Assembly: GCA_050115495.1 (NCBI GenBank)
Contig: JASFQK010000029.1
Coordinates: 1 to 64,000 of the forward strand
Length of the DNA: 64,000 nucleotides
Direction: 5' to 3'
Source of the DNA: Phycisphaerae bacterium
GTDB lineage: Bacteria; Planctomycetota; Phycisphaerae; UBA1845; Fen-1342
In this document: positions 1-64,000 of the stretch, one piece after another
Position numbering within the stretch: the stretch's first letter is position 1
How the letters are laid out: each line of letters opens with the position of its first letter
Notes under the pieces: generated by a model
Seen by the model: the letters and a program-made list of their open reading frames with translations, nothing else
Database searches by the model: none
Told to the model about the DNA's origin: nothing
Position numbers and translations under genes: made by a program

Positions 1-329
1 TCGCGTCGTTACTCTCGTGCATCGGCGTACTCCTCTGCCCAGCGTGGGCGGCTCGGAACCAATCTTGATCCCGAGAGTACGCCGCCTTTTTTCATCCCGC
101 CATCAACGAAATTCGGTTATAGCTCATCAAAGAGATACTGACGACCGAAGTCTTGAAGCGCGACATTGTCGAAGGCGAGAACTTGAAAGACGCCAAGCGC
201 AAGGTCCGACGCGCAGGCAGACGCGCCGAAAGGAAGCCACCCACAATCGCGCCCGCCCAGGCGCCGAGGACGATTGCGCCTCCAGCGCCCCTGACGCCGC
301 CCGATTCAACAGACAGCATCCCCAACTAA
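1..329 (+). pseudogene. Degraded 3' fragment, possibly of an HsdR-N-terminal-domain (restriction-related) protein
   Basis: The frame ending at TAA 329 reads LIKEILTTEVLKRDIVEGENLKDAKRKVRR, which resembles the C-terminus I recall for this family. There is an upstream in-frame TAG and an apparent frameshift. Cut by the window edge. Confidence 0.3.
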
Positions 330-433
330 GAAGGGAAATTGCTTCCTGATATAATCGTTGCACTTGTTTCGGACGTATAAGCAACCTGCCGAGACAACCG
401 AGTACTCGCAACGACATCTGAAACAGAGCATTG

Positions 434-478
434 GGAGAGGTGTCCGAGTGGCCTAAGGAGCCGGTCTTGAAAACCGGT
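434..478 (+). repeat. att junction: 5' half of tRNA-Ser(TGA), from acceptor strand to anticodon arm
   Basis: GGAGAGGTGTCCGAGTGGCCTAAGGAGCCGGTCTTGAAAACCGGT. The 19 bp GCCGGTCTTGAAAACCGGT (460-478) is identical to 8866-8884. No T-arm or 3' acceptor strand follows. Confidence 0.9.
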
Positions 479-669
479 CGGCAACGGACATAACGACCGC
501 AACACCCGACACTTACAGCGAAGCCGACGATTCTCTTGGCGCTCTGCTTGCGCGTTTTGAACGTGCGCAGCCGGACTTAGCTCACGTTGTCCGCGCTTGG
601 GGCACGTTGCCCGAACCGGTGCGCGCCGGAATCGTTGCGATGGTGCTGAGCACGGAAAGGCAGGTGTGA
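478..669 (+). other. Detached C-terminal 63 codons of the integrase (in frame with it across the att core)
   Basis: The frame through the core reads GLENR-SATDITTATPDTYSEADDSLGALLARFERAQPDLAHVVRAWGTLPEPVRAGIVAMVLSTERQV*. The integrase at 8886 ends in GLENR*. Confidence 0.75.
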
Positions 670-671
670 GC

Positions 672-1019
672 ATGCCCACACTCTCGTTCAACAGGCCCAC
701 CGTGTCACGAACGATCCGATTCGATGGAGGCGTTTACACGCCGCCGCGACAACGGGGCCGGAGCATCCGGCAGACGGTTCGGGAGTGGGCGGCGGTGGGG
801 TCGGACCCGTCCTTTGAGGGTACCGCCGCGCTCGCCGTCCAGGGGGCCCCGGCTTGGTTGAGTGTGCCTGTGGCGGTTCAAGACAGCGTAGCTTTCTCCA
901 TCGACTTCGACGCCAGCGCGCTTGCCCCGGGCACGTACTCCGCGGTCGTCAAGGCCACGAAGGACGGCTTCGACTCGGCCGCGCTCGCCGTCGTGTTGGT
1001 CGTCCTGCCGATGCACTGA
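672..1019 (+). CDS. Hypothetical protein with an Ig/BACON-like beta-rich C-terminus
   Basis: ATG at 672 within ORF 597..1019. The motif PAWLSV...DASALAPGTYSAVV is typical of BACON-like domains. Confidence 0.55.
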   Translation: MPTLSFNRPTVSRTIRFDGGVYTPPRQRGRSIRQTVREWAAVGSDPSFEGTAALAVQGAPAWLSVPVAVQDSVAFSIDFDASALAPGTYSAVVKATKDGFDSAALAVVLVVLPMH

Positions 1020-1034
1020 CGCGAGGGAGGTATC

Positions 1035-1394
1035 GTGGCCAAGCGACCGTTTCCAAACGGACAAACGGCCGGTCGGGATCGGGCAGGCCGATTCGCGCCC
1101 GGCAATCGTGCCGCGCTGGGGCATGGCGGCGGGCTCGCCGGACAGGTTCAGAAGCTCCGGGCCGAGCTTGTCAAAGCCGTGCAGCCGGCGGACATCCGGG
1201 CGATTGCCAAGCGGCTCCTGCGGGACGCCCGGGCTGGCGACGCCAGCGCAATCAAAACGTTGCTCGCCTACGTCTTGGGGCCGCCGGTCCCATCGGACAT
1301 CCTTGAGCGGCTTGAACGCCTCGAAAGTCTAGCAACGGCTCTTCGGGAAGGTGCAGCATGTGGCGAGGTCGGGCGTCTCGACTCGAACGGTTGA
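1035..1394 (+). CDS. DUF5681-like / terminase-small-subunit-like protein
   Basis: GRDRAGRFAPGN motif followed by a helical A..GD..A..LL.Y..G.P segment. GGGAG RBS upstream. Confidence 0.55.
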   Translation: MAKRPFPNGQTAGRDRAGRFAPGNRAALGHGGGLAGQVQKLRAELVKAVQPADIRAIAKRLLRDARAGDASAIKTLLAYVLGPPVPSDILERLERLESLATALREGAACGEVGRLDSNG

Positions 1395-1657
1395 TCGGCG
1401 CGGCCGCTCGTCGGCGGCAGCGGGCAGCGGACCTGCGGCGCGATGCAGCCGCGCAGGTCGCGGCAATGGCCAAGGCCACCGTCGGCGCCGGCGGCCCGTT
1501 CGAGACGTGCTCGGCTGAGGAATGGACAGATGCATTCTCCGGCTCGGCCGGCCCACGGTCGGTCGCCGACGGCATGGAACGACTTGAGGTACTCGTGAAA
1601 GGCAAGTGCAGGACGACGCCGCGTTCGCGGCGCAGCAAGAAAGGACGTGTGCTATGA
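1358..1657 (+). CDS. Hypothetical protein
   Basis: Overlaps its neighbours in an operon-like run. Confidence 0.4.
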   Translation: MWRGRASRLERLIGAAARRRQRAADLRRDAAAQVAAMAKATVGAGGPFETCSAEEWTDAFSGSAGPRSVADGMERLEVLVKGKCRTTPRSRRSKKGRVL

Positions 1658-1959
1658 GTTCTGGTGAGTTCATGTTGGTCGGTGTGGACGAGCGCGGCGC
1701 GCCCATCTTCTCGGAGGTCGGCGGCGACACAGATCGGCTCGTGCGCGTGGGCGACGTCGTTTCGCTGTCACGTCGAAGACGCGAAACCAACCTCGCCACC
1801 ACGCAGAGCGCGGCAAGGATCGAGCTACAACGTCTCGGCGACCGCCTCTTTGGCGGCGACGAAGACGAGTCGGTGCCGGCCACGGTGCGAGACGCCAAGC
1901 GACGGGCGAAAACGTACGCGGCGCAGCAAGACGCCGCGCGGAGGGCACGCAATGGCTAG
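1654..1959 (+). CDS. Hypothetical protein
   Basis: ATGA overlap with the upstream ORF. Confidence 0.5.
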   Translation: MSSGEFMLVGVDERGAPIFSEVGGDTDRLVRVGDVVSLSRRRRETNLATTQSAARIELQRLGDRLFGGDEDESVPATVRDAKRRAKTYAAQQDAARRARNG

Positions 1960-2647
1960 TGCATCCTCGAAGACCAGTGTAGCCTCGAAGACCAGTGGTG
2001 ACACGTCGCGCCTTGCCGCGCTCGAAAGGCGCCTTGCGGAGGCGGAGCGCAAGCTGGCGCTCGTGTGGGGAAGTTCGCTCGGCATCCAGCTCAGGATGAT
2101 GGAAGCGTCCGAGCGGACGCGGCTACAGGAAGCGGCTGCTGAGCGTGCGGCGGCGCAGCGGCGGGTAGACGCCGCGGACGCCCGGGCCGAAGTGTTCGCG
2201 CGGTTCGTCGGCGAACGCGTGGCCATTCACCACAGCCTGCACGTTTCCGCCGAACGCCTGCGGCGCGATTTCTCGTTGTGGTGCGAGCAGAATCGGGTTG
2301 GCCAGCTACACCGAATCCTCACCGACGACGAACTTGAGGAGTGTGTCACACGCGCGCTGCCGGCGGCGGAACCGGCCTCAGTGCATCCGGAGGGCTATCT
2401 CGGCCGGCCCATTCCGCTCGTTCCCGGATTCGCGGGTGTCGGATGCTGCCCGCCGGGCCGGACGCCGGCCGAGGTTGCCAGCCGCTTGGACCGACGCGCC
2501 GCCGCCGACGAGACGGAACGCCGGCTGCGTCGCGAGGAACTTGAGGCCGAGGCGGAAGTGCAACGCAGCATCATCGCCGCGAAGACCGCGCGCGACAGGG
2601 CGGCGGAACTTGCGGTGCAAGCCGCTGAAGGACGCGTGCGACGATGA
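1952..2647 (+). CDS. Hypothetical coiled-coil protein
   Basis: ATG 1952 within ORF 1664..2647, coupled to both neighbours. Confidence 0.55.
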   Translation: MASASSKTSVASKTSGDTSRLAALERRLAEAERKLALVWGSSLGIQLRMMEASERTRLQEAAAERAAAQRRVDAADARAEVFARFVGERVAIHHSLHVSAERLRRDFSLWCEQNRVGQLHRILTDDELEECVTRALPAAEPASVHPEGYLGRPIPLVPGFAGVGCCPPGRTPAEVASRLDRRAAADETERRLRREELEAEAEVQRSIIAAKTARDRAAELAVQAAEGRVRR

Positions 2648-3246
2648 TCGAAGGGCTTCCACGGCTCTGTAGCAACGGGCTCCCGCGGCTATGCAAGAAC
2701 GGGCTGCCGAAGCTGTGCGCTGGATGCGCTTTGTGCACAGAGCCGACGCCTGCCTCGTACGCTGTCGTGATGAGCGGTCTTACGATGTGCGGGTGCCTGC
2801 CAAAGTCGCCATCGTCGTATCAGGCAGACGTAATATCCGGTGCCATCAACGGTTCATGGCTGCTCGCGAGAGCGTCTATACCTCCGAACATCCACGAGTT
2901 TGGCGTTGCTGGTTGCCGCTGGTCTCTTGAAACCGACACGATTATCAGGAGACGGCGATGGACCGGAACGTCATGCAGCGGCACGTTGACCGATACACGG
3001 ACAGGGGCAATGCGAATATGCTTCGGGTTCGGTGACGTCGGCGGTGGAGTAATCGGGGTTGTCTTCCACGCGTACGTTCAGGACCCTGTTGATCCTGACG
3101 AGCGATGGGACCTGTTCTACAACCGCGACAGCATCTCAGGCCCGTGTCAAGCGGAGTATGGGCCCTATAGCAATCAACTCGGATCATGTTCGTATGACAC
3201 CAGAACGTACGCGCAAAATGGCAGTGTGACACTTGAGGCAGCGTAA
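2644..3246 (+). CDS. Cys-rich hypothetical protein with N-terminal GLP(R/K)LC repeats
   Basis: 200 aa ORF with an ATGA overlap. Confidence 0.6.
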   Translation: MIEGLPRLCSNGLPRLCKNGLPKLCAGCALCTEPTPASYAVVMSGLTMCGCLPKSPSSYQADVISGAINGSWLLARASIPPNIHEFGVAGCRWSLETDTIIRRRRWTGTSCSGTLTDTRTGAMRICFGFGDVGGGVIGVVFHAYVQDPVDPDERWDLFYNRDSISGPCQAEYGPYSNQLGSCSYDTRTYAQNGSVTLEAA

Positions 3247-3557
3247 TGGCCAAGTCATTCGCAACGTCTGGACATTGCATGTCTCGGGCGCATTGCCGGA
3301 TGTGCCGGACGCAACCCGAGCTTCTACGGGGCTTCGACGTGCCCGAGGCTTGCCCATTCGACGTGACGGTTGACGATCTCCCGGCGAAACCCGGCGTTGG
3401 CATCTGCCCGAAAACCGGCGCCCAGTGCGACGAGTGGTCCGGCTCGCTGTGCGAGGCGAAGTTCCCGGCAGGCTGCTGCCTGAGCACCGCCGCCAGGTGG
3501 CTGGCCGATCCTCAAGCCGAGTGTCCCCTCGACAACGCGGTAACAACGGGCCGCTGA
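3246..3557 (+). CDS. Small Cys-rich hypothetical protein
   Basis: 103 aa with a TAATG overlap and many Cys (CxxC, CC). Confidence 0.6.
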   Translation: MAKSFATSGHCMSRAHCRMCRTQPELLRGFDVPEACPFDVTVDDLPAKPGVGICPKTGAQCDEWSGSLCEAKFPAGCCLSTAARWLADPQAECPLDNAVTTGR

Positions 3558-4056
3558 ATGTTCTCTGTTGCTTGGGCGTTCGGTTCGCAGTCCGACCGAC
3601 GCCCGCCCCGCCCCGCCTGAGCAACGGGGCGGGGTCCTCTTTCGCCGCGGCCGGCGTGTTCCTATGTCTGCTGGTCTGGATTCCGGGCGTTCCGCTCCCC
3701 ATCATCATCCCGTGGCACTGCTCCCCGAACCCCGGTCCAGCAAGTCCAACGTGACGTCCCGGTGCTCCCCGGGGCGGGGTCTTTTTTTGGTTTGCGCCAA
3801 GTGACGCGCTCAGAACAGGCCCCCGCTTTCGCCAACTGCTGCATCGTCCGCAACTTACGCGAACGGCCCACCGGTTTCGATGACCGGTCGTCGCACCGGA
3901 TTGATCGAATTGCTGAACTGCCCTTGATACTTGCCGGCCGCGTGCAAGCATAGTCCGTAGCGGGACGGTGGCTGATCCCCACCGATCCGGGGGTGCATTG
4001 CGGTGACACCTGCCCGCGTGCGCCCCCGGATACTACCCCCCGCGAGCAGGTGAACC

Positions 4057-4506
4057 ATGCCGACTCCCGCCCCGAACGCTGGTCCCTGGCCCGACGACGC
4101 TCTGCCCTGTGCACGACCTGAAGCGATTGAGCGCCTCAGGACCGGCGAATGGCTCGTTTCTGTCGACGGACGGCACTTCGGCCGCTGGTCGGAACTGACG
4201 GCCGACGAGCAGCGATGGATTCTCTGCTGCCGGCCATTCCGATGGTTCGCACGACCGGTCGCCGCTTCAGATGGTGAGGGCGGCAGGCCGGCGGCCCCCG
4301 TGGGCGTTTCCTGCGACATCGACACGGCGGCTCTCACCGCCATGCGCCACGTTGTGCTGGCCAACCCGTCCGCGAAACCCGACGCGCTGATAAAGGCGGC
4401 GGGCATGCGGCGGACGAAGGGGCGGGCGGTGCTCCGCGCGCTTGAGAGATTGGGCGAGTACGCGGGTTTTGCGCGTTCCAGGCCAGAACGCTACCGGAAG
4501 CCGTAG
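4057..4506 (+). CDS. Hypothetical protein, possible C-terminal HTH
   Basis: 149 aa with a GCAGGTG RBS-like sequence upstream. Confidence 0.5.
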   Translation: MPTPAPNAGPWPDDALPCARPEAIERLRTGEWLVSVDGRHFGRWSELTADEQRWILCCRPFRWFARPVAASDGEGGRPAAPVGVSCDIDTAALTAMRHVVLANPSAKPDALIKAAGMRRTKGRAVLRALERLGEYAGFARSRPERYRKP

Positions 4507-4572
4507 CGTTCCCAGCGTTCCGGGAACCATGGAACGTTCGCACTTTGCCCGAAGCGCGGCATATCTTTGGGC

Positions 4573-4824
4573 ATGACAACTGCAACGACGCCTATCAGCG
4601 TGCAGCCGCTCGCGGTTTCGGCAAAAGACGCCGCGATGCTGCTGGGGATCAGCAAGGCCCAGGTCTGGAAGCTGCACGCCCAGGGCAAACTCCCCCTGCC
4701 CATCCGGCTCGGCACAAAGGCCCCGCGGTGGCTCGTCGCCGAGCTCCGCGCGTGGTCCGAGGCCGGCTGTCCGGATCGGCAGGTTTGGGAGCGCGCCAAA
4801 ACAGCCACGCGGCGAGGGTGCTGA
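4573..4824 (+). CDS. AlpA/excisionase-like HTH protein
   Basis: LAVSAKDAAMLLGISKAQVWKLHAQGKLPLPIRLG...RW. Confidence 0.8.
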   Translation: MTTATTPISVQPLAVSAKDAAMLLGISKAQVWKLHAQGKLPLPIRLGTKAPRWLVAELRAWSEAGCPDRQVWERAKTATRRGC

Positions 4825-5648
4825 GGGTGACGTTCGCGCAGCTACCGCACGAGATCATGCGGCGGCCCGGACTCTCGGCCGGCGCCAAACTCGTTTGGGC
4901 GGCGGTGGGCGACCGGCAGGGTCGCAATGCCGATGCCTGGCCGAGCTTGTCCAGGCTGGCGAATGACACCGCGCTATGCCGGACGGCGGTCATTCGGGCG
5001 GTTCGGGAGCTTGAAGAGGCGAAGATGATCGTGGTGGAGCGGTCGGGCAACGGGAAGGTGAACCGGTATCGAATCGCTACCGGTCTGGAGTCGCTACCAG
5101 CAGCGAACCGCGACGGGGGTAGTCGCGAATCGCTACCGCGCGCTAGTAGCGATTCGCTACCCGAACCAACCCATAAGAACCAACCCATGAACCAACCCAA
5201 GGTGCCCGCGCCGCAAGCGGCGGGGATGCTCCCGGGGCTTCCGCCGGAGACCGACGAGCCGAAGAGGCGGAGCAAGGCCACCGGGGAGCGGGACACGCTG
5301 ACCGCGGCGGCGGTGGCAGTCTGGTGCGAGGTGTACCGCGAGGCCGCCGGCGGGCCGGCCGACCAGCCGGATGGGCGGGCCGTGGGCATGCTTCGACGGC
5401 TCGTGCACAAGACAACCGGCAACGACCTTGACGGGCTGCGGCGGCGGTTGCGTCTGGCAGCGGGCCTGGACGGCCGGGCCGCGCCGTTTCCGTTTGACCG
5501 ACCGGGCGGGCTGACCGTGGCGAACGTCGTGAAACATTGGGCCGCGCTGGGCGACGCGATCAGGAGGCCGGCGGTTGGCAGCAACACCCGGCCGCGCGCG
5601 ACCCCCAAGCTTGAGGAGGACATCCATGTCCCGATCGTCAACGGGTGA
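4818..5648 (+). CDS. Phage-type replication initiator with an N-terminal winged HTH
   Basis: LSAGAKLVW...AWPSLSRLANDTALCRTAVIRAVRELEE...NRYRI. It has internal DNA repeats and precedes a DnaC-like gene. Start uncertain. Confidence 0.75.
   Translation: MLRVTFAQLPHEIMRRPGLSAGAKLVWAAVGDRQGRNADAWPSLSRLANDTALCRTAVIRAVRELEEAKMIVVERSGNGKVNRYRIATGLESLPAANRDGGSRESLPRASSDSLPEPTHKNQPMNQPKVPAPQAAGMLPGLPPETDEPKRRSKATGERDTLTAAAVAVWCEVYREAAGGPADQPDGRAVGMLRRLVHKTTGNDLDGLRRRLRLAAGLDGRAAPFPFDRPGGLTVANVVKHWAALGDAIRRPAVGSNTRPRATPKLEEDIHVPIVNG
5074..5199 (+). repeat. Putative iteron/origin region inside the initiator gene
   Basis: TCGCTACC at 5074, 5091, 5130 and 5154, then three copies of GAACCAACCCA. Confidence 0.65.
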
Positions 5649-6405
5649 CAGCGCCCAACCCATCGGCGAGAACCTCGCCCCGTGGCTTCGGGACTTGCGA
5701 CCAGATGCGGCGAAGTGCGTCCGCTGTGGCGGCTCGTGGGCCAGCGAACTCGACAACGGCGTCTGCCCGGACTGCGCCGACGCGGACAAGCGGGCTGTCG
5801 CCTTCCGTGCCCGCTGGCGTGCCGTGTGCGGGGTGGCGAGGCGACACTCGAAGTACTTGACGTGGCAAGACCTGGACGGCCCCGACGAGTACGTGAAGGC
5901 GGTCGGGATCGTCCGCGCGTTCGTCGAGACCGGCGATTCCGTGTTGGCGATCATCGGCCGGCGCGGCTCCGGCAAGACGCAAGTGGCATCGACGGCGACC
6001 TGGCAGACAATCGAGGCCGGGCGGTCCGGGCGTATCGTGACGGCAAGCGAACTCGCCAGCGACCTGAAACGTCGGTTCGGCGCCGACAGTGACGCGGACG
6101 GCTCTTGGCTACGTGCATGGACGGTGCCGCATCTGCTCTGCGTTGACGAAATCGCCGAGCTGGTCGCCGGTGACGTCGTGCGTGCTGCGGTGACATCGCT
6201 TTTGGACAGCCGCTATCGCATGTGCAAACCAACGCTGCTCGCCGGCAACTTGGAGCCGGGGCATTTCATCTCGGTTGTCGGGGCGAGCGTCGCGGACCGT
6301 TGCCGCGAGGGGGGCGGGATCGTGCTGTGCAACTGGCCGTCGTTCCGGGGCGGGAACGGAGGCGCTGAGCGCCAAGCGGTGCGCCAAGCACAGGCGCCGG
6401 AGTGA
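5626..6405 (+). CDS. DnaC/IstB-like AAA+ ATPase (helicase loader)
   Basis: Walker A GRRGSGKT, Walker B LLCVDEI, LLDSRY...PTLLAGN, N-terminal CxxC...CxxC. Confidence 0.85.
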   Translation: MSRSSTGDSAQPIGENLAPWLRDLRPDAAKCVRCGGSWASELDNGVCPDCADADKRAVAFRARWRAVCGVARRHSKYLTWQDLDGPDEYVKAVGIVRAFVETGDSVLAIIGRRGSGKTQVASTATWQTIEAGRSGRIVTASELASDLKRRFGADSDADGSWLRAWTVPHLLCVDEIAELVAGDVVRAAVTSLLDSRYRMCKPTLLAGNLEPGHFISVVGASVADRCREGGGIVLCNWPSFRGGNGGAERQAVRQAQAPE

Positions 6406-6507
6406 ACGAAGTGACGCTGGCAACGCGAGTTACATTCGGCCTGCACCGGTTTGTACAACCGGTCGCGCCTTGGCAGCTCGCCGTAGTGAGAATTCTGGAG
6501 TTGCTTG

Positions 6508-6535
6508 TTGACAACCGCTCGGGACGAGGTACACT
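6508..6535 (+). promoter_or_regulatory. Sigma70-type promoter for a probably leaderless XRE gene
   Basis: TTGACA-16 nt-TACACT, with the ATG 7 nt downstream. Confidence 0.6.
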
Positions 6536-6542
6536 GCTCCGC

Positions 6543-6749
6543 ATGGACAACATCAGTGTGGCTCTGAAAATGGCGATTCTACGGGACGGCCGCACACAGC
6601 CCGCGATTGCGGACGCGGCGGGCATCGACAAGGGCCAGTTGTCGCGCTTCATGCGTGACCAACGCACGTTGACGCTCAGCACCGCAGACGCACTCTGCCG
6701 CGGGCTGGGCGTCAAGTGCCGACTAACAAAGCCGCGGAAGGCGAGGTAG
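6543..6749 (+). CDS. XRE-family HTH regulator
   Basis: TQPAIADAAGIDKGQLSRFMRDQRTLTLSTADALC. Confidence 0.8.
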   Translation: MDNISVALKMAILRDGRTQPAIADAAGIDKGQLSRFMRDQRTLTLSTADALCRGLGVKCRLTKPRKAR

Positions 6750-6752
6750 GTC

Positions 6753-7352
6753 GTGCCGGAACGGTCCCCACGAAACGCAAGTGTTCACGAAGCCGGGCAT
6801 ACCGTCGCGTACTGGTTGCTCGGGCACGGCCAGTACATCCGCGAAATCGACGTGCGGGGCGATGTGAACTGCGTGGGTGCCACCCACTACGAAGGCCCTG
6901 ATCTTGCAGCTTGGACGCGAGATTTGGGACCGCGCGTTGCCGCAACGTGGTACGCCACCGTCGGGCTCGCGGGCCGATGTGCAACAGGCGTTGAACAGGG
7001 CCAAGAGCACGACTGGTTCCAGCAACTCCGCGACGAATACAACAGGTCGCCCAAACACAACGCCGCGCACGACGTCACGCTCGTCGTTGATGGCATCCGC
7101 AAAACCCTGGGGAAACACGCTTCGCCCTGGCAATTCATCGGCGTGCGGGCGCGATGGATCGCTGAACTTCTCGGTGAACCGCGCGTCTGGAGAGCGGTCA
7201 ATGCCTTGGCAGACCGACTGTCGCGGGAACAACGGTTGAGCGGTCGTGATGCGTGCGAAGTGATAGTCGGGGCGTGGGGCCAGCCGGACGGTTGGCCGAT
7301 TCTCCAGTTGGGCCTCAAGTGGGGCGAGCGGTTCGCACCCAAAGGACGGTGA
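6753..7352 (+). CDS. HExxH metallopeptidase-like protein (M41/FtsH-like motif)
   Basis: N-terminal VHEAGH, LAG motif, and W.AV.ALA..L near the C-terminus. Confidence 0.55.
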   Translation: MPERSPRNASVHEAGHTVAYWLLGHGQYIREIDVRGDVNCVGATHYEGPDLAAWTRDLGPRVAATWYATVGLAGRCATGVEQGQEHDWFQQLRDEYNRSPKHNAAHDVTLVVDGIRKTLGKHASPWQFIGVRARWIAELLGEPRVWRAVNALADRLSREQRLSGRDACEVIVGAWGQPDGWPILQLGLKWGERFAPKGR

Positions 7353-7356
7353 AGCA

Positions 7357-8886
7357 ATGGCGAAGCACAAACGCGAACGACAGGGCTTCCGCCTTTTCAG
7401 ACCAACGTACAAGGACCACGCCGGCAACCGGCACGAAACCGCGCACTGGTACGTTGAATTTCGCGACCATTTGGCGACGGTCCGGCGGTTGCCCGCATTC
7501 GCCAGCAAGAATGCCAGCGCGGAGCTGGGCCGGAACCTCGTGGCGCTCGTGTCCTACCACAAGGCCACCGGCGGTCAGGTTGACCCAGCGCTAACGGACT
7601 GGCTCGGGGGATTGCCCCAACGGACGCGGGACAAGCTCACCGAATACGGATTGCTCCCCGCCGAGCGTTCCGGCGCAGCGAAATTGCTCGCCGAGCACGT
7701 GCGAGACTGGCAGGCGGCGTTGACAGCGAAGGGCAACACGCCCGATTACGTGACGCTCAAGGCGTCGCGCGTGCTGAGGGTCTTCGACGGCGCGAAGGCG
7801 CGGCGCTACGGCGACATCCGCGGCAGTTGCGTTGCATCGTACCTCAACGACCTGCGAGCCGATCGGAAGGACGCTGACGGCACTGTGACCCGGGGCATTA
7901 GTGCGCAAACGTTCAACTTCTACCTGGGGGCAACGAAGCAATTCTGTCGGTGGATGCTCAAAGAGCGTCGCGCGGCGGAGAATCCGGTTGCTCACCTGGA
8001 CGCGCTCAACGTCAGGACCGACCGTCGGCACGACCGCCGCGCCCTTTCGGTGGATGAACTGAAAGCGCTACTTGACACGACACGTGAAGGCCCCGACCGT
8101 GAAGGCATGACCGGCAAGGAGCGCTACTGGTTGTATCGCGTCGCAGTGGAAACGGGACTGCGAGCAAACGAACTTCGCACCCTCACACGGGGAGCATTCG
8201 CACTCGGCGGCGACCGGCCGACGGTGACGGTGGCCGCGGCGTACAGCAAGCACCGTCGCGAAGACACGCTACCTCTTCGGCGTGCGACGGCCGCGGCGCT
8301 GGCAGACTTCCTCAACGGGCGTGCCGGGTCGGCTCAGGTGTTCGCGCTGACGCCGAGCCGCCACCACGCGGCGAAGATGTTCAAGGCGGACTTGGCCGCC
8401 GCCGGCATCGAATACCGCGACGACGCGGACCGCGTGGCCGACTTCCACAGCCTACGACATACCTTCATAACAAACCTCGCCAATGGCGGAGTTCACCCCA
8501 GGAAGGCGCAGGCGCTCGCGCGGCATTGCACGATCACGCTGACGATGGACCGCTACTCGCACGTCGTGCATGATGACCTGATGGGCGCACTCGACGCTCT
8601 GCCGGACTTGTCCGAGCCGACTCCCGAGCGCGCGCGTGCGACCGGAACGTACGACGCGACCGCAAGCCCTGGACCCCGAGCAGATGCCGATTCTGTCTTG
8701 GCGCTGCGCTTGGCGCAAAATGGACGGCGCGGGTCAATTCCGGTAGACTCGTGTGGACGCAAGTCGGGATCGCGCGACGATTCGCAAGTCGCGACGGATT
8801 CACGATTTCCCGCCAAAAACACGGGAAAGACAGCACATGGGAGAGGTGGCCGAGTGGCTCAAGGCGCCGGTCTTGAAAACCGGTGA
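7357..8886 (+). CDS. int: Tyrosine recombinase/integrase
   Basis: ETGLRANEL (R), DFHSLRHTF (HxxR), LARH, TMDRYSH (Y). The 3' end overlaps tRNA-Ser. Confidence 0.95.
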   Translation: MAKHKRERQGFRLFRPTYKDHAGNRHETAHWYVEFRDHLATVRRLPAFASKNASAELGRNLVALVSYHKATGGQVDPALTDWLGGLPQRTRDKLTEYGLLPAERSGAAKLLAEHVRDWQAALTAKGNTPDYVTLKASRVLRVFDGAKARRYGDIRGSCVASYLNDLRADRKDADGTVTRGISAQTFNFYLGATKQFCRWMLKERRAAENPVAHLDALNVRTDRRHDRRALSVDELKALLDTTREGPDREGMTGKERYWLYRVAVETGLRANELRTLTRGAFALGGDRPTVTVAAAYSKHRREDTLPLRRATAAALADFLNGRAGSAQVFALTPSRHHAAKMFKADLAAAGIEYRDDADRVADFHSLRHTFITNLANGGVHPRKAQALARHCTITLTMDRYSHVVHDDLMGALDALPDLSEPTPERARATGTYDATASPGPRADADSVLALRLAQNGRRGSIPVDSCGRKSGSRDDSQVATDSRFPAKNTGKTAHGRGGRVAQGAGLENR

Positions 8887-8924
8887 TGGGCAACCATCCG
8901 CGGGTTCGAATCCCGCCCTCTCCG
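8840..8924 (+). tRNA. tRNA-Ser(TGA)
   Basis: GGAGAGG/CCTCTCC acceptor stem, CTTGAAA anticodon loop, long variable arm, GGTTCGAATCC. CCA not encoded. Confidence 0.95.
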
Positions 8925-8932
8925 TCTCGCAG

Positions 8933-8968
8933 GAGCCCCGGGCCGCATGGTCTGGGGCTCGTTTCGTT
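8933..8968. terminator. Hairpin between convergent tRNA-Ser and the downstream gene
   Basis: GAGCCCCGGGCC-GCAT-GGTCTGGGGCTC followed by GTTTCGTT. Confidence 0.55.
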
Positions 8969-9010
8969 GGGGGGGTATGCTCCGCCGGAGTCGGCGGCCG
9001 GGGGATGTGG

Positions 9011-11374
9011 CTACGGCCCGGTGTATTCGGGCATGTTGGTCCAGCCGGGCGTTTCGGGGAGGGAGATGTCCGAGCGGATGACGCCGTTCTCGTTCATCTG
9101 GTGCTGCAGGTCGGTCTCGAGGAAGTAGCGCTTGCCGTCGGTACCCGTGTGGTCGCAGAACGGAGCCAGCCGGGGGTACATATCGCGGTGGATCTGAGCG
9201 TTGGTCTCGGCCCGGTTGCGGGTGATGTCGGCGTCGACCTGCTGGCAGAACCGATCGACGTCGATGATCACGCCTTCGGCCCGTTTCTTTAGCGCCAGGT
9301 ACTCGCCGATCCAGCGCATGTTGAACTGGATCGAGTTCACGATCGTCGCGATCACCGGACGCCACTGCTCGACCTCGTCGCGCGGCGCCCGCACACTCAG
9401 GCACAGCGGCGACGACCACATCGTGATCCCCGGCGTCTGCAGATAGCCCAGCACCGCGACGAACACTTCCTGCACCGGACGGCCGCCGAGTTCGTACTCC
9501 ACCGTGATCATCGCCGCCCGATGCGAGACGCCGCCGCCGAACATCCCCTGCAGCGCGGCGTTGACCGTGGCCGCATCACGGTCATACCGCTGCGCGAGCG
9601 ATTGCACCGGCTTGCTTTCCAGCACCCGCGCGCCGGGCAGGCCGCCACGCTGCTGCGGCACGACGACCTGCGTGATGTAGTCGGCCGGGTCCATGACCTC
9701 GGCCACGACGAACCCGCCGTAGTCGCTACCGGGCGGAAACGCGCCCATGTTGTACGCTGGAGAGCCGCGCAGGTCGGCGAAGTGCACCTCGGGATAAGCC
9801 TGGATCACGACCTGCCCGTCGGCGGAAACGACCTGGAAGTGCAGCACGGCCGGATTCACCAGGTCGACGCGGCTGAGCCTGGTCACGTCCTGCGTGTGGA
9901 TCTTCCACTCCACACCGCCATTGAACCGCCAGCCATTCGGCAGCAGCATGCGAAACACTTCGAGCGGCCGGCCGGCGGCATCGCGAAAGCCGCGTTCATC
10001 AACGCAACGAAACACCTCGTAGCTACCCGCGGCCAACGGCCTTCCGCCGGCGGGTCGGCCCACCTCCCGCGTGATCGGCGGTGCGCCCGGCGCAGCCGCT
10101 CCACCGCCGCCGCCCGTCCCGCCGCCCAGCGGGTTCGCCGGCTGGTCACCACCGAGCGGGTTATCGGGCTTGTCGCCGCCGAGCGGGTTCACCGGCGGCG
10201 GGGTCTTCTTCTGCAGCGTGTGTGTCTTGCCACCGGTGGTCAGCGTGAGCGTCGTCCCCGGCAGCGTTCCCTCGAAATCGAACCAGTGATCATCGCTCTG
10301 GAATTGTCCGCGGAGCGTGTTGCCGGTCGACGACGCCCGCACCGGAAACTCGCGCTCCCCCATCTTGATCGAACCGGTCCAACCGTCGGCCGTGCTGCTC
10401 AGCGTCAGCGTCAGCTCGGCGTTGCTGTACTCGCCCGCGAAATCCGTCTGCCCGGACGGCGCCGAGGTGGTCCCGGGCGACGACGGGCTGCCTCCGCCGA
10501 CCAGCCGGCCGTGCGACTCCAACACGATCTTGCCCGTCCCCTCGACATCCGCCTGCGGCAGGAGCTGCCCGTCTTCATCGGCCACGTAGATGATCCCACT
10601 GGTGACCACGTTGCCGGAGAGCTTCAGGCTGATCAATCGGCCCGCGGCGATGTCCATCTGCCCCTGGCCGCTGAGGTTGGACTCGGTCAGCGTGGCGATC
10701 CGCTGGCCGCCGCCTTCCTGAGCCTGCCCCTGTTTCAGCGTGATCTTGAATTCGATCTCAGCGATCTGGCGGCCCTGCTCGTTGCGGACGGCCTTCAACG
10801 TGCACGTGACCGAGCCCTCGTCCTCGGCAGCGAGCTCGAACGCACTGGCAATCGCCGACCTGTCCCAACTCCAGGACTCGCCGACGGCGATCGGCTGCCG
10901 CGGATAGGCGCCGTCGTCCACCTCGAAGAGGTTTTCGAAGACGCCTTCCACCTCGGGGTTCTCGGCCGACGCCGGCTCGTACTTGACCCCGCCGTCCGGT
11001 AGTCGCCGTGCCGTGACGGTCGTGCCCGCGCCGGGGAACTTGATCGACTGCGACTGGCCGTCCTGCAGAACCTGCGTGCCGCAATTCGGGCCGAACGTGA
11101 CGCGGGCGGCCGTCGGAGCACCGCCCTCCAGCGCCAGCACTTCCCACTCCAACTCCAGCGTATTGCGTGTCGACTGCTGATGACGCTCGAAGACCTGCTG
11201 GTTCACCTTGATGGCGGTCGTCATCTCGGCGGTGTTCGTCCGCTGCTCGCTCCAGCGCTCCCCGATCGCGAAGCGTGGTCGCAGCGTATAGCGCTCTTGC
11301 GCGACGGCAACCGCCGAGGCGACAGCGGCAAAGGTCAAAACGGCAACGGCGCCGACGGTCAGTCTACGCGACAT
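9011..11374 (-). CDS. Large secreted hypothetical protein
   Basis: Signal peptide MSRRLTVGAVAVLTFAAVASAVAVA, GGAGGA RBS, three NPLGG repeats in a linker. Confidence 0.8.
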   Translation of the reverse strand: MSRRLTVGAVAVLTFAAVASAVAVAQERYTLRPRFAIGERWSEQRTNTAEMTTAIKVNQQVFERHQQSTRNTLELEWEVLALEGGAPTAARVTFGPNCGTQVLQDGQSQSIKFPGAGTTVTARRLPDGGVKYEPASAENPEVEGVFENLFEVDDGAYPRQPIAVGESWSWDRSAIASAFELAAEDEGSVTCTLKAVRNEQGRQIAEIEFKITLKQGQAQEGGGQRIATLTESNLSGQGQMDIAAGRLISLKLSGNVVTSGIIYVADEDGQLLPQADVEGTGKIVLESHGRLVGGGSPSSPGTTSAPSGQTDFAGEYSNAELTLTLSSTADGWTGSIKMGEREFPVRASSTGNTLRGQFQSDDHWFDFEGTLPGTTLTLTTGGKTHTLQKKTPPPVNPLGGDKPDNPLGGDQPANPLGGGTGGGGGAAAPGAPPITREVGRPAGGRPLAAGSYEVFRCVDERGFRDAAGRPLEVFRMLLPNGWRFNGGVEWKIHTQDVTRLSRVDLVNPAVLHFQVVSADGQVVIQAYPEVHFADLRGSPAYNMGAFPPGSDYGGFVVAEVMDPADYITQVVVPQQRGGLPGARVLESKPVQSLAQRYDRDAATVNAALQGMFGGGVSHRAAMITVEYELGGRPVQEVFVAVLGYLQTPGITMWSSPLCLSVRAPRDEVEQWRPVIATIVNSIQFNMRWIGEYLALKKRAEGVIIDVDRFCQQVDADITRNRAETNAQIHRDMYPRLAPFCDHTGTDGKRYFLETDLQHQMNENGVIRSDISLPETPGWTNMPEYTGP

Positions 11375-11525
11375 GCTCTCGTCCTCCAGGCAGTCCACGA
11401 CCGGCGTCCCGGCTCGCGACCGCGAAAACCGATGATGCTCCTCGCTGGTCCCATTGTCGCGAGGCCCCGGGAGACGAGCAAGGCGGCAACGCCCCTCCGA
11501 ACTGTCGCCCGCCGGCGGCGTGCGC

Positions 11526-11568
11526 AAAAAAAGGGAGGCCCGGCGCTGCTTTCGCAACGCCGGGCCTC
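11526..11568 (-). terminator. Intrinsic terminator of the rRNA unit
   Basis: GAGGCCCGGCG...CGCCGGGCCTC stem followed by a T run on the minus strand. Confidence 0.85.
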
Positions 11569-11572
11569 AAAA

Positions 11573-11681
11573 GCCGGCGATAACCTACTCTTGCCCGATC
11601 AGGACTACCATCGGCCGTGTGAGCTTTACTACTGAGTTCGGAATGGGATCAGGTGTTTCCCCACACGTATGGTCACCGGCA
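11573..11681 (-). rRNA. rrf: 5S rRNA
   Basis: Conserved CCTGATCCCATTCCGAACTCAG on the minus strand, downstream of 23S. Confidence 0.93.
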
Positions 11682-11802
11682 GATCGTGTACCCGCCCGGC
11701 GCGGACGCCGGGCGAGGGTGACGCAAGTTCAAGGTGGAACGCGGGTAAAGGATCCGTACTCAACGAGGGGTACGGTTGATGAATCTCAGCGATTCATAAG
11801 CG

Positions 11803-14649
<2,847 letters not shown>

Positions 14650-14857
14650 ACGCTTATGAATAGCTGCGATCAGACCGTACCTGAGAACGAATCCGCGGCT
14701 TCGCCGCGAAACTCGACTCGGAGAGTAACGGATTCGATACCTGCGTATCCACCTATGAACTTGTCAAAGATCTCGCGACAGTTACCCGTCGCCCTGCCAT
14801 TCGCAGGCCCGCACGCACCCGCAGGTGCCCGGGGGCTTACGCCCGCCCGAACCGCAC

Positions 14858-14930
14858 TGGAGCCGACCGGGATCGAACCGGCAACCTCCGCGTTGCAAAC
14901 GCGGCGCTCTCCCGATTGAGCTACGGCCCC
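14858..14930 (-). tRNA. tRNA-Ala(TGC)
   Basis: GGGGCCGTAGCTCAATCGGGAGAGCG...TTTGCAA...GGTTCGATCCC. Confidence 0.95.
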
Positions 14931-15102
14931 GGAATCATCGAGACCAGGACACGCCTAGTCGCAACCACCGGAGCCTCAGGCGCCGCCGCCACGACCGACC
15001 GTCCATACCGCCACGACCAGGAACGCTCCCAGCAGCAGCATCGGCAGCCAGTCCGTCACGGCCATGCCTCCAGCGACTTCCCTGCCGCTTTCGCGGCAGC
15101 CA

Positions 15103-15176
15103 TGGGCCCGATAGGATTCGAACCTATGACCTCGTCCTTATCAGGGACGCGCTCTAACCAACTGAGCTACGAGCCC
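15103..15176 (-). tRNA. tRNA-Ile(GAT)
   Basis: GGGCTCGTAGCTCAGTTGGTTAGAGCG...CTGATAA...GGTTCGAATCC. Confidence 0.95.
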
Positions 15177-15315
15177 TACTGGTCGAGGCTCGCACCCGAC
15201 CACACTGGCCGGTACTCGTTGGTGCGCCCTGCCGCGTCGGAGTCGCCAGAGCTCACGAACCTCGGCTCACTCGGCCAGCCACCGGCGGCTGTCGCTCACC
15301 AGTGGCGAGCTACTT

Positions 15316-15343
15316 AATCTACCAGCCCGCCGATTTCTGTCAA
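15316..15343 (-). promoter_or_regulatory. Putative promoter of the tRNA-Ile/tRNA-Ala/23S/5S unit
   Basis: TTGACA-16 nt-TAGATT about 140 nt upstream of tRNA-Ile. Confidence 0.6.
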
Positions 15344-15875
15344 CGCCCCCCAACGCAAAAAAAGGGGTGGGTTCAAGAATCCCTGCCAAGCGAGAGTGGT
15401 GCCGAATCCGACCGACAAACATAACCATTTCAAAACAATGAACTTACATCACGGACACACGTGGCCTTTTCCCGCCCGCCACGAGCGGAAAACCCTCGAC
15501 TGAATTCGTCGCCGGCCACGCCATGGAAGCCGTCTGCCATCCGGCAGGCTTTCCACGCACGTCGCGTCGCCCACTCACCTCACCGCCCGCAACGCGGAAA
15601 CGGCGCGTAACCAACGGGCCTCAAACAGCTTCCACCATTCAGGGGACAGCGTTCCGCCCGCAACGCACCACGCGTCACTGCGCCCCGCCCTTTCGCAGAA
15701 GAGGCGCCGCCGCAACCGGCGCCGGTCCCTGAAGTCTGCAGCCCCGTCCACGAACGGTCGTCATTCCCTGCCAAGCACGTGCGGACTGAACAAGGGCGAA
15801 GCCCATGGTAAGATAAGGTGTACGTATCCCGTCTGGATGTTCGGGCTGAGGGGCCTCCGCAAGGAGGGCAGTCAC

Positions 15876-18800
15876 ATGTCGTTCGTCGTTGTCGTGGGCA
15901 TTTCCACACTCTGCCAGCTCGTGGCCGTCGTCCTGGCGATGCGATTGACACGCACGACCGGTTGGCGCGTCGCGTGGTGGCCAATCGCCGGCGCCGTAGC
16001 GCTCTCCGCCGGCCGGCGCTGCGTCGTGCTCAGTACGGCGCTGGCGGGTGGCGCCGTGCGGCCGTTCGACGCGCCGGCAGAGATGATGGCACTCACGCAC
16101 TCTGTCCTCATGCTTACCGGCATCACCGCGCTCGGACCGCTGTTGGCGGCGGCGCGGCGAAACAAAGCCGCGCTCCTCGAACGCGAGCGCCACTACCATC
16201 AGCTCTTCGACCTCAACCCCGACGCGCTGTTCATACTCGACAGAGGCGGACACCTTCTCGACGTGAACCGCGCGGCCGAGACGCGCTACGGCTACACGCG
16301 TGAGGAATTGCTGGGGATGACGGCGCACGATCTCGCCGCGCCAAACTTGCGGGAAGAAACGCCGGCACGCGTCCGCCATGCAATCGAGACCGGAGCGCGG
16401 TTCGACTGGCGGCAACGCTGCAAGAACGGTGAGGAGCTGGAAGTCGAAATCGCGGCGCAACCGATCGTCGTCTCCGGCGAACCCGCGATTCTGTCGAGCG
16501 CCCATGACAACACCGAACGTCTGCGGGACGCGCGACTGCACCACGAGCGTGAGCGACTGCTTCGGGAAATGAGCCACATCGCGAAGATCGGTGCGTGGGA
16601 ATTCCATCCGGCGACCGGCGCGGGTACCTGGACCGAGGAAACTGCTCGCATCCACGAGCTCGATCCAGACGCCGAAACGAGCGTGTCCCTGGGCCTCAGC
16701 CACTATCGCGGCGAATCTCGCCGCCTCATCGAAGCCGCCATCAAGCGAGCCACGGAAGAAGGGGAGCCTTACGACCTGGAGCTGGAGCTGACCACCGCGA
16801 AAGGCAATCGGAAGTGGGTACGCGCGATTGCCCATCCCATCATGGAGGGCGGCCGGGTCGTACGGATTCGCGGCACGTTCCAGGACATCACGCGGCGGCG
16901 AGCGGCAGACGAAACACTGCGCAGAAAGAACCGGGCGCTGAAGGCGATCAGCGAGTGCGACGAAGCGCTCATCCACGCTGCCGACGAAGCTGTATTGCTG
17001 CAGAGCATCTGCCGCATCGCCGTGCAGCATTGTGGGTATCGGCTGGCCTGGGTCGGTTTCGCCGAGCACGACGACGGTCGGCATGTCCGGCCCGTCGCCC
17101 AGGCTGGTTTTGAGGATGGTTACCTGGACCATGCCGACATCACGTGGGCGGACACGGAGCGCGGCCGTGGCCCAACCGGCACCGCCATCCGCACAGGCCG
17201 ACCCGTCGTCGTCCGCGACATCCCCGGCGATCCCGCGTTCGCCCCCTGGCGAGCCGCTGCCGTGGAGCGCGGCTACGCCTCTTCGGCAGCCTTACCCTTG
17301 AAGATCGATGACGCGGTCATCGGGGCCCTGAACCTGTACGCCAGCGAGCCTGACGCCTTCGACGCCGAGGAGCAGGCGCTGCTGATCGAACTGACCAACG
17401 ACCTGTCGTACGGCCTCGGCGTCGTGCGTACGCGTGAGGCTCGCACGCGGGCCGAGAGCGCCCTGCTTCAGGAGCGGCAATTCCTCGCCGCCGTGCTGGA
17501 CAACATCGACGAGGCCGTCGTCGCCTGCAACCCTGAGGGCGTACTGACACGATTCAACCAGGCAGCCCGACGGGTGCACGGCCTGGGCGAAGGACCGACG
17601 ACGCCGGACCACTGGGCCGAGCAGTACAACCTCTATCACGCGAACGGGGAGCCGCTGTTGAAGAATGAGGTTCCGCTGTATCGCGCCCTGCAAGGCGAGC
17701 ACGTACGCGGCTTCGAGATGATGATCGCTCCGCCGGCTGGCCCGGCCCACGTGCTGGTGGTCAACGGCCAACCGATGTTCGACGCCGACGGTGAGCTCCT
17801 GGGCGCCGTCGCCGCCATGCACGACATCACCGACCGCAAGCGGGCGGAGGACGAGCTACGTCACAGCGAGCGTGTGCTCCGCCTGTTTGTCGAGCATTCG
17901 CCGGCGGCGATCGCCATGTTCAACAACGACATGAAGTACATCGTCACCAGCCGCCGCTTCCTCTCGGACTACCACCTCGGAGAGCAGGACCTGACCGGCC
18001 GCTCTCACTACGACGTGTTCCCGGAAATGCCGCAGCGCTGGGTGGACATCCACCAGCGGTGCCTGGCGGGTGCCGTCGAGCGGTGCGAGGAGGACCCCTT
18101 CCCGCGTGTCGACGGCAGCTTCGACTGGGTGCGGTGGGAGATCCACCCCTGGCGCGAATCGACCGGCGAGATCGGCGGCATCATCCTCTTCTCTGAGGTC
18201 GTCACCGATCGCAAGCAGGCCAGAGAGGCGCTCGCCCAGCAGGCACGCATCGCCCGCATCTTCCTCGCCGGTTCCGACGAGGAGGTGTTCCGCGAGTTGC
18301 TGAGCCTCGTCCTGGACGTGACGCGGAGTCCCCACGGGATGGTCGGGTATACCGATGAGACCGGCACGCTCGTCGTGCCGAACACCACGGAGCCGTGGTG
18401 GAACGAGCGTCGCGCCGTCGGCGGGACCATCCGCTTCCCCCGGGAAACCTGGGACGACTGCGTCTGGCTGAGCGCCCTCTGCCGCGCGACAACGCAATGC
18501 AGCAACGAAGCGACGCCAACGACATCGTCCGTTCAGGGGACGCCAGCGAGGTTTGCGAGCGTCCCCATCCAGTTCAAGGGCGAAGTCATCGGTCTCCTGC
18601 ACGTCGCCGGTCGCGACACCGATTACACCGAGGCAGACACACAGGCATTGGAGGCCGTCGCCGAACACGTCGCCCCTTTACTGAGCGCCCAGTTGGTCCG
18701 GGCAGCGGCCCAGCAGACCCTGCACACGCTCAATACCGAGCTCGAACAGCGGGTTCGCGAACGAACGGCCCAGCTCGAGGCGGCGAACCAGGAGCTGGAG

Positions 18801-19481
18801 GCGTTCTCCTATTCGGTGTCTCACGACCTGCGTGCTCCGCTTCGGGCCATGGACGGATATGCGAGGATCCTGGTCGAAGAATATGCGCCTCGGCTCGAGC
18901 CCGACGCCACCCGTTACCTCGAGCGTGTCCGCGTCAATGCCCGCCAGATGGGGCAGCTCATCGACGACCTGCTAGCCTTCTCACGGCTGACGCGGCACTC
19001 GGTGCAAACACGGCAGGTCGCCCTGGCTCCCCTGGTCCAGGAAGTGCTCGAAGACCTGCGCGAGTGGCAGCGGGACCGGCCAGTCGAGGTCACCTTAGGG
19101 GATCTACCTGACTGCGAGGCAGACCGCGGGCTCCTGAAACAATTGCTTACGAATCTGCTCGCCAACGCGCTAAAATTCACGCGGGGGCGGAACCCGGCCA
19201 GGGTCGAGGTCGGTGCCCGTCAGGACGGCGATGAGACTGTCTATTTCGTGAGAGACAACGGCGTAGGCTTCGACATGCGCTACGCGGATAAGCTGTTCGG
19301 CGTCTTCCAGCGTCTGCACCGCACAGAGGATTACGAGGGAACCGGCGTTGGCCTGGCCATCGTTCAGCGCATTGCGCGCCGCCACGGAGGACGCGTCTGG
19401 ACGGAGGCTGAGCCAGAGAAAGGTGCCACGTTCTATTTCACGGTGAAAGGTGGGACTCGCGATGCCCCCGGGACCGGTTGA
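15876..19481 (+). CDS. Membrane PAS/GAF sensor histidine kinase
   Basis: N-terminal TMs, several PAS/PAC domains, two GAF domains, H-box [14 protein letters not shown], and NALKF/DNGVG/GTGVGL boxes. Confidence 0.93.
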
Positions 19482-19908
19482 GATCCTGCTCGTCGAGGAC
19501 AACCCCGACGACGTCGACATGACCCTTCGCACGCTGCGCAAGCACAACCTCGCCAATCACATCGAGGTGGCCCGCGATGGTGCCGAAGCCCTCGAGTTTC
19601 TGTTCGGCGAGAGCCCCGGCCGCAGCCGGCAGGACCAGCCCAAACTTGTCCTGTTGGATCTGAAGCTTCCCAAGGTTAACGGCCTGGAAGTGCTGCAACG
19701 GATCAAGAGCGAACCGAGCACGAGCGCTCTCCCTGTTGTCGTGCTCAGCTCCTCCGCTGAGGACCGCGACGTCCAGGAAAGCTACCGGCTGGGCGTAAAC
19801 AGCTACATTGTCAAACCTGTGGACTTCGAGCAGTTCTCCGGCGCCGTCCAGCAACTCGGCCTGTACTGGCTCCTGCTCAACAACCCGCCCACACAGAGCG
19901 CTTGCTGA
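19462..19908 (+). CDS. Single-domain response regulator (Rcp1-like)
   Basis: [24 protein letters not shown]. Confidence 0.93.
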
Positions 19909-19918
19909 GGATAAGGAC

Positions 19919-21886
<1,968 letters not shown>

Positions 21887-21909
21887 GCAAACGCGCCCCA
21901 GCATCCCCC

Positions 21910-24501
21910 CTACCGATAGAACACCACCGGCACCACGATCTCCTCCGCCGCCGGCAGGGTCGTCCGCAACGCCACCTCCACCCGCCGCGAAGCCCCCCGC
22001 ACTTCCGGCCGCCGAACCCGCAGACGCACCTCCTGCACCGTCCCAGGCGCCCTCTGGAGCGGCTCGACCGTCGCTGCCGGCGATTCCGACCGCTCCACCA
22101 CGAACGGAACGTCGTGCACCGAGATGACCTTCACCGTCCGCTCGATGAACTCAGCGTCGCCCGGCTCGTGAATGAAGACTCCCGTCGGCTCGACAGCCCA
22201 CGTCAGCTCAAACGTCGCCAGCACCGGCACGCGCAGTGTCGGCGCGTGCGGATGTGTCGTCGTAATGGTGAGTGTATCGCGCAGCGTCGCGTGACGATTC
22301 TCATTCGCGATGATCACGGTGATCGTGGAGTCATCGTGGTTGATCTCCACGTTGCGCACCAGCGGCGCGACGGCTTCCGTGATCTCGTAGGGCTGCTCAT
22401 CATCCGACACGAGCTGAACCTCGCCGCGAACCAGCTCGCCCGGCTGCGCTGACGAGAGTGTCAAGTTGCGCGGCTCCGGATAGACTCCGCGGAGAACCTT
22501 CGCCGAGAACAACACCTCCTGCGCCGTGCCGTCGGAGAAGCGGAACGTAAGCGTGTGCTTCACGTGCCCGTGGGCACCAGATAGGTGCACGCGAACGGGA
22601 AACTTCAGCTCACCCCTGGCCGGCACAGTCGAGTCCGGCGGCAGGACGGTCGCCATGCAGCCGCAGGAGGCGTGCGCGTCGGTGATCGACTGCGGCGTGG
22701 CGTATGTGTTCCGTACGATGAACTCCTGCCGAACCGACTCGGGGTAGCAGGATGCGACGGTCCACGTCTCGGGCTCGACGAAGATGCGGCCCGCCGCCGG
22801 CGTCGTTGTCGCCGCCGGTGCTGCCGGCGCCGCGGCCCGATCGCAGCCCGTGAGGCCCAAGACGAGCACGAGACCGGCGGCAGCAGTCACCGGCGCCGCG
22901 GGCCGCCGACGCCGCCAGAGAAGTGCCGCCAACGCCAGAAGCGGTGCAATCCCCGACAGCCAGGCCCACATCCGCCATGGGTTGTCGGTCCGGATCGGCA
23001 CTGGCGACGTGAGGATCGCCCGGCCGTGCCAGCGCTCGAGGAGCCACTCGCGCGGGTACGGCGCCAAGTGCCCATAACGGTTCGGGTCCGCCATCGTGAA
23101 CTGACCATCGCCGCTCGCCAGAATCACGCCGAAAGGCCGCCCGGGTCGCGACTTCGTAGAGCGCAGTTCGACGATCGCCGGATAGGGCCAGCGCTCAACG
23201 TCGGCGAAGTCCATCTCGACGACTTCGGCGTGGACGCCGGCCGCCCGCAGCCGCTCGGCAACGCGCTCTTCGATGTTGTCCCGCGGCCCGTTCGTCCACA
23301 TCGTGTCTAGCAGTGGAGCCAGTGCCACGTCCCGTCCGTAAATCGCGAGCGTCAAATAGGTGCAGTAAACGGCCGACGCTTCCGCCGGAACGGCCGCCGG
23401 CTCATCGTCCGCCCATACCGGGGCCGCCGCCAGCAGGAGCAGCGTAGTCGTGGCAACCCGGCGGCTCCGGCGCCGGCCGAAGGCGAGCACGCTGAAGACC
23501 AGCGCCAGGACGATGTTCCCCACGGCCACGAACGGGCCGATACCCGCCGATTCGCGGATCGGCGCTGCGGCGCCCACGGCCTTCGTCTGCGCCGGCAGAC
23601 GGCCGAACACCCCATCGTATACGAGCCAGTTGTGCAGGCCCTCCTCGGCCTCGGCCAGGCTCGCCCAGCCATACACGCGGACAACGTCCTCGTCGTAACT
23701 GACACTGGTACCGAAGGGGAAGGGAACGCGCAGGTCTTCGGGGCGCAAGCCCTGGTTGACGCGGACGCTCTCCGGGTACACGTGTTCCGTGCTGGGTTTG
23801 GGTCCGCGCACCTCAAACGTCTCCGGCAGCCAGAGCCCGTCGTAACAGCGGTAGCCGCCGAAGACGAACTCGCGGTCGCTAACGCCCGCAACGCGCGTGC
23901 GGACGGGCATGAAGCCGTAACGGGAATCAAGCTCTCGCGTCACGGAGTCGGTGGCAACCGTCACAATGCCCGGCCGCTCGGAATCCTCCGTGAGCGTAAG
24001 CTGGGGAATCGCGAAGAACGTCCGCCAATTGCCCGTCGAACCGGGCCGCTCGGGCCCCAGACCGAGGTGAGCAAGATACAAGGCTGCCACGGTCATATAG
24101 GCATCGTTCATGTACTCGGAAAAGCAGCCCCCCATCCCGTCGCCCTGCAACAGAACATAGGACACGCCATCGTAGCTCGTAATATGGCGCAGGGCGCCGG
24201 TCTCTCTGGTGAGCACCTGCTGGTAGCGCCAGTAGCGCCACGGCGGGTCGCCAATCAGCGTCACTTCCGCATGACGCAGAGTAACGTCGTCTCTGTCTTC
24301 CGCGAAGAGCCGCGCGTCCGAGGCATACGTGAGATCGTGCACATTCGCAAGCATCGTGCACAATGCGCCCCGCACGTCGTCAAACTGCGTTTGGGCTGCC
24401 GCCAGAGACACGACCGTGGCCGCGAAACCGGCGAGCGTACAGAAACGCCAAGCGTATGAGAGAACACACGGAGGGCAACGATTTAACGCCGACTTAGGCA
24501 T
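21910..24501 (-). CDS. Multi-module exported protein: LolA/MucB-like domain, inactive C39-like domain, DUF1573/Ig-like domains
   Basis: ASCGC motif of DUF1573, C39-like fold segment lacking the catalytic C and H, and internal hydrophobic signal-like segments. Start uncertain (24603 or 24501). Confidence 0.7.
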   Translation of the reverse strand: MPKSALNRCPPCVLSYAWRFCTLAGFAATVVSLAAAQTQFDDVRGALCTMLANVHDLTYASDARLFAEDRDDVTLRHAEVTLIGDPPWRYWRYQQVLTRETGALRHITSYDGVSYVLLQGDGMGGCFSEYMNDAYMTVAALYLAHLGLGPERPGSTGNWRTFFAIPQLTLTEDSERPGIVTVATDSVTRELDSRYGFMPVRTRVAGVSDREFVFGGYRCYDGLWLPETFEVRGPKPSTEHVYPESVRVNQGLRPEDLRVPFPFGTSVSYDEDVVRVYGWASLAEAEEGLHNWLVYDGVFGRLPAQTKAVGAAAPIRESAGIGPFVAVGNIVLALVFSVLAFGRRRSRRVATTTLLLLAAAPVWADDEPAAVPAEASAVYCTYLTLAIYGRDVALAPLLDTMWTNGPRDNIEERVAERLRAAGVHAEVVEMDFADVERWPYPAIVELRSTKSRPGRPFGVILASGDGQFTMADPNRYGHLAPYPREWLLERWHGRAILTSPVPIRTDNPWRMWAWLSGIAPLLALAALLWRRRRPAAPVTAAAGLVLVLGLTGCDRAAAPAAPAATTTPAAGRIFVEPETWTVASCYPESVRQEFIVRNTYATPQSITDAHASCGCMATVLPPDSTVPARGELKFPVRVHLSGAHGHVKHTLTFRFSDGTAQEVLFSAKVLRGVYPEPRNLTLSSAQPGELVRGEVQLVSDDEQPYEITEAVAPLVRNVEINHDDSTITVIIANENRHATLRDTLTITTTHPHAPTLRVPVLATFELTWAVEPTGVFIHEPGDAEFIERTVKVISVHDVPFVVERSESPAATVEPLQRAPGTVQEVRLRVRRPEVRGASRRVEVALRTTLPAAEEIVVPVVFYR

Positions 24502-24811
24502 AGTGCCAACTTCGCCTCCCAATGGGTCTCGCATTCCGTCAGCAAGCGATGAGTTGTGAAGAAGGCGTTGAACGCTTGGCTCGACAGACCGGTCGTCCGG
24601 CATGCCAACACAAATTGCCTCCGCTGGCCCCGCTCAATGCGCTCATGCATCACAACCTGTAGCCACCACTCGCTCGCCCCGGCGTGACGCATGCGTCGAA
24701 GGAAGCCCGCCGCTGTCGCGCCGCGCCGCAGTGTCTCACACAAGACAACCGTTTGCTGGGCAGGCCTTGCCTAGCTTGCGCCCAGAAACGGCACGCAAGT
24801 CAGACAGCCGT

Positions 24812-25219
24812 CTAGCTCTGCTGAACGCAGGTCTGGGCCCTGCCGCATTCGCGGAGGCCGATGGGGTCGTTCTCGTCGCAGTAACAGCGCGCTCCCTCGT
24901 CCCCTGGCACCGGACCCTTGCATTTCGGCACGGGTACTAGAGCGCACAGATTCCCGAATTCCTGGTGACACGTCTTGCCCGTGACGGCGACACACGTGAG
25001 TCTAACGATTCCGGGACATGCGCCGCAGCACGTGTGATTCGCGCAGTCGGATGTGGCGGGCGTACAGTCCTCCGCGCTCGGCCTCTGACAGACCGTTCGC
25101 TGGAGGCAATCATAACCCGTCAAATCGTCTGCACGCGCCGGGCGGAGCATGCCGAAGAGAACGATCACGGCAACGCAACTGGTGGCGCACACGGCGACGA
25201 CATACTGTATTCGTAACAT
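24812..25219 (-). CDS. Secreted Cys-rich small protein
   Basis: Signal peptide ending ARA, 15 Cys in the mature part, AGGAG RBS. Confidence 0.75.
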   Translation of the reverse strand: MLRIQYVVAVCATSCVAVIVLFGMLRPARADDLTGYDCLQRTVCQRPSAEDCTPATSDCANHTCCGACPGIVRLTCVAVTGKTCHQEFGNLCALVPVPKCKGPVPGDEGARCYCDENDPIGLRECGRAQTCVQQS

Positions 25220-25251
25220 CGCTGACGCTCCTTCTCATTGACGCGGGGCCT

Positions 25252-25833
25252 TTACTGCGCGGCTTCCACGATCTCGACGCTCTCAATCACCACGACCAAG
25301 TGCGGCACGCCGTCCTCATCGCCGCTGGCATAAACCGCTTCAACAATATCCATCCCACCGATCACCTCGGCGAAGACCGTGTGCAAGCCGTCCCAGGCCG
25401 GATACGCCTCCACGCAGATATTGAACAGGTGCGTGTCCTCCGTTCCGGAGAAGTCGCGGATGCCGACGTGGCCGGGCGTATGCGTGAGTGGACTGTCGAT
25501 CTCGCGCTCCTCCCACTGGTACGCGTGCGGGCTGTACTTCAGTGAGCCGTCCGGCAGAATGTCCCCACCGTAAATAAACGAAGGAGACACCTGGTCGAAA
25601 ATCACGCCGTCGTAGACGTGGTTTCGGCAGAAGCCGATGAAGTGCTGCACCGTGAGCGGCGCAGCATCGTTGCGCAACAGCAGCGTGATGTCCCCCGCCG
25701 ATGTGTGCAGAATCGCCTGCGGATGTGAGCCCCAATCCACCAAGCCCGAGCGAGCCTCGCTCGGCTGCACAAGCAGCAACGCCAAGCCGGCCATGCAGAG
25801 GGCCGACGCAACCGCCAGAACCTTCGTTGACAT
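25252..25833 (-). CDS. Exported cyclophilin-like protein with a degenerate active site
   Basis: TSAGDI...APLTV..F...YDG.IF, DGLHTVFAEVIGGMDIV. Canonical FHR is FDQ here. Confidence 0.8.
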   Translation of the reverse strand: MSTKVLAVASALCMAGLALLLVQPSEARSGLVDWGSHPQAILHTSAGDITLLLRNDAAPLTVQHFIGFCRNHVYDGVIFDQVSPSFIYGGDILPDGSLKYSPHAYQWEEREIDSPLTHTPGHVGIRDFSGTEDTHLFNICVEAYPAWDGLHTVFAEVIGGMDIVEAVYASGDEDGVPHLVVVIESVEIVEAAQ

Positions 25834-26137
25834 GCACAATCTCCCCGGGGACCCCTCTGGAGGCAGCGCCGAGTCGTCCCCTGTTCCCCGGCGTGTCGGC
25901 GGGCAGTGCGTCGCCCGCCAAGTTGATAATTGCGCGCAGCCGCCCCGTAGTCAAACTGTCTCACGCTATCCCGTCCCTCCTCGACACTATCCCCTGGATA
26001 CCATAAACCAATTATTAACATAGCATTACGACGCCCCCACGATTTTGCGGACTTTGGCGAACTTCATACCTTACGAGATGTGCAACACCCTATTTATGAC
26101 GTCACCCGCGCCGATGCAGCGCCGCCGCGTCGTCCGC

Positions 26138-28489
26138 TTAGAACGATGCGCCGAAGGAGAAGTTGAAGACTTGCGTATCGTCGTCGTCGCCCTTGGCGAT
26201 CGGAAAGCCGAAGTCCAGCACGATCGGCACCGGGCCGAAGAAGTCGACGTTGATCCGCAGACCGAAGCCAACCGACGCCCGCCAATCCGTGATCGTGAGG
26301 CCTTCCTCGACCGTGCCCATGTCCAGGAACGTGACGCCGCGGAAGCTCTTGCCGTACAGCGGGAACGAGTACTCCGCCCCGGTCAGCAGAATGAGATCGC
26401 CGCCGACCCGCGTGTTCTTCACGCCCTTGCGCGGCGAGATCCCGCGGAAGTGGAAGCCGCGGATCGAGCCGAAACCGCCGCCGTAGAACCGCTCGAACAC
26501 CGGGGCATCGCCCACGATGTACGAAGCGTCCGCCCGGACAGCAAAGACGCTCTTGCGGTCGAAGATGTCGGTGCGGAGGGTCTTATACCAGGCGAAGCCG
26601 GCCGACGGACGGCCGAACTGGAAGTCACCGCCGAGCGCCCCGACCTGCTCCCAGCTCAGATTGAACCGGTACCCGCGCGTGGGGACCATGCGGCTGTCGG
26701 TCGTGTCGCGGACGACGCTGACCTTGAACGCCGACAGGAAGTGGTCGCCGCGTACCTCGCGCACGTCGCTCGGCGCCAGCGGATCGACGTCGCTGACGCT
26801 GACCTGCTCGGCCCGTAGCGCCCCTTCCACCGCCCAGTCGGCGAAGAAGCCCCGCTCGAACCGCTTGCTCAGGGCGATCAGCACGCCGAGCCGCTGCTCG
26901 TCGTACGCGTCGCGGCCGCGCTGGAACAGGTACGCCGACGTGTCCAGCCGCAGCGGCCGGTCCAGCAGGTACGGCTCGGTGAAGTCGATGCGGAAGCGGG
27001 TCATCTCGGTGCCCGGCTCGGCGGAGAAGCGCAGCCGTTGCCCGTCGCCGCGAAACGCCTGCCCACGGAAGAACTGGCCCCACGTGCGCGGCCAGTCGAA
27101 CAGGTCGAAGTTGCGGTTCTCGATCGACAATGAACCCAGCACGCCGCTATCCGTGCTGACGCCGACGCCGATCAGGAACGTCACCGTCTCGGTTTCCTCG
27201 ACCTCGACCAGCGCCTCGCGCAGGTCACCCGCCGGCGGCAGCGGCGTGATCGTCGCCTCCGCGAACAGGCCGGTTTCCTTCAGCCGCTGCTCGGCCTCTT
27301 TGGCGGCAACCATGTTGAACAGATCGCCCGGCAACAGCTTCAGCTCCCGGCGGACCACCTCGTCCCTGGTCCGCTGATTGCCGCGGATGCTGATGCGGCC
27401 GATACGGTACTGCTTATTCTCGTCGATCTGGTAGTGCAGCCGCACGACGCCCGGCTGCTCGAGAAACTCGTGCTGGGCGTCCACGTACGCGTCGACGTAG
27501 CCGATCTCGCCGTAGAGCTCCTGCACCCGCCGGACGTCCTCGCGCAGTGACTCGTTGCGCAGCGTGAACCCCGGCTCGAGCTGCATCGCCGCCCGCAGCC
27601 GCCCGGTGTCGTAGGCCGTGTTGCCGTCGATGGCGATGTCCTGAATCGTGTAGCGCACGCCCTCTTCGATCACGAAGACCAGTCGCAGATCGCTGCGCGA
27701 CACCTCGTCAAAATCCAGCCGGTAGCCGACGCGGGCGTCGAGATAGCCCTCGTCGTGATAGAAACGCTGGATCTCGACGGCGTCGCGGCCGGCGATCTCC
27801 TCATCGAACGCCCCGGTGCGGAACAGCCAGAAGTACGTCTTGCTGCGAATGCTCGGCCGCAGCCGCCAGTTCGGGAAGGACCGGTTCCCCTCCAGCAGGA
27901 TCTTCCGCACCCGCACCCGCGGCCCCTCGACGATCTGGTAGACAACCCGCCCCTCGCTCAGCAGCGCCTGCTCGTTGACGGTCACTTCGACGTAGTAATA
28001 CCCCGCCTCCTTGTAGCGCCGCTCGATCTCGTCCCGCCCCCGCCGAACGTCGTATACGTCCAGCGCGTCGCCGGCCGCCGGCGTCACTTCGTACAGCTTG
28101 TCGTCGGTGAAGACCTTGTTCCCTTCAATCTCCACCGTGGCGATAGTCGGCCGCTCCTGCACCGTGAAGGTCACGACGACCTGGTTCTCCTCGACCTTCG
28201 TGTCGGCGAAGGCGTTGAGGAACCGCCGCGAACGCAGCAGCGCCCGCACGTCCTCCTCCACCTGCCGGCGGGAGAACGGCTGCGACTCACGCGTCTTGAT
28301 CGACCGCCGGAACCACCCCTCGCTGATCGTCTCCAGCCCGACGATCTCCACCCGGCGAACGATCATCCCGTCCGCGGCCTGGTTGTCCTGGGCACTGGCC
28401 GATCCGGCCACCAGGAGCCACGTCCCGGCCACCAGCGCCGCCAGCAGCGCCCGCCCTCGCCCGCCAAGTCTTGCCGATGCGATTTGCAC
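26138..28489 (-). CDS. bamA: Outer membrane protein assembly factor BamA
   Basis: POTRA repeats, GGFGSIRGF motif, C-terminal FNFSFGASF. Confidence 0.92.
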   Translation of the reverse strand: MQIASARLGGRGRALLAALVAGTWLLVAGSASAQDNQAADGMIVRRVEIVGLETISEGWFRRSIKTRESQPFSRRQVEEDVRALLRSRRFLNAFADTKVEENQVVVTFTVQERPTIATVEIEGNKVFTDDKLYEVTPAAGDALDVYDVRRGRDEIERRYKEAGYYYVEVTVNEQALLSEGRVVYQIVEGPRVRVRKILLEGNRSFPNWRLRPSIRSKTYFWLFRTGAFDEEIAGRDAVEIQRFYHDEGYLDARVGYRLDFDEVSRSDLRLVFVIEEGVRYTIQDIAIDGNTAYDTGRLRAAMQLEPGFTLRNESLREDVRRVQELYGEIGYVDAYVDAQHEFLEQPGVVRLHYQIDENKQYRIGRISIRGNQRTRDEVVRRELKLLPGDLFNMVAAKEAEQRLKETGLFAEATITPLPPAGDLREALVEVEETETVTFLIGVGVSTDSGVLGSLSIENRNFDLFDWPRTWGQFFRGQAFRGDGQRLRFSAEPGTEMTRFRIDFTEPYLLDRPLRLDTSAYLFQRGRDAYDEQRLGVLIALSKRFERGFFADWAVEGALRAEQVSVSDVDPLAPSDVREVRGDHFLSAFKVSVVRDTTDSRMVPTRGYRFNLSWEQVGALGGDFQFGRPSAGFAWYKTLRTDIFDRKSVFAVRADASYIVGDAPVFERFYGGGFGSIRGFHFRGISPRKGVKNTRVGGDLILLTGAEYSFPLYGKSFRGVTFLDMGTVEEGLTITDWRASVGFGLRINVDFFGPVPIVLDFGFPIAKGDDDDTQVFNFSFGASF

Positions 28490-28625
28490 GATTCACCACG
28501 CCGATCGAGAGAATGCCCAGAATGGCCCCTCCGTCCTGCGGGGGGACCGCGCCGATGTTGCGCGGTACTATACCGCCCACCCGCAGTCGGCGAAAGCACG
28601 CGGCCCCGCCGCACCTGGAGCACCC

Positions 28626-29378
28626 ATGAAACCCGTCATCGGTCTGAGCAGCAACTCCCGTCGTGACTCCGTCGACCCGTGGCGATCGCAGATATACCTC
28701 GACGCCGTCTATCTCGACGCCGTCGAAGCCGCCGGCGGCCTGCCGGTCGCCCTGCCCGTGCCGCAAACCCCCGACCCCGCCCTGCTCGACGAACTCATCG
28801 CCGCCTGCGACGGCTTGGTCTTCACCGGCGGCTTCGACCTGCACCCGCACCATTTCGGCGACGAGCCCGTGCATCCCAAGGCCATCGTGCTGGACGAACG
28901 CCGCGACCGCTTCGAGGTCGAACTCTTCCGCCGGGCCGACGCCGCCCGCCTGCCCATCCTCGCCATCTGCCTCGGCCACCAGATCGCTCACGTGGCCCGC
29001 GGCGGCGCGTTGATCCAGCACATCGACGATCTGGACCGCCCCACGCCCGTCACGCACTACCTGGCGAGCGGTCACCCCGCCTTGCACTCTGTACGCATCG
29101 AGCCCGGCTCACGCCTGGCCAGCGTCGTCGGCGGGACGGAAATCGAAGTGAACAGCCGCCATCACCAGGCGGTCGATCACCGCCGACCGGTCCACAATCT
29201 GCGACCCGTCGCCTGGTCCCCCGACGGCCTGCTCGAAGGCGCTGAAGATTGTGATGGACGGTTCCTGCTCTGCGTGCAGTGGCACCCCGAGGACCTCTTC
29301 GACCGCCCCGAACACCTGCGGCTCTTCGAGGCCGTTGTGCACGAGGCCCGGGCCTGGCGCACGCAGCGCCGCTCCTGA
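28626..29378 (+). CDS. Peptidase C26 / gamma-glutamyl-GABA hydrolase family (class I glutamine amidotransferase)
   Basis: TGGFDLHP, AICLGHQ, VNSRHHQA, VQWHPE. Confidence 0.9.
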   Translation: MKPVIGLSSNSRRDSVDPWRSQIYLDAVYLDAVEAAGGLPVALPVPQTPDPALLDELIAACDGLVFTGGFDLHPHHFGDEPVHPKAIVLDERRDRFEVELFRRADAARLPILAICLGHQIAHVARGGALIQHIDDLDRPTPVTHYLASGHPALHSVRIEPGSRLASVVGGTEIEVNSRHHQAVDHRRPVHNLRPVAWSPDGLLEGAEDCDGRFLLCVQWHPEDLFDRPEHLRLFEAVVHEARAWRTQRRS

Positions 29379-29389
29379 CCGGTCGCCCG

Positions 29390-29605
29390 CTACTTCTCGG
29401 TCGCCAGCAGGACGTTCACTGCCTTGGCCAGCACCTGCACCTTCATCCCCGGCTTGAGCCCCAGGTCCTCCAGCGATTCGGTCGTCATCACCGAGCACAT
29501 GATCGACTGCGCCGGAATCGTCACCTTGACCTGGCACATGACGTCCCCGCGGCGAATCTCGGCCACTTCACCCACAAGCTGATTGCGCGCTCCGTATTTC
29601 ATCAC
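29390..29605 (-). CDS. TOBE/Mop molybdate-binding protein
   Basis: GARNQLVGEV...SVMTTESLEDLGLKPG...KAVNV. Confidence 0.88.
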   Translation of the reverse strand: MMKYGARNQLVGEVAEIRRGDVMCQVKVTIPAQSIMCSVMTTESLEDLGLKPGMKVQVLAKAVNVLLATEK

Positions 29606-29646
29606 GTTGCTCCCTCTGGCCTGACGGCGCCGGCCCGCCGCATGGG

Positions 29647-31191
29647 CTACGAGCCGCCCTTGGTCTTCACCCGGACGATGCGCCGGTCGCCCTGCGGGTC
29701 CAGCACCTGGAGCCGCACGTCCTCGCCCGGGCGAACCGAGTCTAACGCCTTGAGCAGTTCGCCGACAGTGGTCACCTCCTCACCGTCACAGGCGACGATG
29801 AGCTCGCCCGCACCGACCCGCGGCCGCCCCTCCACCACGCCCTCGATGCTCACGACGAAAACGCCGCGATCCGTCTCGTCGAAGGCCCGGGCCTGCATGA
29901 ACATCGTGAGCAACCCCGGGTGGAACGTGCAGCCGCGCAGGCCCAGCCGCGGAATCCCGCGCGAGTCAATCGCCGGCGCTCTGCGGGCCGCCACCATGTC
30001 GTTCGGTTGCAGGCCGAGGCGAATGTCGAGCTCGCGCTCCTCACCGTCCCGGATGAAGCGTACGCGCACGAGTTCGTCGGGCCCCAGGTCGGCGATGAGC
30101 GACTTGAAGTACTCCCCGTCGCGGATGACTTCGCCGTTGACGGCTACGATCACGTCCTCGACCTGCAGCCCGGCGTTGTCCGCCGGCGAATCCTCGTGCA
30201 CGGTTGAGATCAGAATCCCCCTGGTGTCGGGCAGCTTGAAGATCTTCGCGTCGTCCTCGGTAAGCGCCGCGGTCGGATAGCTGATGCCCAGCCAGCCGCG
30301 AGAGACGATGCCGTGCTCGACGAGCTCTTCGGCCACCCGCCGGGCCATATTCGCTGGAATGCTGAACGCCACGCCGGCGTTGACCGCCTCGCCGTTAGTG
30401 GCGATCGCCGTGTTCACGCCGACGACTTCGCCCCGCAGGTTTAGCAGCGGCCCGCCGGAGTTACCCGGGTTGATCGCCGTGTCCGTCTGGATGAAGTTCT
30501 GATACAGGACTTCGCGCTCTTCGACGCGTGTGCGGCCGGTAGCGCTGACGATGCCATGCGTGACCGTCTGGCTGAGGCCGAACGGGGCGCCGATGGCCAC
30601 GACCCAGTCGCCGACCTCGGCCTTGTCCGAGTCGCCGAAGACGAGCGGATGCAGGTCGGTGGCGTCGATCTTGACCACCGCCAGGTCGGTCTTCGGGTCG
30701 ATACCAACCAGGCGAGCCTCGTACGTGCGTTCGTTGTTCAGCGTGACGGCGATTTCCGGCCGCCCTTGGACCACGTGGCAGTTCGTGACGATGTGGCCGT
30801 TGGTGTCGAAGAGAAAGCCGCTGCCCGCCGCCGGCGGCAGCCGTCGCAGCAGAAACTGCTCGATCTGCTCGTCGGTCAGCATGCCGCCGAGTTGCTCGCG
30901 CATCTGGTCGATGTCGTCCTGCGAGATGCGGTCGAGCCCGCCGCCGCTCACGTTGATGTGCACCACCCCCGGCCGGGCCACTTTCGCCACCAGCCGGAAC
31001 GCCTTCGAGATCGTCTGGAGACCGCCGGCATCCTGGAGGTCGGCCAGTTCCTCGGTCGCGGCCTGCAACCGACCACGCTCGAATGCGTAAGCCCAGTGCG
31101 ACAGCAGGCGATCCCCGACGCCCACCCAGATCAGGGCCAGCAGGACGGCCGTCCACAGGAACAACCGGACGTGTAAACGTGTGCGGTTCAT
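29647..31191 (-). CDS. htrA: HtrA/DegP-family serine protease with two PDZ domains
   Basis: TNCHV, DLAV and GNSGGPL triad motifs, plus PDZ domains. Confidence 0.92.
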   Translation of the reverse strand: MNRTRLHVRLFLWTAVLLALIWVGVGDRLLSHWAYAFERGRLQAATEELADLQDAGGLQTISKAFRLVAKVARPGVVHINVSGGGLDRISQDDIDQMREQLGGMLTDEQIEQFLLRRLPPAAGSGFLFDTNGHIVTNCHVVQGRPEIAVTLNNERTYEARLVGIDPKTDLAVVKIDATDLHPLVFGDSDKAEVGDWVVAIGAPFGLSQTVTHGIVSATGRTRVEEREVLYQNFIQTDTAINPGNSGGPLLNLRGEVVGVNTAIATNGEAVNAGVAFSIPANMARRVAEELVEHGIVSRGWLGISYPTAALTEDDAKIFKLPDTRGILISTVHEDSPADNAGLQVEDVIVAVNGEVIRDGEYFKSLIADLGPDELVRVRFIRDGEERELDIRLGLQPNDMVAARRAPAIDSRGIPRLGLRGCTFHPGLLTMFMQARAFDETDRGVFVVSIEGVVEGRPRVGAGELIVACDGEEVTTVGELLKALDSVRPGEDVRLQVLDPQGDRRIVRVKTKGGS

Positions 31192-31336
31192 GGCGCAACG
31201 CTCCTCCCGGTCCGCCGCCCGGCCGCCGCCGATGAAAGCGGCCCGCCGCGGTCCGGTCTATGCTGTGATCTTACGCCCTTCTTTCGCCGGCCGCCCGGCT
31301 CGGTTGCAGACCCGCGCGACTTCTCCGCCCCGGTCG

Positions 31337-31415
31337 AAAAAGGGGACTGGCTCCGAGCCGACCACAACCCCGGTGTTTTCGAGGCCGCCCAGGGCGAGGT
31401 GCCTGTCCCTTTTTT
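31337..31415. repeat. Short intergenic element with terminal inverted repeats (REP-like or bidirectional terminator)
   Basis: AAAAAGGGGACTGGC ... GCCTGTCCCTTTTT. Confidence 0.5.
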
Positions 31416-31425
31416 AGACAGGTCG

Positions 31426-32487
31426 CTACCCCCCGCCAGGTTGCGAAGCCGCCGGCGTTACATCTTCAAACGGATCCAGCGCCCCCACACTCAGCCCGGC
31501 CGATTCCGCGTACCGTTGCGCGAAGTCATCCAGCGTCCCTGGCGTGACCAGTTCGCACGGAATCGCCGTCCGCCGCGTCGCCGACGGAATCTCCATCAGC
31601 CCTCGCACCGCCATATCCATCGCGGCGTAGCCGATGTCCCCGTGCAGCGGGCCCACCAGCGCCGCCGCCTGACCCCGCCGCAGCGCCGGCCAAAGCCGGG
31701 GAGCCGTGCTGAGCGTCCCAAACCGGCAATTCGACCCCAGCAGCGTCTCGGGCGACGCCGCCAGCCACGGTTCCGGGTCCAGCGTCACCATCAGGCCCGT
31801 GTTCGGATACAGGGCCAGCAACTCGCGGATCAACTCGCTCTCGGAGACGCCTGCCGCTGACGCATCACGCACCTCCAGCTCGTGCACGTCCGCCAGCCTG
31901 TGCGCGGCGACGGTGAACCGGTCGAAGCACTGCGACGCCACCGGGTCCCTGCCCCGGTTGTGCACCAGCGAGTAGCTGCGCCCGCCGGTCGTCACCTCCG
32001 CCAGCTTCTCGCCGAGCAATCCGGCCCCGGGCGCCCAGTCCACTTCGACGTTGCCGTACGCCCGCACGCCGTCCAATTGTGGCCCGATAATTACCAGCAG
32101 AATCGGCGGGGTATGTTCCTGAATCTTCCTCGCGATCGGACGCGCCACGTCGGGATCGCTCACGACCAGACACACCGCCTGCGGATTGTTATCGCACACC
32201 GTCCCGACGAGCGCCGCGAGCAGTTCCGGATCGTCTCGCGTCGGGGCGACCGCGAGGCACTCGATATGCGAGTAGCGGGCTCCGTATCGCCGGGCACCGC
32301 CCCGAATCCCCTGCCAGTCGGGGTGGGTCTCGTATGGACCGATAACGCAGATCCGCGTATTCTCCGACAACCGCCGACCGACCCGCCCCTCCTCGCTGCG
32401 TTCACAGCCGGCCATCGTCAGAAACAGGGCGAGTGTGAGCCCGGAGGCCCCCAAGCCTCGCCACCGGCATTGTCCGATCATGCGCAT
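31426..32487 (-). CDS. Periplasmic sugar-binding-like lipoprotein
   Basis: Lipobox TMAGC and a PBP1-like pattern. This is the 3' part of ORF 31426..33594. Confidence 0.65.
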   Translation of the reverse strand: MRMIGQCRWRGLGASGLTLALFLTMAGCERSEEGRVGRRLSENTRICVIGPYETHPDWQGIRGGARRYGARYSHIECLAVAPTRDDPELLAALVGTVCDNNPQAVCLVVSDPDVARPIARKIQEHTPPILLVIIGPQLDGVRAYGNVEVDWAPGAGLLGEKLAEVTTGGRSYSLVHNRGRDPVASQCFDRFTVAAHRLADVHELEVRDASAAGVSESELIRELLALYPNTGLMVTLDPEPWLAASPETLLGSNCRFGTLSTAPRLWPALRRGQAAALVGPLHGDIGYAAMDMAVRGLMEIPSATRRTAIPCELVTPGTLDDFAQRYAESAGLSVGALDPFEDVTPAASQPGGG

Positions 32488-32622
32488 CTGAGATTCACCG
32501 CTCGATCGGCTGGCACCGCAACCTTGCCTTGCCGATTCTTCTATAATAGGTGAGAATCCGGCTATACTGTAGTGGTCGGGGTGTCCCTGCGCGTGCGGGT
32601 CCCCCAGGAAAGAGGTGTACGC

Positions 32623-33417
32623 ATGAACCGTATCCTGACCGTTGGGTTGATGGCGCTGTTCGTCCTGCCCTGCGCCGCCTGGGCGCAGACCGACACCTCG
32701 GAGCAGACACCCAGCACCTGGGTCGGAGCCGCGCGCTCCCGCCACCAGTTGCTCCAACAGGCCCGCGTCACCAACGCCCGCCAGGGCGAGTTCGCCGGCA
32801 CGACCGAGGGCCTCACCGAGGAATCCACGTCCTCTTCCGGCAGCAGCCTGTCCAGCCTGCTCGACGTTGTCAGCGGTCTGTCCGGCTCGCTCGGCAGCAC
32901 CAGCGACCTCGGCAGCCTCCTCGGCCTCCTCGGCTCGGACACGACCGACACGACGACCACCACCGGCGGCGACGAGGAATGGACCATCGAGGACCTCCTC
33001 GCCCTCGGCGAAGCCATGGGCGGCATCGGCAAGCCGATCAACAGCTCGACGGACGACACCGCCACCACGGCCAAGAGCACCCTCGCGACCGCCAAGCTGG
33101 ACACGGCCCAGGAATACGAAACGCGCGACGCCAGCGGCGCCATCGGCCGCCTCCCCAAGATCGACGCCACCTCGCAGTCGAGCGACACCGAACAAAGCTT
33201 CACCAGCCGGCTGACCGAGACGCTGGCCACGACGTTCTTCTCGTCCCTGGCGATCGGTTTCCAGTCCTCCACCTTCATCAACTTCCTGAAGGACCAGTTG
33301 CGGCCGGTCTTCTTCCCGACGGACGACGACAGCACCGACAACACGTCGGGCGACGGCAACAGCATCGAGGACCAGAACTCGTCGGGCAACGGCGGCAGCA
33401 CAAACTCGATTGTCTGA
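32623..33417 (+). CDS. Secreted Ser/Thr-rich hypothetical protein
   Basis: GAGGT RBS, signal peptide ending AWA, low-complexity acidic S/T content. Confidence 0.75.
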   Translation: MNRILTVGLMALFVLPCAAWAQTDTSEQTPSTWVGAARSRHQLLQQARVTNARQGEFAGTTEGLTEESTSSSGSSLSSLLDVVSGLSGSLGSTSDLGSLLGLLGSDTTDTTTTTGGDEEWTIEDLLALGEAMGGIGKPINSSTDDTATTAKSTLATAKLDTAQEYETRDASGAIGRLPKIDATSQSSDTEQSFTSRLTETLATTFFSSLAIGFQSSTFINFLKDQLRPVFFPTDDDSTDNTSGDGNSIEDQNSSGNGGSTNSIV

Positions 33418-33539
33418 CGCCGCGGGCCGCGCGCCTGCCGGCGCGACGGGCCCGCGACACTCTTGCCGGACTGGCGTGCCGCGGCGCGGCGGTGCACCGG
33501 TCCCCGATATCGCGTCGATCATCTTCAAGCGGGTGATGT

Positions 33540-34536
33540 ATGCCGACGATTCCCCCGCGATTCCGGGCCCTGCGGAACTTCGCCCGGGGCGCAACCGCTG
33601 TCATCGTGATCGGCTCCCTCGGCGCCATCGGCTACGGCATCTTCGCCTGGGCCGTGCTGAATGACCCGCGCGGCGTCGGTTGGCTGTCGGGCGGACTGGC
33701 CGTGCTGGCCCTGGGCCTGCTGCTCTTCACGCACTTCTCCCTCACGCACAAGGCGGCCAGCAACGCCTACCGCTCCTACGACGCCCTCCTGGACATCGTC
33801 GAGCAGATGCGCCGGCAGAGCGACATGCTGCGCACCATCGCCGACAACAGCTCCCTCTCCGAGTGGGCCAAGCGCATCGTCTACCGCGAGAAGGACTACG
33901 AGTACCTGCGCGACACGATCGAGGGCGCCTCGGCACGCCAGGACTGGGTCTCCGCCGAACGCCTCATCCGCGAGCTCGACGAGGAGTTCGGCATGCGCGA
34001 CGAAGCCGCCAAACTCCGCGCCGAGCTCGAACAGGCCCGCCGGGCGACCGCCGAAGAAAAGGTCGCCGCCGCCCTCGAGCGCGTCGATTCGCTATGCGAG
34101 TCCCACAAGTGGGAACAGGCCCTGCGCGAGTCCGAACGTCTGCTGTCCCTCTTCCCCGGCGAACCGCGCATCGCCGCCCTGACCCGCGAGGTGGATCTCC
34201 GCCGCCAGCAGTGCAAACGCACGCTCCTGAAGGACTACGACCAGGCCGTTCGCAACCACGATGTGAACACCGCCCATCGCCTTCTCTTCGAGCTCGACCA
34301 CTACCTCGCCCCCAACGAGGCCGCCGCCCTGAAAGAATCCGCCCGCGGCGTCTTCCGCGCCAAGCTCCAGCAGATGGGCGTCCAGTTCAGTCTCGCCGTC
34401 ACCGACCACCAGTTTCGCAAGGCCGTCGCCATCGGCGAACGGCTCGGCCGCGAGTTCCCCAACAGCCGCTACGCCCAGGAAATCGCCACCATGATGCCCG
34501 CCCTCCGCCAGCGTGCCGAACAGGACACCCCTGCCC

Positions 34537-34547
<11 letters not shown>
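33540..34547 (+). CDS. Hypothetical membrane-anchored helical protein
   Basis: Two N-terminal TMs followed by a long helical region, with strong GC3 codon bias. Confidence 0.8.
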
Positions 34548-35691
<1,144 letters not shown>

Positions 35692-35692
35692 C

Positions 35693-36730
35693 GTGTCGAC
35701 CGTGACCCCGCAGACCATCCTGGCCCGGCTGATCTCCCGCACCGACCTCACCGTCGACGAGGCCCGCGGCCTGTTCGACCAGATCATGGATGGCGCCGTC
35801 GGCCCCGAAGAGCTGGCCGCCATCCTCGCCGCCCTCGCCACCAAGGGCGAATCCGTGAGCGAACTCGTCGGCGGTGCCGAGGCCATGCGCAGCCGTGTCA
35901 CGCCCATCCAATTACCACCAAGTGTGTCGGCAATAGATACGTGCAGCACGGGCGGCGACGGCCGGCCCACGTTCAATCTCTCGACGACCGTCGCGATCGT
36001 CGCTGCCGCCGCCGGCGCCACCGTCGCCAAGCACGGCAATCGCAGTAACACGCGCGCCAGCGGGTCGGCTGAAGGGCTGATGGCCCTCGGCGTCAACGTC
36101 GACGCCCCGCCGCCGATCGTCGAACGCTGCCTCGCCGAGGCTCGCATCGGCTTCCTCTTCGCGCCCATGCTGCACCCGGCGATGCGCCACGCCGCCCCCG
36201 TCCGCCGAAAGCTCGGCACCCGAACCATTTTCAACCTGCTGGGACCGCTCACGAACCCGGCGGGCGTGCGCCGGCAACTGCTCGGCGTGAACCGTCCCGA
36301 GCTCGTCGAGACGATGATCGAGGTCCTTCGCCTGCTCGGGGCCGAGCGAGCCTGCGTCGTCCACGGCCTGGAGGGGCTCTGCGATCTGAGCATCTCCGGC
36401 CCGAGCCTGCTGGCCCGCTGGGACGGCCGCCGCGTGCGCGTGGAAGATGTCGATTGCCGCGCAACCGGGAGCGATCCCGCCCCGCCGGAAGCCCTCTACG
36501 TCCGCAGCCCCGCCGAAAGCGCGGCTGTCATCGGGCGGATTCTCGCCGGCGAGCCCGGCCCGCCACGTGAAGCCGTCGTGCTGAACGCCGCCGCGGCCCT
36601 CTGGGTGTCCGGTCTCGCCGACGACTGGACGTCGGGAGCGGTTCTGGCGAGGCAGGCCCTCGACAGCGGCGCCGCCCGCGACACGCTCTCCCGCTGGTGC
36701 GAACTAAGCCACGGCACCACTACGACATAG
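35693..36730 (+). CDS. trpD: Anthranilate phosphoribosyltransferase
   Basis: DTCSTGGDG, NLST, AKHGNRS, RTIFNLLGPLTNPA. Confidence 0.95.
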   Translation: MSTVTPQTILARLISRTDLTVDEARGLFDQIMDGAVGPEELAAILAALATKGESVSELVGGAEAMRSRVTPIQLPPSVSAIDTCSTGGDGRPTFNLSTTVAIVAAAAGATVAKHGNRSNTRASGSAEGLMALGVNVDAPPPIVERCLAEARIGFLFAPMLHPAMRHAAPVRRKLGTRTIFNLLGPLTNPAGVRRQLLGVNRPELVETMIEVLRLLGAERACVVHGLEGLCDLSISGPSLLARWDGRRVRVEDVDCRATGSDPAPPEALYVRSPAESAAVIGRILAGEPGPPREAVVLNAAAALWVSGLADDWTSGAVLARQALDSGAARDTLSRWCELSHGTTTT

Positions 36731-36911
36731 CAGCCAGGACGCGACTTCCGCCAGATTCGGGGCCGCAACCACCACTTCTTCAAAGCCCGGGGCACGAGCA
36801 GCCGAAACTACCCGGGTTGACAGTGCCTGAGGTCATTTCTATAGTAGTAGGGCTCGGGTGGATTGGGAGCGGTTTCGTTCCAAACATCTCAGATCCCGGC
36901 GGTGCAGGGCC

Positions 36912-37670
36912 ATGGCCAAGAAGCTCCCCAAGAAGGCAACCGGAAAGAAGGCAACCCCCCGTGCCAAGACCGCGCGCACCAAACGCGTGGCGAAGAAGAG
37001 CGCCTCGGCTAGCAAGGTGAGTAAGCCCGTGAAGAAGGCGACGAAAAAGGTGAAGGCCGTCAAGAAAGTGGTCCAGACCAGGGCGCCGGCCACGAAGAAG
37101 CCGGCCAAGGCCGCTGCCGCTAAAGCTGCCCCGCCGAAGAAGAAGCGAGCCCCCGCGGCCGCAAAGGCTGCCAAGCCCGCCGTCCGCGTCACGCCCGTTG
37201 CCCCGCGCAAGAAGGCCAGCCGTCCGCCCGCCGCCGGCCCCAAGCTCGTTCGCGAGCCTGAGGTCCCGGTTCCGGTCGAGCCCATGACGCCCGCGGAGAC
37301 CGAGGAGTTCCGCCGAGCCCTGCTGGAAAAGCGGGCCGAGCTGGTCGGCGACGTCGGCACGCTCCAGGAGGAGGCCCTGCGCGGCAGTCGTCGCGAGGCC
37401 GCCGGTGATTTGTCGAGCATGCCGGTGCACATGGCCGACCTGGGCACCGACAACTACGAAATGGAATTCAGCCTCGGCCTGCTTCAGGGCCGGCGCGAGA
37501 TGCTGCAGGAGATCGAGGACGCCCTCGAGCGTATCCGCCAGGGCACGTACGGCGTCTGCCTGGCCACCGGCAAACCGATCGGCAAGGCACGCCTGCGGGC
37601 CACCCCCTGGGCCAGGTTCTGCTACGAGCACACGCTGGCTCTCGAGCGCGGCGAGCGACACGGAACGTAG
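36912..37670 (+). CDS. dksA: DksA/TraR-family regulator with a histone-like K/A-rich N-terminus
   Basis: HMADLGTD, IEDALERI..GTYGVC...I...RL.A.PWA..C. Confidence 0.85.
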   Translation: MAKKLPKKATGKKATPRAKTARTKRVAKKSASASKVSKPVKKATKKVKAVKKVVQTRAPATKKPAKAAAAKAAPPKKKRAPAAAKAAKPAVRVTPVAPRKKASRPPAAGPKLVREPEVPVPVEPMTPAETEEFRRALLEKRAELVGDVGTLQEEALRGSRREAAGDLSSMPVHMADLGTDNYEMEFSLGLLQGRREMLQEIEDALERIRQGTYGVCLATGKPIGKARLRATPWARFCYEHTLALERGERHGT

Positions 37671-37673
37671 GCG

Positions 37674-38483
37674 TTGTCCTCCCCCACCATGCCTTCCTCA
37701 ATGTCTGACACACCGGCCACCCGGGAAACGAGCACCGCTGCGCCGCCGGCGACCACGCCGCGCGCCGCCGGCGATCACACAACGGCCTTCTTCCACGTGC
37801 CGTCGCAAGTGCGCTTCTGGCTCGTTGCCGCACTGGGGCTGACCGCGGATTTGTGGTCGAAGGCATGGGCGTTCGGCACGCTGGGACAACGGGCCCGCCG
37901 GGTCCTGATTCCCCACGTGCTCGAGTTGCAGACGATGATGAACGACGGGGCGCTGTTCGGAATCGGCAGCGGCCGCACGATGCTCTTCCTCGTCGCCTCG
38001 GTTCTGGCCCTTGGGCTGGTGCTGTGGATGTTCGCCGGCAGCTCGCCACGGAGCTGGCTGCTGCACGTGGCGTTCGGGGCGATCCTGGCCGGGGCGGCCG
38101 GAAACATGTACGACCGCGTCTTCGTGCAACTCGTGGGCATCGCCGGTACGGGCGGCTTTCCGATCTTCTACGAGGTGTCCGAGAACGACAACGGCACGCT
38201 CGTGTTCCGGGAATATCCGGCCCGAGAGGACCGTCCGACGCTGATCCGCCCGAAGCAGGCCCTCGACAAACTGCCGCAACCCGTCGGCCACGTGCGGGAT
38301 TTCATCAAGATCCCGACGCGGTTCTTCGGCGGGCGGGAGCTGTGGCCTTGGGTCTTCAACGTAGCGGACATGCTGCTCGTCGGCGGCGTGGCGATCCTGG
38401 GCTACCGCCTGTGGCGAGATCGCGGCAGCGGCCGGCGGCCACCTGAACCGCGAGACGCGCCGGCGGCCGGAACAGGCGCTTGA
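37674..38483 (+). CDS. lspA: Lipoprotein signal peptidase II
   Basis: NDGALFG, GAAGNMYDR, VRDF, WVFNVAD. Confidence 0.9.
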   Translation: MSSPTMPSSMSDTPATRETSTAAPPATTPRAAGDHTTAFFHVPSQVRFWLVAALGLTADLWSKAWAFGTLGQRARRVLIPHVLELQTMMNDGALFGIGSGRTMLFLVASVLALGLVLWMFAGSSPRSWLLHVAFGAILAGAAGNMYDRVFVQLVGIAGTGGFPIFYEVSENDNGTLVFREYPAREDRPTLIRPKQALDKLPQPVGHVRDFIKIPTRFFGGRELWPWVFNVADMLLVGGVAILGYRLWRDRGSGRRPPEPRDAPAAGTGA

Positions 38484-38548
38484 TCCAACCGCGGCCGGCA
38501 GAGACGCTTGACTCGCCGACGGCGAAGGCCTAACGTGGAGATGAACGC

Positions 38549-38623
38549 CGGGGCGTGGCGCAGCTTGGCTAGCGCGTCTGCATGGGGTGCAGAAGGTCGC
38601 AGGTTCGAATCCTGTCGCCCCGA
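38549..38623 (+). tRNA. tRNA-Pro(GGG)
   Basis: CGGGGCG/CGCCCCG acceptor stem, ATGGGGT anticodon loop, GGTTCGAATCC. Confidence 0.95.
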
Positions 38624-38780
38624 TTAGCGGCTCAGGCCGCGAGTAGAGCAGGTGGGGGTAGTGGGAAGAGAGTAGAGCCGCGACGAGAGCGTCTCGGCCG
38701 CCGAGAACCGCTCGCCGCGAATCGACCTCTCCTGCGGTTTTCTCTCTGCTCTCCACTTTCCTGTCGCCGGGGGATCAGTC

Positions 38781-38870
38781 ATGCCCTTCGCGTTTGAGAA
38801 GCCACGTGTCCACCGGGCGGCCAGTTGCGTCCCAGCACAGCACGACGACAGTTCGGACACCGAGCGATGA
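38781..38870 (+). pseudogene. Possible N-terminal remnant of a four-helix-bundle (IVP-like) gene
   Basis: MPFAFEKPRVHR resembles the recalled F.FEKL.VYQ start, then stops after 29 codons. Confidence 0.3.
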
Positions 38871-38899
38871 CGCCCACGCAGGCGCGCGATCACGTGTGT
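38829..38899 (+). repeat. Left imperfect direct repeat of the 18 kb segment
   Basis: 60/71 identical to 56857-56927, including a 27 bp exact core GAGCGATGACGCCCACGCAGGCGCGCG. Confidence 0.85.
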
Positions 38900-39502
38900 T
38901 CCCTGGCCACGGCAGACACCGAGGCCGCGCTTCAGGTGGCGCGCGGCATCGACGATCCGTGGTTCGCCTGCCAAGCTCTGGCCTGGGCGGCGCGATTCGC
39001 ACCGGACGAGCGCGTCGAAGCAATCGTCGCCGAGGCGCTGACCGTCGGCCATCGGCACGCCGATCCGTACAAGGTCGTTGGCTCCACGGCTTGGCCGATT
39101 CGGGCGCTGGTGGAAAGAGGCCGGACCAACCGGATAGCCCCGATTCTGGAGGAGATGTTGGATCGCGTGCCGCGAATTGAGCCTCCTGCCGGGCGTTCGG
39201 AAGCGGTCTTCCTCCTGTTTCAGGCGGTGTTCCCGGCGGGCCGGAACTGGTGGGCGCGAGTCCTCGACGTGCTGATCGCGGTCTCCGATCCCGGCACGCA
39301 CTGGCGTCAGGCACGCAACACGAGAGACGCCCTGCTCATGGTGGCCGAGGAGGATCCCGGCTTCGCCGCCGACTGCGCCAACCGCCTCAGCAACAAACGG
39401 AACCGACGTCGCATCGAACAATGCCTGTCCCGCCACGACACCCAGACGCGCCGCCCCTTCTTCTGGAAACCGGACTCTCCCTACGCAGGCGAGCCCGGAT
39501 GA
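38867..39502 (+). CDS. Hypothetical helical-repeat protein
   Basis: ORF starts at an ATG inside the left repeat. Confidence 0.65.
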   Translation: MTPTQARDHVCSLATADTEAALQVARGIDDPWFACQALAWAARFAPDERVEAIVAEALTVGHRHADPYKVVGSTAWPIRALVERGRTNRIAPILEEMLDRVPRIEPPAGRSEAVFLLFQAVFPAGRNWWARVLDVLIAVSDPGTHWRQARNTRDALLMVAEEDPGFAADCANRLSNKRNRRRIEQCLSRHDTQTRRPFFWKPDSPYAGEPG

Positions 39503-39968
39503 CAAGCAGCCGAAGCCGTGAGGCCCGTGTAACCGGCCCGGCCCGGGGCCGTGACAAGCGGCGGCGACACGCCCGCCGCGTGGTAGGATGCGCGCATGAT
39601 GATGCTGTTGACCGAGATCGGCGACAAGATGCTCACCGTGGACGAGTGGACCACGGCCGCCAGGAAACGGTCCACGATCGTTTCAATACCAGGCGAATCG
39701 CCCCGAGTTGTAAGCGACGAAGAGGTCCGAACTCGCAGATGATGCGGGCCGGGCCTGTTCGCTTACTGCCGCTTTTTCGAAGGTGAATCGTATGTTAGGC
39801 CGGATTGATGGTTAGCTCCAGAACGTACATGGCTGACAAGGTGAATTGGCGGAAGAACTGAATGAGGGCACCGGTTCGCACACTGGATGAGGCGACGGTG
39901 AGCTACCGGATAACCTCTGGTCTTTGGTACAGCGTATACGTCGGCTTCGGATCGCCCAGGGGACACAG

Positions 39969-41033
39969 ATGAAGACATTGCAGCGTTTCTTGATAGTGCT
40001 TGGGGTATTCGTCTTCGCCTACAACGCCAGAATCATCGCGCATGAGCTGGGTCACGCCCTGACTCTTGTTGCCACGGAAGGTGAGGTCGACTTCATTGAA
40101 GTCTCTCCGCTTTCTTCGTCATGCGTACACTACAGGTCAGCCCCGGAGCTGATGGCAACAAGCTGGGGCGGCTTCCTGTGGGAGAGCATCAGCGGGCTTC
40201 TCGTCTTCTTCGTCCTATGGGTCGCCAAGAGCCGCCTGAGCTTCTTCGGCGTTGTCCTCGCGATTACGAGCTTGGCCGGAACAGGAATATACATGCTGGT
40301 GGGAGCCGTACTGCGCATCGGTGACTCGGCTGATCTCATAAGCATGGGGGTGCCCCCGGCAGTTCTCGTCATACTGGGCACCGCTCTATTACTGTTGGCT
40401 CTTCCCTTGAGCTTGCCCTTGGGCGGCTTGCTGGGAGTCGGTAAGGGTAAGAACCGGCTGAGCGTCACGATACTCGTCTTCTCTCCGGCCGTCGTCTATC
40501 TCCTCGCGATAATCGCCTTCAATCTGTGGCACAACTCCGATAAATGGCTGATGTGGACTGCGTCTATCGGCGGAGGGCTTCTTCTCGTCGTCTTGATCTC
40601 AGTCACAGTCCACTTCACGTGGGCATGGTGTGCCGGAACAGAAACGCTGCGACGGGCAATCCCGATCAACTGGCACATGTGCCTTCTGAGCCTTGCGTTG
40701 GGTGGAGGCGTTGTCGCAACAGAATACCTGGCTTTTCCCAAACCAGAGCCAGCTCACGCACGGGCGGAGCCCCTCCTGGAGTGGTTCCAGGACGAGCAGA
40801 ACCATGCTGGAGGGTCGTTTGATCCGCGAGATGTTGATGGTGGCAGCGTTGTCTTCAGGAATATAGATGGGCAGCACGGACAGCGAGCCTTACCTGACGT
40901 TACCTGGGGTGGCCGTTGGTCTTCCTCGCTCAAGAAGCTGGTCGTTCTGACCAGAACGGAGTTGCCAGAACCTCTCCCAAGCCCCGACACCTGTGTATTC
41001 CGTACACTTGAGCATGCTCAAGCCGACGGATGA
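39969..41033 (+). CDS. Multi-TM HExxH (M50-like) membrane protein, 3' end probably truncated by the IS
   Basis: HELGH near the N-terminus and many TMs. The tail runs into the IS5 remnant. Confidence 0.65.
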   Translation: MKTLQRFLIVLGVFVFAYNARIIAHELGHALTLVATEGEVDFIEVSPLSSSCVHYRSAPELMATSWGGFLWESISGLLVFFVLWVAKSRLSFFGVVLAITSLAGTGIYMLVGAVLRIGDSADLISMGVPPAVLVILGTALLLLALPLSLPLGGLLGVGKGKNRLSVTILVFSPAVVYLLAIIAFNLWHNSDKWLMWTASIGGGLLLVVLISVTVHFTWAWCAGTETLRRAIPINWHMCLLSLALGGGVVATEYLAFPKPEPAHARAEPLLEWFQDEQNHAGGSFDPRDVDGGSVVFRNIDGQHGQRALPDVTWGGRWSSSLKKLVVLTRTELPEPLPSPDTCVFRTLEHAQADG

Positions 41034-41365
41034 GCAGCTCGATTGGCTGGCGGAGCGGATTCCTGATCACGAGCTCTCGCCCAAGGGTGGTCGCCCGCCG
41101 GTAGACACACATGAGGTGATGCAGGGCATCTTCTGGATCCTCGACAACGGCGCGAAATGGAAGGATCTACCGCGGAAGTTCGGCTCGAAGAACACCGTGC
41201 ATCGCTGGTTCCAGATCTGGACGGACGCCGGCGTGTTCAAGCAGATCATGTGCGACGCCGGGTGACTGGTTGAGGAACGTGATGGCTTCAAGTTGTACGA
41301 ATGTCTCATCGACAAGACATTCGCCAAGGCCCGCGGCGGCGGTGACGGCATCGGCCAGACCAAGT
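41014..41365 (+). pseudogene. IS5-family transposase remnant
   Basis: TDEQ...GGRPP...GIFWILDNGAKWKDLP..FG...TVHRWFQ.W...GVF, an internal TGA at 41263, then ...IDKTFAKA. Truncated. Confidence 0.85.
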
Positions 41366-41806
41366 GCTGGGTGCGGGGTATCGTCGGCTGGAACACGAGG
41401 TGGATTAGTGCCGAACGCCCATCGTTGAAGACGGATAACGGCTCGGCGCCCACGGTACGCCGGAGAAGTTGGCCGTTCTGGTCGTGGCCCTACGCATATA
41501 CATGTGGCGAGCGCGGTTGGGCCGGAAGCGGTACGTGTCCGGCGGTCCTGCGCCCGGCCCGCAGGGGCGGTGTGCGCCGGCTGGCTGGGGGAACCGGCTG
41601 TCGTCCGCAGCGGGCCCGGCGCAGGGCAGCCGGACCCCGACGCGGCTTGGACCGGCTTCCGCCCGCGGCGGCGTAACCGGTTTCGCGGAGGTTTGTGCGT
41701 TACGTCAACGAACTTCGGGCGACTAGGGAAGTAGTGGAATAGGGATGAGAATGCGGTGAGTGCGGTTGCGTCCTTGGGGCCGGGCGGGGCTTGGCCAAAC
41801 GAGGCG

Positions 41807-42022
41807 ATGATGATGGTGAGACGAATCAGGAAGCTGGGCTTGCGGCGGGACGTCCTGCGCAACGTGTCAACTGCAGACATGTGACGCATCGTGGCGGTCG
41901 GCGGACCACGATCGGGTACTCCGGGTCACCATACGGACAACTGCCCGCCGCCTCCGCCGCCGGGTCCATCGCAGAATGACAGCGCATGCTACTGCATCAC
42001 GACGGCCAGCCAGCTCTGCTGA
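41807..42022 (+). pseudogene. Lanthipeptide precursor paralog (lanA1) with an in-frame TGA; absent from the ORF track
   Basis: MMMVRRIRKLGLRRDVLRNVSTADM*RIVAVGG-PRSGTPGHHTDNCPPPPPPGPSQNDSACYCITTASQLC. It aligns to 42101..42346, with TGA 41882-41884 where the paralog has CGA. Confidence 0.75.
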
Positions 42023-42100
42023 AGCGAACGCGAACACCGTGGCTAGACCTCGCATGCCGGTCAAACAGACAACGAAGTACGGCCAGAGAAGGAGCAAGCA

Positions 42101-42346
42101 ATGGGAAGACGGATCAAGAGACTGATGCTGCGGAAAGAGGTTCTGCGCGACTTGGCACCCGGGGACATGCGACAGGTCGTCGCGGTCGGCGGACGCGGGT
42201 CAGAGGTCGCGTGTAACGATACGACGCAGTGCTTGCCAGAACATACCATATCGTGCACGCTGTGCACATTCCCGTGTCCCGACGCGTCCCGCGACAGCGC
42301 CTGCTACCTGTGTAAAGGGGACGGGCAGATGTGGTGGCTCTCCTGA
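42101..42346 (+). CDS. lanA: Class I lanthipeptide precursor (lanA2)
   Basis: AAGGAG RBS, leader KRLMLRKEVLRDL...VAVGG, core with 7 Cys and 10 Ser/Thr. Confidence 0.8.
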   Translation: MGRRIKRLMLRKEVLRDLAPGDMRQVVAVGGRGSEVACNDTTQCLPEHTISCTLCTFPCPDASRDSACYLCKGDGQMWWLS

Positions 42347-42444
42347 GCTAGACCAGAGAGCCGGCAGCACGCACCGCAGGTGGCTCAGATAGGCGATGGG
42401 CAACATCCTGCCCGTGGCGTGCATCCGGAATTCAGGCTCATGCG

Positions 42445-45099
42445 CTAGGGAGAAGGTGCTCCCGCAGGCGAGGGAGACAGAGGCACGCTCCACTCGGCTG
42501 CCTGTGCCGGATTCCCGCATGTCTCGCAGAACTCGGCGATCCGGCGCCGGAACGCCATCCGCCGCCGATTCGTCGGCGGGTAGACCAAGCGGAGTCTCAC
42601 CCGGTCGAACAGATCGGCAGCAATCACCTTCGCTTGGTCGCACTCTCCGCGGGAGACGAGGCAGTCCAGGAGCATGGCCTCGGTCTCGGGGACGTGAAAC
42701 GGCTCTTGCGGGGCTGATTCGTTCCAGATGTCCAGCGCATCGCGGAAGCACTGCTCAGCTTCCTCCCGTCTGCCCAGCGCAAGCAGCGATGCGCCATATC
42801 TGGCCGTGGCGACCGCGTACATCCTGTGCCGCGGCCCCAACAAGCGGAGGTAGACCGTAGTAACTTCTTCGTGAAGCTCCACCAATCTCGCTCGGTCGGC
42901 CGACTCGCCGCGTTCCATCTGCTCTTCGAGGAGGCCCGAGAGATTCAACAGGCTGATGGCGACGACCGGATGCACGTCTCCAAGCTGGGCGCGTCGGATG
43001 TGAAGCGCCTCGCCGTGCATCCGCTCTGCTGTGGCAAGATCGCCGAGCGCGCGATGGGCGTTCGCCAGGTAGGTGAGAATGTCCGCCCGGTCCAGCGGCC
43101 CGCCCTTTGCGCGGACATGTGTGTCCAGTGCCTGGGTGCAGTAGGACACAGCATCCGCGTACCGCTCGGCGTAGAGACTGACGTCGGCGAGATCGACCAG
43201 GCTCTGCATGATCTCCCGTCCGTGTTGGCCGGGCAAAGCGCGGCGGATCTCCAGTGCCTGGAGATGGCAGCGCTCGGCCTGCTCGCTGTCGCCGCCGCGC
43301 AACCAGGCGCTACCCAAAGCGGCCAGGCTGTCCGCCGCTTCCGCGGACTCGTCTCCCCACAGCTCACGGCTCAAGGTGAGGGCTCGTTCGCATAGGGGGC
43401 GGGCTTCCTCCCACTGACCTGTCTCCCGCAGTACCTCGGCCAAGCCGCGGAGAGAGGCGACGTACTTCGCGGGTCCGGTTCCGAGTTCCGATTTTCGCAG
43501 GCCCACGGCTTGGCGCAGGTGCTTCTCCGACTCCGGGTACAAGCCCAGGCCGTAGTACATACGGCCGATCGTCTCGTGGAGTGTGGCGGCGAACCGCGGC
43601 CGGTCGCGACAATCCGTCTCGACCCGCCGCGCGGCCTCGTCGAGCACTTCCCGTACGGTCAGATCGGCTCCCCGGGCGTGTTGGGGATCGATCGAGGCCA
43701 GTATGTCGTCGAGCAGGAACGACTGAACCCACTCGGTCTCTTCGAGGGCGCGGCGAGCGCGGACGGCCTCCCGCGTGGCGCGGACGGCTTGCCACGCCGC
43801 CACGGCCGAGCCCAAAGCGACAACCAGGGCTATGACGGCAGCGCTCACGGTCAGCGCCCGGTGGCGGCGAACGAACTTGCCCGCCCGCTCCCACGTCGGG
43901 CTGGGCCGATCGGGGATCGGTTGGTGGTCGAGGTGCCGGCGGATGGCGTCCGCCAGCTTGTCCACGCTCTCGAACCGTCGCGCCCGGTCAGGTTCCAGGC
44001 ACTTGCACACGATCCAATCGAGGTCGCCGCGCAGAGCACGCCCCAGGCTCTCCGGCTGGAGGCTGCGCCTTCCAGCTGCCGCCGCGGCGTCGTACGGCGT
44101 GCGTTGCTCACCGGGTCGCGATGTGTCCACTCCGTTCACGGCGACAGGGCCGGCGGCTGGGCGACGCAGCCATGAAGACGAGACGGCCTTGAGGCCGCAT
44201 CGCGTGCTTGGCCACGGGGGGTCTTCGAGCTTCTCACGTACGAGGTCCGCCAGCGTAGTGGCGGCGAACGGCAGGTGACCGGTGAGGAGTTCGTAGAGAA
44301 CGACGCCGAGAGAATACACATCCGTGCGAACGTCGATGGTGTCGATGTTGCCCTCGAACTGCTCCGGGGAGGCCCAGAGATACGTGCCGGCGAACTCGCC
44401 CGGGCGCGTCCGGTGACAACTGCTCAGGGCCAGTTCGCGGTTGGTGACGCGGGCGACGCCGAAGTCGATGATCTTGGGCTCGCCGGCGTCGCCGATGAGG
44501 ATGTTCGTGGGTTTCAAATCGCGGTGAATCACGCCCTTCTGATGGGCGTAGCGGATCCCGTCGCAGACTTTGAGGAACAGCCGCAAACGCCCGGGCAGGT
44601 CCAGCGTGATGGCGTCGGCGTGGTCCACGATGGTCGTGGCGTGCTCGATGTACTCCATCGCGTAGTAGGGCAGGGCATCCGTGGGTTTACGGCTGCTCGG
44701 TCCGACGTAGTACTGCGCGATGTTCGGGTGCTTCAGCGCCGCGATGACGCGTCGCTCGCGCCAGAACTGGTCCAGCGACTCCGGCGACACGGCTTCGCCC
44801 TTGATGATCTTCAGGGCAACGATGTGGCGCGACTCCTGCTCCATCGCGCGGTAGACGGTGCCCATACCGCCGGTGCCGAGCTCTTCGAACAACCGGAAGC
44901 CGGCGATCGTCTCCGGCGGGCCGGGATGCAGGCGGAACCAGCGCTCAACCGCGTGCAGGATGGGCGATGAAGCGGCGCCCTCGTCCCGAAGGTACTGCAA
45001 CCTGTCCGCACGGTCGCTCCGCGGGAGCGTCTCCAACTGCGCGATCAGCTCGTGGACGCCATTCCACTGCTCATCGGTAAGCTCTTCCACCGAGGCCAT
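42445..45099 (-). CDS. Ser/Thr protein kinase with TM and TPR repeats
   Basis: LGTGGMGTVY, VALK, HRDLKPTN, DFG, DVYSLG, followed by a TPR array. Confidence 0.93.
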   Translation of the reverse strand: MASVEELTDEQWNGVHELIAQLETLPRSDRADRLQYLRDEGAASSPILHAVERWFRLHPGPPETIAGFRLFEELGTGGMGTVYRAMEQESRHIVALKIIKGEAVSPESLDQFWRERRVIAALKHPNIAQYYVGPSSRKPTDALPYYAMEYIEHATTIVDHADAITLDLPGRLRLFLKVCDGIRYAHQKGVIHRDLKPTNILIGDAGEPKIIDFGVARVTNRELALSSCHRTRPGEFAGTYLWASPEQFEGNIDTIDVRTDVYSLGVVLYELLTGHLPFAATTLADLVREKLEDPPWPSTRCGLKAVSSSWLRRPAAGPVAVNGVDTSRPGEQRTPYDAAAAAGRRSLQPESLGRALRGDLDWIVCKCLEPDRARRFESVDKLADAIRRHLDHQPIPDRPSPTWERAGKFVRRHRALTVSAAVIALVVALGSAVAAWQAVRATREAVRARRALEETEWVQSFLLDDILASIDPQHARGADLTVREVLDEAARRVETDCRDRPRFAATLHETIGRMYYGLGLYPESEKHLRQAVGLRKSELGTGPAKYVASLRGLAEVLRETGQWEEARPLCERALTLSRELWGDESAEAADSLAALGSAWLRGGDSEQAERCHLQALEIRRALPGQHGREIMQSLVDLADVSLYAERYADAVSYCTQALDTHVRAKGGPLDRADILTYLANAHRALGDLATAERMHGEALHIRRAQLGDVHPVVAISLLNLSGLLEEQMERGESADRARLVELHEEVTTVYLRLLGPRHRMYAVATARYGASLLALGRREEAEQCFRDALDIWNESAPQEPFHVPETEAMLLDCLVSRGECDQAKVIAADLFDRVRLRLVYPPTNRRRMAFRRRIAEFCETCGNPAQAAEWSVPLSPSPAGAPSP

Positions 45100-45109
45100 G
45101 GCCCTTACC

Positions 45110-45730
45110 TCACGCTCCTCGCGCCAGCGGCGGCCTACCGAGCTTTTCGTTAAACAGCAGCTTGGCTCTTTCCTGAAGGCGACGGACGCTTGTTCGCGGC
45201 TCTCCCAGGAAGCGGGCGATCTCCGTGCAATTGAGTCCGGCGTAGAGCCAGTACCTGCTAAACTCTGCCAATTCGGGGCCGTCGCCCTGTCGCTTCTCCA
45301 GCTCGTCTATCACAAGCTGCACGTCGACCGCCAGGTCCGGGTCCTGCCGGACAAGCCTGGGGAGTTCGGCGAATCGCGACTCATCAAGTGGGACAGTCGC
45401 GATGCGGCGACGGCGTTTCCGCGCGTGGTCGATCAGAACGTGGCGCATCACACTGTACATCGAGGCGCAGAAGTGCTTGCGGTTCTCCCAGGTCATTTCC
45501 TTCCAGGTCGCCTTCCCGCCGCCGGCCCGCCGCAGGGCGCTGTCGACGAGATCGGTCGTTTGTATCGACTGAGCGTTGTCCTCGCCAGCCAGTAGTCCGT
45601 GGGCCATGCGGTTGAGTTCATCCATCAGCTCCGATAGGTCGCTCCAGGACACGGGCCCATCTTCGTCCCGGGGGCTGTTGTCGTTCACAGGGGGCTTCTC
45701 GTTGTGTTCGGCTTCGGCATCCTGATTCAT
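45110..45730 (-). CDS. ECF sigma factor of the planctomycete kinase-associated type
   Basis: EL.RMA..LL...SIQTTDLV...W.NRKHF...MRHVLIDHAR and a region 4 HTH, GGAGGAG RBS, directly upstream of the kinase. Confidence 0.85.
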   Translation of the reverse strand: MNQDAEAEHNEKPPVNDNSPRDEDGPVSWSDLSELMDELNRMAHGLLAGEDNAQSIQTTDLVDSALRRAGGGKATWKEMTWENRKHFCASMYSVMRHVLIDHARKRRRRIATVPLDESRFAELPRLVRQDPDLAVDVQLVIDELEKRQGDGPELAEFSRYWLYAGLNCTEIARFLGEPRTSVRRLQERAKLLFNEKLGRPPLARGA

Positions 45731-46130
45731 AGTCTCCTCCTCCATGACTGCGTGCGCGTCCCCCGCACAGGGGATGTCGCGACACTGAAACCATCTCCAA
45801 CGCCAGAAGCAACGGCGTGATCGCTCACGCAACAGACAGCCACGCTTGGGCAGTAGGGTGATGCGTAAGCCTCACTTCCGGACTTTGGCGCGACTTGGCC
45901 GTTTCCGTCGCCATTGTACGCATATTGGTATGGGGTGCGGAAGCGCATCACGTGGATTGGGCACCGGAGAAAGGCGGACGCGGACCGTGCGTACGCCAGC
46001 CCGTAGCGACCAAGGCACGTCCGTGACACGGCTGGCGTCGCGATCGCGGGTCTTGCCTTCTGGGTGTCGGCTGTCGCGGGCCACTCAGCGGTGCCCGCAC
46101 CAAGGTGTTGAACAGAACAAGGAGAGACAC

Positions 46131-46373
46131 ATGAAGGGACTGAGGAAGCTGGCGTTGCCGCCGAGGGAACGGCTCAGGAACCTCCAGAGCGCGGAGACGC
46201 GCTGGGTGCGTGGCGGCGCGCCGCCGGACCTCGCGCACCAAGTCGCAGGAGGGCCTCAGCCAAACGACCAGATTATCCACACCGGTGGCTGCGTGGTGAG
46301 CACTAACCCCCAGATGTGCTCATATCATTACGAATACGGCCCGCCGCAATGCGTGACCGGAGCGAGCTGCTAG
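46131..46373 (+). CDS. lanA: Class I lanthipeptide precursor (lanA3)
   Basis: AAGGAG RBS, leader MKGLRKLALPPRERLRNL...VRGG, core with 4 Cys and 6 Ser/Thr. Confidence 0.8.
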   Translation: MKGLRKLALPPRERLRNLQSAETRWVRGGAPPDLAHQVAGGPQPNDQIIHTGGCVVSTNPQMCSYHYEYGPPQCVTGASC

Positions 46374-46564
46374 AGCGGGAACGCACAAGCGCTGTTGTCG
46401 GTGATGGCCCGCACGGTGCTTCGCGAGCAGATGCAGGCAAGAGAGACGTGTAGCTTGCATGATGTGCTGGAGTCCTCGGTAGTCGCCGTGCGCGCCGCGT
46501 GCAGTGTCGGCTGCGTAGCGGACAAACACAGCACGCACACGTATTGCTGAGAAAGGAGATGGTC

Positions 46565-46792
46565 ATGAAAGGGCTGAGAAGGCTGACGTTGCCGCCAAGA
46601 GAGCGGCTCAGGAACCTGCGAAGCGAGGACACGCGCTGGGTACGTGGTGGTGTGCAGCATGGCGTCGGAAGGGACCCACACCCCGTCGATGAGTGGGGCG
46701 GTGTTATCAACACGAGACTGACCTGTTGGTGCCCAGACACGCAGAGCTGCTGTTCGTCGGGTGGCTACGAGCACTACGGGCCAACTGGCTAG
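46565..46792 (+). CDS. lanA: Class I lanthipeptide precursor (lanA4)
   Basis: AAGGAG RBS, leader nearly identical to lanA3, different core with 4 Cys and 7 Ser/Thr. Confidence 0.8.
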   Translation: MKGLRRLTLPPRERLRNLRSEDTRWVRGGVQHGVGRDPHPVDEWGGVINTRLTCWCPDTQSCCSSGGYEHYGPTG

Positions 46793-46941
46793 AGTCCACT
46801 GTTGCTCGCACTGCACGGCAGCCGGCTTCGTTGTTGACGGGGCTGCAACGTCGCTGAGCACGCGAGCGTCGCACGAGGATGAACGGTCCGGCGGCGGGCT
46901 GTCCGCCGCCGGGTTGGGACTCGGGGGTGAATTCCTGTATA

Positions 46942-48306
46942 ATGGCAATGTCAACGGTGGGCTCAATTGTGCACTTGGGGCGAGAGCAGGCTATTTGGCG
47001 CGCGATCCTGACGGGGCCGACAGCAGAGCGGGCCCAGGTGGTGGTCGAACTCATCGCGGACCGACTGCGGGGCGTGGCCGCAGATTGGATCCCGGACGGC
47101 CTCCCCGACGAATACCGTGGCTCCATAGTCAACAGCCCCGGCCTGGCGAGTGGACGGGCCGGGCTGGCCGTCTTCTATGGCTATCTGGCCCGTACCTGGT
47201 CGCGGAAGCGGGACCGGGAACGGTCGCTACAACTCCTGGAGGAGGCCATCGATCTGCTGGCCGTCACGCACACACGCGCGTCCCTGTACGCCGGCTATGC
47301 GGGCACGGCGTGGGTCGCCGAGCACCTGCGTCGATTGCTGCTCGGAGCCGAAGGGGAGGATCCGAACGGGGCCATCGACGAGGCGCTGCTGAAGCATCTC
47401 GACCGTTCGCCCTGGCCGGATGACTACGACTTGGTGAACGGACTCGTGGGATTCGGCGTGTATGCGCTGGAACGCCTGCCGCTGCCCGCCGCCGTGGAGT
47501 GTCTGACCCGCATCGTGGAGCGGCTGCACGAGATGGCCGAGCACACGCCGCCCGGTGTCACGTGGCTGTCTTCTCCCACACTACTGCCGGCACCGCAGCG
47601 TGCCCTTGCCCCCGGTGGATACTACAACCTCGGTGTAGCACACGGCATACCAGGCGTGATCGCTCTGCTGGCGTGGGCGTGCGCGGCCGACGTGTCTGCA
47701 GAGAAGGCGAGACCGCTGTTGGAGGGCGCGGTCGAGTGGCTTCTGGCGCAGAGGTTGCCAGAAATTGCCGGCTCCACGTTCCCGCTCTGGGCAGCGCCTG
47801 GGATCGACGTCCGGCCGGCGAGGCTGGCGTGGTGCTACGGCGATGCAGGCATCGCCGCTGCGCTGCTGTCGGCGGCAAGGTGCGTTGGCAATAGCACCTG
47901 GGAGGCCGAGGCGGTGGCCATCGCCCGCCGGGCAGCGCGACGCCGATTCGAGGATTCCGGCGTGGTGGACGTCGGCCTCTGCCACGGCGCCGCCGGTCTG
48001 GGACATATCTTCAACCGTCTCTACCAGGCCACCGGCGACGGCGAACTGGGCGGCGCGGCACGTCAATGGTTCACGCATAGCCTGACGATGCGACGGCCGA
48101 ACGAGGGAATAGCGGGCTACCTGGCGTCGATGCGTCCGCCCGATGGCGAGGAGAGATGGGTGGCCGATCCGTGCTTTCTCACGGGTGCGGCGGGGATTGG
48201 GCTGGCACTGCTGGCGGCGATCACGCCGGTTGAACCCGCCTGGGACAGGGTGCTACTCGTGTCGGTGCCGCCGACGCGGTCACAGAGAGGCGCGGACCGT
48301 GGATGA
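46942..48306 (+). CDS. lanC: Lanthionine cyclase LanC
   Basis: GVAHG, AWCYG and GLCHG zinc-site motifs. Confidence 0.93.
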   Translation: MAMSTVGSIVHLGREQAIWRAILTGPTAERAQVVVELIADRLRGVAADWIPDGLPDEYRGSIVNSPGLASGRAGLAVFYGYLARTWSRKRDRERSLQLLEEAIDLLAVTHTRASLYAGYAGTAWVAEHLRRLLLGAEGEDPNGAIDEALLKHLDRSPWPDDYDLVNGLVGFGVYALERLPLPAAVECLTRIVERLHEMAEHTPPGVTWLSSPTLLPAPQRALAPGGYYNLGVAHGIPGVIALLAWACAADVSAEKARPLLEGAVEWLLAQRLPEIAGSTFPLWAAPGIDVRPARLAWCYGDAGIAAALLSAARCVGNSTWEAEAVAIARRAARRRFEDSGVVDVGLCHGAAGLGHIFNRLYQATGDGELGGAARQWFTHSLTMRRPNEGIAGYLASMRPPDGEERWVADPCFLTGAAGIGLALLAAITPVEPAWDRVLLVSVPPTRSQRGADRG

Positions 48307-51300
48307 GGCTGGTGACAACCGAGCCGACGGCGAGGAGTTGGTTCCGTCGGGCTTCTTCGTGCTGCGGACGCCGCTCTTGCCGTTCGACACGCTGCGGGTT
48401 TGGAGTGCAGACCTGGAGGCGCCGCGCGCGTTGGGAGACGCCGCCCGTCTAGAGGCGGCGTTGGCGACCGACCGGGCGCGACTGCGGGAGCGGTTACGAG
48501 ATATCCTGGGACTGCCGGAGTTCAACGAGGCGCTCTTCGTCGCCGCCCCCAGTCTCTGGAAGCAACTGTCGGACTGGCGGGACGATCCGGACAGCAAGCG
48601 GGGCCGGAAGGTCGAGCACCCACTCGTGGGGTACGTGGTGCGGGCGGCGGCGCGGCCGACACCGTTCGGCTTGTTCGCCGGCTGCGCTGTGGGTGTGCTG
48701 GGGTCGAAAACCGTCTTGGACGTGCCACCGCGTGACCGCTACAGGCGGCACACGCGCCTGGACATGGGCTACCTGCTCAAACTGACGAACCGGCTGGAGA
48801 GCGATCCGGAGATCCGCCGGGGTCTGCCGTACAACCCCAATTCGAGCCTGTACCGCGCCGCGGGGCGGTTGCGCTACGCCGAAGCCGAGCTCAAGGACGG
48901 CACGCGCTCGTACCAGTTGGTGGCACTCGACGAAGACGACTATCTGCGAGCGACGCTGGCGGCAGCGCGAAGCGGGGCGCAACCTGGCACGCTGGCCGAG
49001 GGTCTGGTGTCGGCGGACGGGGAGGTCACGCTCGCCGAGGCTGAGGCGTACATCGGGAATGACGTGATCGGCAGCCAGATCCTGGTTTCCGAGCTGGCGC
49101 CGGCGGTCACCGGGCCCGAGCCGATGCATGCCCTGCTGAGCACGTTGCGCGAGTTACCCGTGGCGGCGGACGTGGTGGACGCCCTGGAGCGTGTGCACGC
49201 TGCCGTCGAGTCGCTCGACGACGGCGGGCTGGGCGCCGACCCGGAACGCTATCGCGCCGTCGTCCGAGCCGTGGAGAAGTTGCCGGCCGATGTGGAACCG
49301 AACCGGCTGTTCCAGGTGGACATGACGAAGCCGACAGCGGATGCCGCCCTGTCAGACGCTGTGGTGCGCGAACTGGTCCGTGGTGTCCATACGTTGCACA
49401 GGCTCAGTCCCTCGCGAAAACGGCTGGACAAGATGGCCGATTTTCGCAGCGCGTTCACCGATCGCTACGGCGACCGCGAGGTCCCGCTGGTCGAGGCACT
49501 GGACGAGGAGATCGGTATCGGTTTCGAGCGCTCGACGGCGCCAACGGCCGAGGCTTCACCGCTGCTGGCGGGGCTGTCGCTGCCGGACACCAGCGACGAC
49601 GCGATGCGCTGGACCGCACGCGACATCCTTCTGCTCCACAAACTGGAGGAGGTTCTCGCGACAGGGGCGACCGAGATCGAGCTGACCCCCAGTGACCTCG
49701 ATCGCCTCGGGCAAACGGACCGGTTGCCGTTGCCGGATGCCTTCGCCGTGACGGCCATGCTGGCCTCGCCGTCGCCGGCAGCGCTGGCCGAGGGAGACTT
49801 CCGGCTGCTGTTGCGCAATGTGTCCGGCCCATCGGGCGGCGTCTTGCTGGGAAGATTCTGTCATTGCGACGAGACGCTCCGCCGCCTCGTCGAGCAGCAC
49901 GTACGGGCGGAGGAAGTGCTGCAACCGGACGCGGTTTTCGCGGAGATCGTGCACTTGCCGGAGGGTCGCCTGGGGAACATCCTCTGTCGGCCGGTGCTCC
50001 GCGACTACGAGATTCCCTTTCTGGGGCGCTCGGGGGCGTCGCGGGAGAGGCAACTGCCCGTGACCGATCTGCTGGTCACGGTGATCGGGGACCGGGTTGT
50101 GCTGCGTTCGGCCCGTCTGGACCGCGAGGTCGTGCCCCGACTGACGACCGCCCACAACTTCACGGCGCGCAGCATGGGCACGTACCGCTTCCTGTGCACG
50201 CTGCAGTTGCAGGGCGTCGCGACGGGCTTGTCGTGGGCCTGGGGGCCCTTGGAGAGCGCCCGGTATCTGCCGCGCGTATCCTGTGGTCGGCTGGTCCTGG
50301 CCCGCGCCCGCTGGCTGGCGGACTACAAGGAGATTGAGGCCCTCCAGCAGGCGGCCCGCGGAGCGGCCCAGTTTCAGGCCGTTCAAAAATGGCGCACGCG
50401 TCGCAAGCTGCCACGGCTCGTCGCGCTGGCGGAGGCGGACAACGAGCTCGAGGTCGACTTCGACAATGTCCTGAGCATCGAGGCGTTCCTGCACTCGGCG
50501 AGCACGTCGATACGGCGGTGGCGGACGGCGGCCCGCCTGGTAGAGATATTCCCTGCTCCGGACGAGCTATGCGCCGCCGGGCCGGAGGGACGTTTCACGC
50601 ACGAGCTCATCGTGCCCTTCACGCGGGCGCGACAGCCGGTCTCGCGACGGCTGCCGCCGCGAGTCCAGGTTTCCTCGTGGCAGCAGCGAACGTTGGTGCC
50701 GGGGTCGGAGTGGCTGGACCTGCGGATCTACACCGGGAGCTCGACGGCGGACCGCGTGCTCCGCGATGTCGTTGGTCCGTTCGTGCGTAACCACATGCAG
50801 GCGGGTCTCATCGATCGCTGGTTCTTCATCCGCTACAGCGATCCGGAGTGGCACCTGCGCCTGCGCCTGCACGGCGAGCCGGCGACGCTCCAGGCCAGTG
50901 TGCTCCCGGCGCTCAACGAGGCCATCGGAGCACTGATCGGCGCGGGATGTGCCTGGCGCATGCGTGTTGACACGTATGAGCGTGAGGTCGAGCGTTACGG
51001 TGGACTCGACGGTGTTGTTCTCGCCGAACGACTTTTCCACGCCGACAGCGAGGCCGTGCAGGCCATCGTCGAGCTCCTGGACGGTGAGGAGGGTGCCGAC
51101 GCCCGGTGGCGTCTGGCGGTGCGCGGCATGGACATGCTGCTCACCGACGTCGGCCTCGATCTGCCCCGGAAGCTCGACCTGGCCAAGCGCGCCTACCGGG
51201 CGCTGTCGCGCGAGTTCGGCGTGGATACACCTCGCTTCCGGACGGAACTCAGGAAACGGTTCGACCCACTGCGTCCCGAACTCACCGGCCTGCTGGATCC

Positions 51301-51601
51301 GGCCGGCGATGAGAGCAGCCCGCTCGCTCCGGCCTTGCGGGTGCTCCGGCGGCGCTCGGTGGCATTGGAGCCAGTCGCGGCGGCACTGCAAGCGCTGGCT
51401 GAAGACCGGCGCCTGACACGGTCGCTGGAGGACATGGCCTCGAGCTACGTGCACATGCACGTCAACCGCATGCTGCGCTCGGCGCAGCGGGCCCAGGAGA
51501 TGGTGCTCTACGACTACCTCGTGCGGCTGTACGAGATCTTCGGCCACACACGGCAGCCGGGTCCTCGACCTGGCCGTCGCGTTGACCTGCCGATCGGCTA
51601 G
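48299..51601 (+). CDS. lanB: Lantibiotic dehydratase LanB (glutamylation plus elimination domains)
   Basis: [50 protein letters not shown]. About 1100 aa. Confidence 0.95.
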
Positions 51602-51679
51602 GATACTCACCAGGGCTGGAGCCCCAATGGTGATCCACTGCCCGCTGCACGTTTGATTGCTACGGGAGGCAAGTCTGGC

Positions 51680-53230
51680 GTGGCCAAGCGGCGCGACAGC
51701 CTGGTTCGCCCGGCGGTGCGCGAACGAATCGCCACCGCGGATCATCGCGGGGGTGACGTCCTGCGTCTCGATCCCGCATCCACGATGCGGCGGGCGCGGT
51801 GGCTGATCCTGCTGCTGCTCGCCGTGTCCATGGCCGGCCTCGTGACCGTGCGTATTCCCGAGTATGCGTGGGGGCCGGCGGTGGTCTGGCTCGAGCATCA
51901 TGACGTGCTGGCCGCGGAAGCGGGAATGGTGTCCCGCGTGGACGTGTGCCCCGGCCAGCAGGTCCGCCGGGGTGATGTCCTCGTCCGTTTCTGCGACGAG
52001 CGGGAGGTGGCTGAGCTCAGGCGGATCGAGCAGGCGTACGAGCTGCAACTGGTCAACACCCTGCGTGATCCCCTGGACCAGGCGGCGTGCCGGGAGCTGA
52101 CCGCCCTGCGCGCCCAGCGAACACTGGCCGAAGAGCTCGTGCGGGAGAAGCGCGTCATCGCCCGCTACGAGGGCACCGTAGGCGACGTGCGCGTTCAGCC
52201 GGGCCAATGCGTGGCGATGGGCGACATCCTCGTCACGCTGCTCCCGCCGGACGCCCCCACGGCCGAGGCGGACGATCCGCGCGTCATCGCCCTGCTGCCC
52301 GCCCACCATGCTCCGATGCTGAAGACGGGGCTGGAGCTGCGACTTGAGCCGTCCGGGCACCGGTACACGTATGCCCAGGCCCGGGTGTGTGACGTGGGAA
52401 GCGAGGCGCTCGGACCGACGGCAATCCAGCGCTACCTGGGCCAGACCCTCGCCGACTCACTCGCACTCCAGGGCCCGTACGTAAAGGTCGAAGCGCACCT
52501 GGACCGCCGCACTGCGCTGGAAAAGGACGGAGAGACCTATAGCTTCGTGCACGGCATGCAGGGTACGGCTCGCGTGAAGATGCACTCCGCGCCCGCGGTG
52601 TGCGCGCTGGTTCCGCCGCTACGGCAAGTGATCGATGGGGGTGAAACGCCGATCGGCACGGCCCTGTTCGCAGGAGCAGCCGCAGCCGCGCTTTTCTTGG
52701 CCGTCTGGGTGATCCGCCGTCACGTGGTGAGGCTGATCGACCGCGTACGTCGCCCGTCCGTTCCCTTCATCGCCCAGGAAGGTCCCGACGACGGCGCGGC
52801 GGCCTGTCTGGCGATGGTGCTCGCGTTGCGCGGACAGCAGGTGACGCCAGCGGCGGTTGCAGCCCGCGTCGGTGCCCGGCGTGGTGCGGTCGTCGATTGG
52901 TATGAGGCGGCGTATCGTTACGGGCTCGCCTGCCGGGAATCGCGCATCGGCGTCGGCAGCACGCCTCTCGGACGCGGCCAGCCCGACGTCGGCCTGCTGC
53001 GGCAGTTGCCACCGGGGGCGCTGGTCGAGTTGCAGGGCGAGCTTGCGGTTCTCGAACGCGTCACCGCCACCGGCGTGAGTGTGCTGGACCCGCGCCGCGG
53101 GCGCCTGCACCTACCGCTGGGGCTGTTCGCCGGGATGTTCCGGCGGCGGGTGTGGACGTTTGAACCCCTCACGATAGACGCAGAGGAGCTGCTCGAGGTG
53201 ACAGAAGACCAAACGACGGAGGAGGCCTAG
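51680..53230 (+). CDS. HlyD-family adaptor fused to a C-terminal inactive C39-like domain
   Basis: TM, lipoyl-like halves and coiled coil, then a second TM and VPFIAQEGPDDGAAACLAMVL. Confidence 0.8.
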   Translation: MAKRRDSLVRPAVRERIATADHRGGDVLRLDPASTMRRARWLILLLLAVSMAGLVTVRIPEYAWGPAVVWLEHHDVLAAEAGMVSRVDVCPGQQVRRGDVLVRFCDEREVAELRRIEQAYELQLVNTLRDPLDQAACRELTALRAQRTLAEELVREKRVIARYEGTVGDVRVQPGQCVAMGDILVTLLPPDAPTAEADDPRVIALLPAHHAPMLKTGLELRLEPSGHRYTYAQARVCDVGSEALGPTAIQRYLGQTLADSLALQGPYVKVEAHLDRRTALEKDGETYSFVHGMQGTARVKMHSAPAVCALVPPLRQVIDGGETPIGTALFAGAAAAALFLAVWVIRRHVVRLIDRVRRPSVPFIAQEGPDDGAAACLAMVLALRGQQVTPAAVAARVGARRGAVVDWYEAAYRYGLACRESRIGVGSTPLGRGQPDVGLLRQLPPGALVELQGELAVLERVTATGVSVLDPRRGRLHLPLGLFAGMFRRRVWTFEPLTIDAEELLEVTEDQTTEEA

Positions 53231-53258
53231 CGCCTCAGGCGCCGACCGGAGAACCAAC

Positions 53259-55667
53259 GTGCCGCTCCGCAAGAAGGGCATACCGTTCGTCCCGCAAATG
53301 ACCGAGACCGACTGCGGCCCGGCCTGCTTGGCCATGGTGCTCGGCTACCACGGCCGCCAGGTAAGTCTGGCCGAGGTCCGCGAGGCGGTTGGCAGCGGCC
53401 CGGCCTCCGTGTACGAGCTGAAGGAGGCAGCCCGCGCGTACGGTCTGCGCGGTCGCGCCGTTTCGTTCGAGCAGATCGAGACGTTCCGGTTCGTGAAGCC
53501 CGGCTCCATCGTCCACATCTACATCTATTCCCCGCTCGGCTCGCGGCCGCACTTCGTGGTGTTCGAGGGCCTGGTGGACAACACGGTGCGCATCGTCGAC
53601 CCGGCGGAAGGTCCGCTCAGTCGACCGATCGAGGGATTCGATCGCGAGTTCGCCGGCACCGTACTGATGCTCGAGCCCACCGCAGGCTTCCAGCCGGGGC
53701 GGCGGCCACCCGCCCGGGCATGGCCTGCCCTGAAGCGAGCCATCGGCGATGCCCGTGTCTTGTCGCCGATCATCTTCGCATCATTGCTGGTTCAGGTCTT
53801 CGCCCTCGGCCTGCCGCTGCTGACGGGCCTGCTCGTCGAACGCGTCATCCCACGTGGCGACAGGTTCATGCTGGCCTGCCTGGCGGCGGGCCTGTCCATT
53901 GTCGTGGTCTTCAACCTGGTCACCTCCCTGGTCCGGGCGCAACTGCTCGTGTATCTGCGTACACACGTCGACACACGGCTTATGCACCGCTTCGTCGAGC
54001 ATCTGCTGAGCCTGCCGTACGCCTTCTTCCAGGAACGGCCGACCGGCGATCTCGTCATGCGGCTCAACAGCCACACCAACATCCGCGAGGTGGTGACTTC
54101 GGGCGTTCTCTCCGGCGTGCTCGACGGCACGATGGTGATCGGCTACTTTATCCTGCTGTTCATCATTAGTTGGCCCATGGCCGTAACGGTCACGATTCTG
54201 GCCGTGCTGCACGTGACCCTCTTCGTCCTGGCCGGCCGCAAGTACGAGCTGCTGGCCAAGCAGGAACTGGGTGCCCAGGCGGAATCCCAAGGCTACGGCG
54301 TGCAAATGGTCGCGGGTATCGAGACGCTCAAGGCCGCGGGCGCCGAGCCCGACGCCTGTGAACGTTGGTCCAACCTATTCGTCGACGTGCTGAACATCTC
54401 GGTGCGGCGCGGCCGATTGAGCGCCGTCGTGGAGTCGTTGCTGGGCGGGCTGCGCATGGCGTCGCCGCTCCTGGTGCTGTGCGTCGGCGGCTGGCTGGTG
54501 ATCAACGGCCAGTTGAACCTGGGCGTGATGCTCGCCATCAGCGCCCTGGCCGGCAGGTTGCTCGTCCCACTCACCGGCCTGGTCAGCATCGCTCTGCAAT
54601 TCCGGACGGTTCGGGGCTACCTCGATCGCCTCGACGACGTTCTGGAGACGGAGCCGGAGCAGGTGATGCACTCGGTGCCGGCGCAGCACACGCTGGAGGG
54701 CCGGGTGGCGCTGGAGCACGTGTCGTTCCGTTACCGCACGCACGGTCCGCTGGTGGTCGACGACGTCTCGCTCGAACTGCACCCCGGTCAGCACGTCGCG
54801 ATCGTTGGCCGGTCGGGATCGGGCAAGTCGACCGTGGCCCGCCTGCTGGTCGGCCTCTACACGCCGGCGGAGGGCCGCATTCTCTACGACGGCGTGGACC
54901 TGGAGGAGCTGCACTATCGGGCGGTGCGCCGGCAGTTGGGGCTGGTGCCACAGGATCCGTACCTCTTCGGCACGACCATCCGCAACAACATCGCCCTGGT
55001 CGATCCGACTATCGCGCTGGCCGACGTGCAGGAAGCGGCACGGCTGGCCCACATCCACGAAGACATCGAGACACTACCGCTCCAGTACGACACACCGTTG
55101 CCGGATCGCGGTGCTGCGCTGTCGGGCGGCCAGCGGCAGCGGCTCGCCCTGGCCCGCGCCCTGGTGCACAAGCCGAGGATTCTCGTGCTGGACGAGGCCA
55201 CCAGCGACCTGGACACCATCACGGAGCGGGCCATTCAACAAAACCTGCGCAACCTGGGCTGTACGGTGATCATCATCGCCCATCGGCTGAGCACGATTGT
55301 CGACGCGGACGTCATCTACGTCATGAAGAACGGACGCATCGACGAGTCCGGCACGCATGAGCAGCTCGTCGCCCGCGGCGGTGAGTACGCCGCGCTGGTG
55401 TTCGCCCAGCAGGACGCCGGCGACGGCTCGCGGGCGGTCCGGCCACGACCGCACCGGCTGACCACGCGTGTACGCGGCCGGGGCAGCGTCACCGTGCATG
55501 GGGATGGCGAGTCTCCTGCGGGAATGCGGGTGTACGTGCTGGCCAACCCCGATTCAGGCTGGCGCTTCGACCACTGGGAAGGGGATCTGGCTGACCGATT
55601 GAATCCGGCCGGCGTGGACATGGACAAAGACCGAACGGTGACCGCCGTCTTCACGCAGCCGGGCTAG
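53259..55667 (+). CDS. lanT: Peptidase-containing ABC exporter (LanT/PCAT) with a C-terminal InlB-B-repeat-like domain
   Basis: QMTETDCGPACL, HFVV, DPA; GRSGSGKS, LSGGQRQR, DEATS; tail with ANPDSGWRFDHWEGD...TVTAVF. Confidence 0.93.
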   Translation: MPLRKKGIPFVPQMTETDCGPACLAMVLGYHGRQVSLAEVREAVGSGPASVYELKEAARAYGLRGRAVSFEQIETFRFVKPGSIVHIYIYSPLGSRPHFVVFEGLVDNTVRIVDPAEGPLSRPIEGFDREFAGTVLMLEPTAGFQPGRRPPARAWPALKRAIGDARVLSPIIFASLLVQVFALGLPLLTGLLVERVIPRGDRFMLACLAAGLSIVVVFNLVTSLVRAQLLVYLRTHVDTRLMHRFVEHLLSLPYAFFQERPTGDLVMRLNSHTNIREVVTSGVLSGVLDGTMVIGYFILLFIISWPMAVTVTILAVLHVTLFVLAGRKYELLAKQELGAQAESQGYGVQMVAGIETLKAAGAEPDACERWSNLFVDVLNISVRRGRLSAVVESLLGGLRMASPLLVLCVGGWLVINGQLNLGVMLAISALAGRLLVPLTGLVSIALQFRTVRGYLDRLDDVLETEPEQVMHSVPAQHTLEGRVALEHVSFRYRTHGPLVVDDVSLELHPGQHVAIVGRSGSGKSTVARLLVGLYTPAEGRILYDGVDLEELHYRAVRRQLGLVPQDPYLFGTTIRNNIALVDPTIALADVQEAARLAHIHEDIETLPLQYDTPLPDRGAALSGGQRQRLALARALVHKPRILVLDEATSDLDTITERAIQQNLRNLGCTVIIIAHRLSTIVDADVIYVMKNGRIDESGTHEQLVARGGEYAALVFAQQDAGDGSRAVRPRPHRLTTRVRGRGSVTVHGDGESPAGMRVYVLANPDSGWRFDHWEGDLADRLNPAGVDMDKDRTVTAVFTQPG

Positions 55668-55707
55668 GCCGATTGTGGGCGACCGTCGGCGAAGAACGGG
55701 ACGCGTC

Positions 55708-56700
55708 ATGTTGAGCATGCATACATCATGGACTCGGCCGCTGCTCGTTGCGGTTCTGGCCATCTGGCCGCAGAGCGTTCTCGAAGCCACTCCGCGTGAT
55801 CCACATTCGTGCACGCCGGCGCGGCTCGGCGATGTTTCCGCGGCCCCTGGCGAAGTCGCCCTGCCCGGCGTCTCGGCGCCGGACGAGCAAAACGTACAGC
55901 GTGGTTACATCGGTATTGTGTTGCCCCGCCGGGCGCTCGAGGTTACCGCCGAACTTCAACTGCGTCTCAAAGCTGTCCACGTCGATCTCGGCGACCAGCT
56001 TGACCCGAAAGACCCGCACACGCTGATCGCCGAGCTGGACACGGTCATGATCGAGCACGAGCGGAAGATCGCCGAAGAATCAGTGAACTTGGCGAGGCTG
56101 CAGGCCGGCATTGCGGAGGCAAAGGCGAACGCGGCGCGGGAGTTGCGTAAGATCATTCGAGAGCTCCGCGATCGCCTCGAAGCCTCCAAATGGGAGGTCT
56201 ACGAATCCGATCTCCAAGTGGCCATCGCTGAGGCGGAGGTCAGGAGGGCAGAAACCGCGGTTGAACAACAGGTGGCCCGCATCCAACAGCTCAACCACGA
56301 ATTGGCCTGCGGCGCCATACGAGCACCCTCCGAGGAAGACGCCCCACGGTTCTACATCGTGGCCGCGCGCTACCGGAACCCGGGCGACCTGGTCGGTCCC
56401 GGCATCCCCATCGTCCGCCTGATCAGCGAGGAGTCGTTCATCCGTTTCGCCGTCGAACCACCGGATGCGGCGCAGCTGAAAGAGGGTGACACCGTCCAGG
56501 TGGACGTCCCGGACCTGTCCCGGACATTCTCCGCCCGGGTCGAGCGCATCGCCCCAGAGGTGCACGCCGCCTCCGGCCGGGTTGCCATCGAAGCGGGCTT
56601 CGTCGCCCCGGCGTTGCCGGGGGCATCGAAGGCACGTGCCCCGACCACCGTCAAGGCAGGCATGGTCGTGCGGGTCCACGTGCACTGCGCCCGCCCCTGA
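55708..56700 (+). CDS. RND/HlyD-type membrane fusion protein
   Basis: Signal or anchor segment, VDLGD lipoyl half, coiled coil, IRAP, G.V..IAP.V. Confidence 0.8.
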   Translation: MLSMHTSWTRPLLVAVLAIWPQSVLEATPRDPHSCTPARLGDVSAAPGEVALPGVSAPDEQNVQRGYIGIVLPRRALEVTAELQLRLKAVHVDLGDQLDPKDPHTLIAELDTVMIEHERKIAEESVNLARLQAGIAEAKANAARELRKIIRELRDRLEASKWEVYESDLQVAIAEAEVRRAETAVEQQVARIQQLNHELACGAIRAPSEEDAPRFYIVAARYRNPGDLVGPGIPIVRLISEESFIRFAVEPPDAAQLKEGDTVQVDVPDLSRTFSARVERIAPEVHAASGRVAIEAGFVAPALPGASKARAPTTVKAGMVVRVHVHCARP

Positions 56701-56856
56701 AGGGCCGCATGCGGACCCGCGAGCGCAAGTCTCCGGCGGCAGATCTCACGCAAGGCAATAGCTCCCGGCAATCCGCCGCGCCGTCCCGAAAAATGGTCCC
56801 GCTCAGCCATGTCCTTGATGCTCGAGAGACCGGGTATTCAGCGAATCGCTGCCCCC

Positions 56857-56927
56857 GTCCCCGCACCGCACAACGACAGATCGGAGGCTGAGCGATGACG
56901 CCCACGCAGGCGCGCGGCCGCGCGTGT
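56857..56927 (+). repeat. Right imperfect direct repeat of the 18 kb segment
   Basis: Matches 38829-38899; exact 27 bp core at 56890-56916. Confidence 0.85.
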
Positions 56928-56982
56928 GGGCCGGCCTGAACGGCACTCTCGGTGACATGCTGACCATTCGGCGAGGATGTCG

Positions 56983-58230
56983 CTATGAAGCCCCGGGCGG
57001 GTCGAACGACACGATTACGGAGGAAGGAAGCACGGGGTACTCCACGCGGCAACGAAAGACGTCGAACCGCTCTCCATCCCAGCCGAGCCGCTCGAAGACG
57101 TACCGCCCTAGCTCCTCGTATCGCGTGTAATCGGGCGTAGACAGGGCGGACGGCCCCTTGCCCACGTAGTCGATCGACTCGCGCGGCTCCAGATGCAGGC
57201 TCTTATCGCTCAAGTGTGGAGCGGTCACTCCACCCATGTAGTCGGCACAGGTGAATACGCGCGGCGTGAACTGCCCGCGCATCTCCTCGTGTACGAGCAC
57301 GTCGAGAAGCAGCGTCTCGCAGGGCACGCGAATCGTGGTGCCCCCCCCGAAGGGCCGCGCCGCGCCATCTTCGCCACGACGTATAGCCCCACCAGGAGCC
57401 AGATGCCCCTCGAAGCAGGTGATCGCAGCCTTCTTCCCAAGCCCGTCACTCACGAATTCAGCGCAGAGCACGCCGGGACATGCCTGGACAATCCGATGCT
57501 CCGGCAACGGCTGGCTGCAGAACTCTCGCAGCATGGCGATTCCAGTGCCACCGTCCGGCACCGGGTCGATGGGCTCTCGTCGGATGTCTTTGATCTCGCC
57601 ATCTGCACCGAATGTGCAGTACTGGGCGAAGAGCAGGGGGCTATCCGGCCGCAGGCGGCGCAGAGAGATGAACCCCTTCACGTGCACGTAGTCCATCAGC
57701 CGCGTGTCACTCGCCGGACGAAAGATCACGGTACTGATCAGAGCTTTCGCATGCACCCCGAAGATCAGTCTCTGGCCGCGGAACACCGTCCGCCGTTGCT
57801 GCTGGATGATCTGGTCGGCGTCCGCCGTACCCGCCAGCGAACTGATCATGGAGTCGAACGCCGTGCGGTCGCCCGCGTGGGACTCAACGACCTTCTGGAA
57901 TTCCTCGCCCGCTTTGGCCGCCGCCTCGATGACCTCGCGCGGGACCCCACACCGGGCGGCGGCCTGGAGGAAGTGCGTCATGTTGGCCGGCCCCGGGACG
58001 TACGGCGCAACGGAAAAAGGGCTGTTCGCAACGATGATCTTGGCCAGCTTCCAGCTCAGCTTCTTGTCGAGCTTCAATGCCCGCTGAAGCTGGGCCGCCT
58101 TGACCAGCGTGCCTCGCGGCGGGACCGCCGCGACGACCGCCGCCAGCGTGCTCCGGATGCGTTGGAGGACGGTCTCTACGTCCTGGAGAAACGGGCCACC
58201 TGCCTCCATGGATGAGCTTTGCCGGGTCAT
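56983..58230 (-). CDS. Hypothetical protein with an N-terminal HTH-like segment (paralog of 61407..62672)
   Basis: Shares L.LDK.LSW, PYVP..ANM, HAG.R..FDSM.S, IFGV.AK and F.RLGWD...FD..RCR.EYP with the paralog. Confidence 0.8.
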   Translation of the reverse strand: MTRQSSSMEAGGPFLQDVETVLQRIRSTLAAVVAAVPPRGTLVKAAQLQRALKLDKKLSWKLAKIIVANSPFSVAPYVPGPANMTHFLQAAARCGVPREVIEAAAKAGEEFQKVVESHAGDRTAFDSMISSLAGTADADQIIQQQRRTVFRGQRLIFGVHAKALISTVIFRPASDTRLMDYVHVKGFISLRRLRPDSPLLFAQYCTFGADGEIKDIRREPIDPVPDGGTGIAMLREFCSQPLPEHRIVQACPGVLCAEFVSDGLGKKAAITCFEGHLAPGGAIRRGEDGAARPFGGGTTIRVPCETLLLDVLVHEEMRGQFTPRVFTCADYMGGVTAPHLSDKSLHLEPRESIDYVGKGPSALSTPDYTRYEELGRYVFERLGWDGERFDVFRCRVEYPVLPSSVIVSFDPPGAS

Positions 58231-58279
58231 GAGCGCAGTCTAGCCCGGCGTCACGGCCCATTGCAAGGGAGATACGAGA

Positions 58280-58338
58280 AGTTTCATGAAACTACTCGCG
58301 AGGAATCTCTTGACCCTCGGAGCGTCTTTCGGTATGGT
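58280..58338 (+). promoter_or_regulatory. Palindromic operator candidate and sigma70 promoter
   Basis: Perfect palindrome AGTTTCATGAAACT (58280-58293) and TTGACC-17 nt-TATGGT (58310-58338). Confidence 0.55.
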
Positions 58339-58481
58339 GACCTCAGTGGCAGCGAGTCCGGTCTCGAAAGCTGGCTGCCTGAGGAGTGAAGGGGAGAGAA
58401 AACGCGGCCAATCGATGTTTCTTCGGCAGCAGTGTTGCTGCCGAAGTCCAGGTGTGGGTTTTGTGAATGGAGAGGAGTGCT

Positions 58482-59256
58482 ATGTTCCGTTTTAGTGGGA
58501 AGAAGTTCGTGGTCGCGAGCGTGGCCTGTCTGCTGCTTGTTGCCTGCCTGGGAACTCAGGTCGCGACTGCTGATTTCGACGTGCAGCTCGCCCCCCGGTA
58601 CGTCGACTGGGAATGGGCCTCGGACTACCTCGATTGCAGCATGGGATACGGCGAAGACGGCTCACCTGACGGCCTGTGGGTCGGGGACTTGTCGGAATCG
58701 GCGCAGTCGCCCGACGGCTACCTGCAGATGAGTATGTCCGCCTACCAGAGCTCGATGGTCGGGCCGACGGCGCTCAGCGTCACCGACGCGACCGCTGCCA
58801 TCGTGCAAGGCCTGGATCCGTTGATCGGCACGCAGGTCGGCACGACTGCCCACGGTCGGTCGGGCTACTACATCAAGTTCACGGTGACGGAAGAGACCCC
58901 CCGTTCAGTTCGTGAGCGACTACTACAGCCTGAGTGCAACCGCGTGCGGCACGGCGAGCCTGGCCGTCGAGCTGAAAGACTTGGCGGCGAGCACGATGCT
59001 GTACAGCTACTACGAGTCCGTCACGGACGGTTGCTCGAGCGGAAGCTTCATGAGTGACTTGATCACGCTCCACACGGGCACGCTGTACTCCATCAGGGTC
59101 ACGTCCAACGCCGCGTCCACGATCGACATCGTTACCGACAACAAGCCCGTGGAAGCGTACGCCGCTGGCGCCTACAGCCTGGCCATCGTGCCCGAGCCGA
59201 CATCGCTGCTGATGCTGGCGCTGGGCGGCCTGCTGGCGGCCGGCAGACGCCGGTAA
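58482..59256 (+). pseudogene. PEP-CTERM protein interrupted by a +1 frameshift in a C6 run
   Basis: The signal peptide is in one frame and VPEPTSLLMLALGGLLAAGRRR in another. Removing one C at 58897-58902 gives ...EETPVQFVSDYYSL. Confidence 0.8.
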
Positions 59257-59529
59257 CACAACGACTCAGGGATTCCCCCCAAGAGCCGCGCGAATCTCAG
59301 GGCGGCGTGTTGAGGCTGAGAGGGAGACCAGCGTCACGAACCCATCGGCGGAACGTGAGCACGTACCGTTCCCGCCGCGTTCGTGAACACGTTTCTCTCT
59401 CAGCCTCCGCGCCTGCCTCAGCCCGTCGAACGCTGTCTCCCCCACATCTGCTCTGAGCCAACCCAACAGCAGCAACCCACAGTCTCGCGATCGGCGGCGA
59501 CGCTCCGCCAGGCGCGGTAGCATGCTCCC

Positions 59530-59808
59530 GTGACGATGTTGTTGGCCGAGATTAGCGACAAGACGCCCACGATCATTGGTGTGACCGTGGTCGCTTGCCT
59601 GATGGCGGCGGCATCCGTCGGTCTCGGCCTGATCCGGCGGTGGTTGATCCTCCTGCCACTCCCGGCCATCGCCTTCTACGACTGGGCGGCATGCGACGAG
59701 CTCTTCGAGTGCGGCTACAACCTCACCGGCAACGTCACCGGCCGTTGTCCGGAGTGCGGAACGACGGTGTCGATGAGCAACGAGAGAACAGGCGCGGACT
59801 GGGCGTAA
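59530..59808 (+). CDS. Small membrane protein with a partial C-terminal zinc ribbon
   Basis: Two TMs then CGYNLTGNVTGRCPECG; the first Cys of the CxxC is missing. Confidence 0.6.
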   Translation: MTMLLAEISDKTPTIIGVTVVACLMAAASVGLGLIRRWLILLPLPAIAFYDWAACDELFECGYNLTGNVTGRCPECGTTVSMSNERTGADWA

Positions 59809-59812
59809 CGGT

Positions 59813-60361
59813 ATGACGAGGTTGCTGCGAATACGGCGTGCGGCGAAGCGGGGCGCTACGGTTGGACTGGCCCTGAGCGTCTCCCTGACTGTGCTCAACG
59901 CACTGATGCCGGTGAGTTGGGGCAGCCCGTCCGGTCACGTCTGGTGCTGCGCCCAAAACGGGAACGTGCAGTGTTGGTGGACATGGCCCCAGTACGTCCC
60001 GGCGGGCGAGCCTGGATGGTCCTGGGGCGATCAAGAGCGTTACTTCCCACCACCCGGCTTGGCGTCGAGGTTGCTCGGGACGGCCCCCAGCTTCGGAGGG
60101 CTGACCGGTCGCGATTGTTCCGCGCCGCAGTACCGCGTGGGCCGCGCGGGGTATGTATTATCTCTGCCTCTCTGGTTGCTCCTGGGCGTGACGTTCGCTG
60201 CTTCCTTCGCTCTCTGGCGGCTTGACGCTCCTCGGCGCATCCTGCCAGGCCGCTGCCCGAACTGCGGCTACGACCTCACCGGCAACGTCACCGGCCGCTG
60301 TCCGGAGTGCGGCGCCGAGGTACGCGAGGGGACTATCGCCGCTTCAACGCGAAGGGTGTAA
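59813..60361 (+). CDS. Membrane protein with a C-terminal CxxCGY..CPECG zinc ribbon
   Basis: LPLWLL TM, then GRCPNCGYDLTGNVTGRCPECG. Confidence 0.75.
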   Translation: MTRLLRIRRAAKRGATVGLALSVSLTVLNALMPVSWGSPSGHVWCCAQNGNVQCWWTWPQYVPAGEPGWSWGDQERYFPPPGLASRLLGTAPSFGGLTGRDCSAPQYRVGRAGYVLSLPLWLLLGVTFAASFALWRLDAPRRILPGRCPNCGYDLTGNVTGRCPECGAEVREGTIAASTRRV

Positions 60362-60370
60362 GCTGCGCCC

Positions 60371-60916
60371 ATGACTCGGCAGCGGAGAGTCTGGCAAGCA
60401 GTGTTCGGGAGCAGTGTGCTCCTGGGCCTGCTCCTCGCAGTCGCTGGGTTTGTGGCGATGACCTGGCGCTGGCCCCTGCTGGGTCCGGTCACGCTCGCTT
60501 CGCTCTTGCTCGTCCACTACGTCAGGCTGGCGAGAGTACGGTCCCACATCCGGCGACAACTCCGGAACCGGGCCACGATCAGCGAATCTGAGTTCGGGAC
60601 GGCGTACTTCGCGGGTCAACAGGCCATGATCGCCTCGAAGGTCCGCCGCTGCTTCGAAGAGCAATACGTCGGCGATATTGGCCGGGTGCGGCCCGATGAC
60701 AATCTCTATGCAGACCTGGCTCTCGCGTCCCTGGACGGACTGGACCTGGAAGTGTTCGTCGCCGACCTGGAGGAGCTGTTCAAGATCAGGATTGCGGACA
60801 GGGACGCGGTCAGGTTCCGCACGCTCCGCGACGTGGTCACGTGCGTGTCTGCCAACCTCCAATCGGTTGCTGCGAGTCGGCCCGGTACACTGAATGGCGC
60901 AACCGGCAGCTCGTAG
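60371..60916 (+). CDS. Membrane protein with an acyl-carrier-like C-terminal domain
   Basis: PDDNLYADLALASLDGLD.EVFV.DLEELFKIRI...TLRDVV. Confidence 0.65.
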   Translation: MTRQRRVWQAVFGSSVLLGLLLAVAGFVAMTWRWPLLGPVTLASLLLVHYVRLARVRSHIRRQLRNRATISESEFGTAYFAGQQAMIASKVRRCFEEQYVGDIGRVRPDDNLYADLALASLDGLDLEVFVADLEELFKIRIADRDAVRFRTLRDVVTCVSANLQSVAASRPGTLNGATGSS

Positions 60917-60939
60917 ACTACCGATTCGGGTGAGCCAGC

Positions 60940-61395
60940 ATGGGTCTCCGCCGACACATCCAGCGCATGCCGCCCTTTCAGCGCGTGTGCTTCCTGGCCA
61001 GCGCTGTCGCTCTCGCGCTGACCATCGCGCTGCTCGTGTACACTTCCGTCGGCGGCACGCTCAGTTTCGGGCATGACCCCGCGGTCGGTTGCCCGCGGTT
61101 CGGTGTGGGGAACGGCTGCATCGGCATCAGTCTGGGCCTGGCCTGGACCGCCAGCACGCCCCCGCAGCAGGTCCCCGCCGCACTCGTCATTCCCTTGTCG
61201 TGGGTCGTGTTCGCGCTGTCGTTGTCCACGTTCCTGCTCATGATCCCCTTCAGGTTCAGGGGCATCACGCCACGAGGGTACTGCCAACACTGCGGCTACA
61301 ACCTCACCGGCAACGTCACCGGCCGCTGCCCGGAGTGCGGAGCGCCGTTCCCTCACGACGAGCAGACCGCCTCCCGGGTCAATACACCGCCGTGA
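60940..61395 (+). CDS. Membrane protein with a C-terminal CxxCGY..CPECG zinc ribbon
   Basis: IPLSW TM, then GYCQHCGYNLTGNVTGRCPECG. Confidence 0.75.
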   Translation: MGLRRHIQRMPPFQRVCFLASAVALALTIALLVYTSVGGTLSFGHDPAVGCPRFGVGNGCIGISLGLAWTASTPPQQVPAALVIPLSWVVFALSLSTFLLMIPFRFRGITPRGYCQHCGYNLTGNVTGRCPECGAPFPHDEQTASRVNTPP

Positions 61396-61406
61396 GCGCC
61401 CGCTGC

Positions 61407-62672
61407 TCAGCCAGCAGCCTCATCCCCCAACCCACCCGGCGGTTCGGGCAGTTCAAAACGAATCTCGACGACGGACGGAATGATCGGGTACTCGATACGG
61501 CAGCGGTACGCGTCGAACTGAGTGCGGTCCCAACCCAGGCGATCGAAGATGTACTCCCCCAACTCGACGTATTGCGGAAACTCCGCAGCGCGCAGGACCG
61601 CCGGCCCCTGCCCGAGACACGTGATGCTCTCATCTAGTGAGAGGCGATCACGTTCGTCGCCGTCAGCCACGCCGATCAAGTCGGTCAGGTGCTCGCTGAA
61701 CACGCGTGAGATCGGCTGGAAGTTGTCGTACGTCGCTCTGTGCATCAGCATATCGAAGATGAGCACTTCGCACGGCAATCGCACGCGAATCCTGTGATCC
61801 GCGTGCACGTTGCCGGGTTCGCGGTATCGCGGAATCGCACCGCGGAAGACATGCCCCTCGATGCACGTCATGGCGGCCTGGTCGCCGATGCCGTCGCAGA
61901 CAAGCTCGCACTGCATGCGGCCAGGCGCGAACTCAACCGCCGCGATCTCCGGCGTGGGTGAGCTGCAGAATCGCCGAATCAAGGCCATTCCCTGGTCCGT
62001 TTGCCCTTCCGCATCCAGGGGGTGCCTCGTGATGACCGGCCGAACCGAGCCGTCGTCATTCTGAACATGCGACTGCGAGACCACCATGCGCGCGTTCCTG
62101 CGCAGCGGGCGCAAGTCGATGAAGCCCCCGACACTCGCCACGTCGAAGTACGCGGGATTCTCGGACGGTTGGATCACCATGCACTTGAGCTGCGTCTTGG
62201 CCTGCACGCCGAAGATGTGCCGGTTGGCCCGAAACGCCGCCCGCTTCTGCTGCGCGTGCAGCTTCGCGGCGTCCTCCCCTGCCGACAGCATGCTGACCAT
62301 CGAATCGAACGTGGCACGATTGCCGGCGTGCGCCTGCACGAGTTGCTCGAACTCGCTCCCCGCGTCGGCGAGCGCCTGGACGAGCGGCACCGCCACGCCC
62401 TGCCTCTCGACCGTCTTGAGGAACGTCCGCATATTCGCCGGCGTCGGCACGTACGGCCCCGCTTCCAGCGGCGTCGGCGCCGCAACAACCCGAAGCAGCC
62501 GCCAACTTAACATCTTGTCCAGATTCAAGTTACGATGCAGATCGGTTGACCGGGCCGGACGATCGGGAAGCGCGTCGATCACCGCCGCTATGGCGCTGCG
62601 GAGGTGCTGAAGCACACGCGAGCTCTCGCGTTCAAAAGCTCCTCCCTTTGGGGTCTGTGCGACGAGTGCCAT
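61407..62672 (-). CDS. Hypothetical protein with an N-terminal HTH-like segment (paralog of 56983..58230)
   Basis: Full-length collinear similarity to 56983..58230. Confidence 0.8.
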   Translation of the reverse strand: MALVAQTPKGGAFERESSRVLQHLRSAIAAVIDALPDRPARSTDLHRNLNLDKMLSWRLLRVVAAPTPLEAGPYVPTPANMRTFLKTVERQGVAVPLVQALADAGSEFEQLVQAHAGNRATFDSMVSMLSAGEDAAKLHAQQKRAAFRANRHIFGVQAKTQLKCMVIQPSENPAYFDVASVGGFIDLRPLRRNARMVVSQSHVQNDDGSVRPVITRHPLDAEGQTDQGMALIRRFCSSPTPEIAAVEFAPGRMQCELVCDGIGDQAAMTCIEGHVFRGAIPRYREPGNVHADHRIRVRLPCEVLIFDMLMHRATYDNFQPISRVFSEHLTDLIGVADGDERDRLSLDESITCLGQGPAVLRAAEFPQYVELGEYIFDRLGWDRTQFDAYRCRIEYPIIPSVVEIRFELPEPPGGLGDEAAG

Positions 62673-63074
62673 AGCGTCTCTTTTCTACTACACGAGGTCT
62701 CAAACTGCAATACCAACTGCATATCCATCTGTAGAGTTCTACCAATATTTCTCCAGATATTCATTGACGGAGCCCTCCAGATTCCGCTATGCTGGCGTTC
62801 GGCAATTGCGGCCGCACACCGGCAGCAAACACCGCCGCCGCTTCGAACGGCGCACGCCACCGGCCGCAATGGCAGAGAGGTCCGCGTCTCGAACGCACCG
62901 GCGACGAGACGGGCGTTAGGTGACTGCCGTACACCACCTTCCGCCGGGGCCATGGAGAAGGAGGCCCAACACAGGAACGTAGTCAGCACTGAGTTCTCTC
63001 GGGACGGTCCCTCGTGGGATTGTCCGTTCAACGCCCTGGAAGCTGTATCTGAGGATGTGTAGGAGGATTGGAGA

Positions 63075-64000
63075 ATGCGTCGACATACGATGATCGCGAC
63101 GATGGCGGCCCTGGTCCTGACAATCGCCTGGCCTGCGCAAGCGAACGTAGTGATCGAAACCGTGCAGGTGGGCAATGTGGGCAACGTCGGGGAGTTGTCC
63201 GGCACGAACGCGGGCGGTGCAGGTCTGGACCGCATCTGCGGCGCCGTGGACTACGTGTACGACATCGGCAAGTACGAGATCACGACCGGGCAATACACCG
63301 AGTTTCTCAACGCAGTGGCGGCCACGGACACGTACGGGTTGTACAACCTGGACATGTGGGGCTACGACTCCGGCTGCAAGATCCAGCGCACCGGCCCGTC
63401 CGGCAGCTACGCGTACAGCGTTGAGCCCGAGTTCGCCAACCGCCCGGTTAACCTGGTCTCGTGGGGAGACGCGGCGCGTTTCGCCAACTGGATGCACAAC
63501 GGCCAGCCGACCGGGGCCCAGGGCCTCAGCACTACCGAAAACGGCTCCTACTTCCTCAACGGCGCGACGACACAGGAACAACTGATCGCAGTCGAACGCA
63601 CGCCGGACGCCACCTGGGTGATCCCCAGCGAAGATGAGTGGTACAAGGCCGCCTATCACAAGAATGATGGCGTGACGGGAAACTACTACGATTTCTCCAC
63701 CGGCAGCAACGACATCCCCAGCAATCTGCTGGCCGACCCCGACCCCGGCAACAACGGCAACTTCTTCCAGGGTGACCTGACGATCGGATACCCCTACTAC
63801 CGCACCGAGGTGGGCGAATTCGAGAACAGCGCCAGCCCTTATGGCACGTTCGACATGAGTGGGAACGTCTGGGAATGGAACGAGGCAATCACGTACAACG
63901 CGTACCGCTGCTACCGCGGCGGCTGCTACTGGGACGATCACTTCCTGCTGCAAGCGTCGTATCGAGCCGACGGAGACCGCCCGGTGCTGGAGTACGACAT
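63075..64000 (+). CDS. Secreted SUMF1/FGE-sulfatase-domain protein (3' end outside the window)
   Basis: Translated by hand: signal peptide, IGKYEIT..QY.EFLN, RPV..VSW.DA.RF.NW, PSEDEWYKAA, YGTFDMSGNVWEW, RGG. Confidence 0.88.
   Translation, partial: MRRHTMIATMAALVLTIAWPAQANVVIETVQVGNVGNVGELSGTNAGGAGLDRICGAVDYVYDIGKYEITTGQYTEFLNAVAATDTYGLYNLDMWGYDSGCKIQRTGPSGSYAYSVEPEFANRPVNLVSWGDAARFANWMHNGQPTGAQGLSTTENGSYFLNGATTQEQLIAVERTPDATWVIPSEDEWYKAAYHKNDGVTGNYYDFSTGSNDIPSNLLADPDPGNNGNFFQGDLTIGYPYYRTEVGEFENSASPYGTFDMSGNVWEWNEAITYNAYRCYRGGCYWDDHFLLQASYRADGDRPVLEYD

Follow-up and report, generated by a model that had tools for sequence, protein, structure and literature searches.

Integrase genes divided at their own attachment sites in predicted tRNA islands of Planctomycetota

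A putative 8.4-kb integrative element occupies the anticodon stem-loop of a tRNA-Ser(TGA) gene at positions 479–8884 of the window, the whole 64-kb stretch of planctomycete DNA analyzed here. Its attP is probably contained within the 3′ portion of the integrase gene; integration would detach a conserved tail, and excision would restore a 572-aa gene. Read from the sequences, the gene is split, the frame continues across the attachment site, the tail is conserved as protein, and the design is general. Phage Mx8 already exemplifies the principle, as does SSV in a harsher form. New here, as far as sequence tells, is that an Mx8-like design is common to a very large, undescribed family of elements.

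The divided integrase gene and its tRNA-Ser target

The tyrosine integrase ORF (7357..8886, + strand) encodes 509 aa, has the C-terminal end ...GAGLENR and stops at TGA 8884–8886. ARAGORN places a tRNA-Ser(TGA) gene on the + strand at 8840–8924. Positions 432–478 and 8838–8884 form a 47-nt direct repeat with 91% identity, whose last 19 nt are exact (460–478 = 8866–8884). This repeat corresponds to the tRNA 5′ half and is not due to chance. Base T8884 is both the final base of the 19-nt core and the opening base of the integrase stop codon. From position 478, the frame stays open for 63 residues (SATDITT...PDLAHVVRAWGTLPEPVRAGIVAMVLSTERQV) to a TGA at 667–669, and the circular form would encode an integrase of 509 + 63 = 572 aa. 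Four mismatches lie left of the core and divergence is total right of it, which confines any crossover to the 19 identical bases.

The PF00589 match spans integrase residues 230–403, a complete catalytic domain, and the tyrosine recombinase residue set R-K-H-R-H/W-Y is present. Across 15 aligned members of the family, K298, H364, R367, H390, and Y400 are invariant and R269 is almost so. The Y400 codon lies ~330 nt upstream of the att core, which thus falls downstream of the catalytic tyrosine within the ORF. Because the gene is cut there, the integrated form retains the complete catalytic domain. Together, the P arm and the tRNA 5′-half copy carried by the element encode the last ~65 aa of the 509-aa protein. 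The initial annotation had described an integrase split by its own att site, a crossover within the 19-nt core, and catalytic motifs kept in both forms. Its coordinates for the ORF, core, 63-codon continuation, and TGA are all correct, the identity block is bounded by flanking mismatches, and the catalytic residues are all upstream of the core.

Under the Islander definition, the locus is a tRNA-targeting genomic island, with tRNA-Ser at 8840–8924, a direct fragment at 432–478, and the integrase between them. It belongs to the rarer 5′-fragment type, with 159 representatives among the 3,919 islands tabulated in PMC4383910 (Table 1 there). The T10/A26 variant of 432..459 is shared with relative L054, whose tRNA 3′ half most resembles that of the window. 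The motif TGATATAAT may be the original tRNA-Ser promoter, now reading into the island; a consensus scan did not pick it up at 347..355. The element is probably self-replicating (Table 1). Its replication initiator lies inside ORF 4545..5648, and the start codon is uncertain.

Table 1. Features of the island and its junctions (window positions)
Feature	Position	Strand	Basis or remark
Extended -10-like motif TGATATAAT	347..355	+	Read from sequence; upstream of displaced tRNA 5′ half
Left part of attL, putative original 5′ part of host tRNA-Ser(TGA), displaced by insertion	432..459	+	4 differences vs 8838-8865
19-nt att core at attL, tRNA-Ser anticodon stem-loop	460..478	+	Exact copy of 8866-8884
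Detached integrase tail, 63 codons + TGA	478..669	+	Tail profile E 2.1e-26
Predicted three-helix tail domain	523..663	+	AlphaFold2, 44-row alignment, pLDDT 89.9
Predicted tail helices	523-567, 571-606, 613-663	+	AlphaFold2 model
P′ arm direct repeats CTTGGCGC / CTTGCGCG, 12 nt apart	535..554	+	Cognate to 8697-8716
ORFs without family match	672-1016, 1035-1391, 1606-1956 or 1664-2644	+	No Pfam or PHROG match
ORFs without family match	2644-3243, 3246-3554, 4057-4503	+	No Pfam or PHROG match
Terminator-like hairpin	3755-3780	+	Within 672..4503 ORF region
AlpA-like excisionase/regulator	4567..4824	+	PF05930 E 2.3e-6; phrog_66 (excisionase) E 2.6e-9
Replication initiator (O-like/HTH_36)	4818..5648	+	PF13730 E 8.7e-10; phrog_270 E 5.7e-13
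DnaC/IstB-like helicase loader ATPase	5575..6405	+	phrog_50 E 2.9e-21; NF005931 E 3.2e-11
Cro/CI-type HTH regulator	6402..6749	+	PF01381 E 2.3e-6
Tyrosine integrase, integrated form, 509 aa	7357..8886	+	PF00589 E 3.9e-19; phrog_1 E 1.5e-30
P arm repeats, two direct copies of CTTGGCGC, 12 nt apart	8697..8716	+	~150 nt upstream of tRNA copy
Putative element-borne tRNA-Ser 5′ part, now 5′ part of working tRNA gene	8838..8865	+	Repeat comparison
19-nt att core at attR	8866..8884	+	Exact copy of 460-478
Rebuilt tRNA-Ser(TGA)	8840..8924	+	No other tRNA-Ser(TGA) found in assembly
Native terminator-like hairpin of tRNA-Ser	8933-8960	+	Hairpin 3′ of tRNA

The tail domain and the attP linker

The conserved tail domain is ~45 aa in length, carries the motif DPxLAxVVxAWPxLPxxxRxGIxAMVxA, and has no match in Pfam or NCBIfam. 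Within the motif, one L is invariant, and a W and a further L are almost so. No fold was assigned to the tail model: the best Foldseek hit in the PDB had E 3.6, and the top VIA-align match among 48,161 chains had Z 4.5 (rmsd 8.0). A predicted complex of Int 1–432 with the tail scored 0.00 and speaks neither for nor against contact.

Synonymous codons are spread widely across the tails. Different codons are used in 7,434 of 11,650 identical-residue comparisons (64%), residue L35 is encoded by six codons across the alignment, and nucleotide identity by codon position is 0.45/0.53/0.34. Free codon change, a shared motif, and a confident fold prediction indicate that the tail evolves as a protein, in line with the protein-level conservation presumed in the initial annotation.

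Direct repeats, often tandem 8–10-mers, recur in the P and P′ arms of the same element, at about -150 and +50. In 11 of 14 pairs, sharing exceeded the control, set at the 95th percentile of 178 comparisons between non-cognate arms. In the window, CTTGGCGC repeats lie at 8697–8716 and 535–554, and also at 6369–6388. The linker that joins the catalytic domain to the tail reads as attP, a tRNA-derived core flanked by cognate repeats. These repeats are placed around the core like the P and P′ arm-type sites of lambda-type heterobivalent integrases, and are putative arm sites. In lambda, attP is located outside int, whereas the predicted attP of the planctomycete element is inside the integrase gene.

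Tail helix 1 overlaps the P′ arm repeats at 535–554, and some elements have their arm repeats in one frame on one side and in another frame on the other. Both observations would fit conservation at the DNA level, acting on arm-type sites of attP, with the open frame as a by-product that has no protein function. However, helices 2 and 3 change synonymously without restraint, third codon positions are the least conserved, and the fold is predicted with confidence. The arm repeats also vary between elements, whereas the peptide motif recurs across them. Conservation of DNA sites is hardly credible as the explanation.

Split pairs, orphan tails, and excision

A second split pair is present in the same genome. 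Its integrase (G000:C28, 13012..14433) runs antisense through tRNA-Glu(TTC) and pairs with a 46-nt exact repeat on C75 that is followed by a same-frame tail with the motif. Twenty other Planctomycetota genomes were probed and yielded 15 candidates, in each of which the tail is followed at a distance of 5–21 kb by an integrase of the family, encoded on the same strand. Thirteen of them share a tRNA-derived exact repeat of 18–62 nt that lies within both open frames. Homologous tails had been expected to stay in frame with their integrases across att. All 13 pairs do so (one judged by a shared 18-aa peptide), as do the two pairs of the window's own genome (15/15 pairs that share an att repeat). 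Target tRNAs comprise at least eight species in both orientations.

Candidate pair G351 has no shared repeat that could be found, and its frame is unreadable. In candidate pair G228, the integrase and tail are adjacent and out of frame. Locus L047 has a second tail directly 3′ of the integrase-side att in another frame. Uninterrupted integrase-linker-tail genes were found at G000:C15 and P0129; an Rfam scan of the G000:C15 linker gave no tRNA-like match.

Tail matches occur in 84 of 401 genomes of the phylum at E ≤ 1e-3, a count inflated by false positives among weak matches; the stricter cutoff of E ≤ 1e-6 leaves 39 of the 401. Six weak matches in frames of ~470 aa were inspected. Four are C-termini of dihydrolipoamide dehydrogenase and were rejected as false positives, one is an ordinary orphan tail within a spurious long frame, and the sixth places the motif at the C-end of a 481-aa ORF that is prim-pol-like by eye. 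At E ≤ 1e-10, 1,805 protein clusters match the tail, and only 1 of the 150 best representatives reaches a length of at least 300 aa. Metagenome tails came from a scan with a closer-knit alignment; the scan with the window's own tail gave no match. A tRNA or tRNA fragment lies at most 330 nt upstream in 39 of 51 metagenome tails, and a contiguous integrase is absent from all 24 that have at least 1.4 kb upstream. The contiguous integrase-tail form is rare in public data. Small orphan tails near planctomycete tRNAs, which the initial annotation had mentioned, are real and abundant by genome, protein-cluster, and metagenome counts.

No match to the integrase or the tail was found by tblastn in 50,697 phage records. 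Viral-contig locus L061, hit by one tail query, was rejected: the match is due to chance, lies antisense to phage genes, and is not accompanied by a tRNA. Literature searches on planctomycete integrase/tRNA islands and on att sites within integrase genes returned no paper on this family, judging by titles and abstract starts.

Automated gene calling yields thousands of short proteins with the motif at their C-terminal end, and each tail might be an independent small gene beside attL, translated alone while the element is integrated, with the host tRNA promoter as a possible driver. The extended -10-like motif upstream of attL would suit such a gene, as would the stand-alone copy at G000:C34, where a 138-aa ORF carries the motif at its N-end and has an RBS-like GAGGAGG and a GTG of its own. 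Independent genes are expected in frame in one of three pairs, however, not in 15 of 15. Nine of the 15 pairs have no in-frame ATG, GTG, or TTG between att and the tail domain; in the window, none lies upstream of the conserved domain. The other six pairs contain eight candidate starts, none with an SD-like motif. The predicted N-termini of the short proteins are translated tRNA sequence, and contiguous integrase-tail fusions exist. An independent gene is very unlikely. The tail motif does occur outside integrases, which makes the tail a candidate portable module whose role may not be specific to recombination.

Contigs from two wetland runs bridge both island junctions at the same depth as the flank, and none contains an attP (back-joining) or attB (island-skipping) joint. 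Joints from 461 to 8898/8899 were rejected as excision products; they contain 32–35 other letters and represent other tRNA-Ser genes. A search for the empty site in 30 relatives with blastn and tblastx returned only tRNA matches. The flanks are not conserved in these relatives, so they offer no synteny-based empty site. Equal depth, the lack of joints in the contigs of both runs, and the rarity of the contiguous form would agree with a fixed relic, a past integration in which this copy no longer excises and no isoform switch now operates. Against this, every island ORF is open, the integrase has all catalytic residues, the two copies of the att core are identical, and the tail still reads in frame; rare circles, moreover, cannot show up in contigs. 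A relic is rather unlikely.

Known systems and the proposed mechanism

The initial annotation compared this locus with attP sites inside the integrase genes of Mx8 and SSV-type viruses, and passages in PMC4383910, PMC6070905, and PMC7253208 confirm both. The Mx8 tyrosine integrase targets a tRNA gene and is encoded by a gene that contains attP in its 3′ part. On integration (IntP to IntX), this gene acquires a new 3′ end, and the enzyme is not inactivated (PMC6070905). Mx8 and SSV integrases are described as extending across attP (PMC4383910). The window has this Mx8-type arrangement, with the core inside the integrase CDS and the frame continued at the other end of the element. The Mx8 Int record contains a tRNA-antisense-like peptide (..TGLEP..) followed by ~108 more residues, and the common layout is catalytic domain, tRNA-derived core, and tail. 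Homology was not detectable between the two (blastp of window Int against Mx8 Int, E 0.79; tail profile on Mx8 Int, 1.0 bit). The host phyla differ, and the planctomycete islands are 5–21 kb without virion genes, whereas Mx8 is a 49.5-kb phage. The planctomycete tail is, in addition, one conserved domain across elements that use many tRNAs in both orientations.

SSV-type (type I, "suicidal") integrases have attP within the ORF and translate the att site into protein, and integration partitions the gene to both element ends as two inactive pseudogenes (PMC7253208). They are stated there to be restricted to archaea. The predicted planctomycete attP is likewise inside the integrase ORF and translated, and the gene is parted between element ends. 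Unlike a suicidal integrase, the integrated planctomycete form keeps the whole PF00589 domain and the catalytic residues, and the island carries an excisionase-like gene. In mycobacteriophage BPs, attP reportedly lies in a coding gene, and integration is said to alter the C-terminus of a regulator that thereby senses the integrated state. Swapping a C-terminus at a coding-gene attP is common to both systems, but the split gene is a repressor in BPs and the integrase here. Integration-dependent immunity is described for BPs and its relatives in PMC4557955.

The circular element would be ordered as catalytic domain, variable linker that is attP (P repeats, core, P′ repeats), and three-helix tail. 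Integration would place the tail, without a start codon, at the opposite end of the element, 8.4 kb from the rest of the gene, and would leave a catalytically complete 509-aa integrase whose final residues are encoded by tRNA sequence. The full gene would be restored on excision, in which the AlpA-like protein presumably takes part. Selection can act on the tail only in the excised state, and we infer that the tail is needed there, most likely for efficient attP × attB integration. By analogy with Mx8 IntX, the tail-less form would be a less active isoform that stabilizes lysogeny. Mx8 IntX is reportedly less active and connected with tandem prophages, a result attributed to Magrini et al. in 1999.

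In this sense-oriented island, processing of the tRNA might also be part of the integration-state switch, with host tRNA supply dependent on element transcription, although this is improbable. The integrated int mRNA would end in a complete tRNA-Ser(UGA), the sole one in the assembly, with its 5′ half and upstream region supplied by the element. RNase P would cut at 8839/8840 for tRNA maturation, ~15 codons upstream of the int stop. An int message cut at this point would have no stop codon, and integrase translated from it in the integrated state would be tagged by tmRNA and degraded. Once the element is excised, its tRNA copy would be incomplete and the message would stay whole, and full-length integrase with its tail would accumulate.

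With attP in the integrase gene and a tail detached by integration, a single textbook oddity (Mx8) would become a large natural family with one detachable conserved domain and many tRNA targets. Thousands of start-less "hypothetical proteins" beside planctomycete tRNA genes in genomes and metagenomes would be explained as integrase tails, and orphan tails would serve as precise markers of island ends. The attP, including its arm repeats, would be read through as a linker of the very enzyme that acts on it. The many sequence-diverse isoform pairs would provide material for studying the influence of a C-terminal swap on the direction and stability of site-specific recombination.

att site, split integrase and island content

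The window integrase ends in tRNA-Ser(TGA), which starts at 8840 on the same strand; its last 15 codons therefore coincide with the sense strand of the tRNA 5′ half. A 47-nt direct repeat (432–478 and 8838–8884) is 91% identical, and its last 19 nt form the exact att core. The T at 8884 is both the final core base and the first base of the integrase stop codon. From 478 the frame is open for 63 codons (the tail) to TGA 667–669. Four mismatches left of the core and total divergence to its right confine any crossover to the 19 identical bases, and the fused integrase-tail frame is identical for any crossover point inside them. The initial annotation had described an integrase running into tRNA-Ser with a stop (8884–8886) straddling the core end, and a second core copy continuing in frame into the tail. 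ORF prediction, ARAGORN, the repeat and translation confirm these observations in every detail.

The island is located upstream of the working tRNA-Ser and supplies its 5′ half, a "5′ fragment" geometry that is the rarer type (159/3,919 islands in Table 1 of PMC4383910, on Islander). A compensatory D-stem pair separates the two 5′ halves, T10/A26 at attL and G10/C26 at attR. Both variants are present among tRNA-Ser(TGA) genes of relatives, and the relative with the tRNA 3′ half most like the window's (locus L054) carries the attL variant. The pattern fits an attL that keeps the host's original 5′ half. Island flanks were not conserved among the 30 relatives examined, and no empty site was found there.

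Every gene between 479 and 8884 is on the + strand. Family matches revealed no virion genes among them, and the island looks like a small integrative replicon.

Features of the integrase, att sites and island, and tRNA-Val(AAC)-like copies in the same genome
Feature	Position	Strand	Details
att core	460–478 = 8866–8884	+	19 nt, exact; anticodon stem-loop
Tail	478–669	+	open frame, 63 codons and TGA
P′ arm repeats	535–554		tail side; CTTGGCGC/CTTGCGCG
AlpA-like excisionase	4567–4824	+	PF05930; phrog_66
Replication initiator	within island	+	PF13730; phrog_270
DnaC-like loader	5575–6405	+	phrog_50
Third tandem pair of CTTGGCGC	6369–6388	-	12-nt spacing as in arm repeats; just before Cro/CI-like gene
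Cro/CI-type regulator	6402–6749	+	family match
Several island ORFs	within 479–8884	+	without family match
Integrase ORF	7357–8886	+	509 aa; ends GAGLENR-TGA
P arm repeats	8697–8716		integrase side; CTTGGCGC twice
tRNA-Ser(TGA)	8840–8924	+	ARAGORN
tRNA-Val(AAC)-like copies	C16, C30, C12 (2), C28 (2), C29:73571–73639 (outside window), C17, C20 (2), C3

Tails and integrases in the genome and phylum

The same genome (G000) encodes a paralogue on contig C15 whose single 710-aa open frame spans catalytic domain, linker and tail; the tail matches at 56% identity (E 1.9e-9). Metagenome protein P0129 is also contiguous from catalytic domain through linker to tail, with a tRNA-like peptide within the linker. 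A second split pair of G000 involves contigs C28 and C75. The C28 integrase (13012..14433) runs antisense through tRNA-Glu(TTC) and ends ...RPQRDSNSCRRLEKPVS*, and the 46-nt exact repeat on C75 is read as ...RPQRDSNSCRRLEKP, onward into ...DLRRVVTAWPALPELIRRAVMALV. The detached-tail reading of the window integrase is supported by sequence and by comparison.

No tRNA fragment was found in the linker of the contiguous gene (C15:124203–126332), and tandem repeats CTTGTACCA are common to it and a tRNA-Gly fragment side at C41:5553–5981. The contiguous gene also shares a 28-nt match with C15:115284–115311, close to the second integrase of C15, which adjoins tRNA-Gly.

A tail profile built from four tails was run on 401 sampled genomes of the phylum. 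It matched 39 at E≤1e-6 and 84 at E≤1e-3, the latter figure inflated by false positives (dihydrolipoamide dehydrogenase made up 4/6 long-frame matches fetched). When 20 tail-positive genomes were probed with the window integrase, 15 showed a tail followed, on its own strand, by a downstream integrase of the family. An exact tRNA-derived repeat of 18–62 nt lies inside both open frames in 13 of these 15 candidate pairs; one of the 13, G027, was judged by a common 18-aa peptide, and the G351 pair has no repeat common to both sides. Integrase and tail frames agree in all 13 repeat-sharing pairs. Adding the two own-genome pairs, 15/15 are in frame across att with the integrase at the other island end, the check that the initial annotation had named, versus one in three by chance. 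Some pairs are related (G041/G068 and G322/G247), leaving about 13 of the 15 independent. In the other remaining candidate, G228 (L044, C104), integrase, tRNA and tail are adjacent but out of frame, and at L047 (G033:C5) a tail directly follows the integrase-side att in a different frame; both resemble a stack of two elements at a single tRNA, each reading their shared site in its own frame.

Target tRNAs are Ser(TGA) in both orientations, Ser(GGA), Glu(TTC), Leu(TAA), Leu(CAA), Ala(TGC), Asn(GTT) and Met. The att-to-att distance is 4.9–14.2 kb except in G027, where it is about 21 kb. Nine of 15 pairs, the window among them, have no in-frame ATG, GTG or TTG between att repeat and conserved domain; the remaining six hold eight candidate starts, none with an SD-like motif.

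In G000, at least eight more tRNA genes (Lys, Arg(TCT), Val(CAC), Gly(CCC), Gly(GCC), Thr(TGT), Met and Gly(TCC)) have displaced 24–45-nt fragments at other places in the assembly. Islands borne by tRNA genes are thus numerous in this genome. Eleven dispersed tRNA-Val(AAC)-like copies of 57–73 nt, 88–94% identical and not called as tRNA genes by ARAGORN, may be a tRNA-derived repeat family.

Among 1.84 billion cluster representatives searched with a profile, 13,894 proteins matched at E≤1e-3, of which 1,805 reached E≤1e-10. Of the best 150 matches, 149 measure 42–223 aa and carry the tail at the C-end; the other is an integrase fragment of 380 aa, contiguous with its tail. Several of 15 tail proteins read have translated tRNA sequence as N-termini. 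A metagenome survey covered 80 loci, in which 51 tails had sufficient sequence upstream. In 39 of the 51, a tRNA or a fragment of one lies ≤330 nt upstream. Small orphan ORFs of this kind next to planctomycete tRNAs, to which the initial annotation had pointed as possible detached integrase tails, do exist and are numerous. No contiguous integrase was present for the 24 tails with ≥1.4 kb upstream. What is sampled is thus the detached state, the circular form being rare. Similar entries in the ESM Atlas belong to unnamed planctomycete clusters. Two to four tail motifs occur in tandem within predicted proteins P0002, P0003, P0004, P0016 and P0072, which may be tail stacks from repeated integration at one tRNA.

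Tail domain and attP linker

Conservation was measured on a 44-sequence tail alignment. An invariant leucine is encoded by all six Leu codons, codons differ in 64% of 11,650 identical-residue comparisons, and nucleotide identity by codon position is 0.45/0.53/0.34, lowest at the third. AlphaFold2 predicted three helices for a 51-aa segment (mean pLDDT 89.9), and the proteins end 3–20 residues past the last helix. These features identify the tail as a C-terminal domain that is translated, in line with the protein-level conservation that the initial annotation's reading requires. Pfam and NCBIfam gave no tail match and no recurrent families among the 44 members, and solved structures gave no convincing fold match. 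Two ORFs outside integrases also carry the motif: one of 481 aa, prim-pol-like by eye, at its C-end (L066, G221:C40), and one of 138 aa at its N-end (G000:C34:24998–25411). The latter has an RBS-like GAGGAGG and a GTG of its own and lies 2.1 kb from tRNA-Arg. The tail may therefore be a portable interaction module.

About 150 variable residues connect catalytic domain and tail. The P side (~150 nt before the tRNA repeat) and P′ side (~50 nt after) have a common direct repeat in 11/14 pairs, scoring higher than the 95th percentile for 178 comparisons between non-cognate sides. Arm repeats are element-specific, often tandem 8–10-mers, and in some elements their frames differ between sides; they are therefore DNA signals, similar to arm-type sites. 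The linker is attP itself, a tRNA-derived core with cognate repeats on either side. Six of nine arm-repeat copies in the 64-kb window are inside the island, and the integrase arm-binding domain may also bind the third tandem pair. A 25-nt tandem direct repeat (8758–8807, 72% identical), in the integrase ORF between P-arm repeats and tRNA copy, could give attP another site for protein binding.

Integration states and known systems

These comparisons show that integration cuts a conserved protein domain off an integrase that stays catalytically complete, and that the fusion can be encoded only by the attP configuration. Because the tail is under purifying selection and start-less when detached, we infer that the excised state must be the one exposed to selection. 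Its simplest role would be in efficient or specific integration. The integrated state would have a weaker, stabilising tail-less integrase, with excision needing the AlpA-like protein; Magrini et al. 1999 reportedly described such a less active form for Mx8 (IntX).

The rebuilt tRNA-Ser is the sole tRNA-Ser(TGA) in the assembly, and no consensus promoter was found before it (8700–8840 examined). The tRNA may rely on transcripts that run through the integrase gene. An extended -10-like TGATATAAT is present at 347–355, upstream of the displaced 5′ half.

The precedents cited initially for attP inside an integrase gene, Myxococcus phage Mx8 and SSV-type viruses, are borne out in passages of the literature (PMC4383910, PMC6070905, PMC7253208). 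The Mx8 arrangement matches that of the family, and Mx8 Int has the same order, a tRNA-antisense-like peptide then about 108 residues, but no detectable homology in integrase or tail. SSV-type integrases are described in passages of PMC7253208 as archaea-restricted and as two inactive parts after the split, whereas the window integrase is catalytically complete when integrated. Phage records gave no match to the window integrase or tail, and the planctomycete family was not a subject in the titles and abstract openings of the papers listed by literature searches. The principle of an integrase split by its own attP is already known; the new detail lies in the detachable domain and its conservation, in an anatomy where attP serves as linker, and in how large the family is.
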